Shown here: one piece after another, positions 1-64,000 of the stretch
Layout: every line of letters begins with the position of its first letter
Position numbering within the stretch: position 1 is the stretch's first letter
NCBI GenBank assembly: GCA_965202585.1
Contig: OZ241829.1
Coordinates: 24,490,001-24,554,000 of the forward strand
DNA from: Thalia democratica
Lineage: Eukaryota
DNA length: 64,000 nucleotides
Direction: 5' to 3'
Notes under the pieces: model-generated
What the model saw: only the letters and a program-made list of their open reading frames with translations
Told to the model about the DNA's origin: nothing
Databases searched by the model: none
Translations under genes and position numbers: made by a program

Positions 1-2323
1 TGTTACAAATCAAACATTTCAGTTTTCCCCTGCTCGTCATTTGCATTGGAAGGTCTGTACAAGCTGGAAATAAAATTAAAAATCAGTATAAAAATTGTAA
101 AAAAGTTTGTGGATAAATATTGAAAACACTTTACGTGTTCATTTAAGAGTAAATTTTAATTACCGATATTTGTTTTTTTAATTAAGAATCAAAAGCAGAA
201 ATAAGAGAAAATACGTCTTTAAAATACATTCCTAAATATATAATACAAACATAGAGAAAAATTTATAGTGATATGTAGTTTTACTTGAAAAACATCAGTA
301 AAACAACTAGATTAATTTTGTTAAACATTTTTATATATTCAGATAAAAAATTGGAATTTGTTAATTTTTTAGAGTGATACAGATAAACAAGTTTTGAGTA
401 TTCAAAAATGTTGAGCATAGTAAAAAATTAAACTAGAGCTAGTAAATGTATTAAAATGTCAATCAAATATAAATTACTACTAATAAGATAATCAATATCT
501 ATTATAGATTAGCCTACAGTATAGTTTTATAATTTTTAATCTAAATTAATAGCCCATAAATCTATGGTATGCTAAAAGAAAACATAATCTACTTCTTGAT
601 TACAAATTGCGATGCTTTTAGTTTTTAGTTTATAAACAATAACTAAAAAACAAACTTGGAGGTTTTTGCAAGTTTCTTAATTGGGACAGTGATATTTTCT
701 TATAACGGCGGGAAAACCAGTAACTTGGATGTTTAGGTTCCAACTTGGATTCATTTGAATTAGAGGTTGGCTGGAAAATAAGAACTAAATATAAGTTTTT
801 TTTTATAACTTGATGCAGAACTATTCAAAGCAGGTAAATCTCTTGTTAAAAGACGTAAGTTTTAGATTTAACATTTAATAATCTCTGGTTGAAGTTAAAC
901 AACGAAGTGCAGTAAAATGTATCATAAAGCTTCCTGGAAAAGACGTTAAAAGGTATCCGTGTGGTGTGCGACTCGATAACTGAAAGGTTTTTTCGTGCAC
1001 CAGGTCCTAGCACCAAGTATTTTGAATGTTGTTTTTGTCGTTCAATAAACTTATATATATCTTGTAAAAAAATTAAATATTTTTAAATTTACTTAAGAAC
1101 TAACTTAAAGCTTTTTCTCCGAAAACTAACATTAAAAACAAAAAACTTTTTGTTTTTATAACTTTGCATTGGCTGATAGAACAATTTATTCAAATAAAAA
1201 TGTGTGCCTCATAGCAATAACATGAGACTTCGTTTGTAAAAAATATTTTCACCGACATAAAGATTTTTTGATTAAACAGCTACTTTCTACAACTAATTTA
1301 CAAAAATATTAGTAGAAAAATTTGTTCTTTCCCAATATAGTTGATTTACAACTGTTTTACAAACCTTTTAACAAAAAAAATTTCCAAAAGAAGTAAAATA
1401 TGAAAAAATTGCCAATGAAGATACTTAATGAATACAACTTTAAACTTACTTCAATAACTACTGTACGAGTGGCTTGGGATTTATTTGGACCATTGTCGTT
1501 TGTGGGTTTGCTTTTTAAACTCCAACAACTATCGAAAAAATTAAAAGTTATAATAGCCTTGTTTAATAAAGTTTAGAATTTTAAGGTGGACAAATTATTT
1601 TTTAAATTGTTGGTATTTGTTTCTAATCTACATACCTGAATCCAACTTTCTCGAACAACTTATTTTCAAGCTTTAACTTGTTTCGGATATTTCTCTAAAT
1701 ATTGAAAAAAAAAATAAACCGATAAAAAACTATTAGAAATCATAAAAACACTAAATATTTTTTAGAGTAACTAAATAAAATATTCATACATTGTTCATCT
1801 AGTGTTTACTTATGAGTTTTAATCTTTATTGTTGAGGTTTTGTTAATGCGTATAAATTGTCAATAAACTTACTTTCCAGTTTGTACAACTTTTTTCTAAA
1901 GCCAACTTTGGTACTTTTTGCAGAATGTACTCGTCTATTTCTTCTACTTCCATGATTTTGTCCTCTGATGAAATTATGGCTTCTGAAATCAACTCACTCA
2001 GTTTAAATCCGCTCCATCGTTTTTTGTACATATCTTGGTAACTACGAACAGGCTTTTTGCTCTGACAAAGTTAAACTAAATCTAATACAGTAAGAAAGCA
2101 GTGTATAAGTCTTATATAAAATGCATAATAAAATTCGTTTTAGAATAAAGTTAATTAACAATTAAAAACTATGATTTGACTAGTTTTAAAATAAAATTTA
2201 CGGATCATAGCTACTTTTAATCCTTGGTAGTAGCAACGCTTAACACTTTATTTTTAATAAATATTGTCATTTATTTTATCTTTTAACAACTTGAAAACTT
2301 ACCTTTAATTTCAGAGAAGTCAT
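1..2323 (-). CDS. Divergent forkhead (winged-helix, FoxO-like) protein; 3' end beyond window start
   Basis: Exons 2323-2303, 2061-1873, 1694-1636, 1528-1450, 770-656 and 63-<1 join with GT-AG and matching phases (0,0,2,0,1), with no stop. Product: MTSLKLKSKKPVRSYQDMYKKRWSGFKLSELISEAIISSEDKIMEVEEIDEYILQKVPKLALEKSCTNWK|RNIRNKLKLENKLFEKVGFS|CWSLKSKP...RGKLKCLICN. This aligns by eye to the FoxO forkhead pattern WGNLSYADLITKAIESS..KRLTLSQIY...VP...GWK|NSIRHNLSL..RF.RV....SWW, including a phase-0 intron right after WK. Confidence 0.75.
931..1065 (+). repeat. Dispersed ~130-bp stem-loop repeat, copy 1 (in a forkhead-gene intron)
   Basis: agacgttaaaaggtatcc..ggtgtgcgactcgataactgaaaggttttttcgtgcaccaggtcc..gttcaataaacttatatata is shared with 5394-5528, 2913-2970 and (reverse) 59461-59555. 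Confidence 0.85.
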
Positions 2324-2912
2324 AATTCTAAGTTTTAGTTTTGCTAAAGCTAAAAAGTGTTTATTATATGTTTATAAGAAACGTTAAAAAACGCAAGGAC
2401 TTAGTCTATTTTATTTTTCAGATAAAATTTAACTACATTAACTTAAATAAAATTTACTTATGGTCAAGCTTAAAACTAATTTGGACTAAAAAAAACTTTT
2501 AGTTTTTTTTACAATCTCGTAAAAGATAAATTAAACTTTTTGATTTATAAACAGCTACATTTTCTGGTTTTAATTTTTCACAAAAACCTTAGTCCATTAA
2601 CTAAGCAGTTCATTATGAATGGTTCAACCAAGAGAAATTTAATTGATTGTTCTTCTAAATTTATTTCATGTTATATGAACTTTGCTTTTCTAAGGACCTC
2701 TTCAAGACTAATAGAACTCACATTCCATGAAAGTTTTGTCGTATAACATTTAGCTGTTTCAATATAGAAATTATAGTGATCATAAATCAGCCGTTTATTT
2801 CAAGAAGCTACTATGTTTGCTTAATAAATTTGAATCCAAACACTTTTTGATTATGTTAATCTCATTTTTCCCCTTCAAAACATGTCATTTTAGTATTTTT
2901 TTTGTTTAAGTT

Positions 2913-2970
2913 GAATGCGCTCGATGACCGAGAGGTCTTTTCGTGCATTTAGGTCGTAAAACTAAAGTAC
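2913..2970 (+). repeat. Stem-loop repeat, degenerate copy 3
   Basis: aatgcgctcgatgaccgagaggtcttttcgtgcatttaggtc aligns to the hairpin core of copies 1 and 2. Confidence 0.65.
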
Positions 2971-5393
2971 TTTTTTAAGCTTCTTATCGTTTTCGTTTTT
3001 TTTTTATTGTTAAATAAACATACAATGGTCTTTTGTATACATATTTTTAACTAGTTCATGTTTTTATAAGCCGTACAGAAGCTTTCGATTATTACGTCAT
3101 TTCAACTTTTAACAATTGAAATACTTTTTTTATGTTTTAGTTTAACTTTTTAATGGTCAGCATTCTTTTATATTCTTTTATACATAACAAGTCAAATTTT
3201 ATTGACAAAGCCTTTTGCGGGCATTCTTTTTTTATAATATGAAAAATAATCATTTACTTTTAACTTTTAAGAACTCAAAATTACAAAACTATTAGAATAA
3301 GCATAAATAAAATGAGTATACAACACATTGTTGGTTTTCTTATAACTATAAGTGCGGTAAATTTGTAAATCTTAAATAATTTAGGTCTGCAATTTAAAGT
3401 TTGCAGTTGAATTTTTTTAAATAATAGACCAATCAAACGGAGCGGGCCGTATCATAAAAAGTTTTTACTGAAGTTGCCATACCGAATGTAGTATGACTTT
3501 TTTTTTAATCATGTTGGTTCTTTTTGTTGTTGTTGAGATTATTACTAGAACTATTCAAGACGTTTCATTTACTATATAATTTGGTGTTATATAACCCTTA
3601 ACAATAAATTAAGTAGTTTAAAAATGTGTACAGTTTCTTTTTTAATACATAAGTTAAATCATATGATACACTAAAAGTTAAAAATTAAGTTAAAAAAGTG
3701 GCTATCAAATGCTCCTTTTTATCCAATTTTAAAACTTTAAATACAAACAAAAAATGTTTTTCACAGAGTTAAAACATCTAGTGTATTCTACAAAAGCACA
3801 TTTTTGCATGTTTTGTTTGTATCTGGTATATGGTAGAACGTAAATTACTTTGAGTAAAACAGTTATTCCTACTACAATATAGTAAATAGTAATAAATAAA
3901 TAAATAATAGTAAATTATGGAAATTCATTTTGTTTTAGTTTTTACTTTTAAATTATGAAAAAAAAACGGCAAACACTGTTTTTTTCTCAAATGTATTAAA
4001 AATAAAAATTTTAATTTTAGTGCCGGCAAGTATTCAAAAACATTTATTAGCAACTAAATTGTATTAAGGTTTGTTGAAAGTTTAACATGTGGCGATGGAT
4101 AACTGCTACTAAGATGCTAAAATGTTTGTACTTTTACAAAATCAAACGCAGTATTTAAAACTTAAAAATGTTTATAGCTCAAATAGAATGTGCTTAAAAA
4201 GTTTTTATTGCCATCATAATTTTTGAACCTTACCCTCTTAAATTCCAATATTTCAACGTTTTAAATGAAATTTAACATTCTCAACTAAAGTTTGTTTATA
4301 ACAAGCTTTCGCGTTTAGAAAACAATAAGCATATATAAGTATGTTTATAAACTGGTTTGTTTATAAATGCAGTGTATAATCGATGATTGCTTAACTATAA
4401 AATTGATGAAAATTTAGCGTGGTATTTTTAGTAGGGGGTGCGGAAAACTTTTAAACTTCTAAAAATTCCTTTACTTTAAAATTTTGTTTTGACTAGTTTG
4501 GTAACTTCGTTTACAAGGTTAACAAAAAATATTAGTTAATCGAAAAAAACGAAGCTACTATAGATAACAACTTCCTACTTATTTTTGAGCAGCTCCCATT
4601 CTGAAGAACTGAAGCTTTATTTATTGATTTATTTTTTCTATCTATCGATGCAACTTTAAGTTCGCTGGTTGAAGGTTTTTTCAAAACGACTACCATTCCG
4701 CATATGTCTCTCATTAATTGTATTTTAAACCTCGAATATACTCAATTGAAAAAAGTAGCAGGGACATTAAAATATCAAATAAAGATAAAACTTGTAAAGT
4801 CATTTTATAGACTCTGATGCAAATAAAATTATTTTTAACAAGCATAGTTCACCACTAGTATCAAAACAACTTTTTTGAAGTAAAGTTGTAGTATCTTGTA
4901 AGTAGTTCTCAGACTTGTATTTTTAGATGTGAGAATTTTTTTTTACTTAAATACCTTATTTTGTTGTGAAACTTTTTAGTTAAAATTAATTCATAATCGG
5001 CTACAACTCTAAAGTATATAATTTTCTATTTTATCTATTATAAAATGTAGGTCTAATTCATTAACAATTAAGCAAAAATTCCATAATTGGCTGAATATGC
5101 AGCTTTAGGATACAAAACTAAAAATGCTGTTTGCTAAATTCTAAAGTTGAAACTCAGCAGCTCTTGTGAGATTGAATATGTTTCTTTGATACAATGTGGC
5201 TAGTTGTTTTGCGTATTATATTGATGACCCTGTATAGTGTTTTCTTTTTGTAAAATCAAAGCTAAAAAGTCTAAAGCAATGAAAAAGCAGAATACTTATA
5301 AAATGTTATGTTTAAATACTTGCACCAACATTGACGAAGACCTTATTTCAACGACCGAAATGTGAATCCTTCGTACTGTACAACTTTTATAAC

Positions 5394-5528
5394 TCCCGGA
5401 CAAGACGTTAAAAGGTATCCAAATGGTGTACGACTCGGTACCCGAAAGGTTTTTTCGTACACCAGGTCCTTGGACTAAACTTTTTGAGCGCTTTTTTTCA
5501 CGTTCAACAAACTATATATATTGTAGCA
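5394..5528 (+). repeat. Stem-loop repeat, copy 2
   Basis: caagacgttaaaaggtatcc..ggtgtacga(5425-5433)..tcgtacacc(5455-5463)aggtcc..gttcaacaaactatatata; perfect 9-bp outer stem. Confidence 0.85.
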
Positions 5529-5989
5529 AAACGTTTAACATCATGTTTAAAACAAACTTCAAAGTGTTTTATATTTTAACATAAAGTTGTTCTAGAAAAA
5601 ACATGTGTACAACTTAAATCACAAGTCAGCCATCAGACTTTTTCAAATTGTTCTAAATTGTGTGAAAAAATTACCAGGTCACATGGTACAAAACATTTGT
5701 CTTAACTTTCTGGATCAAGTTGTTGAAAATATTTAATTTTTTGAAAAGCAAAAATAATGAAGGAAATAAAACGCTTTGCAATTGTGGAATAAAAAATAAA
5801 CGTCCCCTCAATAAAAACGCTTGGTAGAAAACGTTATATATCAAGCAAAAATCAGCTCAGTCAAGAAGTTGTTTAGGCTGTACGGGTGGCGCATACAAAA
5901 AAAGATGATACGACCACATCAGTGACTTGAAAATTTACAATTAAAACGGCACAGAACTGTCAAAATACATCTGGAAGAAAAAAAACAAT

Positions 5990-8920
5990 TTCAACTTCAA
6001 AATAGGCTGGGAAATAATTCATCACATTGGCGCGTTCTTTAACTTTCAAAAAAAAAATTTTGATCTTCCACAAAAAAAATCCTTGAAAAGTTATTATCAT
6101 TAAGGAAAATTAAATCTAGCTGTATAAACACTAACCAACAAGTAGAAGTGGCTGAAGCTCAAAAAGCCCTTGATGAAACGAAAAAGAGCTAGCAGAATTT
6201 TGAAGATCATGAGAGAAGCAAAGAATGACCTAAGAGCCATGAAACTAAATTATTAGCTTCTGCCAAATTAAATCTGAAGAAAACTTTAAAAAGTCTTTGC
6301 AAAGCTCTTATTAATCTTTAATTAAACCGCTTAAGGTTATAAGTGGTACCAAATTAGGAATAAAATAAATAAACATATATGCCAAAGATAAAAATTGCTG
6401 ACTGAATCGAATAATTTTTAACGAAAAAAGTAGAAGAAGAACAATCAATGAATAACAACTAGCTCATGAGAATGGCTCAACGTGATGTCTAAAGAAAAAA
6501 AAAAGTCTCATCATGGAAACACAAGCGTAAGATGAGCTTTATAAAAGAATAGCTCGAAAAAGTATCATTGGCCGGGTTCAAACTTACGCTCAAGCAAGAG
6601 TTGAGGCAGAAGAAAACACAAGTTTGAAGCTGAAAATTGCCAAAATTCTCGCTTCTTACGAAGTCCGAATAAGAAGATCATCAAGTAAATGGATGATAAC
6701 AGTTGAACTTTTGTATGAAAAACGGGTTCTTTTAATATGAAGCTTAATAAGAAAAGGGCGAAAAATCGACATGATGCCTCAAGAAATTAAATCAGAACAG
6801 CAATCAATCGACATGATACCTGAGCAAACAAAGATGAAATCTGTAGGAGCAAAGAAAGAAAAAGTGCGGAATGAAGAAGTGGTGCAGAAAGAACAAGAAT
6901 AAACAACTTAAACTCTGCGTAGCTCCAAGAAAATAAACAAATGGTTTGCACAAACGATGAAAGCCTCGGAGGTTGTTTCCATGCGCATCAAACTATTACT
7001 GACTCAGTTTTAAAATTTAATATATTTACAAAAATTAAGAAGAAGTTGCTGAGATGAACGATTCAAAAAGACTATAGAAAGATCAGGAAACACTAAAAAC
7101 CTGCAGTAAGGATATGGAAAATGACAATATAAAATTCCTTTTAAAAAATGCGGCGATGCAAAACAAAATCGAAAGTTTTAATAAAAAGTTAAAGGAAACA
7201 AACGAAAAAATTTTGAAAACGTTTATTGAGCAATCTATTTTAAATGAAGCAAGTAGTTATGAATAGGAAAGCAAGCAAAAAAGCCAGATTCAATAGCACG
7301 CTTAAGCAAGAGTATAGGCAGGATAACAGGATAAGGACAGTTTGAAGCCGAAAGCTATCGAAGCTCTTGCTGAAATCTAAATTGAAAAGCTAAAAAGAGA
7401 GATTTGTATCCAATAAAATACAACATAATTGTATTTATTAATAAAAGCTACATGGAGATCCGATGGTTTCAGGGAGAGATCTTAAATGCTGACAACGAAA
7501 ATGCACGGCACTCACTGCTGCGAATTTTTCCACGGAAGCGATTGATGCTCAAAATCAAAGAGCGTCAGATGAGTTTACTCGAGAAGAAGATCGAAAAACT
7601 CTCGTCTGCCAACTCCCAGCTACTGTGATTTTTTAATAGATCCCTCTTGAAAAATAAGCAAGAGAAAGATAAAACAAGAAAAGTAAGCTTAAAAACATAA
7701 CTTCAAAGTTATTAAAACTAATATTTTCCAGCTACTGTGGTAGCAGCAAGCGCTTGAGAAGGAGATTGCTGGAAGCTCTAGCAAGATCCAATGTAAGCTG
7801 AGGAAGAAAACGACGCTCTTCAAAATAAAGTTGAAAAAAAAGAATAGAAGGAAATATATTTTTTTTTTGTTTCTAGTTTAAAAAAGACTAAGCAACAAGC
7901 AGTTTATTTCTTAGACTAAGACGTTCTTGAGTTTCATCATGAGCATAAAGTGATTTTCCTAGAGATGAAAATAGTTTTTAACACTACCTCATTCCAATGA
8001 TGGAAAAAATCAAACGTTCTTCAGAGGATTGGAGTCTAGAAAATTGTTTATTCGAAGAATAAAAAAAAGCATAGATTTTTTTAGTTAAGTCATCTAGCTT
8101 CTACCTTCTCTATTCAACATGTTTATAAGATGTAAAAAACTTACAGGCTTTGTAGAAAAAAGCTTCATTAGTAAGGACCCTATAAGAAAAAGTAAGTTTA
8201 ATTAACTGTAATAATTTGTGAAATTTTCTTTTATAGTTGTAAAATACTCGTTCAACTATAAAAAAAACTAGTTTGAATAAACATTCAATGTAGAAGGTTT
8301 TAAAGAAAAATTGAACAATAAATAGTTGAGTAATACTCACTAACTCATTGTACGACAACTGTTAGCTTACATTTATTTCTCAATAGGTAATAAAATAAAT
8401 CAATATAAAGAAACCTTTTTTAAAGGTGGAAAAGTTGGTGTAGAAAAGGAGTAAAAATCGATATGACGTCTGAGCAAATAGTGATGCAATCAGCAGAGCG
8501 CAGAAAGAAGAAGAATCAACAACCCAAGCTCCGTGCAACTCCAAGAAAGCAAGCAAGAATGCTGGATTCAAGATAGAGTTGAGGCAGAAGAAGGTCAAAA
8601 ACGTCAGTTTAAAGCCGAAAGCTACCGAAGCTCTTTCTGCTCACGAAGCCCGGCTGGCGGACGAGGAGGAAGCTCATAAGACCAAATACAAAGATAATTT
8701 ACAATAATCAATTATAAAACTTTTTTTTAAACTAGATATAATGAAAATAGGCTTTATAAATGTATTTAGATTCAAAAGTTGAAAACAGAAGTGAGAGAGT
8801 TGAAGGAGAAAAACGAAAAGAGTGAGAGGACCAACAGCGAAGTGTTTGAAACGAACGACTCTTTGCTAGAAGAACGCGAGAAGTTTGAAAGAGTCTGGAA
8901 AAGAAAAATAAAGTTAATGA
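5990..8920 (+). pseudogene. Decayed coiled-coil gene fragments in repeated modules
   Basis: E/K/Q-rich reading-frame pieces broken by stops and frameshifts (e.g. MLKIKERQMSLLEKKIEKLSSANSQLL 7545-7628; SLKPKATEALSAHEARLADEEE ~8605-8670). The module caagagttgaggcagaag..agtttgaagc(c/t)gaaa recurs near 6595-6635, 7305-7355 and 8575-8620. Confidence 0.55.
7720..8390. repeat. Local segmental duplication, block A
   Basis: Colinear similarity to 9640-10535. Anchors: cagcta(c/t)tgtgg(t/c)ag(c/t)agcaagcgcttgagaaggagat, caagcagtttatttctt, ggagtctagaaa, gctttgtagaaaaagcttcattagtaa, tttgaataaacattcaatgtagaa, tagcttacat. Confidence 0.85.
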
Positions 8921-9498
8921 ATTGTAGAGAGAGAACGGTGAAATTAAGTTAATAAACAAATTGAGCATTTTGTTTTGTAATCGATATCTGCCCTGCGTTG
9001 TGATAATAGTTAATAAGTTTACAAAATAACTAGTTGTAAACACTGACAAGTTTAAATTTATTAAAGCACTATGACGTTTGCTTAACGACGAATTTTTAAT
9101 ACAAAATGCTATTCTTGTTGTAGCAACGGGCAGTTTATTGATGAACTCTGGTTGATCACATCTCATTGAATTGGAACTCTGAGTGGATTGCAGTTGAGTG
9201 TTTAAACTTTTGTAAATTTGTTGCTTTAAAAGAAGTACCAAATTATAGATTAAACTTTGTTGCTTATTAAAGAAATTATTGAATTATTCTTTAGCTTTAT
9301 CAACTTTTTGTATAATTTTACTTGAGTTAATACGTATTTTTTAAATCACATTTGTTATTAAATATTGTTAATTAAACTGTGCTGTGTAATTTATAACCGG
9401 TTGTTTTTAATTTAAGCTACTATTTAAGTGATTACTATACCATTAGAATGATTAAGACTAAGAAGGGCTTAAGACAAAAAAATAAGTTAACGGGTCTT

Positions 9499-9524
9499 GC
9501 AGATACTGAGCCATCAGTATCTGC
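9499..9524. other. Perfect 11-bp hairpin
   Basis: gcagatactga-gcca-tcagtatctgc, lying between the two duplicated blocks. Confidence 0.7.
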
Positions 9525-9639
9525 TGACTTCAGTTTAATTATCTATTAGACCCCTGTCAAAATCTAAGGAGGGAAAGAAAGCTAGACAATTAAGTTTATA
9601 ATCATGACTTAGGAGTTCTTAAAACTAATTATATTACTT

Positions 9640-10535
9640 GAACAGCTATTGTGGCAGTAGCAAGCGCTTGAGAAGGAGATCGCTTGAAGCTCCAACAATG
9701 AAAGATGATTAAGAAAACAACGTTCTTGAAAACAAATTATCAAAAAGGAAAATGGAGACTTTTTTGTTTTTAAGCGACAAAAACGCTTGAAACTAATTAA
9801 TACAAAGCAAACAAAGAAACAAGCGTACAAGCAGTTTATTTCTTGTAGAAAGACGTTCTTGAGTTAAATCACCAGTTTAAAATGAGTTTCCTAAAAGTAA
9901 ATTAGTTTTTAAACCCAACTTCATCCCAATAAGAGTGAAAAATCAAAATTTTTTCAGAGGGTTGGAGTCTAGAAAGTAGTTTATTTGAAGAAAATAAAAA
10001 AATTTGTAAAAGTTTTCAACAAAAAATATACTTATATCGAATGCTAGTTAATTAAATATAACTTCTTTGCTATAAAGATAAAAAAGTACAAACTAATTAA
10101 AGTATAAAAGATTTCTAAAGGAAAATAAAAACGCAGTTTTCTAGATAATTGGTGAAACTTGTAGTTTTTTTCAAAGCTGACAACCTAGTTTTGGTTTGTT
10201 TATTTAGTTAAGTCATCTACCTTCTTTTTTCTTTTTTCAACATGCTTATAAGATGTAAAAGCTTTTAAACTTTTTTTCAAAATACTTACAAGCTTTGTAG
10301 AAAAAGCTTCATTAGTAAAAGACTCTACAAGAAATAGTAGAAAGTAAGTTTAATTAACTGTAATAACTTGTGAAATCTTGTTTTATAGTTGTAAAATGTT
10401 CCTTCAGCTACTTGTAAAAAAAACTGGTTTGAATAAACATTCAATGTAGAAAGTTTAAAAGGAAAAATTGAAAAGCAAAGAGGTAAAATAAGAGTTGTTG
10501 TAAGACAATTACTAGCTTACATATATTTGTCATAA
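9640..10535. repeat. Local segmental duplication, block B
   Basis: Direct-orientation diverged copy of 7720-8390, with insertions. Confidence 0.85.
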
Positions 10536-13293
10536 TAAGATAGGCTGAAAACTTTTTGTAAAACAAATGTTTTTGCATACAACTAGAAGTAAAAGAAAAA
10601 ACAATTTTTCATTGTCATACTAATTGCAATTAAAACTTAAATGTAAACTTTAGTTTCCAAAATTTTAAAGTTTTATTATGACGTAATATAAAATGATGTT
10701 TATCTAGACTGAATCTTAATTTGTACTGTATGAACTACTCAAAAACTAAACTGTATCTAAAATACTTAATTAGTTTAAACTTCATCAGAGGATTGCAGCC
10801 TTTTATAGATTAATTTTCATAGAAGAAGTTAATCGCGTGCCGCACTGTATAGAAAAAACTTTTCTGCAGATCGTAGTTGTTTAAATTAATTGCAGTGTTT
10901 AGTAAAAAGAAATACTATTTAGTAAAAATAAATACAATGTAACAATGCACAAGTAATTTACAAACATTAAATCTAGAGCCTAGTTGTGAAATTTTACTAC
11001 TGAATATATCTTTATTTCAAAGAGTATCTTTTAGGTAAAAGTACATCGCAAACCCTAAACTTAGCAGTACTTAAAAATAGGTAAACAATCAATCTATATG
11101 CCAAGTACAGAGGCAGCACTAAAAGAGTAACGAGCCAGATCTATATATTATCTATTATTAATGCTTTATGTTGTGACCGCCCAAAAAGTTATAAACCCTC
11201 TTTTTTTCAATTTTTTAGGTAATATGATTATTCATTTATGTGTGAATAAAACACAATTTAAGTCAATTTTTTCTTTAATGTGATTCAGTTTGTAAAAACA
11301 GAAAGCAATCTGTATCAATACTATTTAACTTTAAACATTTAGCAAACAAATCTAAATAATGATGACAGCTTATGTTCATAAAATATAAGTTTCACATTCA
11401 ATATTTTATAAAAACAGTCTAGAATTTAGTTGTTTTAGAGCGTATAAAAGTTTTTATTTTCATTATTTTAGCAACAAGGATTCACAACTGGAATGCAAAT
11501 CTGGTATAATATATTAACTAAATGTTTTTAAAACTTATAATAATAAAAATACTTTATTTACAGTTTAAAACTGGGTTTCCAAAGATCATTTTCATAATCA
11601 CCTTTTTGCAGTATTTGAATAGCAATTACCCCTCTACTAGTTTATTACTCTTTTAATTGTTTGCCTTTTGACAAGTTACCTTTTAAAATCCAAAATCGTC
11701 CCCTTTTGGAAATCCTAATCCTGAACGTATAAAACAAATTTAAGTTGTTAGTATACAATTTTATGATGTGATGAAAACTTTTTAAAAGTAATTATAAATA
11801 AAACTTTGCTAGTGTTAGCTAAAATAAGTTTAGTAGCTATTTGTTTAAACTAATGTTTTAGTATTTAAAGTATTTAAAGTTGTAGTCACAAAAATCAAAA
11901 GATTGATGCACGAATAAAAAAGCATTAGTGTGAAACTAATAAAGAATAGTATGCAAATTATCACTAGTAATATTAAAAAGCTACATTAGACTTTAGTTTT
12001 AGATATAAACATAAGTACTAAGTCAAAAGACTTATACAGTATAGTTTCTATTTTTTTTAATTTATCAGTCATCTATTTGAAAACTTTCATCTATAAAAAT
12101 ATTTACCTTTATTAGTTATACAGTTTGTCATAAATTTGCAGTTTAATGCCTATATTTGAAAATATGTACTATACTTGACCAGGTAAATTAATAAATCTCT
12201 ACAGTATAACTGTAAACAAAAAATACGAGGAACATAAATCTAGAGTAAAGATTACTAAAAAATAGAAATTTTAAAATACAAAATAAGTGAGTAACAACAA
12301 AGAATAACTACAATTTTGTACAAAACATGCTCTTTTGGTTATCGAGAAAAACTACAGTTTTAATGAGTTTGACAACTTATAGTTATAAAGACCATTTAAT
12401 GATATATATATTTTTTGACGATCAATTAGTTTGCTTCAATTAATTGAAGTAAAAATAAACGGGAAAAATCAGTTAAACATTACTGTGTTTTTACTTGCGT
12501 AAACTTTAAAACTTTTTCAAAACTATCAAGCAAATATATTTTAGCCTACTATTAGGACAACTAGATTATATTTACAAAAAAGTAAATTGAACATATCAAT
12601 AAAATTTGAAACCATAGCGTATGAAACAAGCTTAATATCAGTTAGATTGTTTGAAAATAAGTTATAAAAATATATACATGTTCATTGACAATTTTTTTTT
12701 CTTAAGATAAGTTTTAAAATGAGTAGACTTATACCTCTAAAAAAACCAGTTTAAATATCCTTAGTTTCGGTTTTTTATTTTTTAAGTTGTTAAGTTTTAT
12801 AAAGTAACTAATAGCTATTTATAGTTTTTGATATATATATATATAGTTTAGTAAATGTTGTTAAAAGTTTGGCCTTTTTCTTATTTAACTAAGTTAGTTT
12901 AATACAACCACTTAAAAGTTAACAATTAATTTCATGAGTTTTGCTAAAAAACTATGACAAGGTATTTTGATTTAAATAGTTGATACTTAGTAGGTTAAAC
13001 TAAACAAAACTTTAGTTTTATCAAGTTTGTTAGCACATTGCTTTTTAGAATATAGATAAATGTTACCTTATGTTTTTAAAATAAAACTTATTAACTTCAC
13101 AAAAGTTTCAAGCCCAAAGTCAATAAAAGTTAGTCAATTTTCTATAACTAAACTATTAAACATAAAAAAGGCCTTTTTTGTAAAACATTTTTAATGACTA
13201 CAAATAATAAAATAATATTTATTGGATTTTATAAGCAATATACTTTCACATCCAAATTTTCTAATACCATTCTATACAGTTTACATAGTTGTC

Positions 13294-14067
13294 ATGAGCA
13301 TGAGACCAGTTCTAAGTATGCCTCTTGCAGAACACATAGACATGCAATTTATAAACAATTTGTTAATCCGATATCCTGGAAATGTTTCCTTTGACAGATT
13401 CCAACGTCTCTGCTACGAGTTTTTGATCGTCAACAAAGTCGGCCACCTGTGTGTGGACTTCATGCTTTAGGACGACGCAGCAATCCTCACAGAAAAAGAC
13501 AACGGGCCTTTTGTAGCTGTATGCACTACTAGGAGAAACGACGAACTCCTGTATTTACAAGCACTTTTCTTTGCATTTAAAAACAAAGGCTTCACCGTCC
13601 AGAGGTTTCCAAATGGTTTGATGGATAGCGACGCTGAGAGTGTTGACAGTGCAGCAGCCGAGCTTGAATTTCCGATTGGAGATCAGCAGCAAAACTCTGG
13701 TGTCGCTGAAACAAACTTTTCAGAAAATTTTGTTACAATAGACGTCTGTCATAAATCTGGACCAATTAGAAACGGGTCAGGATCTTTTCAAAGGCCAACA
13801 AGTAGAAATCAAGGATCTTACCAAAGACCAAACGATATAAATAGACTAGATTCTCAACAAAGGCCAACCATTAGTAATGAAAAATCTCATCACAGACCAA
13901 ACTACAGAAATGGACCAGGATCACAGCAGTGTTCAAACGGTAATATTCAAGGATCAATAAATGTATGTGCACCATTCCGAAGATCAACCAGTACAAATGG
14001 AGGACCAAGTTCTATTGAAGATCCACATCGTTCAGCAGCTAAACTTCCTCATCTTATGTATTTATAG
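13294..14067 (+). CDS. Orphan reading frame with a single in-frame TAG at 13468-13470 (pseudogene, readthrough or spliced)
   Basis: ATG at 13294 follows an acceptor-like ttctatacag. MSMRPVLS...GHLCVDFML*DDAAILTEKDNGPFVAVCTTRRNDELLYLQALFFAFKNKGFTVQRFPNGLMDSD... stays in one frame to TAG 14065-14067 (258 codons). GC is higher than in the flanks. Confidence 0.5.
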
Positions 14068-14579
14068 GGTAATTTTCAATCATAAAGTTGATTTATATAA
14101 GGATTTTTGTTGTAGATACTACATTAAAAGTTTTAGTTAAATTGCAAAGTTTTCAAAATACTTGGCAGTTTCAAATAACTTGTGACTTTCTCATAATTTA
14201 TTGTCATAATTGAATGGTTAAATCGTGTTAGTATTTTTTTTCTTACTTTAAGCTCGACCTTTGTATATTTTAATACATGATATATAATTTTGCTACATTT
14301 TAAATATAAACTTATAATGTAAGAAAACGTTTACTTTTGTTTTATTCTAAACTTAAAAGTTGAATAGATAAGTAATGGTTATATTACGTGTTTAACAAGA
14401 GAGTACGTTATATGAAACAAATTACCCAACTTATGAACTTATTTATGAGAATAATGTGAATAATATGTTGGCTGGAACTATCGTCTATTTCCGTTATTTC
14501 ATGCTAAGCCAACTTATTGAAAATGTTACAACTTCATTTTGAACGACTGTAAACATAGTATATTATATATAATAGCAAT

Positions 14580-14830
14580 GGGAACCGCTCAGTTCCAACC
14601 CTCGATCATTTCCACGCAATTCTCATCCGCACAATTCCTAATTGCTTAAATCCGAAAACCGCTTATCGACCAAGGTTAAGGGTTTGAGTAACAGTAAGAG
14701 AAAAAATTATTGAATAAAAAATTAAAAACTAATAAATATAGAAAGTAAATAGAAAATTTTTTGGGTAGGAATTGTGCGCGGGTTGGAATTATGTGGGTGG
14801 AAAATAACTATAGTGGGAATTGTTAGCATA
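14580..14830 (-). mobile_element. Non-autonomous inverted-repeat element with an actgttactc..aacccttaaccttggtcg core
   Basis: Inverted arms cgcacaattccta (14628-14640) and taggaattgtgcg (14766-14778). The core at ~14660-14697 is the reverse complement of cores at ~30146 and ~36676. Confidence 0.65.
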
Positions 14831-16514
14831 CTAATAGCAATTGTGTCTATGTTAAATCTACATCCAACACTTTTTAAAGTTTCAGTTATTACAATTCATG
14901 CTATACTTTCTGTTAAATACTGAGCTTAATTTTTCTTTGAAAAGTATTTAAGTTGGTTATACATATTCTACAAGCGAATTTTATAATTATGAAATATTAT
15001 GCAATAAAACGAAATAGTAGATAAACGGATTTCTTATTTTCATACTATTTTAGAATTTAGTTTTAAGCTGCAATTGATCCTAAACTCAAACAAAAAAATT
15101 AGAATTACTTTATTTTTAATATTCGTTTTTTATAAGTTAACTTAAAAATTTGAGCTCATTTAAAAGTAGAAAATTGAATTTAAATTTTTAGTGCATTACA
15201 TGCTTTTTAAAAGGTGCTTATAAAGTTTTTTTGCAATGTTAGTTAGCTAATATAAATTATTTTTTTTGTTTATGAGTATACTTGAAGTACCATTCTCTCA
15301 CAAAACTATTTACCATTATCAGGACTTAAAAACAAAAATAAGCTAATTAATTGTAGTAATTATAGTAATTATACTTAATTATCTTATTTTCTATAATGCT
15401 ACCTTAGCATATGATAAGTCAACCTATATTTTTGTAATATAATTTTACAGTTTTTAAATGTTTTTTTTTTTTTTTTTTAGTTTAACTCTGTTTTAATAAT
15501 AATACTACATGCAACTTGTTATACGTTAGTACAAGAAACAGAATTTATACCAAAAATAGACAAATCGTACCAATTTTTATAAGCTAAGTTTGTTTTGTAA
15601 AACTTTAGTCATTTTTGACGTGATTTTACAGTTGTATTAAGTTTTTTATAAAACTTGATGTATTGTATAGCTTATATTTTTAGCTTATTAAGTTAAACGT
15701 AGGAAAAAATATAACTTGTGATTATAAACGATGAAAGAATTATAACTAAGCTTTTAACCAATATATTTCGAAAAACTTGCTTTTTATACACTTTTACAAG
15801 TAGCTGTTGTTAGATAATTGTGCATACGGTTGTACCTAATTAACAAAATAAGTGAAAAGTTTTTTGTAGATTATTTCAATAAGATTCAGTTTTGTATGAT
15901 AATCTTACATACATTCTTCGTACATTTGTATAATAAATTATAATGCTGAAATGCTTTTAAGTTTTTTTTATTAATTACATACTAAGTTTAACTAAATAAA
16001 GAATTTTTTGGCTTAAATTAATTGAAGATTTTTATTTTGTATAAAAATAAGAAGGTAACAATAACTTTTTGAGATTACTTCAAGTCTTTTTTAAACTTTA
16101 GAACGTTGCGTTTGATAATATAATGTATTTATTAGAATATACTTTAATTGATCTAAACTACTTAAAAATTAGATTACTGCTAATCTTATTTTTTGGTGCT
16201 TTCTAATTAAATCAGACAGTATGTTAAGTTTTAAAGGCTACGTACGGATTTCAAAGCTTTTAAACGCTTTTCGTTTTATTATAAACATAAATTTTGATTA
16301 TATTTCTTAAATTTATTATAAAATTCAAAACAGTAGTTAGCAAAATTCGAAAATCAGTCAACAAAAAAGCGCTACAGTACCACAAAAATAATTTTTATAA
16401 GCCAACCACAATCAAAAGTTATTGAAAAACAAAAGGTATATTTCTTATTTTGTGGTTAAAATAAGTATTTGTAATTTATTCGGTATTTTTCAACTAGGGA
16501 AAGAATAATAACAG

Positions 16515-19500
16515 ATGAGCGAAGACAAGAACAAAAAACATACAGTCACCAGCCAAGTCAACATACAACTAAATTCTGTTAAAAGCAAAACAAGAACAAG
16601 CACAGTGCAAACGGCTAAAAAGGTATTTCAACCAAGCGAGCAAGAATCATCTTGCAGTGAACATGCTGGCAACAAACCAAGAACGAGTGAACCAGCAGCT
16701 TCAAATAAAATGAAAGCGAATTCAAATGAAACCCAAGAGGACGCAAGCTGGTACACTGGCCGTCGCAGCTCAAGCATAAAGATCAGCTCGAAGAAAGTCC
16801 CGCTTGCTTCGAAGAAGTCGATAGTTTCGAACGCAGTCAGTTTCTACGAAGGCTCGCCAACAAACAACGGTTCAAATAAAGCGAGGGTTTCTGGCCAGGA
16901 GCAAAAAAGCGCGGTGTGGTTTAGAAGGAATAGCAATTACGATAAGCTTTTGTCGAAATTTTCAAATAACTCAAAAGTAAGTTATGTTTTAATTTTATTT
17001 AACTATTAGTGTAAAGTTTTTTTTTTAATGTTAACTTTATTAGTTTTAATTTTTTTTAACTTGTAGTAAAAGTTTTTATTCAGAGTAGTACAATTTTTTG
17101 ACTTAAAACTTTTACAGATTGAAACACCAGGGAACAACTCTCAAAATTTACAAAAAAATAATCAAAAAGAAGCTATTATAAAAGAAAATAAATCTTTAGT
17201 GTCAACAGAAAAAAATAAATTTAACACTAATGCTAAAGAAAACTTTGAATGCGTTAATGGAACTGCTGAAGCTACAAAAAATCCAAACGAAGTAAAGTTA
17301 CGGGATAAAAACAATAAAGTTAACAACAACTCCGATCATCGTATTTCGAGAGAAGATACTAGGTTAGCATCTGCAATTTTTTCAAGACCAGGTCTAGCTA
17401 AAAACTGTGCACGTAGACTTAATAGACCTAAATCGACCGAATTCTCAGTCAGAAATTGGGTTAATGACAACTCTAACTTAGCTGTTTCTACTTTAAAAAA
17501 GATAAATCCAAATCCGGCTGTAAACGTACCCCGTGACACAAACTTTACTCTGACTAAAAATAAGTTTGAAGTTCATCCAAATACTAAGAAGCCATCAAAC
17601 TTGAAGCCCAGTAATAACCCGTCCAAACGTGCGGATCTTAACAAAATTAACCCAAGAAATCCAGAGTCTTCTAACTTTACATCGACATCTAATCGAATTC
17701 TCCTAGATTCATCAAAACAAAGATCTTCAAAACTTCCATATCCACCTAGACATTTAGAATTAATAGCAGTTGAAAAAAAGGAGCCATTAAACAATGTTTC
17801 AAGATTTTCTTTACAACCAAAACAAGCAGAGTTTAAACCAGTAAAGTTTATAAGTCCAAGATCTTCTAAAAAGCAACAGCCTTTTCTACCGAAAACTGTA
17901 CCACCAGAAAATGACTGTGCTGATCTTACAAACCAGCCAACACCACTTGGGTGTTCAAAAGCTTCCAAGCCAGTAACAATACCCAGCCGACCAAACAACA
18001 ACCAATTTTCCGCCGCTTACTTTCAGGAAAAAGGTTCCTGGAGCTCGCTTTCTCCCAACCCTCCGTTCCCATTCAAACGATTTCAATCTAAATTTTCGGC
18101 TTTGAAGAAAAAAGAAGACGCAAAAGATCCAACGCCATCTGGATCGCATGAAGAAGCTCTTCGTTCGAGTCTCCGATCGGTGCCGAGGCCTTCGGAACCA
18201 ATAAAGGTACCATCTGCGGTAAGAAATTCTAAAATAAAGCAGTCCGTCACGCCGCCGACTCCTCCCACTTTGAAAGGGAACGGCGCTTTTTCGGAATCCC
18301 CGTTTTCAACAAGAACCCTGTACCCGCCTTTGTCTGAAAACCTCCTTGTGACACCATCATCACCTGTATTTGTTCGCGAGGAGTCGAAAGCTTCGCCATA
18401 CAGGTATCCCTCGGTTAGCGCGGCGGCTCCGGAAAAGCTGAGCGTGATCCACGCGAACCTTCAGCTGGCGCCGAAAACTTCACACATCAAAAGTTCCGGA
18501 TACGAGAAGGTTTCATTCAAGCCGAGGTTTTCCAAGATGAACGATCCTGGATTCGAGAACTTACCGGTTGCAGCTGTAACTTCTAACTTGAACGATCGAG
18601 CTCACGAAAACATACCTTTAAAACCGAGAGATTCGATCTTGAACAATCCAAATAACAGAAATCCTTTTCCACCAACAAACCAATCACTACCTCAAAGACC
18701 CACACAGCTGCCAATTTCAACCATATCGGATCGTTCATCGACTAAAATGCCCAGTATAACTTTAAACAAAAACTTGGAGCCTTTTGCAGCTGTAACTTCA
18801 AATTTGGACGATCAAGCGCACGAAAACATTCCTTCGAAGCCGAGAGATTTAAGCTTGAACGGTTCAGAAAAAAGAAATCCTTTTCCATCAACGAACCCTT
18901 CACCGCCTCAAAGACCCACACATCTGCCAATTTCAACCATACCGGAGTCAACTAAAACGCCCAATAAAACTTTAAACAAAAACTTGATACCCCCTCCCGT
19001 TGATACCCCTAACTTTGAGCCACCATCGCCAATGATACCCCCTCCCCCACAGCTAAACACCCCGCCAACGGGGATTCCCCCTCCGCCGCCCCTGAACACC
19101 CCGACAACGGGGATTCCTCCTCCTCCGCCGATCACCCCCGTCACCCCTTCCGCGAGGAGAAAGGTTCCGGATGAGCGGTTGTGCGCGCTCCCGTCACCCC
19201 CTAAACAGAAAGTGAAGCGTCACGTGACTTACGAGCAGGTGAAGAGGACGAGGAGCCGGAAGAAGGGAATGGAGGAGTTCAAGGAGCACGACCACCACAA
19301 GTGCCGCATGGAGTTTCAGAGTTCCGATCTGAAGAAGCTGCAGTCGCTGGTGCCCGTGCCTGAGCAGCTAAGAAAACAAGTTGTGAGTATTATATTAATT
19401 CTTCATTTTGCTTTTGTTTATTATTCATACTTTGTAAATTTTTTAGAAACATTGTAGTCTGTTGAAATTTTTTTAATGTAATCGTTATATTATACACTAT

Positions 19501-22500
19501 TATCAGTTATTGCTTTAAATATTTATTTGCTTTTACATCGCACAGAAACCGAAGCGAAAAAAGCCGTGCACCTCCGCCTCGCTTGCCACCCACAAGCCGT
19601 CTCAGAAAGCGAACTTGACGCGAGCCAACACTTCAGGGTGCGCCGAGACGCCCAAACACCGACAGCAGGTGGCGGTGAAGAGCGAGCTGCGCAAGTTCAA
19701 CTGGCGAGCGGTGGACAGAAGTGAAAAGTTCGAGTACAGCTTCTGGACCAACTACGTGGACCACGTGGCGTTCCACGACCCGCAGCTGAAGGGGATGCTG
19801 GTGAAGAAGTTCACGTTCTGCCCGAGCAAGGCGGTGAAAAGGGATCTGATGAGGAGGGTTGAATGCAGGAAGAAGTTCCTGGACAAGATGCAGGAGCAGA
19901 ACTTGAGTTGGTTTTATTTTGCAGATTGGTGGCTTTATGCTTAAATGTTGTTTACTCTGAGTTAAAAATGAATTTTCAAATTCATTACGTTTAGGGAATT
20001 AGCTGCATTAATGTTGTCTAACACCTTAGGTGAAAATTATTACTTCACTAAGCATTAAAAATATAGACTTTACTTTATCATTTTAAACAACATTAAAGTT
20101 AAATATTACTTTTAACTCATTTTCAATAACCAATATTTTATTTTAACAAAGTCTAATGATGATGACAAAAGATGCAATATATATTAAACGGTCTTTTTCT
20201 GTTTTTATAATAAAAAACAAACAAAATGCAGCGATCGCCCTCAGAGGGAGGTACGACCTGCGAATGAACCCGAGGAAGGCGATCGTGGAGGCGAGCGAGG
20301 TGTTGGACGAAAACGTCATCAAGAACCTGCTTAACAACGTTCCCAACTCCAACAAGCTGCAGGAGTTGGATGGCTACACCAAGGAGGATTTCGCCAAATT
20401 TACTGAAACGGAACTGTTCGTGTGGAGGGTGAGTTTTTGTATAAAGTATGAGGTTTCGTATTAAGTTTGAGTTTTTATATGGAGGTTGAGAAGTTAAACA
20501 AGTTTTGTTTTTATTGGCAGCTGTAAACAAAAAGCATCTTTTGTTATGCGTTAGAACGATTAAAAAAGAGTTTAAACGTTTTTAGGAAAACTAATATAGA
20601 CTTAAGATAAGAAAAGAGTACTATTTTAGGACCATAATTGACATATGTTAAGATATTTCACCCCTAAATTATATTTTTAGCTCAGCCAAGTGGACCATTT
20701 CGAGCTGAGGCTGAACCACCTGCTGTACATGAGAACCTTCCACGGGGTCATCGGACCGCTTAATTACGAAATTCACAACATTGTGGAGGCCTGCATGGAC
20801 TTGTACGGAAACACCGCGTTAGTTTGACAAACTAATAATTTCGTATAACATTTAGTTGTTTATTTGACAGAACACCGGGTTAGTTTGACATTTTTTTAAA
20901 AGAATTAGCTTATAACTGTGTATAAGACAAAGCTTTGTTTGTAGGCAAGTTTATCTTGGGTTTCTTTTACTAATTTAATTTAGCATGAGTACATTTTAAC
21001 GCTTAAAATGTGTTTACCTTCCTTGTTTTACAGCCTGCGAAACTTCATGTATCTAGTGCTTGTAATTGGAAACACTTTGAGCGAAGGAAAAAGAAAAGAA
21101 ATAAACGGATTTGACACGAGTTTTTTAACCAAAGTAATTTAAAAATTTATTCATCATCTAATTTATATAACTTATTAATTTTGTACTGTATGCCAACAAC
21201 AAATTAATACATAAAAAGTATTGAAAATTGTACTTTTACTTCAAATTTTTTTTTTTGCAAATTAATATTAGTAAACTACAAAAGGTTTCTTTACAGTTTA
21301 GTTTCATTTGCGAATTCTGTAAAACTTCCATTAATTTATAACAAACAAATAAAACCTATTTTAAATTTCAAATTACTCAGCTGAGCAGTATACAATCAAA
21401 CACGAAAGGAAAGACAATGTTGCACTTTTTGGTTGACTACGTTGCTAGGGAACGGAAGGGGTTGTGCCAAAACATGGATGGGTTCACAGATATGCTGGGG
21501 TCAATGCATGACGCTTCTAAAGGTAATGAGTTACACAAAACTTTATTGAAAAAATACATTGCTCGACTTTTGAAATGAAACTTTTTGCTATATAAATTGC
21601 TAGGAAGCTTGAAGATAATAAAAAAGTATACAAGTCAAATAAAGTTGTCGGCAATCGCGTTAAAAAGTTAAATGTTATTATACGAATTAAATAAGTAAAA
21701 AATATTAATACATGATATCAGAAAAAATGTCTATTTTCTATCAACCTTTCTAATAACTATAATTAGGTATAAACTTAATATCTTCTTTATAACGCTAAAA
21801 TTTATTGTATACATAAGTATTGGGGTATACTAAGTATCTCACATATAGGAGTTAAAACTAATTTATATATTTTCTATATCGTAATTTTGATAAAAGTTTA
21901 GGTAATCAAAAATATTAATGTAAAGCTTTGTGTTATTTGATTGATCTAGTTAACTTTAAAGCTACCTAAAATATATCAAAGCGTCTAAATTAGTCATTTA
22001 TTGGTAAGTTATTTTTGTTTTTTAAAGGGGAAAATATATAATCTAGAACTTATTCTTAAATTTTATGGCATAATTTTTTAGTTTCAACGTAAGGTAAATT
22101 TTTAACACTTTTTTCTTAATAAAAGTATTTGAGTAGAGATTTAATTTTCAGAATAAAGTCTAGATTTATCACTTAACACATTTGTTAACAGCTGCAGAAA
22201 GCAAAGTAGCGCACACAATTCAAAAACTTCTGGAAGATTTTGAAAACTTTGACATGGATATAGATCTATTGGAAGAGAATGAAGGTCGCCGACAACCTTA
22301 TACTGAAGTAAGCTCTAATTTACATATGTAAATCATTTAACTATTAAAAAAAATAATTATTGTTGGTAAACAGCTCTTTTTTATTCAAATTGGTTATTCA
22401 GCTTTGCAACATTAAAGTTGCACAGAAGCACTTTGCACTAACAAGTCTATAAAAAGCACTAAAAATATGTAACATATAAATGTGTTTACAAACACAAACT

Positions 22501-25420
22501 TAAAAACACAATTTAGTTCTACAAAGCTGCCAGTAGAGAAACTAGAGAGCTGGAGAAAAGCTTTTTGTTGATGAACCACGGAATTAAGTTGGTTCGACTG
22601 GCATACTGCGTGGATGAGAAGAAACCAATCGAGGAGGTTTTCAGCGAAATGAACAAGTTTTACGAAGACTTTCTTGTAAGTTGACTGCATAAATAGTTTT
22701 AATTGTGCTTCACGTTTAAATTATTCGATATAAAAAATAGGAAGTTGAATATGAAAATGCTGAAAAATCTCAAAAGAAGTTAAAAAAAGAAATTAACAAT
22801 TTCACAAACATTAAAAGAGGCATTTCAGCTGCCAAGTCAAAAAAAGATAAAAAGATAAATTTGCTTAACTCAAAGAGTGGAGGTAAGTTTAAAAAAAATC
22901 TAAAAGCTGTTTTTTATAATGAAATAGTAAAATAAAAGTCTGTAACAATTCTCAAACAAACTCTAAACATAACAAATGTATAGGTTTGAACGACTTCAAT
23001 AACATTTTTAAAGAAATTAAAATGAAAGCAGCAAGTTCTAAAAAAGGTATTTGTAAAACATCTTAAAACATAAACTACTAAAAGCTTAAAAAATAATTGT
23101 ATAAATATCTTAAGAAGATGGAATAAAGTGATTTTATTTTTACAATTCAATATTTTTATATTGAAACGAAACATAAAGATTTGAAAATTATCAGTATTTA
23201 AGTTTTTTTCGTTAACATACAATAAAACTTAATTTTATGTATGATGCTAATAAAACTTCAAATTAATGTAAAAAATTTCAGCTTGGTTTAACAAATCAGC
23301 TTCAGAGGTATCTACCGAATCTGGTTAGTTATTTAACTTATTTCTGTTTTTTATTTTAAAACACATATTTGTTTTAGATTCAAATCTAATATTCATTGTA
23401 AGTTAAAACTTGCAAAATGAAACTTTTAACTGTTTACTGTTTTCTTGTCGGTATAAAAAAAACTTTTAGTTTGTAAACCAAAAACTTAACCAAACTTTAA
23501 AAAGAACATATTTTCACTTCTAAAACCAAACCTCCATGACTTTTTTAACTATTTAATTTAAAACTGTTACAACCTGCTATTACTATTTATTAATTTTACG
23601 TTTGTTGCATCATCTTAAACTTAAAGCAAAACATTGAACCATTAAGCTTATTCAAAAGAACTCATTTCTGTAAACAATTCTCATTTAAAAACTTCTTTTA
23701 TGCATGTTTTATTTTTTATATGTTTGTAGTATTATTATAACCAGGCTTTAAATTCATGAGTATATATGTCAATGCTACTATTTAGATTTAAATGTATGTT
23801 TAAATAAAGCATTTAGCTTTGTATAACTATAATAGCTTTTCATATGTGCTACTACTTCAAAACTCAATATGTATTTTTAAATCAGAATTTATCTATAAAC
23901 AAATCAAATGTTTTGCTACAGTGCAACTTTTTTTAATCTGAAAATTATAGTTTATAAGAGTTTTAAGAAATATTTTTATTTTTAGAGAGTATGTACAGTT
24001 CAACACAGTCTTTAACTAGTGAGAGTAGTGAGTTAAAACTTATTATTACAATCTATATCTTGAATTCAGGATTTTAATATGTTTTAATAGTTTAAAAGTA
24101 CATAAATTAAATGTTAACAACCTTTTTTTGAGTATACACTAAACTGTAGAAAAAAAGCATGCGTGTTTAGTAATTTCTTTAAAACTTTTTAATGATTAAG
24201 TCTTTAAAAATGTGTACTGTATAGTTTTTTCGGTTCTCACGAAGTATTAGAATTGTCTCTGATACATTTTTAAACTACTACTATTAAAACTGTATTGTAT
24301 ACAAATATTTAACTCTGTTACACAACTATTGCCAAACAATTTTTTTTGCTGGTTTATAACCAATAAGTTATAAATTTAAGTACTTAAATAGTTTCATTAA
24401 TCTTAAGAACCTGTATTTTTTAATAAAAATGTTTCTTAATTTATATAAAAGTTTTCCATCATATGTGTCTGTGTGTTAACGGATTAACACACTTCAACTG
24501 GGTTCTGTAAAAAAATAATTACTGTAATGAGAGAATAGAAGCATAGAATAAGGTAGGTGTAAACATGTTTTCATTAAAATAAAACATTTTCTACAGATAA
24601 TAGTTAATAATAGGTAAAATACTTAATATTAAATCCGACTGTTATAAAACTATATAATATTTACACAACAAAACAACAAATCATAATATAAACAAACAAC
24701 TCACGTTAATAGGAAAGATAACTGATACAAATATTATCGTTGTTAACTTTTAATTTAATATTAAGTAACATTAACTATTATCTGTAGAAAATATTTTATT
24801 TTGATGAAAAATGTGTACACCTACTTAATTCTATGCTTCTATTCTCTCATAACAGTAGTTATTTTTTTACAGAACCCAGTTGAAATGTGTTAATCCGTTA
24901 ACACACAGAAACATATGTTGGTACAATAAAGGAAGATTATAGTACAATTTGTTTTTATTTATATTTCAGTGAAGTTACTTCACTAGGATCTTTTGTTAAC
25001 AAACGATTAAACCTATATTTTTGAACAGTTATAAAAGTTTTCCTTTATTTTATATGCAAAATGATGCAGAATTTTTATCTAAAAATATACAAAGCTTAAT
25101 TTAAACGTTAAATTAAAATAAAGGTTGGACAGCAAACGAGAAGTATTCGAAAAACTCATACAGCAATATTTCTTCTGAGATAAGTGAGTCTAATTATCAT
25201 GTTATTATGTTGTAATACTCCTAATTTCTTTGTTGCATTTAATATTTATTGGTAATTAACAGTTTTAAAGTCTTACGTAAACCTCAAATAAAACTGATAT
25301 CCAGGTAGAAACGACGATCTTCAGCGAGCGCTCCTAAAGGTCCAACGGAGTTATGAGCGTCGGGAGAAGTTGAGAAAATCAAAAGAAAGCTCCAACAGCA
25401 GCGGCTCAACTGTCACTTGA
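16515..25420 (+). CDS. Formin (FH1-FH2) with a long low-complexity N-terminus and DAD-like tail
   Basis: Exons 16515-16976, 17118-19382, 19546-19906, 20232-20428, 20681-20817, 21034-21133, 21381-21522, 22192-22307, 22517-22675, 22741-22882, 23282-23323, 25124-25183 and 25305-25420 are phase-consistent GT-AG (the last small exons are less certain). Polyproline FH1 (PPPPQLNTPPTGIPPPPP...). FH2 motifs LRKFNW..SFW, QNLTIAL, LSQVDHFELRL, LVLVIGNTLSEG..GFDTSFLTKL, KTMLHFLV, EEVFSEMNKFYEDF. Tail DDLQRALLKVQRSYERREK. Confidence 0.88.
18570..18986 (+). repeat. In-frame tandem duplication (period 216 bp, 72 aa) in formin coding exon 2
   Basis: AAVTSNLNDRAHENIPLKPRD..NPFPPTN..PQRPTQLPISTI..TLNKNL versus AAVTSNLDDQAHENIPSKPRD..NPFPSTN..PQRPTHLPISTI..TLNKNL; units start at 18570 and 18786. 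Confidence 0.92.
24460..24917. mobile_element. Foldback/MITE-like element with ~150-170-bp inverted arms in a formin intron
   Basis: Left arm catatgtgtctgtgtgttaacggattaacacacttcaactgggttctgtaaaaaaata..ctacagataatagttaa (24460-24607) is near-perfectly reverse-complementary to the right arm (24771-24917). Both ends carry catatg, so a TA target duplication is possible. Confidence 0.9.
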
Positions 25421-27340
25421 AACTCTGCATAGCTTTCTATATTTCTTTAGCAGAGCTTATTTTTATGCGTATTTTAACAAATTTCATTTTTAAAAAAGGT
25501 GCTTTATGTTTCAAGCTTGAATTACCTTTCTTATAGTTCGCTAAAAATTTTGATGCAGTTAAATACACGAAATTAAAATGCTTTTCCAAGAAAATCTAAA
25601 ACTAAAAAATTATACAGTGTGTACATGACCAACATCTAAAACTAAAGCTACACAGTGTTTAACTACGTAAGAACTCGTTCATTTTTAGCACTTTACCTAA
25701 ACAGCATTAAATACTTAACTAATTTACTTATTGGAAACGTTTTTTGACATTCTAGGTTATTTTAAAATAATCAAATATCAACACAAAACATCATTCAACG
25801 AGTAACAAAAATAACTTAAAGCTGTTAAAACAAAAGAATTCCCTACAAATACAGTCACTACACTTTACTCTAATCTAAAATGTAATTTAGAAATACAAAT
25901 TTGTATAATAATAAAAATTAACGTTTTTTCTGTCATAATTTGTGTGACTACTTTATACATTTTATTTAAATATTTAAAACAACACAAAACTATTTTACAA
26001 AAATGAAGCTAGCAAAAAACTTTCAAGCTATTCTGTATGAAAATTGTATATTTAAAATAATCTTATGAATAGGATAAGCAACAGAACACTCAACAGTTTG
26101 CTGCTGAAAACTTTTTGTTTTAATTAAATAAATTATTGTTGCATTGATTGTCCTTTTGACAGATTATTTAGAGGAGTAAATATTTTTTAATGATCATTTT
26201 TTTAGACAAAATTTGTGTGAATTATTTTCTAATTTTATTATTACTTTTCATAGCAGTTTATTAGTTGAGTTTTTATTGTAGATTATGTGTTTACTTTCAT
26301 TGAATTTAAGTTAATACTAAAAAGTTTTTGTGAGTATGTTACGTTTATATCTGGAAAATTTCTTATATCTACTTGTCAATAATACAAATAGAAAAAATAA
26401 TTATGTGCATCGGATTAGGCAGAAACAAAAATTATAACATTTAAGAATGATGCTTTGTTAAACAGTTAATAATTTTTATAGTTGCACTACAAATTATCTA
26501 GAAAAAAAAAGCTACTCTCACTGTAATAGTTGCTTACAAAAAATTCAAGCAAACAAACTTGCCAGCTAGAATAAAAACCTTTAAGATTTTCTGGTCATTT
26601 TGTAGAGTTTATTTTTTTTAATTATTTACAACCATGGTTGGCAGCTAGTATAATATTTTTTTATTTGAAAATATTTTTACTGATTGGACATGAGGAAATA
26701 GTTTTAAACGAGTTTGTGTGAATATTTAGTTTGGAATAAAATCAGGATTCATCTTATAATTAATTTCATTTGGTATTAAGTTTATTGAACTAGCTAGAAA
26801 ATTACTGAATTTTTACTCAATGTTTTATAGTGGACACAGAAATTAGTTTTCTTTGTAAAATAGTTAAATTACCGATAAAAATAAATGTAAAAGTTTTTAT
26901 GTAATCTAATCATAAGTTATTTTTCGATATATTTTAAAGACTTTAAGTACATATTTTAAAATTTTATAAGTAAAAGATAGAACTGTATAAATACTGGTAA
27001 AAGGAGTCAAATACATAAACTAAATCGTCTAATTTGCATAGAATTGCATAATTGTAGAAGATTACTACGCACAACATACAAAATATTTGAAAACCATTGG
27101 CGTAAATGATCTTTGTAAAATTTGAAAACTGTTGTGTGTATGAGGTTTTACTGCATTTAGCTCAATTTTAATTATTTATTTTTATTATGATATTGTTTTA
27201 AAAATTAAGAAAATAATAAACGACAAAGGTGGTTTTCATAATCATACAAATCGAGTACGCTAAAACTGGTATGTAAATAATTAAAAAATTAAACTTTGAT
27301 TAGGTTTTTACCACTTTATTCTATGTTGCATGTTTTAAAC

Positions 27341-27583
27341 CAGTGGTCTTCGCGGTGTGCATAAAGTTTTGTAAGGTGAAAAACTTTATTTAATTTTTTT
27401 ATTTTTATAGCATAAAAAGCTAATAACGAAAATTAGCATCTTGACACGTTATTCACATATTATGACAATCAAAATATAAAACAATGTTTTTTGCAACTAT
27501 TTTAATTGCTGTAGTATAGCTCGCTCAGAATTTGTTTTCCACTGCTTTAGTGTGCACAGCTTTTAAAATGTTTAAGACCACTG
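27341..27583. mobile_element. hAT-type MITE
   Basis: 10-bp TIR cagtggtctt / aagaccactg with a perfect 8-bp target-site duplication ttttaaac (27333-27340, 27584-27591). Confidence 0.88.
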
Positions 27584-29008
27584 TTTTAAACAACACAATA
27601 CTAATTTTCCGCTAATAAAAAACATTAATAATAATATTTACTCATGTACCCAGTCAAAAAAACTAAATGCAAAATTAATCCACATGTGAAACTTTTATAA
27701 ACACTAATACTGACGATAAAATTTTTATAAAAACAACAATTAGTTATTTATACTAAACTTTCAACCATGACTACAATAACTTGTTTAATCTAAAGCATAA
27801 AGTATGCACACAAACGTAGTTGGACCCTTACGACTTTAATTTCAAATCTTTTATTTCAACTAAAGTGCATTTCTTAAATAAATAAACAACAGCCGTTAAT
27901 TTCAGTCTACGTTTGTATTTTAATCATTTGTTAACTCATATCCTAAACACAAATATGTGTTCTGTAAGGTCGTGTAGAATTAAAGAGAAATAACAAATAT
28001 ATTACGACAATTTACGAAGCTAATATTTTAAATTCGACGAGTTGAAAATGTCAAAGTTAAAATCTCGCAAGTTTGAAATGACATTGAAACAATTAGTAAC
28101 AATTTACAAAATTATTAGGAAATCAAAAAACTGGTTAAAATTGATCAAAAATTCAAAGTCTTGTAGTTTAATAAGCTGAACAAAAAAGAAACATCATACT
28201 AGAGTAGGTCGAAATCAAAAATTGTGTATAACTATGAGCTTATAAAAAATAAATAGAGCAAATGATACTTACAACAAATTTTTTATTCGAATTATTATTT
28301 TACAACAATGCAAAAGTTTTTTACACTTTTGTTACTTTTTAAGTTTGAAAAAATAATAAAAAGTTTGAATTTAGAAATAATAGCTAAAATATTGAGGTAC
28401 AAAAAATAAAAACATATAAAACTTTGTAATATTATTGAAATCAAAAAAACAAAAACCAACTAAAAATAATTCAATGCGCTTAAAACTAATTTCATGAATT
28501 ATAGTTTACATTGAACTAGATCTAACAATAAAAAAAATATTTTACTGGCTTTCAGTATAAAAGTATAACATACAAACGGAAAATGTAAGAAAAACTTTTA
28601 CAAAAAGCCTCTGAGCGGTTCTTAACAAACAGCAACTTAGAAAATATGATCTGGCAACAAGAGTTTGGGTGCACGACTATCCGAATTCAAACAATTGAAG
28701 TTCTTGAAAGAAAATTTTTGAGGCCATATCTCAAAAAGTAATATATGTTTGAAAATTTATATAATAAACGGCTATAACATTTTCAATTATCTTTTAGCCA
28801 TTTTTTTTTTTTTTGCAAAATTTTCAACATTTTTTAGATACTTCGAAATAAATTTTAAAACATAGTAAATTTAAGTAACTTCTAAACTTCTTTTTTAATG
28901 CTTTTATGTAATATATTCTTTTACTATCATAATTGTATTAGCAAGATCTATATTTTTTTTCTCATATTTTGAGATACGGCTTCTTGAACTTTCAAATAGA
29001 TCAATAGT

Positions 29009-32000
29009 TCACACTTCGCACCTGGCCTTCTCCATCAACTCGATATTCTCCCTCATCTCCACGCTCTTCTCCCTGTAAACCTCCGTGATCTCCTCCTCCT
29101 TCAGCTCCAAGATCTGAACCAGCTCCTTGTGGTCTCTCTCCCGCTCCAGCTCGCCCTCCTTCAACTGGGAGAAGATTTGAAGTTACATTAACTGAACCAG
29201 GGTCTCTCAAAATTATACAGTAATCAGGTTTCCAAATGCTTTTTGTAAATTTACTAAAATGCTTTGAAAAGGTTTTGAAGACATGTTTTTCGGCCCATTT
29301 TTAGTATAAAATAAATCTTAAGTTAAAAAAAACTGTCTTTAAAAGTAGAACAACATTGGTAAGATACAGTAAAACTAATTTCAATGTGTTCTAAAGTTAG
29401 TTTTTTAAGTTTTATGGTAGAATTTTGTATATAGTCGAAATTTTATTACTTCAAATATAAAAAAAAAGTTTTTAACTCCAGGTTTTTTATCAAAACTTCT
29501 CAAATTACAAGTTTTTTCAGTTTTTTTTTAGCATAAACTGTCAAATTTCAGGTTTTTACAGGATTTCAATTTTTTTTTGCAACCCTGTATAATGTCCCCT
29601 AGAGGACAATTTTTTTCTGTCAATGGGCAAAAGCTACTAAGGGGCGAAAATTTATATTGGTAATTAACTAGTAAATGAGTGATTTCTAATAAAGGGGGCT
29701 GACTATTATTTTAATCGTTTGCAAATATACTCTTTATACAAATACAATAAAATTTACAATAGCTTCTTCTCACCTCTTTGATTTTCTGCAGCACCTCTCT
29801 CATCTCCTGTTCTTCCCTGCTCATCTTTTCTCTCATTTTCTCAATCCTCTCCCGCTTTTCTCGGTTTTCCCGCCTTTTTTTATCGTTCCGCTTGCGCGAT
29901 TCCGCAGTGGCCTCGCGGCAATCTTCGATTTTTCCCTCCAAAATTCTCACATCCTTGCTCTTGCTCGAAAGCTCCATCTGCCTACAAAACTTTATTTTTA
30001 TTAAATATAATACTTTCAATCATAATTATTATCATCATTTCCCGGTATATTAACAAAATCCACCCGCTTTCAAAATCCACCTGCTTTTTTTTTATCTAAT
30101 TTTATTATATACATCTTTTGCATTTTAAAACTTATTTTTCACTATCACTGTTACCCCTAACCCTTACCCTCGATCGGTAAGCGGTTCTCGAATTAGACTG
30201 GCTAGATTTTGATCACGGGTGAATTTTGAACGTGTCCCCATTTCCCAACAGAAACTTTTTAAACCATTAAAATAAACTTTTTGTGTTTGAGAACTCGTAA
30301 TACTTTTAAAATTATAGCTCTCATTTATTATAAACTTTTGACTTAACTTATTCGTGATTTAAGCTTTCAACGTAAAATAAAACCAAAAAATTTATTGCTC
30401 AAAAGTATTAAAGTAATACTTCTTTTCAGGCATTTTCCAGTTATGTGTTAACAATTTTGTTAGTCAAAAGCTACTATTGGTAACTAAAACATTTCAAAAC
30501 CTTGTTTTTGTAAAATAAAAAACAGTTTTATTGTGCTTATTGACCACCTGATCAAATTCAAACCTAAAAGATAATTTTTTTGTTGCAAGAAACTAAATTT
30601 TATATTCGTAGTAAGAAAAACAGAATGGTATGCTAACTATTTTTTAATCAAAAACTTTTTACTAACCTCTGAGAAAGCAAATCTTGATCCTTTAAAACAT
30701 CATCTTTTAACTGGCACGCTTTTTCCAAACCTGAATATTTTTATCATAAGTTGTAGTTATACACAAAACCTTTTGTGGTCATTGAGAAAAAAATTATTCT
30801 TTATAAAATTATATTTTTTAATTTCAAAAAATTTAATTTTGTAGTAAAAAAATCATCCAGAAAGTTTAGAGAAGAGATTTTTATTTTCCTGCATGAACTT
30901 TTTAGGTAACACAAATTTTTTTTAGATTAAATTATCTGACTTTTTTACCTTCATTCGACTCCTAGTAACAAAACTTGAATAGTTATTTTTATAAATCATT
31001 CACACAAACAAAAGTAACCTTAAAATAAACTAAGAAGTTACAATGTTAAAAAAATCAAACTAGCATTTTTAATTTCTCAACAAACTTTAAAAAATATCAA
31101 ACTTACTTCGAAGTCAAAGAACCATACTTTTCAAAACTCAAATTGTTACAACCATAAAATGATAAAATTAAATCGTACAACTTATATTAGATGTGCTTGA
31201 TATCAGTCAGAGTCACGCCTGAGTCACTATAGATTAGCTTGAGTCTGAATGAGTTTATTAAAACTCCTTTATAAAATTTTACCTTCTGGAACAATTTACT
31301 TTTCCCTTATGTTTTCACCAACTTACATTAAGATAACGACAATATTTAAATGTGTTATTTAAATGCACGTTCAATCTATGCATACCTAATTTAACTTTCA
31401 ACACTGATACTTAACTCATAAATTACTAAACAGTCGGAAATTTTAACTCAATGGTTGAAATTAACACTACAAAATTGAGAAAATTTAAATAGCAGAAAAC
31501 TACTTAATTAGAAAACAAATACATAAAAATTTATTCCATTTCACTCTAGTTATATTAAAAACGAGTTTTAGTTCTTACATTTATTTTTGAAATAGTCTAA
31601 TTTTATCAGAAAAAAAATTAGCTTGAGTTTAAAAATCTCAAAACAGATAAGCGGGTGGTAACTTTAAAATATTATAAATAGAAATATGTATAAAACTACA
31701 TTGTGATCTCAAATAAAGTAAAACAAGGCTTAATTTAGTATTAAGATATTGGCTGCCACTCACAAGTTTTTTTTGTTTTATCTATATATTTAAATACCGA
31801 ACAATATACGTATATAAAACGAACTTTCTTGAAAACTTTTCCCGATCTGATTGATTGATTCCAGCTGCTGAAGCTTCACTCGATCATTTTTCATTTCTTC
31901 GTCCAGTTGCTTCAACTCCAACTTCTTCACTTGCACATTTCCCTTTTCTTCTTCCACCTGAAATGAAGGTTATTTTGATGTGAATATTTTTTTTATTTCT

Positions 32001-35000
32001 ACCAAACTGTGTTGAATGCTTATAGTTTTAAAATTATCTACTTAAAAAAATAATTTTAGCAACATAGAAAAAATTAACGATTTTATTTGTTTGAAATATT
32101 TCTTCCAAGTTTTTACGTTTTTGTACTTTTATTTTTAAATTATTTTTTATGGCGACCCGTAAGGTCAGTAAAGCGATTTGTTGGTAAAACAGTGATTTGT
32201 CCAATGCTGGGAATTTCTTAGAGATCTTGAAACTTGGACAACTCACACTAAAGATGTTATGAACGGCTGAGTCTTTTGATTATGCTTTCAATATAACACG
32301 AATAATTTAAAGATCAAATTTAAAAAATAAGAGGGTTTTTGTAGCTTAATTCCACTGCATTTTTAGTAAAAATTTGCCTATTATTCTAAAACAACTTGTA
32401 ACAAATAAAAGGATATTGTAGTTCTATTTTACACACATGTTATTATATCTAATATAATCATTTTTACGTGTACTTGATGAAAAACATCTTTTATTAAATG
32501 TAACATTTTTATGCAAATAAATAACATATTTTCATGTGGCATACTACTCTAAAAATTAAAGCCATGAAATACTCTGCAACAGAGACTCTGCTAAGAAAAA
32601 AATTGTTTTGAAAGCTAAGAAAGAATTTGTTTTTGAAAGCAGGGTCGTTGTAAATTACGATTACAATTTAGCAGGATTTAACTTAGCTAATTTCAATAGA
32701 CACGAAACAAGCTAGGATGAACAATATTTTTACGTTGACTTAAAATAGCTGCAAAGTATCATTGAACAAATGTGGGAGCAACTTATGGCTTTTGGAAATT
32801 TTTAACTTATATAGCTCTTGATTTTCTTTTAAATGGACAGTTATTAATTCGAAACCTTGTTGTCAGAAGCACTTAAGTCTATATATTACAGTTAAAAACT
32901 GTATGATCAACTGAAACGTTGATCAATTAGTAACCTGCTTTCTCAGTTTGAATTGATTTTCATCAGTAACATGTTGAAGTTCGTATTCTTTTATTTTTCT
33001 TTTTACTCCGCTCAACTTTTCAACTTTGTCTTCGCATTGCCTAGTTAAATCTTGCAATTTCACCTATACAACAAAAAATAAGCAATGTAATCTGTCTTCT
33101 TTTATAAAGAAGGAAAAACTAAATTTATATTTCATTTTCTTGTTATGTAAACATTACTGAAACAGTTCAAAAATTTTTTTTTAATTACTTTGTTACTTTA
33201 CTTTTTGTCAATATGAAGAATACGTTTAAAGTTACAAAAATAATAACATAATTGCAACTTATATTTTCAAATATAATTGTTTTCAAAAATTTCAACCACC
33301 GGATGTCTCACCTTGAGCTCCTGCTTCTCGTTCCTGACTTCCTGGTAGCTCGACCTCTCCAGCTTCGCGGCCAGCTCCTCCTTCTCCTCCTCCAACCTCG
33401 CCTCCTCCCCCCTCCTGCCCTCCACCTTCTCCCTCAGAACCTCGTACTCCCTCCTCAGTTTATCCGCTTGCTGGCGCACCTGAGCAAGATCGTTCTGGTG
33501 GGCCACGTGGTTGTTGTAGTGCTCCTCCCATTTCTCATTGTATCCTGATAAATTTCTATAACTTATATTTTGGTGCAGACCTTTTATTTAAAGGTTTTAA
33601 AATTATTATTTGTAGAAGAATGACTCCCGATGCTTATTTAAACCTTTCCAATTCTCATTGTAACTTTTAAATCTTTTTTTTTTGTATAATTTTGAATATA
33701 GGAGTAATTTACTTTATAGCTTTAAGGAACAAGCGTGTCGTTGATTTATAAACTCTTTGAGATTTTTATAAGCTTTGTCACTCACTGAAAAATAAATATG
33801 CACTTAAATTACTTTGTTGACAATAATTAAAGTTTAAAAGAATTTACTTTATATCTTAACATATCAAGTAAAAATCTGTACTCAAACAATTATAAATGTT
33901 AACCTTGCTATCTTCTTGAAAGCAATTACCACATACTAATTATTTTATTTCATTGTTAATTACAATTTGTCATGATCATGATATCAACAACTGTATAAAT
34001 CTAAATCAAAATTTAATAATAAATAAAACCTTATGCACTAATTATGCATAACATTACCACTTTAAACAAAATTTACTTTAAGTTTAAAGTAAGTTGATTA
34101 ACATTTTAATAAATATTGTAAAAATGTATACACATACATGCAAAAACTTAAACCTTCTTATTTTAATAAAAACAACTATCACACATTAGCTAATTTATTG
34201 TAATGTAACCTGCAACTTGTATGATCATGATATCAGCAACTGTAAAAATATTACAAACCAAAACTTAAAGAGTAAACACATAATGAAAAACCTTCAATGG
34301 ACATGAAGTAGTTGATGACGTGCTCCAGGAACCTCTTGATCTCCTTCCAGCTGCAGTTGATGAACAGGCTCAGTTGGAACCGGTCCCTGTTGATGGAGGG
34401 GATTACCCTGTTCAGAGCGTGGCACAGGTTGGTGTACGTGATCAGGTTGGTCATGTGCAGGTTTTCCACCTGATCCTGAACCAGGTTCCGGCTGTCCAGT
34501 TCCTTCATGTCCACGTTGAACCTGTGCGGTTGGGAGAAAATATTGTCTATGCATTTTTGTCTCATTTTTGCTGAGTAGGAGATGAACTAAAATGTTGACT
34601 TATACAATCGTGCGGATTTTGCATATATTTAGGGCAAAAACTGAAAAAAAGATAAATTTGCCTATTCAATATTAATCAAATGAATACAAATGTTATTTAA
34701 CTGCACATCTTCTAAAAAGCTTTTGATTTTAATCAATCAAAAAACAGCTAATAATAGATATTACTTTTTTAGCTTAAATAAAGCTTAGATAATATGAACA
34801 ATGAACATGTATAAACTGTTAATAAAAACAAAGCTAAAACCATTTTCAACATTAGTTTGGATGCATATTACTGATTTACAACAACTATAAATATTGTTAT
34901 ACTTAATTGTATCAAAGAAATTTACAGATGAACATTATCAGCAAAAAAGTTACAACTACTCTTTTAGGGTTAAAAATAACCTTTCAAGAACATTTTGCAC

Positions 35001-35141
35001 AATACTTCTCTGAAGCTGTGTTTGCTGTTTAACTCTGACATTTTTGTGTTCATCTCCAAAAAGTCCATCAGCAAAGTTGCTGTCAAGTTCCTCAACTTTG
35101 AATGTGTTCACATCACACTGAAACTCTCTTTTTCTACTCAT
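29009..35141 (-). CDS. NUF2: Divergent NUF2-like kinetochore protein (CH domain + coiled coil)
   Basis: Exons 35141-34981, 34521-34292, 33544-33312, 33063-32935, 31957-~31826, 29981-29774 and 29164-29009 (TGA). FQLSLFINCSWKEIKRFLEHVINYFMSIE matches the end of the Nuf2 CH domain (F...D.L.P...R..RFLS.IINF..F.E). An E/K-rich coiled coil follows; ~415 aa in total. The junction between the 31957 and 29981 exons is unresolved. Confidence 0.62.
29225..29587. mobile_element. Degenerate CAGGGTT-type MITE in a NUF2-like intron
   Basis: caggtttccaaa ... ttgcaaccctg imperfect TIR resembling the elements at 35296 and 37244. Confidence 0.4.
30040..30245 (+). mobile_element. Inverted-repeat element with the ccctaacccttaccct core
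   Basis: Arms caaaatccacccg (~30055) and cgggtgaattttg (~30216); core actgttacccctaacccttaccctcgatcggtaagcgg. Confidence 0.65.
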
Positions 35142-35295
35142 TTTTGTTTTACTTACACCTGGTAAATACAATATGTTAATTTATAATTTTATCAGTAATT
35201 TATAGTTAGTTATTAAATTTATAGTATTACAAAAATAGATTTAAGTATTAATTAAAACCTACCAAATTTTAATTCAGATCTGAATTTTTGTACAA

Positions 35296-35607
35296 CAGGG
35301 TTTCCTAAACTTTTTTTCAAAAGGCTAACTTTAAATAATTTAAAAAAGCTATGGCCACCTCCAAACAAGATTACTGAAAAAACTACCATAAAACACACTA
35401 AGGACCTTTTTTTGCTCCTTATCAGCAACTGGTAAATATCCTAGTGTAAGTTTCAAAACTACTATCAAAAACACCTAAGACCTTTTTTTTGTTCTTCATT
35501 TACAACTCCAGAATATCTAAAGTAAGTTTCAAATTATTGGCCCCCTTTGGCCCCTTTGCTGGCCATGGCCCACAAGGGGACCACTTAGCCAACTTTGGGA
35601 AACCCTG
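35296..35607. mobile_element. hAT-type MITE just upstream of the NUF2-like first coding exon
   Basis: TIR cagggtttcc / ggaaaccctg; flanks ttgtacaa (35288-35295) and ttgtacag (35608-35615) form a 7/8 TSD; internal ~77-bp tandem duplication. Confidence 0.85.
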
Positions 35608-36419
35608 TTGTACAGTTATTCTAATCTAAAAGTAAAAAAGTCCATAACCCTCCATTACTTGAATGCAAACTATTTGATTTAAACTCACTAAAAAAACACA
35701 AAAAACTTTTAACAATTTAAGACTTTAATTAAATATTTAATAACTGAATTTTTTTTTCTAGTATCAAAGTTTCCGTGTTCTATTTGATAAAAAACACTAT
35801 GGAATGTAGTAAAAATAAAACTTTGGTCTGAATGTAGATGCACTGTAATTTCAATAATTTATTTAATTAAAACAGCATCAAGTATCATTTAAACTATTCA
35901 CACTATAATTGTCAGTTCTTTAAATAAAAAGTAAACTGGCTAAAGTAATAATTGAGATATTCATTATGGATTTATATTTGCACAAATTATATTTTCAAAA
36001 GTTTTGCATGGATGCCTCTTTTACACAGCTGTTACCTATGAATAAAATTAAATTGTTGCTAAGATTACATTCTTATATGGTTTTCACAAACTAACACTTG
36101 GCATAAGATGTCTCAATAGATTGTTGTTCAAAGTGGCATGACTTAACCATTAAACTGCATAATGATCAAAAATTTGTTTACTATGATCTATAAAGCTGAA
36201 ATTGAACTTTTTTTCAATTCTATATTACAGACAAAATTGGCATACTATATATATTATGACGTCAAAATACAACAAAACCAATTAAAAAGTCTATAATGTA
36301 TGCCTATAAACATAAGCTTTCATTTTGGATATAAAATATAAGTCTAGGTCCTAAGACATGGAATAATTTGAATTGTTACTATTTAGGTCAAAAAACAGAA
36401 TGTATTAGATTTTTGGGTA

Positions 36420-36915
36420 GGTGTCAAATATGCACTAACACACTTTTGCATGACGTCATTTCTACACAAAAAGTCACTTTTGCACAAAGACACTTTTGCA
36501 CAGGTTGAACTTTTATTTTATTTTTATTAGTTTTTTTTTTACTATCACTATTTCACCAAACCTTTACCCTCCGTGTAACTCCATACCTTCTTTTTTGTTT
36601 TTTTATTAAAAAATTTATTATATACTTTTTCTTGATTTTTTATATTAATAATGTTTATTAGTTTTTTTTAATATCACTGTTACTCCTAACCCTTACCCTT
36701 GGTCAGTAACTTATTCTTTCATCTTCTTTTTTTTTTGTTTATTTATCTTTTTGTATTTTCATTTATTAATCTTTTTTTACATTTACTTTTTTTTTCAACT
36801 CTTGTACAAAAACTACTGTTTGTGCAAAAGTAACCCTACGAGCAATTGTGTTTTTGTGCAAAAATTTCCTTACATGCATAAATGTCCCTTTGTGGATATT
36901 TGATCCTTAGTGCAG
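36420..36915 (+). mobile_element. Inverted-repeat element with the ccctaacccttaccct core and cacttttgcaca subrepeat arms
   Basis: The left arm repeats acttttgcacaaa and the right arm repeats tttgtgcaaaagt; core actgttactcctaacccttacccttggtcagtaa at ~36676-36708. Confidence 0.65.
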
Positions 36916-37243
36916 AATTTTTCCCTAGACTTTTAGTGGTCAAACCAATTTTTATGGTACCAACTGTGAAAAATTGATTTTTTTATTATCTTTGTAATGA
37001 ATCCAAAACACCTTCAAATCTTATCAGTCCATGAAAATTCAATTAAATAACTGGAAAAAATGTTGTACTTACTACCCCAAAATAAAGTAAATATAGCTTT
37101 AGGAATTTTTAAATTTTCAAGAAAGCTGTCAATGAAAAAATTTAAGCCCACACGTTTGTATCTAAATTTTTTTATAAAATTGACTATATCTTGAAACTTT
37201 GTTTAAATTTTTCTTTTATGCAAATAAATACTTTGAGTTTATA

Positions 37244-37578
37244 CAGGGTTTCCACTCTTAAAGTCAAAAAACTGTTTTGAGGGTAGAAACTGTCTTGAGT
37301 CATCCTGAATAAAAATCAAGTTCCTCAACAAAATTGGTTATTAAATATCAAATTATTGAACTTAGTTAGTCAACTAAAACTCATTCAAAATCTAGAAAAA
37401 ACTAGGTCTTAGATTTCAGAAATCTAAAGCTACTCTAATCTTTTATAAATAAACAAAACTATCCTGAGTCAGCTTGAGTTTAAAAAACAAATTCTAAATA
37501 TCCTGAGTTATAAACATTCATCCTGAGATTTCAAAATATCAAAATACCCTGAGCTGTCATAAGTGTGTGGCAACCCTG
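37244..37578. mobile_element. MITE with CAGGGTT(T/G)CCAC termini
   Basis: TIR cagggtttccac / gtggcaaccctg (11/12), flanked by the 6-bp direct repeat tttata; internal tcctgag subrepeats. Confidence 0.7.
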
Positions 37579-38710
37579 TTTATACTTAAAGTTATAGTTT
37601 ATACTTAAAGTGTACATAGCAGGTATTTTTATTTAGTGATATTCCCCCTCTTATGCATACTATTTTTTTTTAAGTCACTTAAAAATCTAATAAACAATTA
37701 AATCTATAGCAACCTGTTGTACTAGACTGGACAATGCAATAACCAAATGCCATAAAGAGACGATTAAGAAAATTTTAATTAGTAACTAACTTTTAGATAA
37801 AAAGAATATATGCATAAATTGGAAAAAATAAAACTTAAAAACTAATTTGTCAAATAAAACTTTTTTTAAAACATTCTGATACCTAAAAACTATTAAAAAT
37901 AAACATATCTAACTTTTTGAAAGTCAAAATAATGTTGTTGAAAGAAAAAATACCAACTATTCTAATAAGGATTTATGAAACTTTTATTATATTAATTCTA
38001 TAAAAAAAATATTACTACCTCTTTAAACTTATTTGATTTAAGAACTTTTAAATATTTCCCATTTAAACTGATAACATGAACAATTTATACTTAATAAAAA
38101 AATAATAATTCTTTATAAACAATTGTATCTATATACTTTAAGTACTGGTCCTAGACATAATCCAGTTATTTTTATTTGAAAATTACAATTTTAAATGGAA
38201 GTCCAGAAAAATTCAAGGAAACCAAGGATAAGTGGGAACCCTGATTAAACAATAATTAATACAAAACAAAATAATATCTAACAAATAAAAAAGTAAAACT
38301 AAGAAAAAATACTGATTTTAACTTAAAAACAAAGCATGAGATTTAGAAAAAAATCCAAGTTAGCTGAATTTTTTTTAATACCAAAACAAAACTCAAACTA
38401 AACAGTTTTTTTTTTAAAAGTAACCTGATGGCCTGAAAAAACAGTAACATTGCACTGTTTGTCTAAAATAATTATAAGTAATATCTAAACTAATTCAACA
38501 ATTATACCTTAAAATGAAACTATAAAATTGATTAACTTAAGAACATAGGAAAAACTAAAATCTTTAAAATTCTTAACTTTCTTTAAAAATAGGTATCATT
38601 GTTCAGCTTACTTTAAAGGAATTCTAAAACTTTTAACTTTGAGTTTTGAGAAAACATAAAGATAAAAGTAAAAAAAAAATTTTTGTTTTACTTACTTCTA
38701 TCTATAAGAG

Positions 38711-39172
38711 CAGTGATCTACCAGATCCACAAAACTGAGATTAAGATATGGATTAAGTTTAACTAAATTTTCAAGACTTTCAATGTATTAAGCTGTTAAT
38801 CTTCATATTTGGTAAAGTATGTCCACACTAGATTGAAAATTTCAATGCACTCTTAGCTTAAAACCTCCAACAAATATACCAAAGACCTTTTATTTGTTCA
38901 ACATCTCAAACTCAAGAAAACCAGTGTAAAATTTAAAACAAATTTTGTGCTACCTAAAATTTTGTGCTCATTACTCTGAACTGTGCATGGGTCTTTTGTT
39001 AACTCATTTGCTAAACCATGTCTGACATATCCTAAAACTAGTGATGTAATGGATCCACAACATTGGGACCTGGATCTATTTTTGAAATTATGATTCAGCT
39101 AGATCCTTTTTGATAACTATGAACCAGATCTTTCTGAAAAAAGGTCAGATTTATTTTGGTAGATCACCAGTG
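38711..39172. mobile_element. Possible decayed MITE
   Basis: cagtgatctacca versus tggtagatcac inverted termini and internal agatc subrepeats; no clear TSD. Confidence 0.35.
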
Positions 39173-42105
39173 AAGTTTAATACGAAACAGGATTAAAAAT
39201 AAAAAGTTCAGTAAAGGTTTGTACTATTATTCATAATTACTTAATTTTTATTGGTTTTATTTAAGTAGGAAGTTATTGAGTGAAAAATACTTTTTATATG
39301 TGTCAACCACAGGGTTTATATTTGCCAAGTTTAACTCAAAGAGTTACTCAGATAAAAGACTGTTCACAAAAAATCATCAAAGTCTGAAACAAAGAGTAAT
39401 ACTTTTTTGTTTTTTACTGTTTTTTTTTTGTTGTCTTTAAAGACTTTTTCCTAAGATTTGTTCAAAGACATTAAATATTGACAAATTAAGTCAAAATTTA
39501 AACTTTACACTACATTTTAAGTATAAATTAAAAGTTATATATTAAGCATTGTACCTCACGATTATAAATTTAAATAGCATATTTTTTTTAACTCTCTTTA
39601 GTATTTATGTTTAAATTTGTTATTATATTTTGAAATGTTATTTAGATAGATACTGATGTTATTTACTATGTTTAAAAACCGCCTTAGATGTCAATTTCCC
39701 AAATGCGAAACTTCTTTATTATATTAAGCAGTGCAGTAGTGTTTTTCTTAGATAGATAATAAATCACAAACGATTTTAAAACTAAAGTTTAAACTAAACG
39801 TATTAAAACGATACTATAATATAAACACTATATACAATAGAATCAAAAAATTTATAATCTACTCTGAAAAAACTTCACTTAAATTTTAAATACAAATTCA
39901 AATCATAAACTATTTTCTGTTAAAAAACCTTAGTTTTATTTTAAAATGCTCAAAAACGTACTTTTTATAAGCACTAGAGTATGTAAATTTCAAAAAGTTA
40001 TAAGTTTACTGAATAAAAAAAAATTTCGTTACTTTATTCACAGTAGTTTTAAATTTTTTTTAACTTTTTCACTCTAACAAACTTAGCTTTCTCTAAGTTT
40101 ATAGATTTTAAGAACTTGTAGATATTTTTTTTAAGTTAATAATTGTTTAGCTTAATTCGATTTTTTTGCTGATATTTTTAAGTTTCTTACTCTTATTTTC
40201 AATAAAAATGTAGTTTTGTAACATTTTTACCCCTAGAATTTTTTGTTGTGTTTTAGGTGTACTTTTTTTCCAATTTAATGCAATTTATCATTTCTAGATT
40301 CGACTTAGACAAAAATAAGTTTATACTTCTCTTCTGTTTTAAAAATTTTGAAATATTTTTTTTTATTTAAGTTTCAATTAAGCACTAAGTTTTAGTTAAT
40401 AATGTGTAATTTTAAATAAATACGTCATATATCTTAGAAAAAAGTTTTTAGTTGTCGCACAACAGTATAAAAACCGAATGTTTCTTTTATTTAAATATCT
40501 TATTGTTGACGAAATTTTTGAAAAAGCTGCATAGTTTTTATTTATACTGTTACTTGAGTACTTTTAATTTGTTTCATTTCCAATGATGATTACTTCCTAG
40601 CTATTAGGTTTTCTCTTCGTGTTTAACTGCTTAAGTATGGGCAATAACTAGGTTTAAGTCTACATTTTAAACAAAGCTTGTTAGTCAAAAGTAGTACAGT
40701 TATTTCTTAAAAATTAAGTGATAATAAGTTTGAAATTGTTTAACTTTATTACTGTTATTTATAATATACAAATGAAGTTGTGGTGCTAAAAATGGGCGGG
40801 TTAAGTTTGGGGACAAAATGATTCATAATCAGTTTCCTATATATACGCTTGAGTTAATTTCTGTTTTTTTTTCTTGGATATCAACAATAACTTTTAATCA
40901 TTTTTACTCTAAAATGCTAATAATCATTGTTTTAATTTTTTTATCAAAAGGTTACAAAATTTACCTAGGCGTGTCGTTTAAGATTTATGTGTGTGTTTAT
41001 CATACAACCGTAAAAACTAAAGTACTCCTTCTTTTTGAATGTGGAATCTTCAAAACAAACATACATGTAACTTAAATGTTAAAGTTTAGTTGATCATATT
41101 AACACATATTTTTATACAATTACATTAATGCTACTAAATATTGATAAAAATACCTAGTTGAAGCTTAAATTGTTTGATAAATGTCTATTAAAAAAGATTG
41201 GTTTATCAACAACATAAAGAACAGGAAACCTTGGGAAAGCCTAAACTCTACGAAGTATTTTGCAATAAGTTAATTTTTCGTGCAAACAAAAAATAACAAC
41301 GTTATGTAATTTCGATTTTTTTTTGTGGAAATTTAATTTACACGTAAAATATTTTCTGACAGTATCCAACATAAAAATTAACAAAAAGTTCATACATTGC
41401 AAAAAAAACCTTACAGTTTAGATAGTATTTAACAAATCGTTAACTTCTAACTTAATATAAAAACTCTAACTTTTTTTTTCAATCCTGATTATAAAACCAA
41501 ACTGTTCTTCCGAGAACCTACAATAACTATGTGTATTATCAAAACTTTAACTTATTTTTTTTCAAAACTATACGTATGCCTACTGCTTTGCCTACTAGTT
41601 GGCCGACTGCTTGGCATACTACTTGTTGTACTATTAGGCCAGTATGTTTTTAAAACAATTAAGGACTTTCTTAAAAAACCTGTAGAATGAAGTAAAAGGG
41701 GTTTATATTAGACTGCATTTCTGACTATTTTGAATTTCTGTATAAAAACTACTCAGCTTAACACAAAATAAGAAATCTAAAATTTGTCAGACAAGTAAAC
41801 AAGACAAAAAATTGAAAAATTATGTTGAAATTATTTAGTGAATGTCTAAAAGTAACAAATAACAATTACTAAGTGTATTTTTACTACTTATAACGACCTG
41901 ATAACCAACTGTAACGTGGAAGAGTTTGAATAAAAAGGTCAAATACTTGCTTTTGTTACTAACCGAAAGAATGAAAGAGATGTTTGATCTCACCTGTCAG
42001 CAAGATTATGAAGTCTAAAACTATTTATTAACAGTTACCTGCAATATAAGGGTATCTACAACTAACATGAAACAGTTGTCTTCTACATTAAGAATCTATA
42101 ACTTA

Positions 42106-42310
42106 TAGATTGCAACAACACAACTACCACACCACAGTAGATAGCAACAATACAACTATCACATCACAGTAGATTAAAATGATACAACTATCACAGTAGA
42201 TTGTAATGATGCAACTATCACATCACAGTAGACCACAGATATACAGCTATCACATCACAGTAGATTGCAACAATACAACTATCACATCACAGTAGATTGC
42301 AACAATACAA
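42106..42310 (+). repeat. 32-bp tandem array (~6 units)
   Basis: Unit caactatcacatcacagtagattgcaacaata. Confidence 0.92.
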
Positions 42311-42488
42311 ATACGTAGATAAGGTTATTGGAAAATGCCACTTAGAACGATGGCTTTCAAATGTTTAATTCAAGTTGACTAAGATACTAAAAAAAACATT
42401 TCAGTAAACGTAAGACAACTCTAAAAAGTGCTAAGTCTTTTAAAGACTTGCTCAAAGGTTGACTTCTTAAATAATTAAACATCATAAA

Positions 42489-42568
42489 TGTGATAATTGT
42501 AGTTTCTTAGTGTTGCAGACAACTGTGATGTGATTGTTGTAGACTACATAGTGTTGCAGACAACTGTT
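42489..42568 (-). repeat. Variant units of the 32-bp repeat (~41-bp period)
   Basis: tgttgcagacaactgt at 42511 and 42552, in the same orientation as the right-hand array. Confidence 0.65.
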
Positions 42569-42930
42569 ATAAATATTTGTAGACGAATAGTTAGTCTACA
42601 AGTAAGTTCTAAAAATTTTCAAGGTTTAGGTTATGATTATACCGATTGTTGTAAAATGCTTATACTACATGAAAAAAAAATCATTTTTTTTTAGAATAGT
42701 TCAGAAATTTAAAGTAATTAGTATTAATTTAAGTTAAAGGTTTTTTGATGTATTAAAATGCCATGATTAATCAAACACTAATTTAACTGTTCGGTTTTTC
42801 TTTTTGCACTAAAAATTTATTTTAAATTTTATTTTGGAGGTTGTAAGAATATTTGTTAAGTTTTAATCAATGCTACGTAGTACGTTTTTTATAAAATTGC
42901 TTCTAAAGTTTATTTAAATTATAAAACATT

Positions 42931-43245
42931 TGTGATGTGATAGTTGTAGTGTTGCGATCTACTGTGATGTGATAGTTGTACCGTTGCGATCTACTGTGAT
43001 GTGATAGTTGTATCATTGCGGTTTACTGTGATGTGATAGTTGTAGTGTTGCAATCTACTGTGATGTGATAGTTGTATCGTTGCGATCTACTGTGATGTGG
43101 TAGTTGTACCGTTGCGATCTACTGTGATGTGGTAGTTGTACCGTTGCGATCTACTGTGAGGTGATAGTTGTATCGTTGCGATCTACTGTGATGTGACAGT
43201 TGTCTTGTTGCGATCTACTGTGAAGTAATAGTTGTATTGTTGAGG
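42931..43245 (-). repeat. 32-bp tandem array (~10 units), inverted relative to 42106-42310
   Basis: Unit tgtgatgtgatagttgtaccgttgcgatctac, starting at 42931, 42963, 42995 and onward. Confidence 0.93.
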
Positions 43246-45429
43246 TCTTATTTTGAAACTTTTGAAACTTACACTAGATACTATGGAGTTCATGGTAAAA
43301 GCAAAAACAAAATTTTTAGGCATATTTAACGGTGTTTTTCTGTGAAATCTTCTCAGAGGGGGCCATAGAATTTTTTATGTCTTTAAAGGGAGCCTTTTGA
43401 AAAACGTTTGGAAAACCCTTTGTTATACTAAAATTGAAAATCTGAAACTTTTTCTTTAGCCTCAATATTATAAATTTAAATAAATAAATTAATAGTTAGA
43501 AAATAAAATAAGCATAGAAAAAATGTTAGCTAACTTGCTTATAAAACTCAATTTTTTTCACTTTTGTTTTAATTTACTTTTAATTTCAGTTACAACTGTA
43601 CCAATTTGGCATTTTAAAACATGCTTTAAGCTTGTAATAAATAAAGATTTTAGATAACAACTAGCTTGAATATATATAAAATAGCTTTAAATTTATTTTC
43701 AATGATAATCTAGTGTTTAATTTTCTAAAAATCTTCTTTTTAACAATAGCAAAAAAATATAAACAATTTTAATCGCATACCTAATCAGAATTGTTATGCT
43801 TTAAAGTTTAATCTTTTTTATTTATCGTAAAACAAGAATTTTTGAATGACACAATTTAAAATTTATTACTGAGTACTTCGCAAACCGTAAGCAAACAAAT
43901 AAAACGTTGAGTTTGTAAATTTAAAAATTACAAAATAGTTTGAATCTTTTTTAAATATAAAATTACTTTTTGTGTTTTATGTGAAAAATTTTTTCATTAA
44001 ATTCATTTAAAGGTAATGAATGTCTCAAAAAGACCACGTTAATATGCTATCATCTCTAGAAAACGAATCTTAAAAAGTTATATATTATCATTCTGTATAA
44101 ATTTTACATAGTTTTGTCTTAATTAACAAACTTTTATATAACAATCCAGTAAAATAATACTAAACAAGTTTACTGAACTCAAACTTTATTAAAAATAATA
44201 AATAAAATTACTTTTTAATAAAGTATTTTATATTTAAACTCAAAGCTTATATTTATAAAACAGTATTTTACATTAAGTTAGGTGGTTTAATTTTAATTAA
44301 CTTTTTTTCTGTTTAACCCGTTAAGTAAAGCTTAAGTTCAATTTTTTTTTCTTTTTTTTTTGCTAAAGTTTTTTTCGGAAATAATAACAAAACGTGGTAT
44401 TTTAACAAGTGTTAAACAGATAAGGTAAATAATTTGTTCAGTTATGTAGTAAAATTTTCATTTGATTTCGAAACTAAAACTTTAAATGCTTTAAACAGCC
44501 AGTCTTCTTGTTAAACAAAAAATAATATATCTAAAGGTTTCTGTTTGCGCTAACTTTCATAAAACTATTTTTAACTTTAGACTAATTTTGTTCCTTCTTT
44601 TACTTTTAAGTAAACTACCACATTATTTTTAAAACACTTAAATAAAAATTAAAGCGTTTTTGGTACAAGTTTAATGTACAATAATAAAAAAGTACTACAA
44701 ACAAAACGTACAGATTTTTTTTATTAAATATGAACTTTTCAAATTTTTGAAAATACGAACATGCGTTTTCAAACTTTACTTTAAATACAATTTTATAATA
44801 TAATTAGAGGTGTGACTGTTTAAATAATATGTTTTTTGTGCAAATGTAAGCATGATTACGATTCAAATTTTTGTCGTTTAATTCTTAAGTATCCGTAATT
44901 TTGGGAGCGGGGAACGTTGCTGTTACTTTTAAAACACATTCTAAACTGTTGAAGTCTTTTTTTTGGTAACTTTGATCTTACATGTTTTGGTTTAATCTTA
45001 TATGACTTGAAGTTGTGGTTTATAAGTTTTCCTCCCATATTTGTAAATCCTTAACAATTTTCTATAATATGATTGTTCTAATCCAGCTTTTTCGAAATCA
45101 AAAAAATAGCTACTAATCGTCAATGCTAATATAAGTTGTATAAGGGGATCTTAAATTGGTTATAAAGGGTTTCTTAAATGTTAGATTACAAAAAGTTATC
45201 GTGTACTAAACATATCTTACGTACACTATACTCTAGAATCATACCGTGCCAACTGTAATGATGCTAATAAAACACTGCATGATTACGATAAGTAACTTAC
45301 TTAATGCAAAGCAACTGTGAACTGTGAAAGCATGTTTATTGAACTAAGTAGCGATGATAAAAAAACTTAAGGCATATACAAAAACTAAGAATATAATAAA
45401 TACAGAAAAACTAATCAATATATATCAGT

Positions 45430-46240
45430 TCAGAGGTGAAATCGACAAATAGACAGGCGGGCACTTCTGCTAATTTCTTCTTTCTGATGGTCGAACACCG
45501 TAAACTCATACCGCCCTTCAGACAAAGTACGGACTAATACAACCTTACCGCCAATGCAACAGACACCGTCCTCTATGTTGCGAATCCTGCGTTCACCAAG
45601 CCTGTGGTTGATCAGACATGCGGCTTACACAATCAAAAACTTCCCAGGTGTAGTCGGAAGATCCACCGATCGCAAACAACCTTTTGCCAAGACCCGCGAT
45701 GTTGTGAACAATTCTTCTTGTTGTGAACGATTCTTCTCGACGTCCAACTATTCTTCTCGTGGTCATAAACCTCGACAGATTTCAATTTTAAATTTCGTTT
45801 TAAACCACCGGAGATTGTGATTTTACCTTCATAGACCGTGCTTGCTGCGAAATACCTCTCCGCCTTCATACTCGTTACTTGACTCCATTTGTTAAGCTCG
45901 AAGTCGTATTTCACGCAAGAGTTTACAGGGTAAGTATTGTCGGTTATTCCGCCTAGAACATTCAGCTCGCTCTTGAAGGCACAAACGCTGAAGTAACGCC
46001 GCTTATCTGGAAATGAGTCGCAAAACTCAGAAAAGCTGCTGGGAAGCAAGTTCACTGACGTCAAGTAATCACCCATGCTAGATTTTGAAACCACGTAACT
46101 GGTTGAACTATCCTGGGAACTTTCAGTCGAAGCTTCTTTTGTCAGCTTGAAGAAACCCACTTTGCGAAGCCCGCCGTCGTGCTCTAAAGTGTTGATTATG
46201 AAATGACGGAATCAACTCCTTCCTTGTTACACTTTCCTCC
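45430..46240 (-). pseudogene. Intronless Kelch-repeat pseudogene fragment
   Basis: Kelch GG/Y/W motifs: ELNVLGG..SCVKYDFELNKWSQVTSM..RYFAASTVYEGKITISGG..SVEVYDHEKNSW, then in other frames RLFAIGGSSDYTWEVFDCVSR and VCCIGGKV. About four frameshifts, one from a 19-bp tandem duplication (45701-45719 / 45720-45738). Confidence 0.85.
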
Positions 46241-49200
46241 AGGTGAATTTTTATGCGATGTAGAATGCTGGTCACTAGTCATTTTAACTTTTGCTGAAAA
46301 ATTAAAAACAGATTTCCACTTAATTTTAGCGTATGAATTTAACAGCTACAAAGTTACAACTTTTTTAATCTTTATATACGAGATAAAAACTATATAAAAA
46401 ATATCAAGCATGACTTAAACGAGTAAATTTAAAAATTTGGATTTTTCAAGTTTTAATTAATAACAACTCATTAAGTTTAAGGCTACATTAAAATATTATC
46501 ATTTTTATGTTCTTACTTGTAACGAATAATATACTATACAATATACTAATCTTGCCTATGAAACGTCTCTTGTGAGTAAATCAAAAACTAAAATATGCTG
46601 TTAAGATGACTTAATATGTTTCATTTATACAATAAATTATCTATTACAAAAGTTTCACATTAATAAAGAAAAAATTAATTAGGTTTGTGCTTTCAGAGTA
46701 ATTTTAGTTTTTAAAATTTTAAAGAATTGGTGTAAGGCTTGTTTAGTAATTTGCTGCAATGTGCTACAAATTTATTTTCCATTATTAATGTACATAGTAA
46801 TAGTTTGTAATCTATTGTTTGTTTACTCTTACTCAGAATACTTATTAAATTTCGAGTAATATATTGTACATATTTCTTACACCTTTCAGGTTATTAAAAT
46901 AAAATAACTTTTTGATTTCCTACACTTAAATACTAAGGTAGTTGTAAACAATAAAGCAGTGTGAGTTAATAAACTAAAAAAAATTGATTTCAATTAGCCA
47001 TAATGGTAATTTACTTATCTTACAAGTATAACCTTCTGAAGACAAAATTTACTGTAAGTCTTTAAAAATCAAAACTGTTTTTTTTGGTTTTAGTTGAGTA
47101 TTTTTTAGGGAAAACGTTCATTCGAAAAAACATTTAATTTAGTATTTAGATTTTGTGTTTTAATTATTAATACATTGTTTTGTTGTAAAGTGTTTCTTTT
47201 AAGTAAAATATCAAAGTTAAAATATATGAACACATTTCGACAAGCTATTGTTTGAATAAATTTTAAATATTTAAATCAATTTTATCGATTCTTTAATAAA
47301 ATAAATTTCAGTTTTTGTTTGTTAGCAAACAAAAATTTTATTTGTTATTTAAACTGTTTTAAATTAAGTTATAATTTTAAATTTTTCTAAAAAGTCGTGC
47401 TTGTAGACATGCAAAAGCCAGTAAAAAATCCTTAATGTTTCAGAATTGAAAACTTTCTTTTTGATAAAAACTAAGTATAAAAGATGTTGTAACTGAATAA
47501 ATATTGTAATAACTAACTAAAACCTATGATTTATATAAAAAGTATACACAAATAATCACATTAGTAATAAAACAACTAGAAATCTAAGTGTTTTGGTATC
47601 AAAGTACTTATGCTAGTTCTAAACTTAGAAAACTTGAACTGTATACTAACAAAAAATGCAGAAGTTTTACAAAAATTCAACTTAATTAAATTAAGCTGTA
47701 ACAACTACCCTTATGAGGTGTAGCTGTGCAGTGAAACTTTGTTGCATAAAATATATAAAAAAACATTATGAATTAAAATATATCTGTATGAATATATCTG
47801 TTACGAAAAACTACCTAGTAAAGGTTTTAAAATGCATTCTTTATATATTTATCTTGCAAATATACTTTTTAAAGGTATCTAAAAGCGAGTTTAACAAAGT
47901 ATGCTAATAACTATAAAAATAACCTGGTTCAGAAAAAAAAATTGTGTTTAAAAATAGTTAAGTTTAAATAACCTCAATTAATTTTTAAAATTTGTAATCG
48001 TATTGTAGCTATGTTTTTAGATTTATTAATTTAACAGTATAGCTTATACTCTAAAGTTTATTCGTTAAGTCATAACAATCAAATACAAAAATTTGTACTA
48101 ATATTTGAAACTTTTACCCACTATTTAACTACTCAGCAGAAATATTAGCATTTAAACTTAAGCTTTTGGTCAGTATAAAACTTTTTGAACAACTTGAAGG
48201 TATTAATAATTATCATATAGGTTAAAGTATTGCCTGAGCTTAAAACTTCAATCACTTTAGCTAAATTATTATTTTGAAACAGTCTTAGTTACTTAAAAAA
48301 CTCCTATCAAAATTAACAGCAATGTATTAAATCTTAAATTTTTTTATTAAAAGTCATTTAAAAATATATTTTACTTAGTAGGACATAATGAATTATATAA
48401 TTCTTTTAGCTTTATAAATACATAAAATACTTTATGTATTTTGTTTCAAATACGAAAGTTAAAAGTACGATTTCTACTTACTTTCAATAATTTTGTCTTT
48501 TAGGTTTGTTAAAGCAATTTTTATCGTGTTTTTAAAAGTTTCTAAATGTAATTTGTTTTAAATTTTATACATAATTGTTTCCAGTAAATTCTAAAAAACT
48601 TCAAAAAAAGAATTAGCTCTTTATACTCAAATACCTGTGAATGGAACGTAAAAAGCAAAAGAAACATTGTAATTGTTTTATAGCGTCATTTTTTTTGCTG
48701 CGCTATGAAGGTTTTTATTCGTTGTCATTGAACTAAATTAGAGTGAAATCCTAAGTAGTAGTTTTCTTTTTATTTGTATAACTCCACAAGTAAATTTTGT
48801 TGACGCTTATATTTTGTGTTTGTTTTGTGAAAGTCTCTCATTTTTGATATAAAGCGGTTTTTCAGCCTGCAGTATATTCAATTAAAAGTTTTGAACATTT
48901 AACAGTTTAATTGAATAAAATCAAAATCAAACATTTTTTCTGTATGATCTTTGTCATTAATAGATATATAGTAGTTGTTAATGGTAGTTTATTTAAAATG
49001 TTTATTAAATAAAAATAAACTGACTGTTAGCTTCATTAGTCTAAAAAAAAAACAAAGCTGGTCTAAAATTATAACTTTAGTACAAAATATATATGATAAA
49101 TATATAACAAAACTGCATAAATAAGGTGTTGCTCTTAAAAGCATTAGATTATTTAATTATATTTAGAACTTTAACCTTCGTAGTTAAACTAATTGTGCTA

Positions 49201-50171
49201 GTTTTATCGATGATTCTAAAAATAAACTAAAACTTGAAATTTTTACACCATAGCCAGTTTAATTATATCTACAAATATTTATATATACTTTTCTTAAATT
49301 CAAACTCGTTAAAATTTAAATAAAACTGAAATTATTTTTGTTAAAAATCTATAAAACTAAAGTTTATAGATGTTTCAAGTAATTTAAGTAACATTTTATT
49401 ATTTTGAATTAGTAATAATACTTTTGTATAACAAATTAGTATTTGGGTTTTTAGTTTAGAATAATATAGATAAATACCTTGACAAAATTTTACGACTTTG
49501 TTTTCTTCGAAAACGAGTATAAAAGACTTCTAAAGTGTTTATGTTGTTTTAGGTTATCAACGAATGTCTTAAATAAATAAATCAAAAACTTATAAACTCC
49601 TTTTATCAAAAGAAATCTTATCATATTTTAAGGTAAACAAAATTCATAATAAATTCATTTTTCAAAGCAATAAAACATCGCCATTTGTTTTTCTTCCGCT
49701 CTTTTTTAAAGAAAGGCTACATAATTGGTTTAATTCGTTTGTTTTCAGTTATATTATAACTTATACAAGTAACATTTACAGTTTAAGATTAGTTTGTATT
49801 ATGGTTTGTACACAAAGTTTTAGTCATACTTATTTGTTTTGTTTTAGTATTATAAGCAATAAGCTAGTTGATATTTAACTTATTGAATAGTTTCTTGTTT
49901 TATTGAAAAAATTTAAGTTTCTAAAAAATGCAGTCTTACATCTTACTGCGCTATAATTTGATTCAAGATAAAATATTGATCAACAATATTACTGTTTGCT
50001 TTAACTTTATTGCTTTTGTGCTATCGTTATTTTAAAGTGTTTTTAATTTGAGAATAATCATTTTCTTATCTAACTTACTTTGGTGATATCTCTTATAAGA
50101 AATTAAAATTAAAACAACTATCGGCAGGTTTTATATAGTGACTGCATACTAACAAAACTTTAGCTAAAACC

Positions 50172-51774
50172 ATGTACAAAGAGTATTCAAGTGAGTTTTG
50201 GTGTAATTTTTCGTAAAAAGTATTTCTCATTTATTTATTTAGATCAGTAACGTGAAAAAATATCTAAAGGTTTGATTAAAAAGTTTGTAAAAAGTTTCAA
50301 TGTGTTTTTAGGAAATTTATAATGACTGTAAGCTTTTAGCTAAAGATGGATTTTATGAATCAACAAAAAAGTATTAATTTTTTTTTTCAAATGTTATTTA
50401 GTACTTAATAAACTAGGCTTTTTTTTAACGGTATTTGTTTAAAACTGTTAGTAAATGTTTTAAATTTTCTATCAATATTTATACAAAAAATCTGTAACTC
50501 GAATGTAAAACTTTTGTTTGATTTAACCAAACGTCGTAGTAAAATATTAAAACATAAGTTATACATATTTATACATACTTTATTTTCCCCTTATTTTAGA
50601 TTAAAAAAAAAATTAGGCATTTAAAATGTTCTAAATTGGTCATAGTTTTCATATGACATTGTAACTTGGTTTAATTTAAACAAAACGTTCTCAACTTAAG
50701 GAGATGAGCTAAATTTATTTTGACAACTTACTCTAATAGCTTTAACAAATTTCTGTTTTTAACCTGGGAAAAGTTAATTTTAGAACGACTTTGAGTTACT
50801 GTTTGAGTTTTGATTTATATTACTTATTAGTATAAAAACTTTGATGACTAAGCTGAAAGATGCTGATTTTTAGTTTTAATCCGTGAAAAGATAATATCGC
50901 GACGTTTTCGAATTACATAGGTTACTTTCAACAAATGCTGCTAAAATACTTTAAACATTACCAATTAATTCCAAACCCTGAAAAGCTTTAAAGCACAAAA
51001 TTCATCACCAAAATTCTCAACAGGGATATTCAAGGGATAAAATACTTTAAATTTTATCGATTAATTCTAAATCCTGAAATGCTTAATGGCACGACCACGT
51101 TTAAAAATTCAAAATTCTCAACACAATAATTTCAACAGGGATATTCAACGCGCTTAACGGCGCCGCGTCGCTCGCCGTGGAAGTGATGATGCTGACGTCA
51201 TCGGGGGGAATCCACGCCCCCATGTCCCTCATCTCGCTCGTCTTCTGCCTGGTGCTGTGCATGGTGTACGAGAGGGGACAGGTGGTAATGTTGAAAAATA
51301 ACTTTAAAAACAAGTGTTGATCAGTGTTTGATAAGCTAGGGTCTGGCGTTTGCTTCAAATTGCTAGTAAATTTAAAACACTCTGTTAACATTTTCGTACA
51401 AATTGTCTTCAATTCGAATGTTCGGGCAACTGTTGTTTGATTTAAGAGTAACATTCAAGTAGAATACTAAAGCAAAACTTTGTATGTATGTTTGTTTTTT
51501 TTAATTTCCTGTTTTATGATTTTAACAAAAATTGTTTGCAATTTAACATCAACAGGTGAAAGAAGACAGGAAGACTTGGATCTGGGTGTCCTTCGTCGGC
51601 TCCATCTTCTTCTGCGTCTCCCTCATCTTCGCCAGCATGCTCATCATCTTCGTGCTGGCAATCATAGACGCGTTGGGTAGCGTGGGTGGGGTGGCGGCGT
51701 TCCTGTCGCTTGCCAACGGGGTTTTGTACGGGGTCCGCGTCTTCCTGGAAGGACCCAACTTGCTGCATTCTTAA
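50172..51774 (+). CDS. Small four-TM MARVEL-like membrane protein, paralogue 1 (~126 aa)
   Basis: Exons 50172-50190, 51139-51281 and 51556-51774 (phases 1, 0): MYKEYSRIFNALNGAASLAVEVMML..MSLISLVFCLVLCMVYERGQVKEDRKTWIWVSFVGSIFFCVSLIF..VAAFLSLANGVLYGVRVFLEGPNLLHS. Four hydrophobic segments. The MARVEL/CMTM assignment rests on topology and resemblance to the terminal AA.F......LY motif. Confidence 0.75.
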
Positions 51775-52433
51775 TTTTTTTTCGTTTTTTTGTCTGTACA
51801 TAATGTCAACTAGACGTTTTTTTTTTATAATACAAGTTTTAAATTATTTTATTTTAATCTTGTTTGTACATACTGTCGATCGACTGTACATATTTTGAAT
51901 TTAAACTTTTCATAAAATAAAATTTTTAAATAAGTCTAGTTTTTCAAACAATTAAATGTTGTATTTATTCTAAAAATACGTTCGGTCTGGTTCGATTTGT
52001 TTATAACTTAAACAGAAATTGTTTTTAAGTCATAGTTTAGAACTGATTAAAGACAAAGTTTGTGATTGTTGTGGTGTAGAAAGGTCTTTAAACGTTATAA
52101 ATTTCTAATTATTATGTAAGTTACTAAATTTGTGATAAACAACTATTTTAGTCAGAAGTATTCCGTTTTATTAAACAGACTTAAATGATTAAGATACTCA
52201 GAAATAACTTAAGTTTTAGTTTTTGTTTTGTTTAGAATTTTTGTGTATTGTATAGAGAAAACAATAAAAACATGAAAAAATTAGTATCATACTTTTACTT
52301 AAAACTTTAGTATAACCGAAATTTTAAAAAGATTAATTTCAAAACGAACGATAAGAAAAATTGTTTAAAAAAGTCAACAATGTTTTTTGGTATATACAAT
52401 TAAAAAGCATGCAAAAAATTTACAAAATCACAA

Positions 52434-53066
52434 TTAAGTCAAAATTTCGAAATTTCTCAATCTGAAGCCCTCGGCGAAGGCGCGGTAAATAAAAATCACC
52501 CCGTTCAATAGTGACGTCACAACCGCCATCAAGTAAACGGAGAAAGTCACCCCCCTCCTCCACCGCCAGTACCCCTCCACCCACCTTCCCCCTTCCGCCA
52601 CGAACCACAGTGCGAAGGCAATGGACCCGAAGAAGGAGACCCACGCCCACGTGCGGGTCTCATCCGCCAGGCGGCGCTCGTAAGCGACGAAAACGCCGGC
52701 GCAGAAGAGGAGGGCGAAGGTAGAGAGGAGGAAGAACCTAACTTCCAGGTAGTTTCTGTGGTAACTCTGGAGAATGGTGAGGATGAGGACGACGAGCGAG
52801 AGGAAGCCGTTCAGCAGGTTGACTTTTCCTGTAAAAAGAAATATTTTTTGTTTATTTTAAGAGGTTGACTTTTCCTAAAAATGTAAGAATATTTTTAATT
52901 TTGTATACTTTAAGAGGTTGAATTTTCCTGCAAACAAAATAATTTTTTTAAATTTAATATTTTATTGTGAATTGCAAGTTTGTATGTTTTCCATTTTATA
53001 TACTTTATTATATTTTTTGTGTTAGAAGTATGTACATAGAAACAACTTACTTGAGTATTCGGACAT
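52434..53066 (-). CDS. Small four-TM MARVEL-like membrane protein, paralogue 2 (~137 aa; coding frame not in ORF track)
   Basis: Exons 53066-53051 (ATG TCC GAA TAC TCA A|gtaagt) and 52828-52434: MSEYSRKVNLLNGFLSLVVLILTILQSYHRNYLEVRFFLLSTFALLFCAGVFVAYERRLADETRTWAWVSFFGSIAFALWFVAEGGRWVEGYWRWRRGVTFSVYLMAVVTSLLNGVIFIYRAFAEGFRLRNFEILT*. Shares EYSR, LNG, YER, TWxWVSFxGSI, LxNG and FxEG with paralogue 1. Confidence 0.85.
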
Positions 53067-56000
53067 AACTTTTTCTTCTGAAATTTAGTATAACATATCT
53101 GTCTAAAAAGTATTTTTTAGCTGTTATGTGCTTTCTACTTACACATTTATTAATTTTTATTAATAAATAATGTTTCACTTATTTAGAATTAATTTTATGC
53201 AGACTAGAGCTTTTAAAATCAAATCGAAGTACATAACGAAAAAAATCTCTTATAAAAATGACTACAGCAAGTATTAATAAATCTCCTAAAATTTTGTTTA
53301 AAAATAACATTAAATTAATATATTTTTCAAAATATTTTTATAGTGTAAACATTTTTTCCGTCTGCTTTATATACTTATGTGTATTTGCAATTCAAAATAT
53401 TCAATAGCGTATTAATGATGCAATTAAGTGCTATAAGACTTCAATAGTCTGTATTTTGTGATCAATACAAGAAGTATTTCTCAGCCAATTTAATTACGCA
53501 ACTTCAAATGATTCTTGTAACAATGCTCTGTGAAGTATGCTTTTTAATACTTATTTTGTCTGGAAATTTTACAAAAGTAAAAAAATAATATTTTTGAACC
53601 ATTTGATAGCTTGACACTGTTATAAGTATTTCATAGCAAAAAATTTGATTTTATAAGTGAATGAAACGGAAACTTTAGGATATTACTTGTACAACTTTTA
53701 CGACATAACTGGCTTCCGTAACTTTTTATTAAAAAATACAACTAATTTAAAATCAGGGTCAAAAAGAAGATATACTGTACAAACATTTCAAAACTGTACT
53801 ACAACATTTTGTTTTTAAAACTAAAAAAATTGAAATAGTCGTTATTAGAAACTTCACAATACGGAAAACTAAATAAGAATTTAAAACAATTTATTTGTTT
53901 AACTAGTTTTTTTCTTCAAAAAACATTTAAGCTTTAAAAATGTTTAGTTATAATCATAATGACGATTGTAGAGTTTGTAACAATGCAAAAATAAAGCATG
54001 AGTAAACTGTTATTTGGTACATGCTATTTATAACTTTAATTATTAGCTTAAATACATTATAGATGTACTGTACTGATGCTTTTACATTTTGGAATTTTAT
54101 CATAGTTAGCTTTAAAAAAAAGTACATACTTCTCCTTTTCTAAAGTTGTTTAAAAACTGTACTGTGAAAGTGATCAGTTTTAATAACCATTAAAACAAAA
54201 ATAAAAATCTATTGTAGTTACATAACAGAAACAGTACTTGTAACAGTTTTTTTTTTTTAACTAACACATTAACATTTACTTAAAACAAGATATAAGCCTA
54301 AGGATAAAAACACCAAAATATTCTATACATATAAAAGTTTGACAAATTCAAATTATTCAAATATTAGTAGTTCAAATATTTTTTCAACTCTTGATTGTAA
54401 TATCGAATATACATACACTTATAGAAAATTCGAACATGTACTGTTTAAATGTTTACAATAAGTAAAAAAAAAGGTTGAAACCATACTTTTTATTATCCTA
54501 ACAAATTTGTATCGTCAGTATCTGCTATAGCTTAAAATACAATAAGCAAAATAAAAAAACATATATATAATTAAAACAGTCGATTTTATTTTTCAATTTT
54601 TGTCATTTTTTAAGATTAATTTTCAATAATTAAAAAACCACTACTAGAAAAAGCATATACTAAAGTAAATAAGCTAAACCAATAATTCAATATTTAAAAA
54701 AATATCACTCAAAAAAAGTTCAAAACTTAAGAATTTTCTTGTTTTATATAAACTTTGTTTGGGTAAGTGCTAATGATCATTTTAAAAAAGTATCAGATAA
54801 TTTTTTTTAAGTATAATGTAGTAACTAAACTAGCTTATACTAGTAAAAATAAATCCGACTATTTCAACATCAAAAGTAAGTATGTTTGCAAGTATTCAAT
54901 GGAATTGTTATCTACAAATTCGCTTGTCTAGTCGTTAGGAGCATCTCCTACGTATGATCTTAATATTTATTAAAGTTAAAGACCATAGAAGAAATTACAA
55001 TACATTGTGCAAATTTTATCAGTTGTTCAATTGCAAACCAGCTTGAATATTGTGAGCGATTAAAAAATTAAAAACCAATTTAAGCAGATTAGATTTTACA
55101 GTTTTGAAAAAATCTTCAACTAAATCTAAGCACTCAGACCCATAAAATAGAAAAAAAAAATTTTTAGCCATTCAGTAATTAATATGTAGTCTTGTTTACA
55201 TTTAACATAAAATATGTGTTGTTTTTTTAAAATTTTGTTAATTTACACCTCTTAATAGTAAAAAAAAACATTTCTATATTACTCTAACTTTATTTATCTC
55301 TTGATAAGGGTATTAAGTTTAAAACCAAAAAGTTTCCTTATAAATAAAAATAAAAGCGATTTAAAACTAAGTTAATTTGTATAATTTTTACAAGTTTTAA
55401 ATCGTAAATAGCAGTACAAAAACCTTCTTAAGTAAGAGAGTATTAAAAATATTACTATACTTAAATAGTGATAATGAAAACATATTTTTATTCATTTAAA
55501 ACTATTCACTTAAAAGCTATCGTTTTATTTTAATAGTTTTTTACGCTAAGTTTCAAAACATTTGCTAAAAGCTAGCTTAGTAAAAAATTTAAACGAAAAT
55601 AATGTATTTTAAATTAATCCTTAAAAAAAAATATTTTTTCTTTATACTGTAATTAACTTGTAACTACTTTTGATATTTAACTTAATTAAACCCTTTTAAA
55701 AATAGTTAGTTTTCTTATGAAAAAACATACTTTGGAAAACTTTCAAAGAGTTCGATGATATTTTTTTTTACCTGTAGCTTTTAAGAACTAACCAAATTAA
55801 TTTAATGATAATTTACTTAAACCTAATGGTTCTAAAGTCAGCTTTGTTAAAAGCTTAGCATTTAATAGGTATTATGTTTTGAAAATTCTTTTTTTAGTCT
55901 CAAATTCTGATTCTCGTTAAAACTATTTATACAGATGTTGCTAACTTCTGTTTGAGTCACCGAAGTTTGTTGAGATTTAAACAAAGCTATTACTGATCAA

Positions 56001-57770
56001 TATTCCTTTTCTTTATAAAAAAAAGTATTATTTCTAATATTCATAAAAGTAAATATCGGACATCGCTGTAAATTATTTTCTTTAAAACAACTAAAAATTA
56101 CCATATAATGTCTTTTAAAAATTTCCACTATATTATTTAAATTAAGTTCAAAAAATTACATGTTAAAACAAATATAAAAACTAAAGTAAAACTATACGTA
56201 AAATATTACGGCGTTTATAAAATTTTAGTAAACGTTTAGTAAAACTTTAATAAAAGTATTTTGTATTACAGAAGATGTTATAAGCCTGTCATAACTTCGT
56301 ATTGGATATAAATAGCTAAAGAAAATGGCATTTGCTAAAAATTAACTAAGAATTAAAAAAATAATAGTATAAAGTACAATTAACATTATTAGTTTAAAAT
56401 ATGAAGTTTTTTGTCACGAAATTACAAAAAATAAATTAGAAATTATTACGAATTATTAAGCTTCACAGAGCATCTTAAAAATTTTCTTAAGTTTATCTAA
56501 ACATCTGAAAAAAAACAATGTGCACATTTCGCGAAACCTAGTTATAAACGTTTAAATATCAATCTAATATGAGCTTTCAAACAAGCTTGTAAAATAAACT
56601 AAACTCATTTTGTACTTATATTATTTTCTTATACAAATCATTAAGTGTACTTCAAAAATCTAACGGTGCTCGTTTTAAGATGTTAGAGTGTAAATCAGTC
56701 AAAAGACAAACAGAGTCTACTTTGCATACTTAAAACTTGTTCGGAGTAAGCTTTGAATTTCTTTGCGTTCTGGTGCATATGAACTATGATATTTTATATA
56801 TTGAAGATTACAATTGTTTACTAATCTAATATATTTAATTTAACGGTGAACAAAAGATTTCAAAAAGTTAAATAAACCAAATGGAATCTAAAATGTACTC
56901 AATTCTAGCAACAACGCTAAACTGTAAAAAAAAACTTTAATTTTAATAGGTTTTTTAAAACAACTATTTGCATTTTCGTACATTATGCACTATGTCTTTT
57001 GTTTTAATTTGAACTTTTGTGATCGAACGAACTTATTTTAGTCAGCAGCTTGATGACTATATACTATATCAGAAAATCTCGAAATGTTTTAAATACTACT
57101 TGAGTGTGAAACAATATAGCTTGTCCAACAAAGAAAGAGCTGTTCAAAAATTTAAAAGACTTGGTTTAAAGAAAAAACTTTTGAATAAAGTTTTGAACCC
57201 ATCTAAAGAGCTACTTAACATAAAATCAAGCGAGAAGCTAAAAAAAAAGTCAATTTAAAGACTGTAGTTTTTTGATTGTTAGTAAAAAACACGCTGATGA
57301 ATACTAACCACTATTTTAGATTCACCATTACCAAAATTTAACTATATTTATAACATCTGCAATTCTATATTGCAATACAGTATACATTTGTAAATGTTAT
57401 GAAATTGATCTATTTTAACGCATAAGTGTTTACAAGCTTTGTTTCAGATAAACGGTCTGTTTATTATTAATAATAAAAGCTCTTATTGCAACATACAGTA
57501 TAAGTGCGTTATAACAAATAAAATTTCCAATTATGTAAAAATTTTGAACATTAGAATATTTTTTGATTAGTGTTTACAAGTTTTTTAACAAATACTTAAA
57601 CTTTAATTTAGCAAAAAAAGGAGTCTTTGGAAAATATATCCTTTATTGAGAATTTTATTCACTGAATAACAACATTACGTTTACGAATAAAAAAAACAGT
57701 TAATAAAATGCAGTACAGTTAATAAATACAGTATAAAAAACGATATATATATTGCAAAAAGTTTAAGATG

Positions 57771-60700
57771 TTATTCGTTGATTTTTTCTTGCTTTTTAAC
57801 ACTTGTGTTCATGTAATCGACTATTAGCTTGAGAATGGAGAAAATCTGCAAAAAATTTAGTATTCTTGTAATTTCTTGTAGTTTAAAAACTAATGATTTA
57901 AATTTTGTTATTATATCAAAAACACTTTCAAAGGCTGTTGCAATAACTCAGTTTAAGTAACTTTGCTACAACTGCTTTATATCGTTATTGATGATGAATA
58001 AGTTTTTTGTTTTTTAAACTTTATCAAAGTTAAAAAAAAACAGTGTTAAGTTTAAAGTAAGTTGAAATTACTTTGCTTTGATCATTAGTTTTAGAAATAC
58101 TTTAAGAAAATCTAAACTTTATGAGTTTGAAATTAAAGTTTTAGTTTTACTTTTCACAAACCATATTTTTCTTAGTTCACCTAATAAACTCAAATTGAAA
58201 ACATATAAATATATCTAGCAGCACAGTACAACTTAATTTAGCACTGACTTGTATTTTTGGCATGTTGAACAAAACTTTTCTGACGTTTCCAGAATCAAGC
58301 TGAGTGAGAACGACCATCAGACATTTTCTACAACCTCCGAATGTCACCATTTGGTCGTAATTTATTTTTTCTATCGTTTGCTATCGATAATTAGTTTACT
58401 CAGTAGAAATAAAAGTAGTAAGACTGTAGTATACAAAGCTATAAATTTTATATTAAACAAAGTTATTTTAATTTGAAAACTTAAAACGTACAGTAATAAA
58501 AATAACCAACGTTTTTTTAATTTTCAAAAAGTAAAACCTAGCTTTAAATATCTGTTTTGATATCCTATTTATGTACTTCTATTTTGCAACTAACCATAGT
58601 CTTGTGATGCAAAATATTAAGACAGCTTTCTTCGACAGCGAGCCAGACAGAGTCACCTTTGCTTTTACCATTTGTTTCGATCTGGATATAAAATTAACTT
58701 TGTTAGTAATAGAAAAAACGCTGGATATAACTTAGTACAAAAACCAAACTTTCAGCAATGAATCATAAAAAAGTGCTGCAAAATGATGAACTTAAAACAC
58801 TACAACTTACTTTAGCAGCATAGAAAGTAGCATCGCACAGAGGCCACTTTCTCACCACGTTGAGAAAAGTCCTCACGCATTCGGCCCTGGAAGTTTGCTT
58901 GAGGTTCGCCCACTTTTCTTCTACCTTTTCTCGTTGTTGCCTGTATTTATTTTTCACTATTACAGCACTGTTTTTTTCTAAATATTTTTTAAAATAACTT
59001 CCCACTATTTGATAAAATAGTCTCAGTTTTTTAAACTTATCTATCAAATCATTAAATGTCAATTTTACGGTTTTTCTTAAACAAATACACTCTACATTAT
59101 ATGTATTTAGTAAATAATTAACTTGTATGTTTACATGTGAAACCTACAAACTAAACATTGAATAATATAACTAGTTACTTACTAGTTATTAAATAGAACT
59201 AACTTTGAGCAAGATTTTCCCTTGGTGTCGCGATACCGGGCCGGGAATATTCTGTTTATGACGTCATTCAAACCCTGCGACGACTTGCTCTTGCACGGAC
59301 CGAGCACAATTTGGGCTGTCAGCGCAGTGACCTCGATGGCCAGGTCTCTCGTTATTGGAAATCTGTCTTTTGCAATTTTTTCGCCAATCTGTAAAATATA
59401 ATACTCGTTAACGTGTTTATAAGCAATTATATTAACTCAAGCTGCCAAAAATTTTGTTAATAATATATAAGTTTATTGAACAAAAGAAAAAGTTTTAGTC
59501 CAATGACCTGGTGTACAAAAAAACTTTCGGTTATTTAGTCATGCACCAAGAATACAATTAAAAGTTTTATCCATGACACAATAACTAAGTTACTTAAAAT
59601 ACCTGGTAAACTATGAGCAGTTTTTCGAAGCTGGTTTCCAGCGGCCTGTGTGCTCTGAAGCAGAGACGCCTGCGAAACATGAACTTGGGCTGAGTGGTCG
59701 CTTCGGCTATCCGGTGGGTGGCAATGTTTTCCCACGCCGACATCACATCGCACACCTGTGTTATGTATAAGTTTTATTCATTTGTTTTTAATTCTGTCAA
59801 TATAGTAAAATAATTACACTGCCTGTGTAAGAAACTCTTTCTGATATTCTAAGACTTGTATAACGCGAAGACGTCTTTAAAGTAACAGCTAGATATTTTT
59901 AAGGATGTTAAAAAAATTAAACAGGTAAAAAAAGAAGCTTAAAATGTGTACACATTTTTAACGGTAGCAAAAACTATAAAATACTCTAGTATTTTACGAA
60001 TCTTATTACCTTTGTTTAAACTAGGTGTTAAGTAAAGAGTATATAACTTTATACAATCAAAAAAAAATTTAAACTCTTGGATGACTTTAACTGAAACTCT
60101 ACGATATTGTTAAGTTTAAAAGACTATTTTACTGTAGAGAGCATCAGTTAAAAAACGTTACAAAGACAATATTTTTTAAAGTTCACTACCTTTACGTGGG
60201 GATGAATGTAGTGCTGCAGTTTGCATCCGGGTTCGTTGACGAACAGTGAGAATGAAGTGTGGCTGAGAAATCCGCACTGATCCGATATGGAGCCGATCAG
60301 CTCACTTATCGTAGTTGATCCGTGGAAGCCGATTACCTGAAAGTAAAAAATAAAGTGTTGTTGTTGATGAAAAGAAGAGTTATGTAATTAAAATGTTGTA
60401 ACTGTGAGACTGCAATGTTAGATTTAATATGATGATCGTATGCTTATATTCAAAATTAAAGCTTTTTAAAAAACAGAGTTTAAACTGAATCTGGAATCAA
60501 AGACAAATATAATCGGTTAGTTTATGAACACTATAAGAAATACAAACCTTTAAAAACTTGGAATTTTTAACTTGTAATGATATAAGCTTTTAAAGTTTAC
60601 TGTTATAAAAGTAAATTATTTCTTTCCTCAGCAAAATTATAATTTTGGCTTTGGATAAACTTGAAGCATTTATTTTATTAAAGAAAACCAGTAGTTTCTT

Positions 60701-63665
60701 TTAGTAAAGTGATTTAGTAAAGTGATAAAAACTTTATTTTTAAATTCTCAAAGAAATATGTTTAATAACAATTCTTCAACAAAAAACACTTCAACAGTAA
60801 AATATAAACAGCTAAAAAAAATTGCCACATCCAACCTTGAAAACTGACAAAAGTACTTTGCTAAACAGTAATTAATTGTCTTACGACAAAACTCTTTTCA
60901 TAAAAATCAACGAACCTTGTAGGATGAGTCGGCAAAGTGGACGGGGAGGCTGAGGGGGAGTGAGTGGTTGAAGGGGTTGCTGAGAAGGATGGACCTCGCC
61001 TCCGATCGGGAGGGAGCACAGGATCGAGGACCGGCAATCAGGAAGCGGTCCGAAGCGCGCTGGCAGTAGATGGCGTACTGGCCCACCTGGCTCCTGTGTG
61101 ACGTCATAGTAATAAGTTTATACTACAAATTTGAATAAAGTTGTTTAAATAAGCGTTTTTTTATTTTCAAGCAAACTTTGTATAACAGTTTGTTTATATG
61201 TTAGTAGTGTATTCAAAATTTTAGTGCAAACGTTTTTAAGTTATAAAAACTAAAATTAAAGTATGTACAATGCTTGTATTAATGCTTAAAATAGACATTT
61301 GGATGAATAAACGCAAGCATTTGCTTAACTTACTTTGAGTCCGCATGGAAGTTGTAATGTAGTTTCAAAAGCTTTTTCAGTAAAATATTCGGCTCGAAAA
61401 CAGATATGAGCAGTGCTAGAAGTTTCCACGCCTAAATGAAAAAAAAAAGTAATTTAAAATCAAAAAGTATATAAATGTATGCACTGTACACACAAACTTT
61501 AAAACAAATTCTTATTTTGATTTTTTAAAGTTTCTTTTAAAACTTGGTCAAGTGGTACAGACGGTTGATTAATTGATCAAAACTGTCTTGTGATGTTTTT
61601 TAACTTATAAGTTAAAACAATGCTCACCTGTAAGTACGGGGAACTCCTGTACAGCTTCTGGTCGCTTTCCTGGCGGTTGGTAAACCTGAACAGTTGGGCG
61701 AAGAGCTCGTTTTGCGCGTGCGGAAATTTCAAACACGTGGTGGCGACAGAGTGCACGAGAGCGATGTGAAAGTCGATGTTGCTCTGATCGAGTTCGTGTG
61801 TTACGAACTTCTGCACGCCCTGAAAAAAAAGTTGCACATTTGTTTGTGCGTATTAACAACATCTACTTGTATTTGTTCCATTAAAAATATTCTCGACAAA
61901 ATTGTTCAGTGTGCGAATTAGATTTTATTATAATTGCGATTAAAACGCTACGATTTATCATCACAGGAAGCAAAGCAACTGCAACGGATTTTTCATCACT
62001 GAACCCCATAAACTTCCTGTGGGCTCCGTACTACAGGCGCCGTGTCATATGACAAAAGTGACTGTGAAAACAAAAGTTGGCAGCCAGTTTTGTTTGAACA
62101 AAAACCAAGCTGCCACGGAGCTTGTTTATATTGTTAACTTAACCGAAAACTTTTGTGCAAACAAAATCGCGTTCTGAGAGTTTTTAAACTTACATTGCTC
62201 TTGTTTTCATGCAGAAAGCACTCGAAAGGCGCGCAAAGGACCATCAATAACCTGAACTGTTTTCATTGCAAACTGTTTATGTTTTTTTAAGCAAAAGTTC
62301 AGCCTGCTTGCTAACGAATTCTAACAAACGTTTTTTGGCAGCTTTAAATGCTGCAAACGGCTCTTTAAACCAACGGATGTTGGCATTTGATTTTTAACTA
62401 TCTGAACGTTTTTTATTACATTTGGTTTATCAAAAAATATTTTGTTTTGAAAGAGATTTTTTTTCTTACCTAATAAGTTAAAGTACTCTATCCACATATA
62501 AACAACTGTCATTCAAAACATTACGCAACCGGATATTAACACTTAACACTTAAACCAAAAAGTGACGTATTAGACATCTACAACATTACAAACCATACTT
62601 GTTGTAAAGAGTTGCTTTAACTACTTGACCGTAAAGTTTCAACTTAAAACAAACAAAAACTCACTACGAGTGATCGATTGCCCATAACAAAATTTGCGTT
62701 TTGCCAACTTTGTAATACAAGTATCAAAACTAAACTCACGCTCACGACTTTTTTCGTTTCCAGCTTCGAATCCTGGCTGCTCGAAGTGCTCAAGTGCTTG
62801 GAACAATCGCTTTCGGTAGAGTGCACCATAGCTGGCCATCGCAGCCATAAACTCCTGTCCTGATTGGCTGTTGGTTTCGAGTCGGCTTCGCTGATTAGCT
62901 GCAGCGCCGACTTGTCGAAGTCGGAAAGAACGATGGCTTCCCGCGATTGCATTTCCTCGAGAAACTTGACCTTTGAGTTAAACAAGTTTTAGTATATTTT
63001 GTTATTAAAACATTTGACTGAAAGTATTACACGCAGCAATGCATTTTTATAAGGGCCTGTATCAATTAGTTTTAGTTGAAACAAATGGTCGCATAATAAA
63101 AGTTAAAAGAACTGACCTTTAAACGAAGTTACGCCTATAAAGTACAACAGCTCTTTAAAAATAACAAATAACCTTTAGTCGCGAGCTTTAAAAGCAGCAA
63201 ATTTTATGCACAAGAGCAAACGGGTTGTCAAATTTAAATTTGCGCTCCGGAAGCAATAAAGGCTGAGGGCGGCGACAAACAAAAAGCTCGTAAACACGAA
63301 AAGTTCTTATGACGTAACTATGAAGGCAGGTGCTGAGAAAAAGTTATAAAAAAACTAAATTAAACTTCAAACTTGCTTTGTTCACCTGCCAGCAGCTAAT
63401 TAAAAAGGCGCAGCTTTTATGCTTTTGCTCTATAAAAACGGTTACATTACAAGCGACTTTCAACGAGAAAGTTACAACTCACCTTGTCTTGTTTGTGGTT
63501 GAAACAAAATAGAACTTGGTGTGACTTGCTGGTTCCGACGTGGACGAACTGCACAAAGTTGCCCTCATCGCAACTTGGTATGCCCTCATTGCAACTCTCC
63601 TCGCTAACTGCTGGTTGCTGGTTGAAAGCGTACAATTTAAGGCTTACCCGCTGCAGCTTTTCCTC
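57771..63665 (-). CDS. PLEKHH: PLEKHH1/2 (MAX-1)-like PH-MyTH4-FERM protein, 3' part; 5' exons beyond window end
   Basis: Exons 63665-63483, 62970-62740, 61819-61628, 61431-61334, 61093-60916, 60336-60190, 59755-59603, 59388-59204, 58940-58811, 58681-58595, 58380-58249 and 57845-57771 are all phase-consistent. Motifs QNELFAQL, AWKLLAL, GQYAIYCQRA, ILLSNPFNHSLPLSLPVHF, IGFHGSTT, ECVRTFLNVVRKWP, VWLAV, VTFGGC and IVDYMN match PLEKHH1/2. Confidence 0.92.
59461..59555 (-). repeat. Stem-loop repeat, copy 4 (PLEKHH-like intron)
   Basis: The reverse complement reads ggtgcatgactaaataaccgaaagttttttttgtacaccaggtcattggactaaa..gttcaataaacttatatatta. Confidence 0.8.
61960..62120. promoter_or_regulatory. 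Possible intronic enhancer-like patch
   Basis: GC-richer non-coding patch with inverted ETS-type cores acaggaag (61963) and cttcctgt (62013), and a hairpin tggcagc..ttttgtt/aacaaaa..gctgcca (62078-62115). Motif-only evidence. Confidence 0.2.
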
Positions 63666-64000
63666 CTGAGAAACGATTTTATTTGAGTTTGTCTATTGTT
63701 TGATTTATTTTTATTACTTTTTATGTGGCTGTGTGTGGTTTCGTGAAATTTGTGTGAAATTTCTCACGTTTTTAAGAAATATCGTAATTAAATAGTTATT
63801 AAAGTTTTTTGAATCTTATAAACCTAAAGTTATCACTTTTCTTAATGAAATGAAAATAATACGCTAATTCTTTTAATTGTTAAGTAGAACAATTTTATTG
63901 CTGCAAATTAAAAAGAAGTATAATAACCTGAATTAAACTTTTAAAAGTTCACCTACAATATATGGCATAAGTTTTATATTAATTTTTTACCATTTAAAGT

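Follow-up and report, generated by a model that had tools for sequence, protein, structure and literature searches.

A probable FoxO-derived orphan forkhead gene of Thalia democratica with an altered recognition helix and a C-terminal C2H2 finger

The forkhead recognition helix belongs to the most conserved DNA-reading elements of animals and fungi, and to our knowledge the changes in specificity described for Fox proteins (FKH versus FHL sites) have left its N(S/A)IRH motif intact. FoxP proteins have a zinc finger together with a leucine zipper on the N-terminal side of the forkhead domain, and in human FOXO1 an intron lies exactly after the residues WK. Within the N(S/A)IRH motif, N54c and H58c make direct base contacts (PMC8501956). 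The FoxO intron occupies a conserved site which it shares with some other Fox families (PMC2908143), and FoxP is the only well-known Fox class in which a forkhead domain is combined with a single C2H2 finger (PMC7789814). The fox orphan-3 of Owenia fusiformis, a lineage-specific Fox protein, contains RING and RAWUL domains (PMC9539403).

The gene described here occupies positions 1-2323, on the minus strand, of a 64,000-nt stretch of Thalia democratica DNA (the window). Six GT-AG exons form a continuous reading frame, as a preliminary description of this DNA had proposed from the letters, and AG acceptors and GT donors are present throughout. That the list of open reading frames shows a single exon is also correct, exon 2 alone being visible as an ORF of at least 60 aa (1843-2031). 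The features are as follows.

2303..2323, minus strand: exon 1, ATG and six codons (MTSLKLK), donor GTAAGT; from the in-frame model
1873..2061, minus strand: exon 2, basic N-arm, helices 1 and 2, and the H2-H3 loop as far as NWK, followed by a phase-0 intron
1636..1694, minus strand: exon 3, recognition helix 3 (RNIRNKLKLENKLF) and strand 2, ending in phase 2
1450..1528, minus strand: exon 4, short wing 1 (SCWSLK) and start of the linker; from the in-frame model
656..770, minus strand: exon 5, linker, in which the block KHPSYWFSRRYK is conserved
1..63, minus strand: exon 6, cut by the left edge of the window, ending in ...PPTCTDLPMQMTSRGKLKCLICN, the first half of a C2H2 finger
2602..3036, minus strand: probable alternative upstream non-coding exon, spliced straight to exon 2 in a relative
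932..1051, no strand assigned: high-copy interspersed repeat inside intron 4, outside the protein

This six-exon forkhead gene is genuine, spliced and expressed. RNA contigs of the same species have the introns 1873|1694 and 656|63 spliced out with 0-2 mismatches to the window: one of them (record 5) joins 1873 to 1694, that is exons 2 and 3, with 0 mismatches, and another (record 1) joins 656 to 63 and extends about 635 nt past the window. These are the two same-species junctions, exon 1 lying outside the coverage of the RNA contigs. The spliced transcripts of a relative (L003 and L004, about 85% identical) show each of the junctions linking exons 2 to 6, together with an ORF that is complete to its stop, and the relative P0001 begins with MTSLKIK joined to SKKPV, so that the proposed splicing is now backed by RNA of the species itself and of a relative. 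The KCLIC cysteine pair in the last exon was correctly recognized beforehand, but the acceptor at 54 implied for this exon is rejected, since in the RNA contig 656 is followed directly by 63; the acceptor at 63 adds three in-frame codons (PPTCTDLPMQM) and agrees with PPTC in the relative's mRNA. The visible part of the window protein ends inside ...RGKLKCLICN. For the upstream exon, positions 6-400 of L003 align to 3036-2611 of the window with 72% identity and then run into exon 2; in the window its boundary is deduced from the GT at 2601-2600, the junction being known from the relative's transcript. The exons have a DNA depth similar to that of the unique sequence beside them, a tblastn search with the relative's protein found no second gene copy within the window, and Rfam and tRNA scans of the region gave no matches.

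Membership in the forkhead family is supported by several searches. The Pfam Forkhead model (PF00250, cut-off 27) scores 39.4 bits (E = 6.8e-10) with P0001 and 36.7 bits with the L003 ORF, these above-cut-off scores coming from spliced relatives which share an identity of about 85% (84% in exon 2) with the window gene; exon 2 of the window alone reaches 20.2 bits (E = 6.7e-4), below the cut-off. The forkhead assignment made from the letters is thereby confirmed by the profile, and in a protein-atlas feature search 91 of the 100 nearest clusters were forkhead ones. Two AlphaFold runs (full-length and domain only, with shallow family alignments) gave mean pLDDT values of 45 and 52, in which H1, H2 and H3 as well as a short H4-like helix have a pLDDT of about 60, so that of the expected winged helix the helical core is predicted, whereas the wing is missing from the model and confidence is low; the evidence from the fold is accordingly weak. 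When this low-confidence model was searched with Foldseek, the top 50 matches were all Fox DNA-binding domains with FOXO1 in first place, all with E-values of 0.13 or worse and most with an rmsd of 2.1-3.1 Å over 50-61 columns.

Among solved Fox domains the best sequence similarity is to those of the FoxO proteins (FOXO1/3/4, DAF-16). Ranks 1-10 of the PDB matches obtained with phmmer are all FOXO1/3/4 (E = 1.1e-4 to 5.7e-4), followed by FoxL2 and FoxN3 (E = 0.011-0.016), and FOXP1/2 match weakly (E = 0.056-0.43). In addition, the W-G before helix 1 is present in the relatives, which keep RWG.FKLSELI at this place, helix 1 shows the AI.SS..K pattern of FoxO, and WK stands before helix 3, with the phase-0 intron directly after NWK in the model as well as in the RNA contig. 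Because this site is common to FoxO and some other Fox families, the intron is no proof of FoxO descent. The earlier view that scaffold and intron position are those of FoxO is nevertheless in agreement with these data, and judging from the similarity ranking and the motifs the gene most likely descends from a FoxO-type (clade II) Fox gene, from which it branched off within a marine planktonic lineage.

In other respects the protein differs from FoxO. Compared with FOXO1 its H2-H3 loop is 3 residues and its wing 1 is 4 residues shorter, the loop of generic Fox domains being probably still shorter than that of this protein. It lacks Akt/14-3-3 sites, a basic wing 2 and the FOXO-TAD and KIX-binding regions: a regular-expression search for the Akt/SGK motif RxRxx[ST] found none, either in the visible part of the window protein or in the complete ORF of the relative, in line with the previous remark that the N-terminal Akt site of FoxO is not visible, and the Pfam matches of the relative's ORF are Forkhead and weak zinc-finger ones only. 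With about 200 aa the protein consists of a short basic N-arm (17-24 residues precede helix 1), the divergent forkhead domain, a linker of about 70 residues and, unlike FoxO, one C2H2 finger at its end.

This finger is begun by KCLIC. In the relative, the transcript continues with RIYVLERNFKLHMKYKHSN and then a stop, which gives CX2CX12HX4H, one classical C2H2 finger; the pattern search finds it complete as CLICNRIYVLERNFKLHMKYKH, corresponding to CX2CX3YX5FX2HX4H, and the stop codon follows four codons past the finger. The second half is thus read from two near-identical transcripts of one sample of a relative, the window showing the CxxC half, and the earlier suggestion that the CxxC opens a zinc-binding module holds for the relative's transcript. 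The Pfam zf-C2H2 model (PF00096) scores 14.6 bits on the relative, below its cut-off of 25.2, and the best weak PDB matches of the finger are all classical C2H2 fingers. At the helix positions through which fingers usually read DNA, -1 and +6 by our numbering, there is Leu, and this is not typical of a DNA-reading finger. With FoxP the protein shares the combination of a forkhead domain and one C2H2 finger, the WK before helix 3 and the short wing. However, the finger stands at the extreme C-terminus, the wrong side for FoxP, no zipper is apparent by eye, and FoxP keeps N-A-[IV]-R-H; membership in FoxP was rejected because of the finger position and the lack of an apparent zipper.

The most conspicuous difference concerns helix 3, which reads WK|RNIRNKLKLENKLF and thus has RNIRNKLK (codons at 1694-1671, minus strand) where Fox proteins carry N(S/A)IRHNLS and FoxO has NSIRHNLS. 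The register is set by the W-K-x-x-I-R-x-x-L alignment to FOXO1, and with HMMER exon 3 aligns residue for residue with WKNSIRHNLSLHSKF of FOXO1. The N(S/A)IRH motif is absent, the aligned positions being R-N-I-R-N in the window and I-N-I-R-S in the relative L002. The reading of this helix as rewritten is therefore upheld: both the Asn and the His that contact bases are replaced, and relatives show conservation of the altered helix. A further replacement affects the Tyr in the LSY motif that precedes helix 1. We infer from the sequence that RYAAAYA binding is altered or lost. The protein has a pI of 9.7-10, and the basic N-arm and helix 3 (about +5 each) would still face nucleic acid, but a domain lacking the RYAAAYA-reading Asn and His would for this reason probably be no canonical reader of forkhead sites. 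It may bind DNA or chromatin with a different specificity, or largely non-specifically like linker histones, and the C2H2 finger might add a further contact, to DNA, RNA or protein.

Seven protein entries of this family were found in public data. Word-indexed protein searches with P0001 and P0005 matched family fragments only, scans of metagenome contigs with a peptide pattern and with a DNA pattern from exon 3 found no members, and in a limited search of the literature, covering Fox repertoires of salps and tunicates as well as forkhead proteins that have a C2H2 finger at the C-terminus, no such protein was described. The family resembles other orphan Fox genes in being fast-evolving, taxon-restricted and hard to class and in having gained an extra domain, but differs from them in that the partner is a C2H2 finger and the recognition motif itself has been replaced and kept under purifying selection. 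We consider it probable, as judged from sequence, that this transcribed single-copy gene encodes an orphan Fox protein which is restricted to its lineage, is derived from FoxO, recognizes DNA in a non-canonical manner and has a zinc finger at the C-terminus. The designation as a lineage-specific Fox derivative can thus be retained for this spliced, FoxO-like forkhead gene, whose changed helix is kept in relatives.

The unusual helix could also be explained by decay, if the gene were a dying leftover that is transcribed and spliced and has no function. This would be in keeping with the sister species (about 87% identical), in which the GT donor of exon 2 is lost in all three contigs (GC in L001, GA in L005 and L006) and L005 and L006 have in addition a 1-nt deletion, hence a frameshift, in the same exon; the gene therefore looks broken or breaking there, that is, dispensable or decaying. 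The low expression depth in the metatranscriptome (word depth 5-8) and the rarity of the family in databases point in the same direction. The window copy, however, is intact, with no stop, frameshift or broken splice site, and dN/dS is 0.15-0.28 in every pair compared, also where dS is 0.57 or about 1.0, which shows the gene to be under purifying selection. The changed helix is not random but near-identical among lineages, NWK[RI]NIR[NS][KM]LKxENK being kept in four of them, and the exons of 59 and 79 nt have the same length in the most distant relative, the 59 nt of exon 3 being found also in L001, L002 and L003. Exons of the sister species are 94-100% identical to those of the window as against 79-91% for introns: exon 1 is 100% identical in L001 and L005 (flanking non-coding DNA 83-85%), exon 2 is 94% identical in L001 (adjacent introns 83-86%) and exon 4 is 96% identical in L001; exon 5 is 84% identical in the L003 mRNA. 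A functionless remnant is thus quite improbable as an explanation.

Given a functional protein, it could be a sequence-specific factor that still reads FKH/FHL sites, with compensation for the lost Asn and His by the Arg and by the conserved Asn at position 2 of the helix. Fox domains are able to rearrange the contacts of helix 3 when they read variant sites, and essential contacts to DNA come also from regions of lower conservation (PMC8501956); our protein retains the Ile-Arg core, the Trp residues and the scaffold as a whole. We nevertheless regard this as unlikely, since both residues making direct hydrogen bonds to bases (PMC8501956) and the Tyr of the LSY motif are replaced, and since the canonical contact positions are just those which vary within the family (R/I, N/S), their neighbours being invariant. 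The same variability, together with the Lys-rich helix 3 and the Leu residues at finger positions -1 and +6, would suit a protein that does not read DNA at all, in which the winged helix serves as a linker-histone-like chromatin binder or as a protein or RNA module and the finger makes protein or RNA contacts. The domain architectures of Fox proteins and of the globular domain of histones H1/H5 are highly similar, both being winged helices (PMC8501956), both have a helix 3 that is basic, and the Pfam Linker_histone model gives a weak secondary match (13.3 bits, E = 0.1). This score is far below the 39.4 bits for Forkhead, for which reason the linker histones were rejected as the primary family; moreover, the long Lys-rich tail of H1 is missing, and exon structure and motifs are Fox-like. 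A role entirely outside DNA reading therefore appears doubtful to us. With some more inclination, though still tentatively, we consider that in this pelagic-tunicate family a FoxO-derived winged helix without the Asn/His readout may act together with the C2H2 finger in reading a new target, such as a DNA motif recognized by the composite surface, chromatin or RNA.

A natural forkhead protein which lacks both base-contact residues and yet is expressed and selected in several lineages offers, with its about 200 aa, a compact test case for the retargeting of the forkhead scaffold and for the contribution of a single attached C2H2 finger. Should the reading of a new target be true, the family would represent a natural experiment in which a forkhead gained a new specificity; should it be a lineage-specific oddity with weak or no binding, it would be of modest interest. 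The locus also illustrates that small intron-rich regulators in AT-rich tunicate genomes escape automated annotation at the level of ORFs.

The repeat inside intron 4 (932..1051) has a word depth of about 3-4.5e5 compared with 80-450 in its flanks, and a second copy of it lies at 5394-5513.

Six segments of the minus strand, bordered by AG acceptors and GT donors, can be joined into one continuous frame that runs from position 2323 to position 1 of the window, whose overall A+T content is 71.5%.

Exons of the forkhead-type gene in the window
2323-2303, minus strand: exon 1, ATG plus six codons
2061-1873, minus strand: exon 2, in-frame model with AG/GT borders
1694-1636, minus strand: exon 3, in-frame model with AG/GT borders
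1528-1450, minus strand: exon 4, in-frame model with AG/GT borders
770-656, minus strand: exon 5, in-frame model with AG/GT borders
63-1, minus strand: exon 6 (last), passing the left window edge, acceptor at 63 taken from an RNA contig

The preliminary description had proposed that six exons join in frame and that the ORF track displays a single one, which agrees with these borders, the unbroken frame and a mechanical ORF list that gives exon 2 alone. Exons 1-4 amount to 116 codons. The joined product reads MTSLKLK / SKKPVRSYQDMYKKRWSGFKLSELISEAIISSEDKIMEVEEIDEYILQKVPKLALEKSCTNWK / RNIRNKLKLENKLFEKVGF / SCWSLKSKP...VVIE in its first half and PTSNS...KHPSYWFSRRYK...LQKPP / TCTDLPMQMTSRGKLKCLICN in its second.

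The gene stretch was contained in three DNA runs (two organisms) and one marine metatranscriptome, and the contigs and read depth of these runs were placed on window 1-6000. One RNA contig (record 5, 195 nt) covers 1959-1873 followed by 1694-1636 with zero mismatches, and another (record 1, 861 nt) covers 770-656 followed by 63-1, differs at three positions in total and extends some 635 nt beyond the left edge of the window. As both contigs bridge exons, the same species splices two introns out of its RNA, and the junctions 1873|1694 and 656|63 are confirmed. The last acceptor lies at 63 according to record 1, nine bases upstream of an alternative in-frame AG at 54. The DNA depth of the exons is similar to that of adjoining unique sequence, therefore the forkhead gene is single-copy. 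Positions 932-1051, inside intron 4, and 5394-5513 are copies of a ~120-nt interspersed repeat with huge copy number: its word depth in the DNA runs is about 3-4.5e5 versus 80-450 in the flanks. The repeat has no tRNA-like match and no Rfam match.

Exon 2, searched exhaustively with phmmer against 1.84 billion representatives, returned three proteins only, and word-indexed searches added a few further relatives, all of them from open-ocean metagenomes or metatranscriptomes. P0001 is a protein of 128 aa from a metatranscriptome. The spliced transcripts L003 and L004 belong to a relative with about 85% identity; the junctions from exon 2 through exon 6 are present in them, and their complete ORF ends in ...RGKLKCLICNRIYVLERNFKLHMKYKHSN-stop. 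The genomic sequences comprise DNA of the L003-type species (L007), contigs of a sister species with 86-87% overall identity (L001, L005, L006) and L002, from a far more distant relative (69% identity), whose corresponding exons likewise measure 59 and 79 nt.

The 5' end exists in at least two forms in the relative, as concluded from the comparison of P0001 with L003/L004. The spliced product P0001 starts with MTSLKIK-SKKPV and thus carries the ATG micro-exon, which supports the tiny first exon of the model. L003 and L004 lack exon 1 before exon 2; their long upstream stretch (L003 6-400; window ~2602-3036, minus strand) aligns to window 3036-2611 with 72% identity and is joined straight to exon 2, skipping the 21-nt ATG exon. 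The first in-frame ATG of this form lies right before helix 1. The stretch may represent an alternative first exon, or else transcription reading through from a unit further upstream. Neither 5' junction is covered by same-species RNA contigs in window 1-6000. A contig of the RNA run (record 6) is colinear with window 2399-2912 at about 93% identity, and a fragment related to the 120-nt repeat lies near 2915-2960, within the putative upstream exon transcribed in the relative.

Exon 2 alone scored 20.2 bits (E = 6.7e-4) with the Pfam Forkhead model, below the 27-bit cut-off; of the spliced relatives, P0001 reached 39.4 bits (E = 6.8e-10) and the L003 ORF 36.7 bits, both above it. The next Pfam families were far weaker (Linker_histone, 13.3 bits), and forkhead accounted for 91 of the 100 nearest clusters in a protein atlas. 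In a sequence search of the whole PDB, ranks 1-10 were FOXO1, FOXO3 and FOXO4 (E = 1.1e-4 to 5.7e-4), followed by FoxL2, FoxN3, FoxN1, FoxP1, FoxG1, FoxA and FoxK with E >= 0.011. The FoxO signature before helix 1 is AWGNLSYADLI, and other classes have KPPYSY. The relatives read RWG.FKLSELI, which resembles the former and not the latter. The Tyr of LSY is replaced by Leu in the window gene. A phase-0 intron lies directly after WK. The FoxO forkhead domain contains a conserved intron that some other Fox families also have (PMC2908143), and clade II Fox genes have introns at conserved forkhead sites (PMC9539403). The profile scores, PDB ranks, pre-helix-1 motif and intron together argue at the sequence level that the domain is a forkhead domain, most like FoxO and of the intron-bearing clade; the FoxO scaffold and intron position noted earlier are thereby upheld. 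Compared with FOXO1, three residues are missing from the H2-H3 loop and four from wing 1. As had been noted for the N-terminal Akt site, a motif search found no RxRxx[ST] (Akt-type) site in the window protein or in the complete ORF of the relative, and a Pfam scan of that ORF found no FoxO tail domains.

Two AlphaFold runs with shallow family alignments, the first on the full-length protein and the second on the isolated domain, reached mean pLDDT values of 45 and 52, with helices at the expected places of H1, H2, a short H4-like turn and H3 (pLDDT ~60) and the wing absent from the models. When the first model (mean pLDDT 45) was searched against the PDB with Foldseek, the best 50 matches were all Fox DNA-binding domains, FOXO1 first, with probabilities of at most 0.98 and all E >= 0.13; most of them superposed on 50-61 columns at an rmsd of 2.1-3.1 A. 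The models and these matches are consistent with a forkhead core, without being independent proof of it.

The recognition helix is indeed rewritten. Direct hydrogen bonds to bases usually come only from N54c and H58c of N(S/A)IRH (PMC8501956), and in the HMMER alignment to FOXO1, which fixes the register by setting ...NWK RNIRNMLKQENKVF over ...GWK NSIRHNLSLHSKFI, the window has Arg and Asn in place of this Asn/His pair. The helix 3 consensus of four lineages is NWK[RI]NIR[NS][KM]LKxENK[LVM]F; the Ile-Arg core and the Leu are retained across the family, both canonical contact positions vary and the adjoining positions are invariant. Charge is split between the N-arm (~+5), helices 1-2 (~-5) and helix 3 (~+5), with a pI of 9.7-10.

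Identity to the sister species is 94-100% in exons versus 79-91% in introns and flanks. Pairwise dN/dS (Nei-Gojobori) is 0.15 for the window against L003 (dS 0.57), 0.26 against L002 (dS 1.03) and 0.21-0.28 for the remaining pairs. The coding sequence, odd helix 3 included, is therefore under purifying selection. The sister-species contigs themselves, mutually 98% identical, have lost the exon 2 GT donor in three of three cases (GC in L001 at 1726-1732, GA in L005 and L006), and L005 and L006, which stem from two separate assemblies, have a 1-nt deletion in exon 2 in common. In this species (~87% identical) the gene is probably decaying or has recently become a pseudogene, or else null alleles segregate.

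The window sequence ends at KLKCLICN, which had been read as the possible start of a zinc-binding module. In line with this, L003 and L004 continue it as CLIC-NRIYVLERNFKL-H-MKYK-H. The pattern CX2CX12HX4H is thereby completed, aromatic and hydrophobic residues stand in their usual places, and four codons and a stop follow. Pfam zf-C2H2 scored 14.6 bits (E = 0.048), below cut-off. In the PDB the tail has weak matches at best, and the top ones are without exception classical fingers (SALL4, ZBTB20, ZNF410, CTCF). By our positional count, helix positions -1 and +6 of the finger are Leu, which is uncommon in fingers that read DNA. As predicted, the complete protein has about 200 aa, with an N-arm, the forkhead domain, a linker with a conserved block and one finger. 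This block, KHPSYWFSRRYK (exon 5, 656-770, minus strand), is identical in the window and the ~85%-identical relative and has no match to known domains.

The gene most likely encodes a small, basic winged-helix protein derived from a FoxO-type gene and probably located in the nucleus. Reading of RYAAAYA in the canonical form seems unlikely, as the two base-reading residues have been lost and their positions vary within the family. The conserved basic surface suggests that the protein probably still binds nucleic acid, be it with a changed specificity or much as linker histones do, largely independent of sequence, and the C2H2 finger might provide a second contact. Less likely alternatives are that the gene is a decaying pseudogene, that canonical binding is retained, or that the protein has a role other than at DNA. 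Lineage-restricted orphan Fox genes are known, some with added domains (PMC9539403), and a finger accompanies the forkhead domain in FoxP (PMC7789814). The literature searched describes neither a forkhead domain that has lost both the Asn and the His of helix 3 while evolving under purifying selection, nor one with a C2H2 finger on its C-terminal side.

Elsewhere in the window, a 752-aa open frame (17199-19457, plus strand) occupies the only G+C-rich island (GC 0.48 versus ~0.27 elsewhere) and has no Pfam match at E <= 0.001. A large exon with Kelch repeats (45636-46160, minus strand; Kelch_1, E = 9.7e-18) belongs to an ordinary neighbouring gene.
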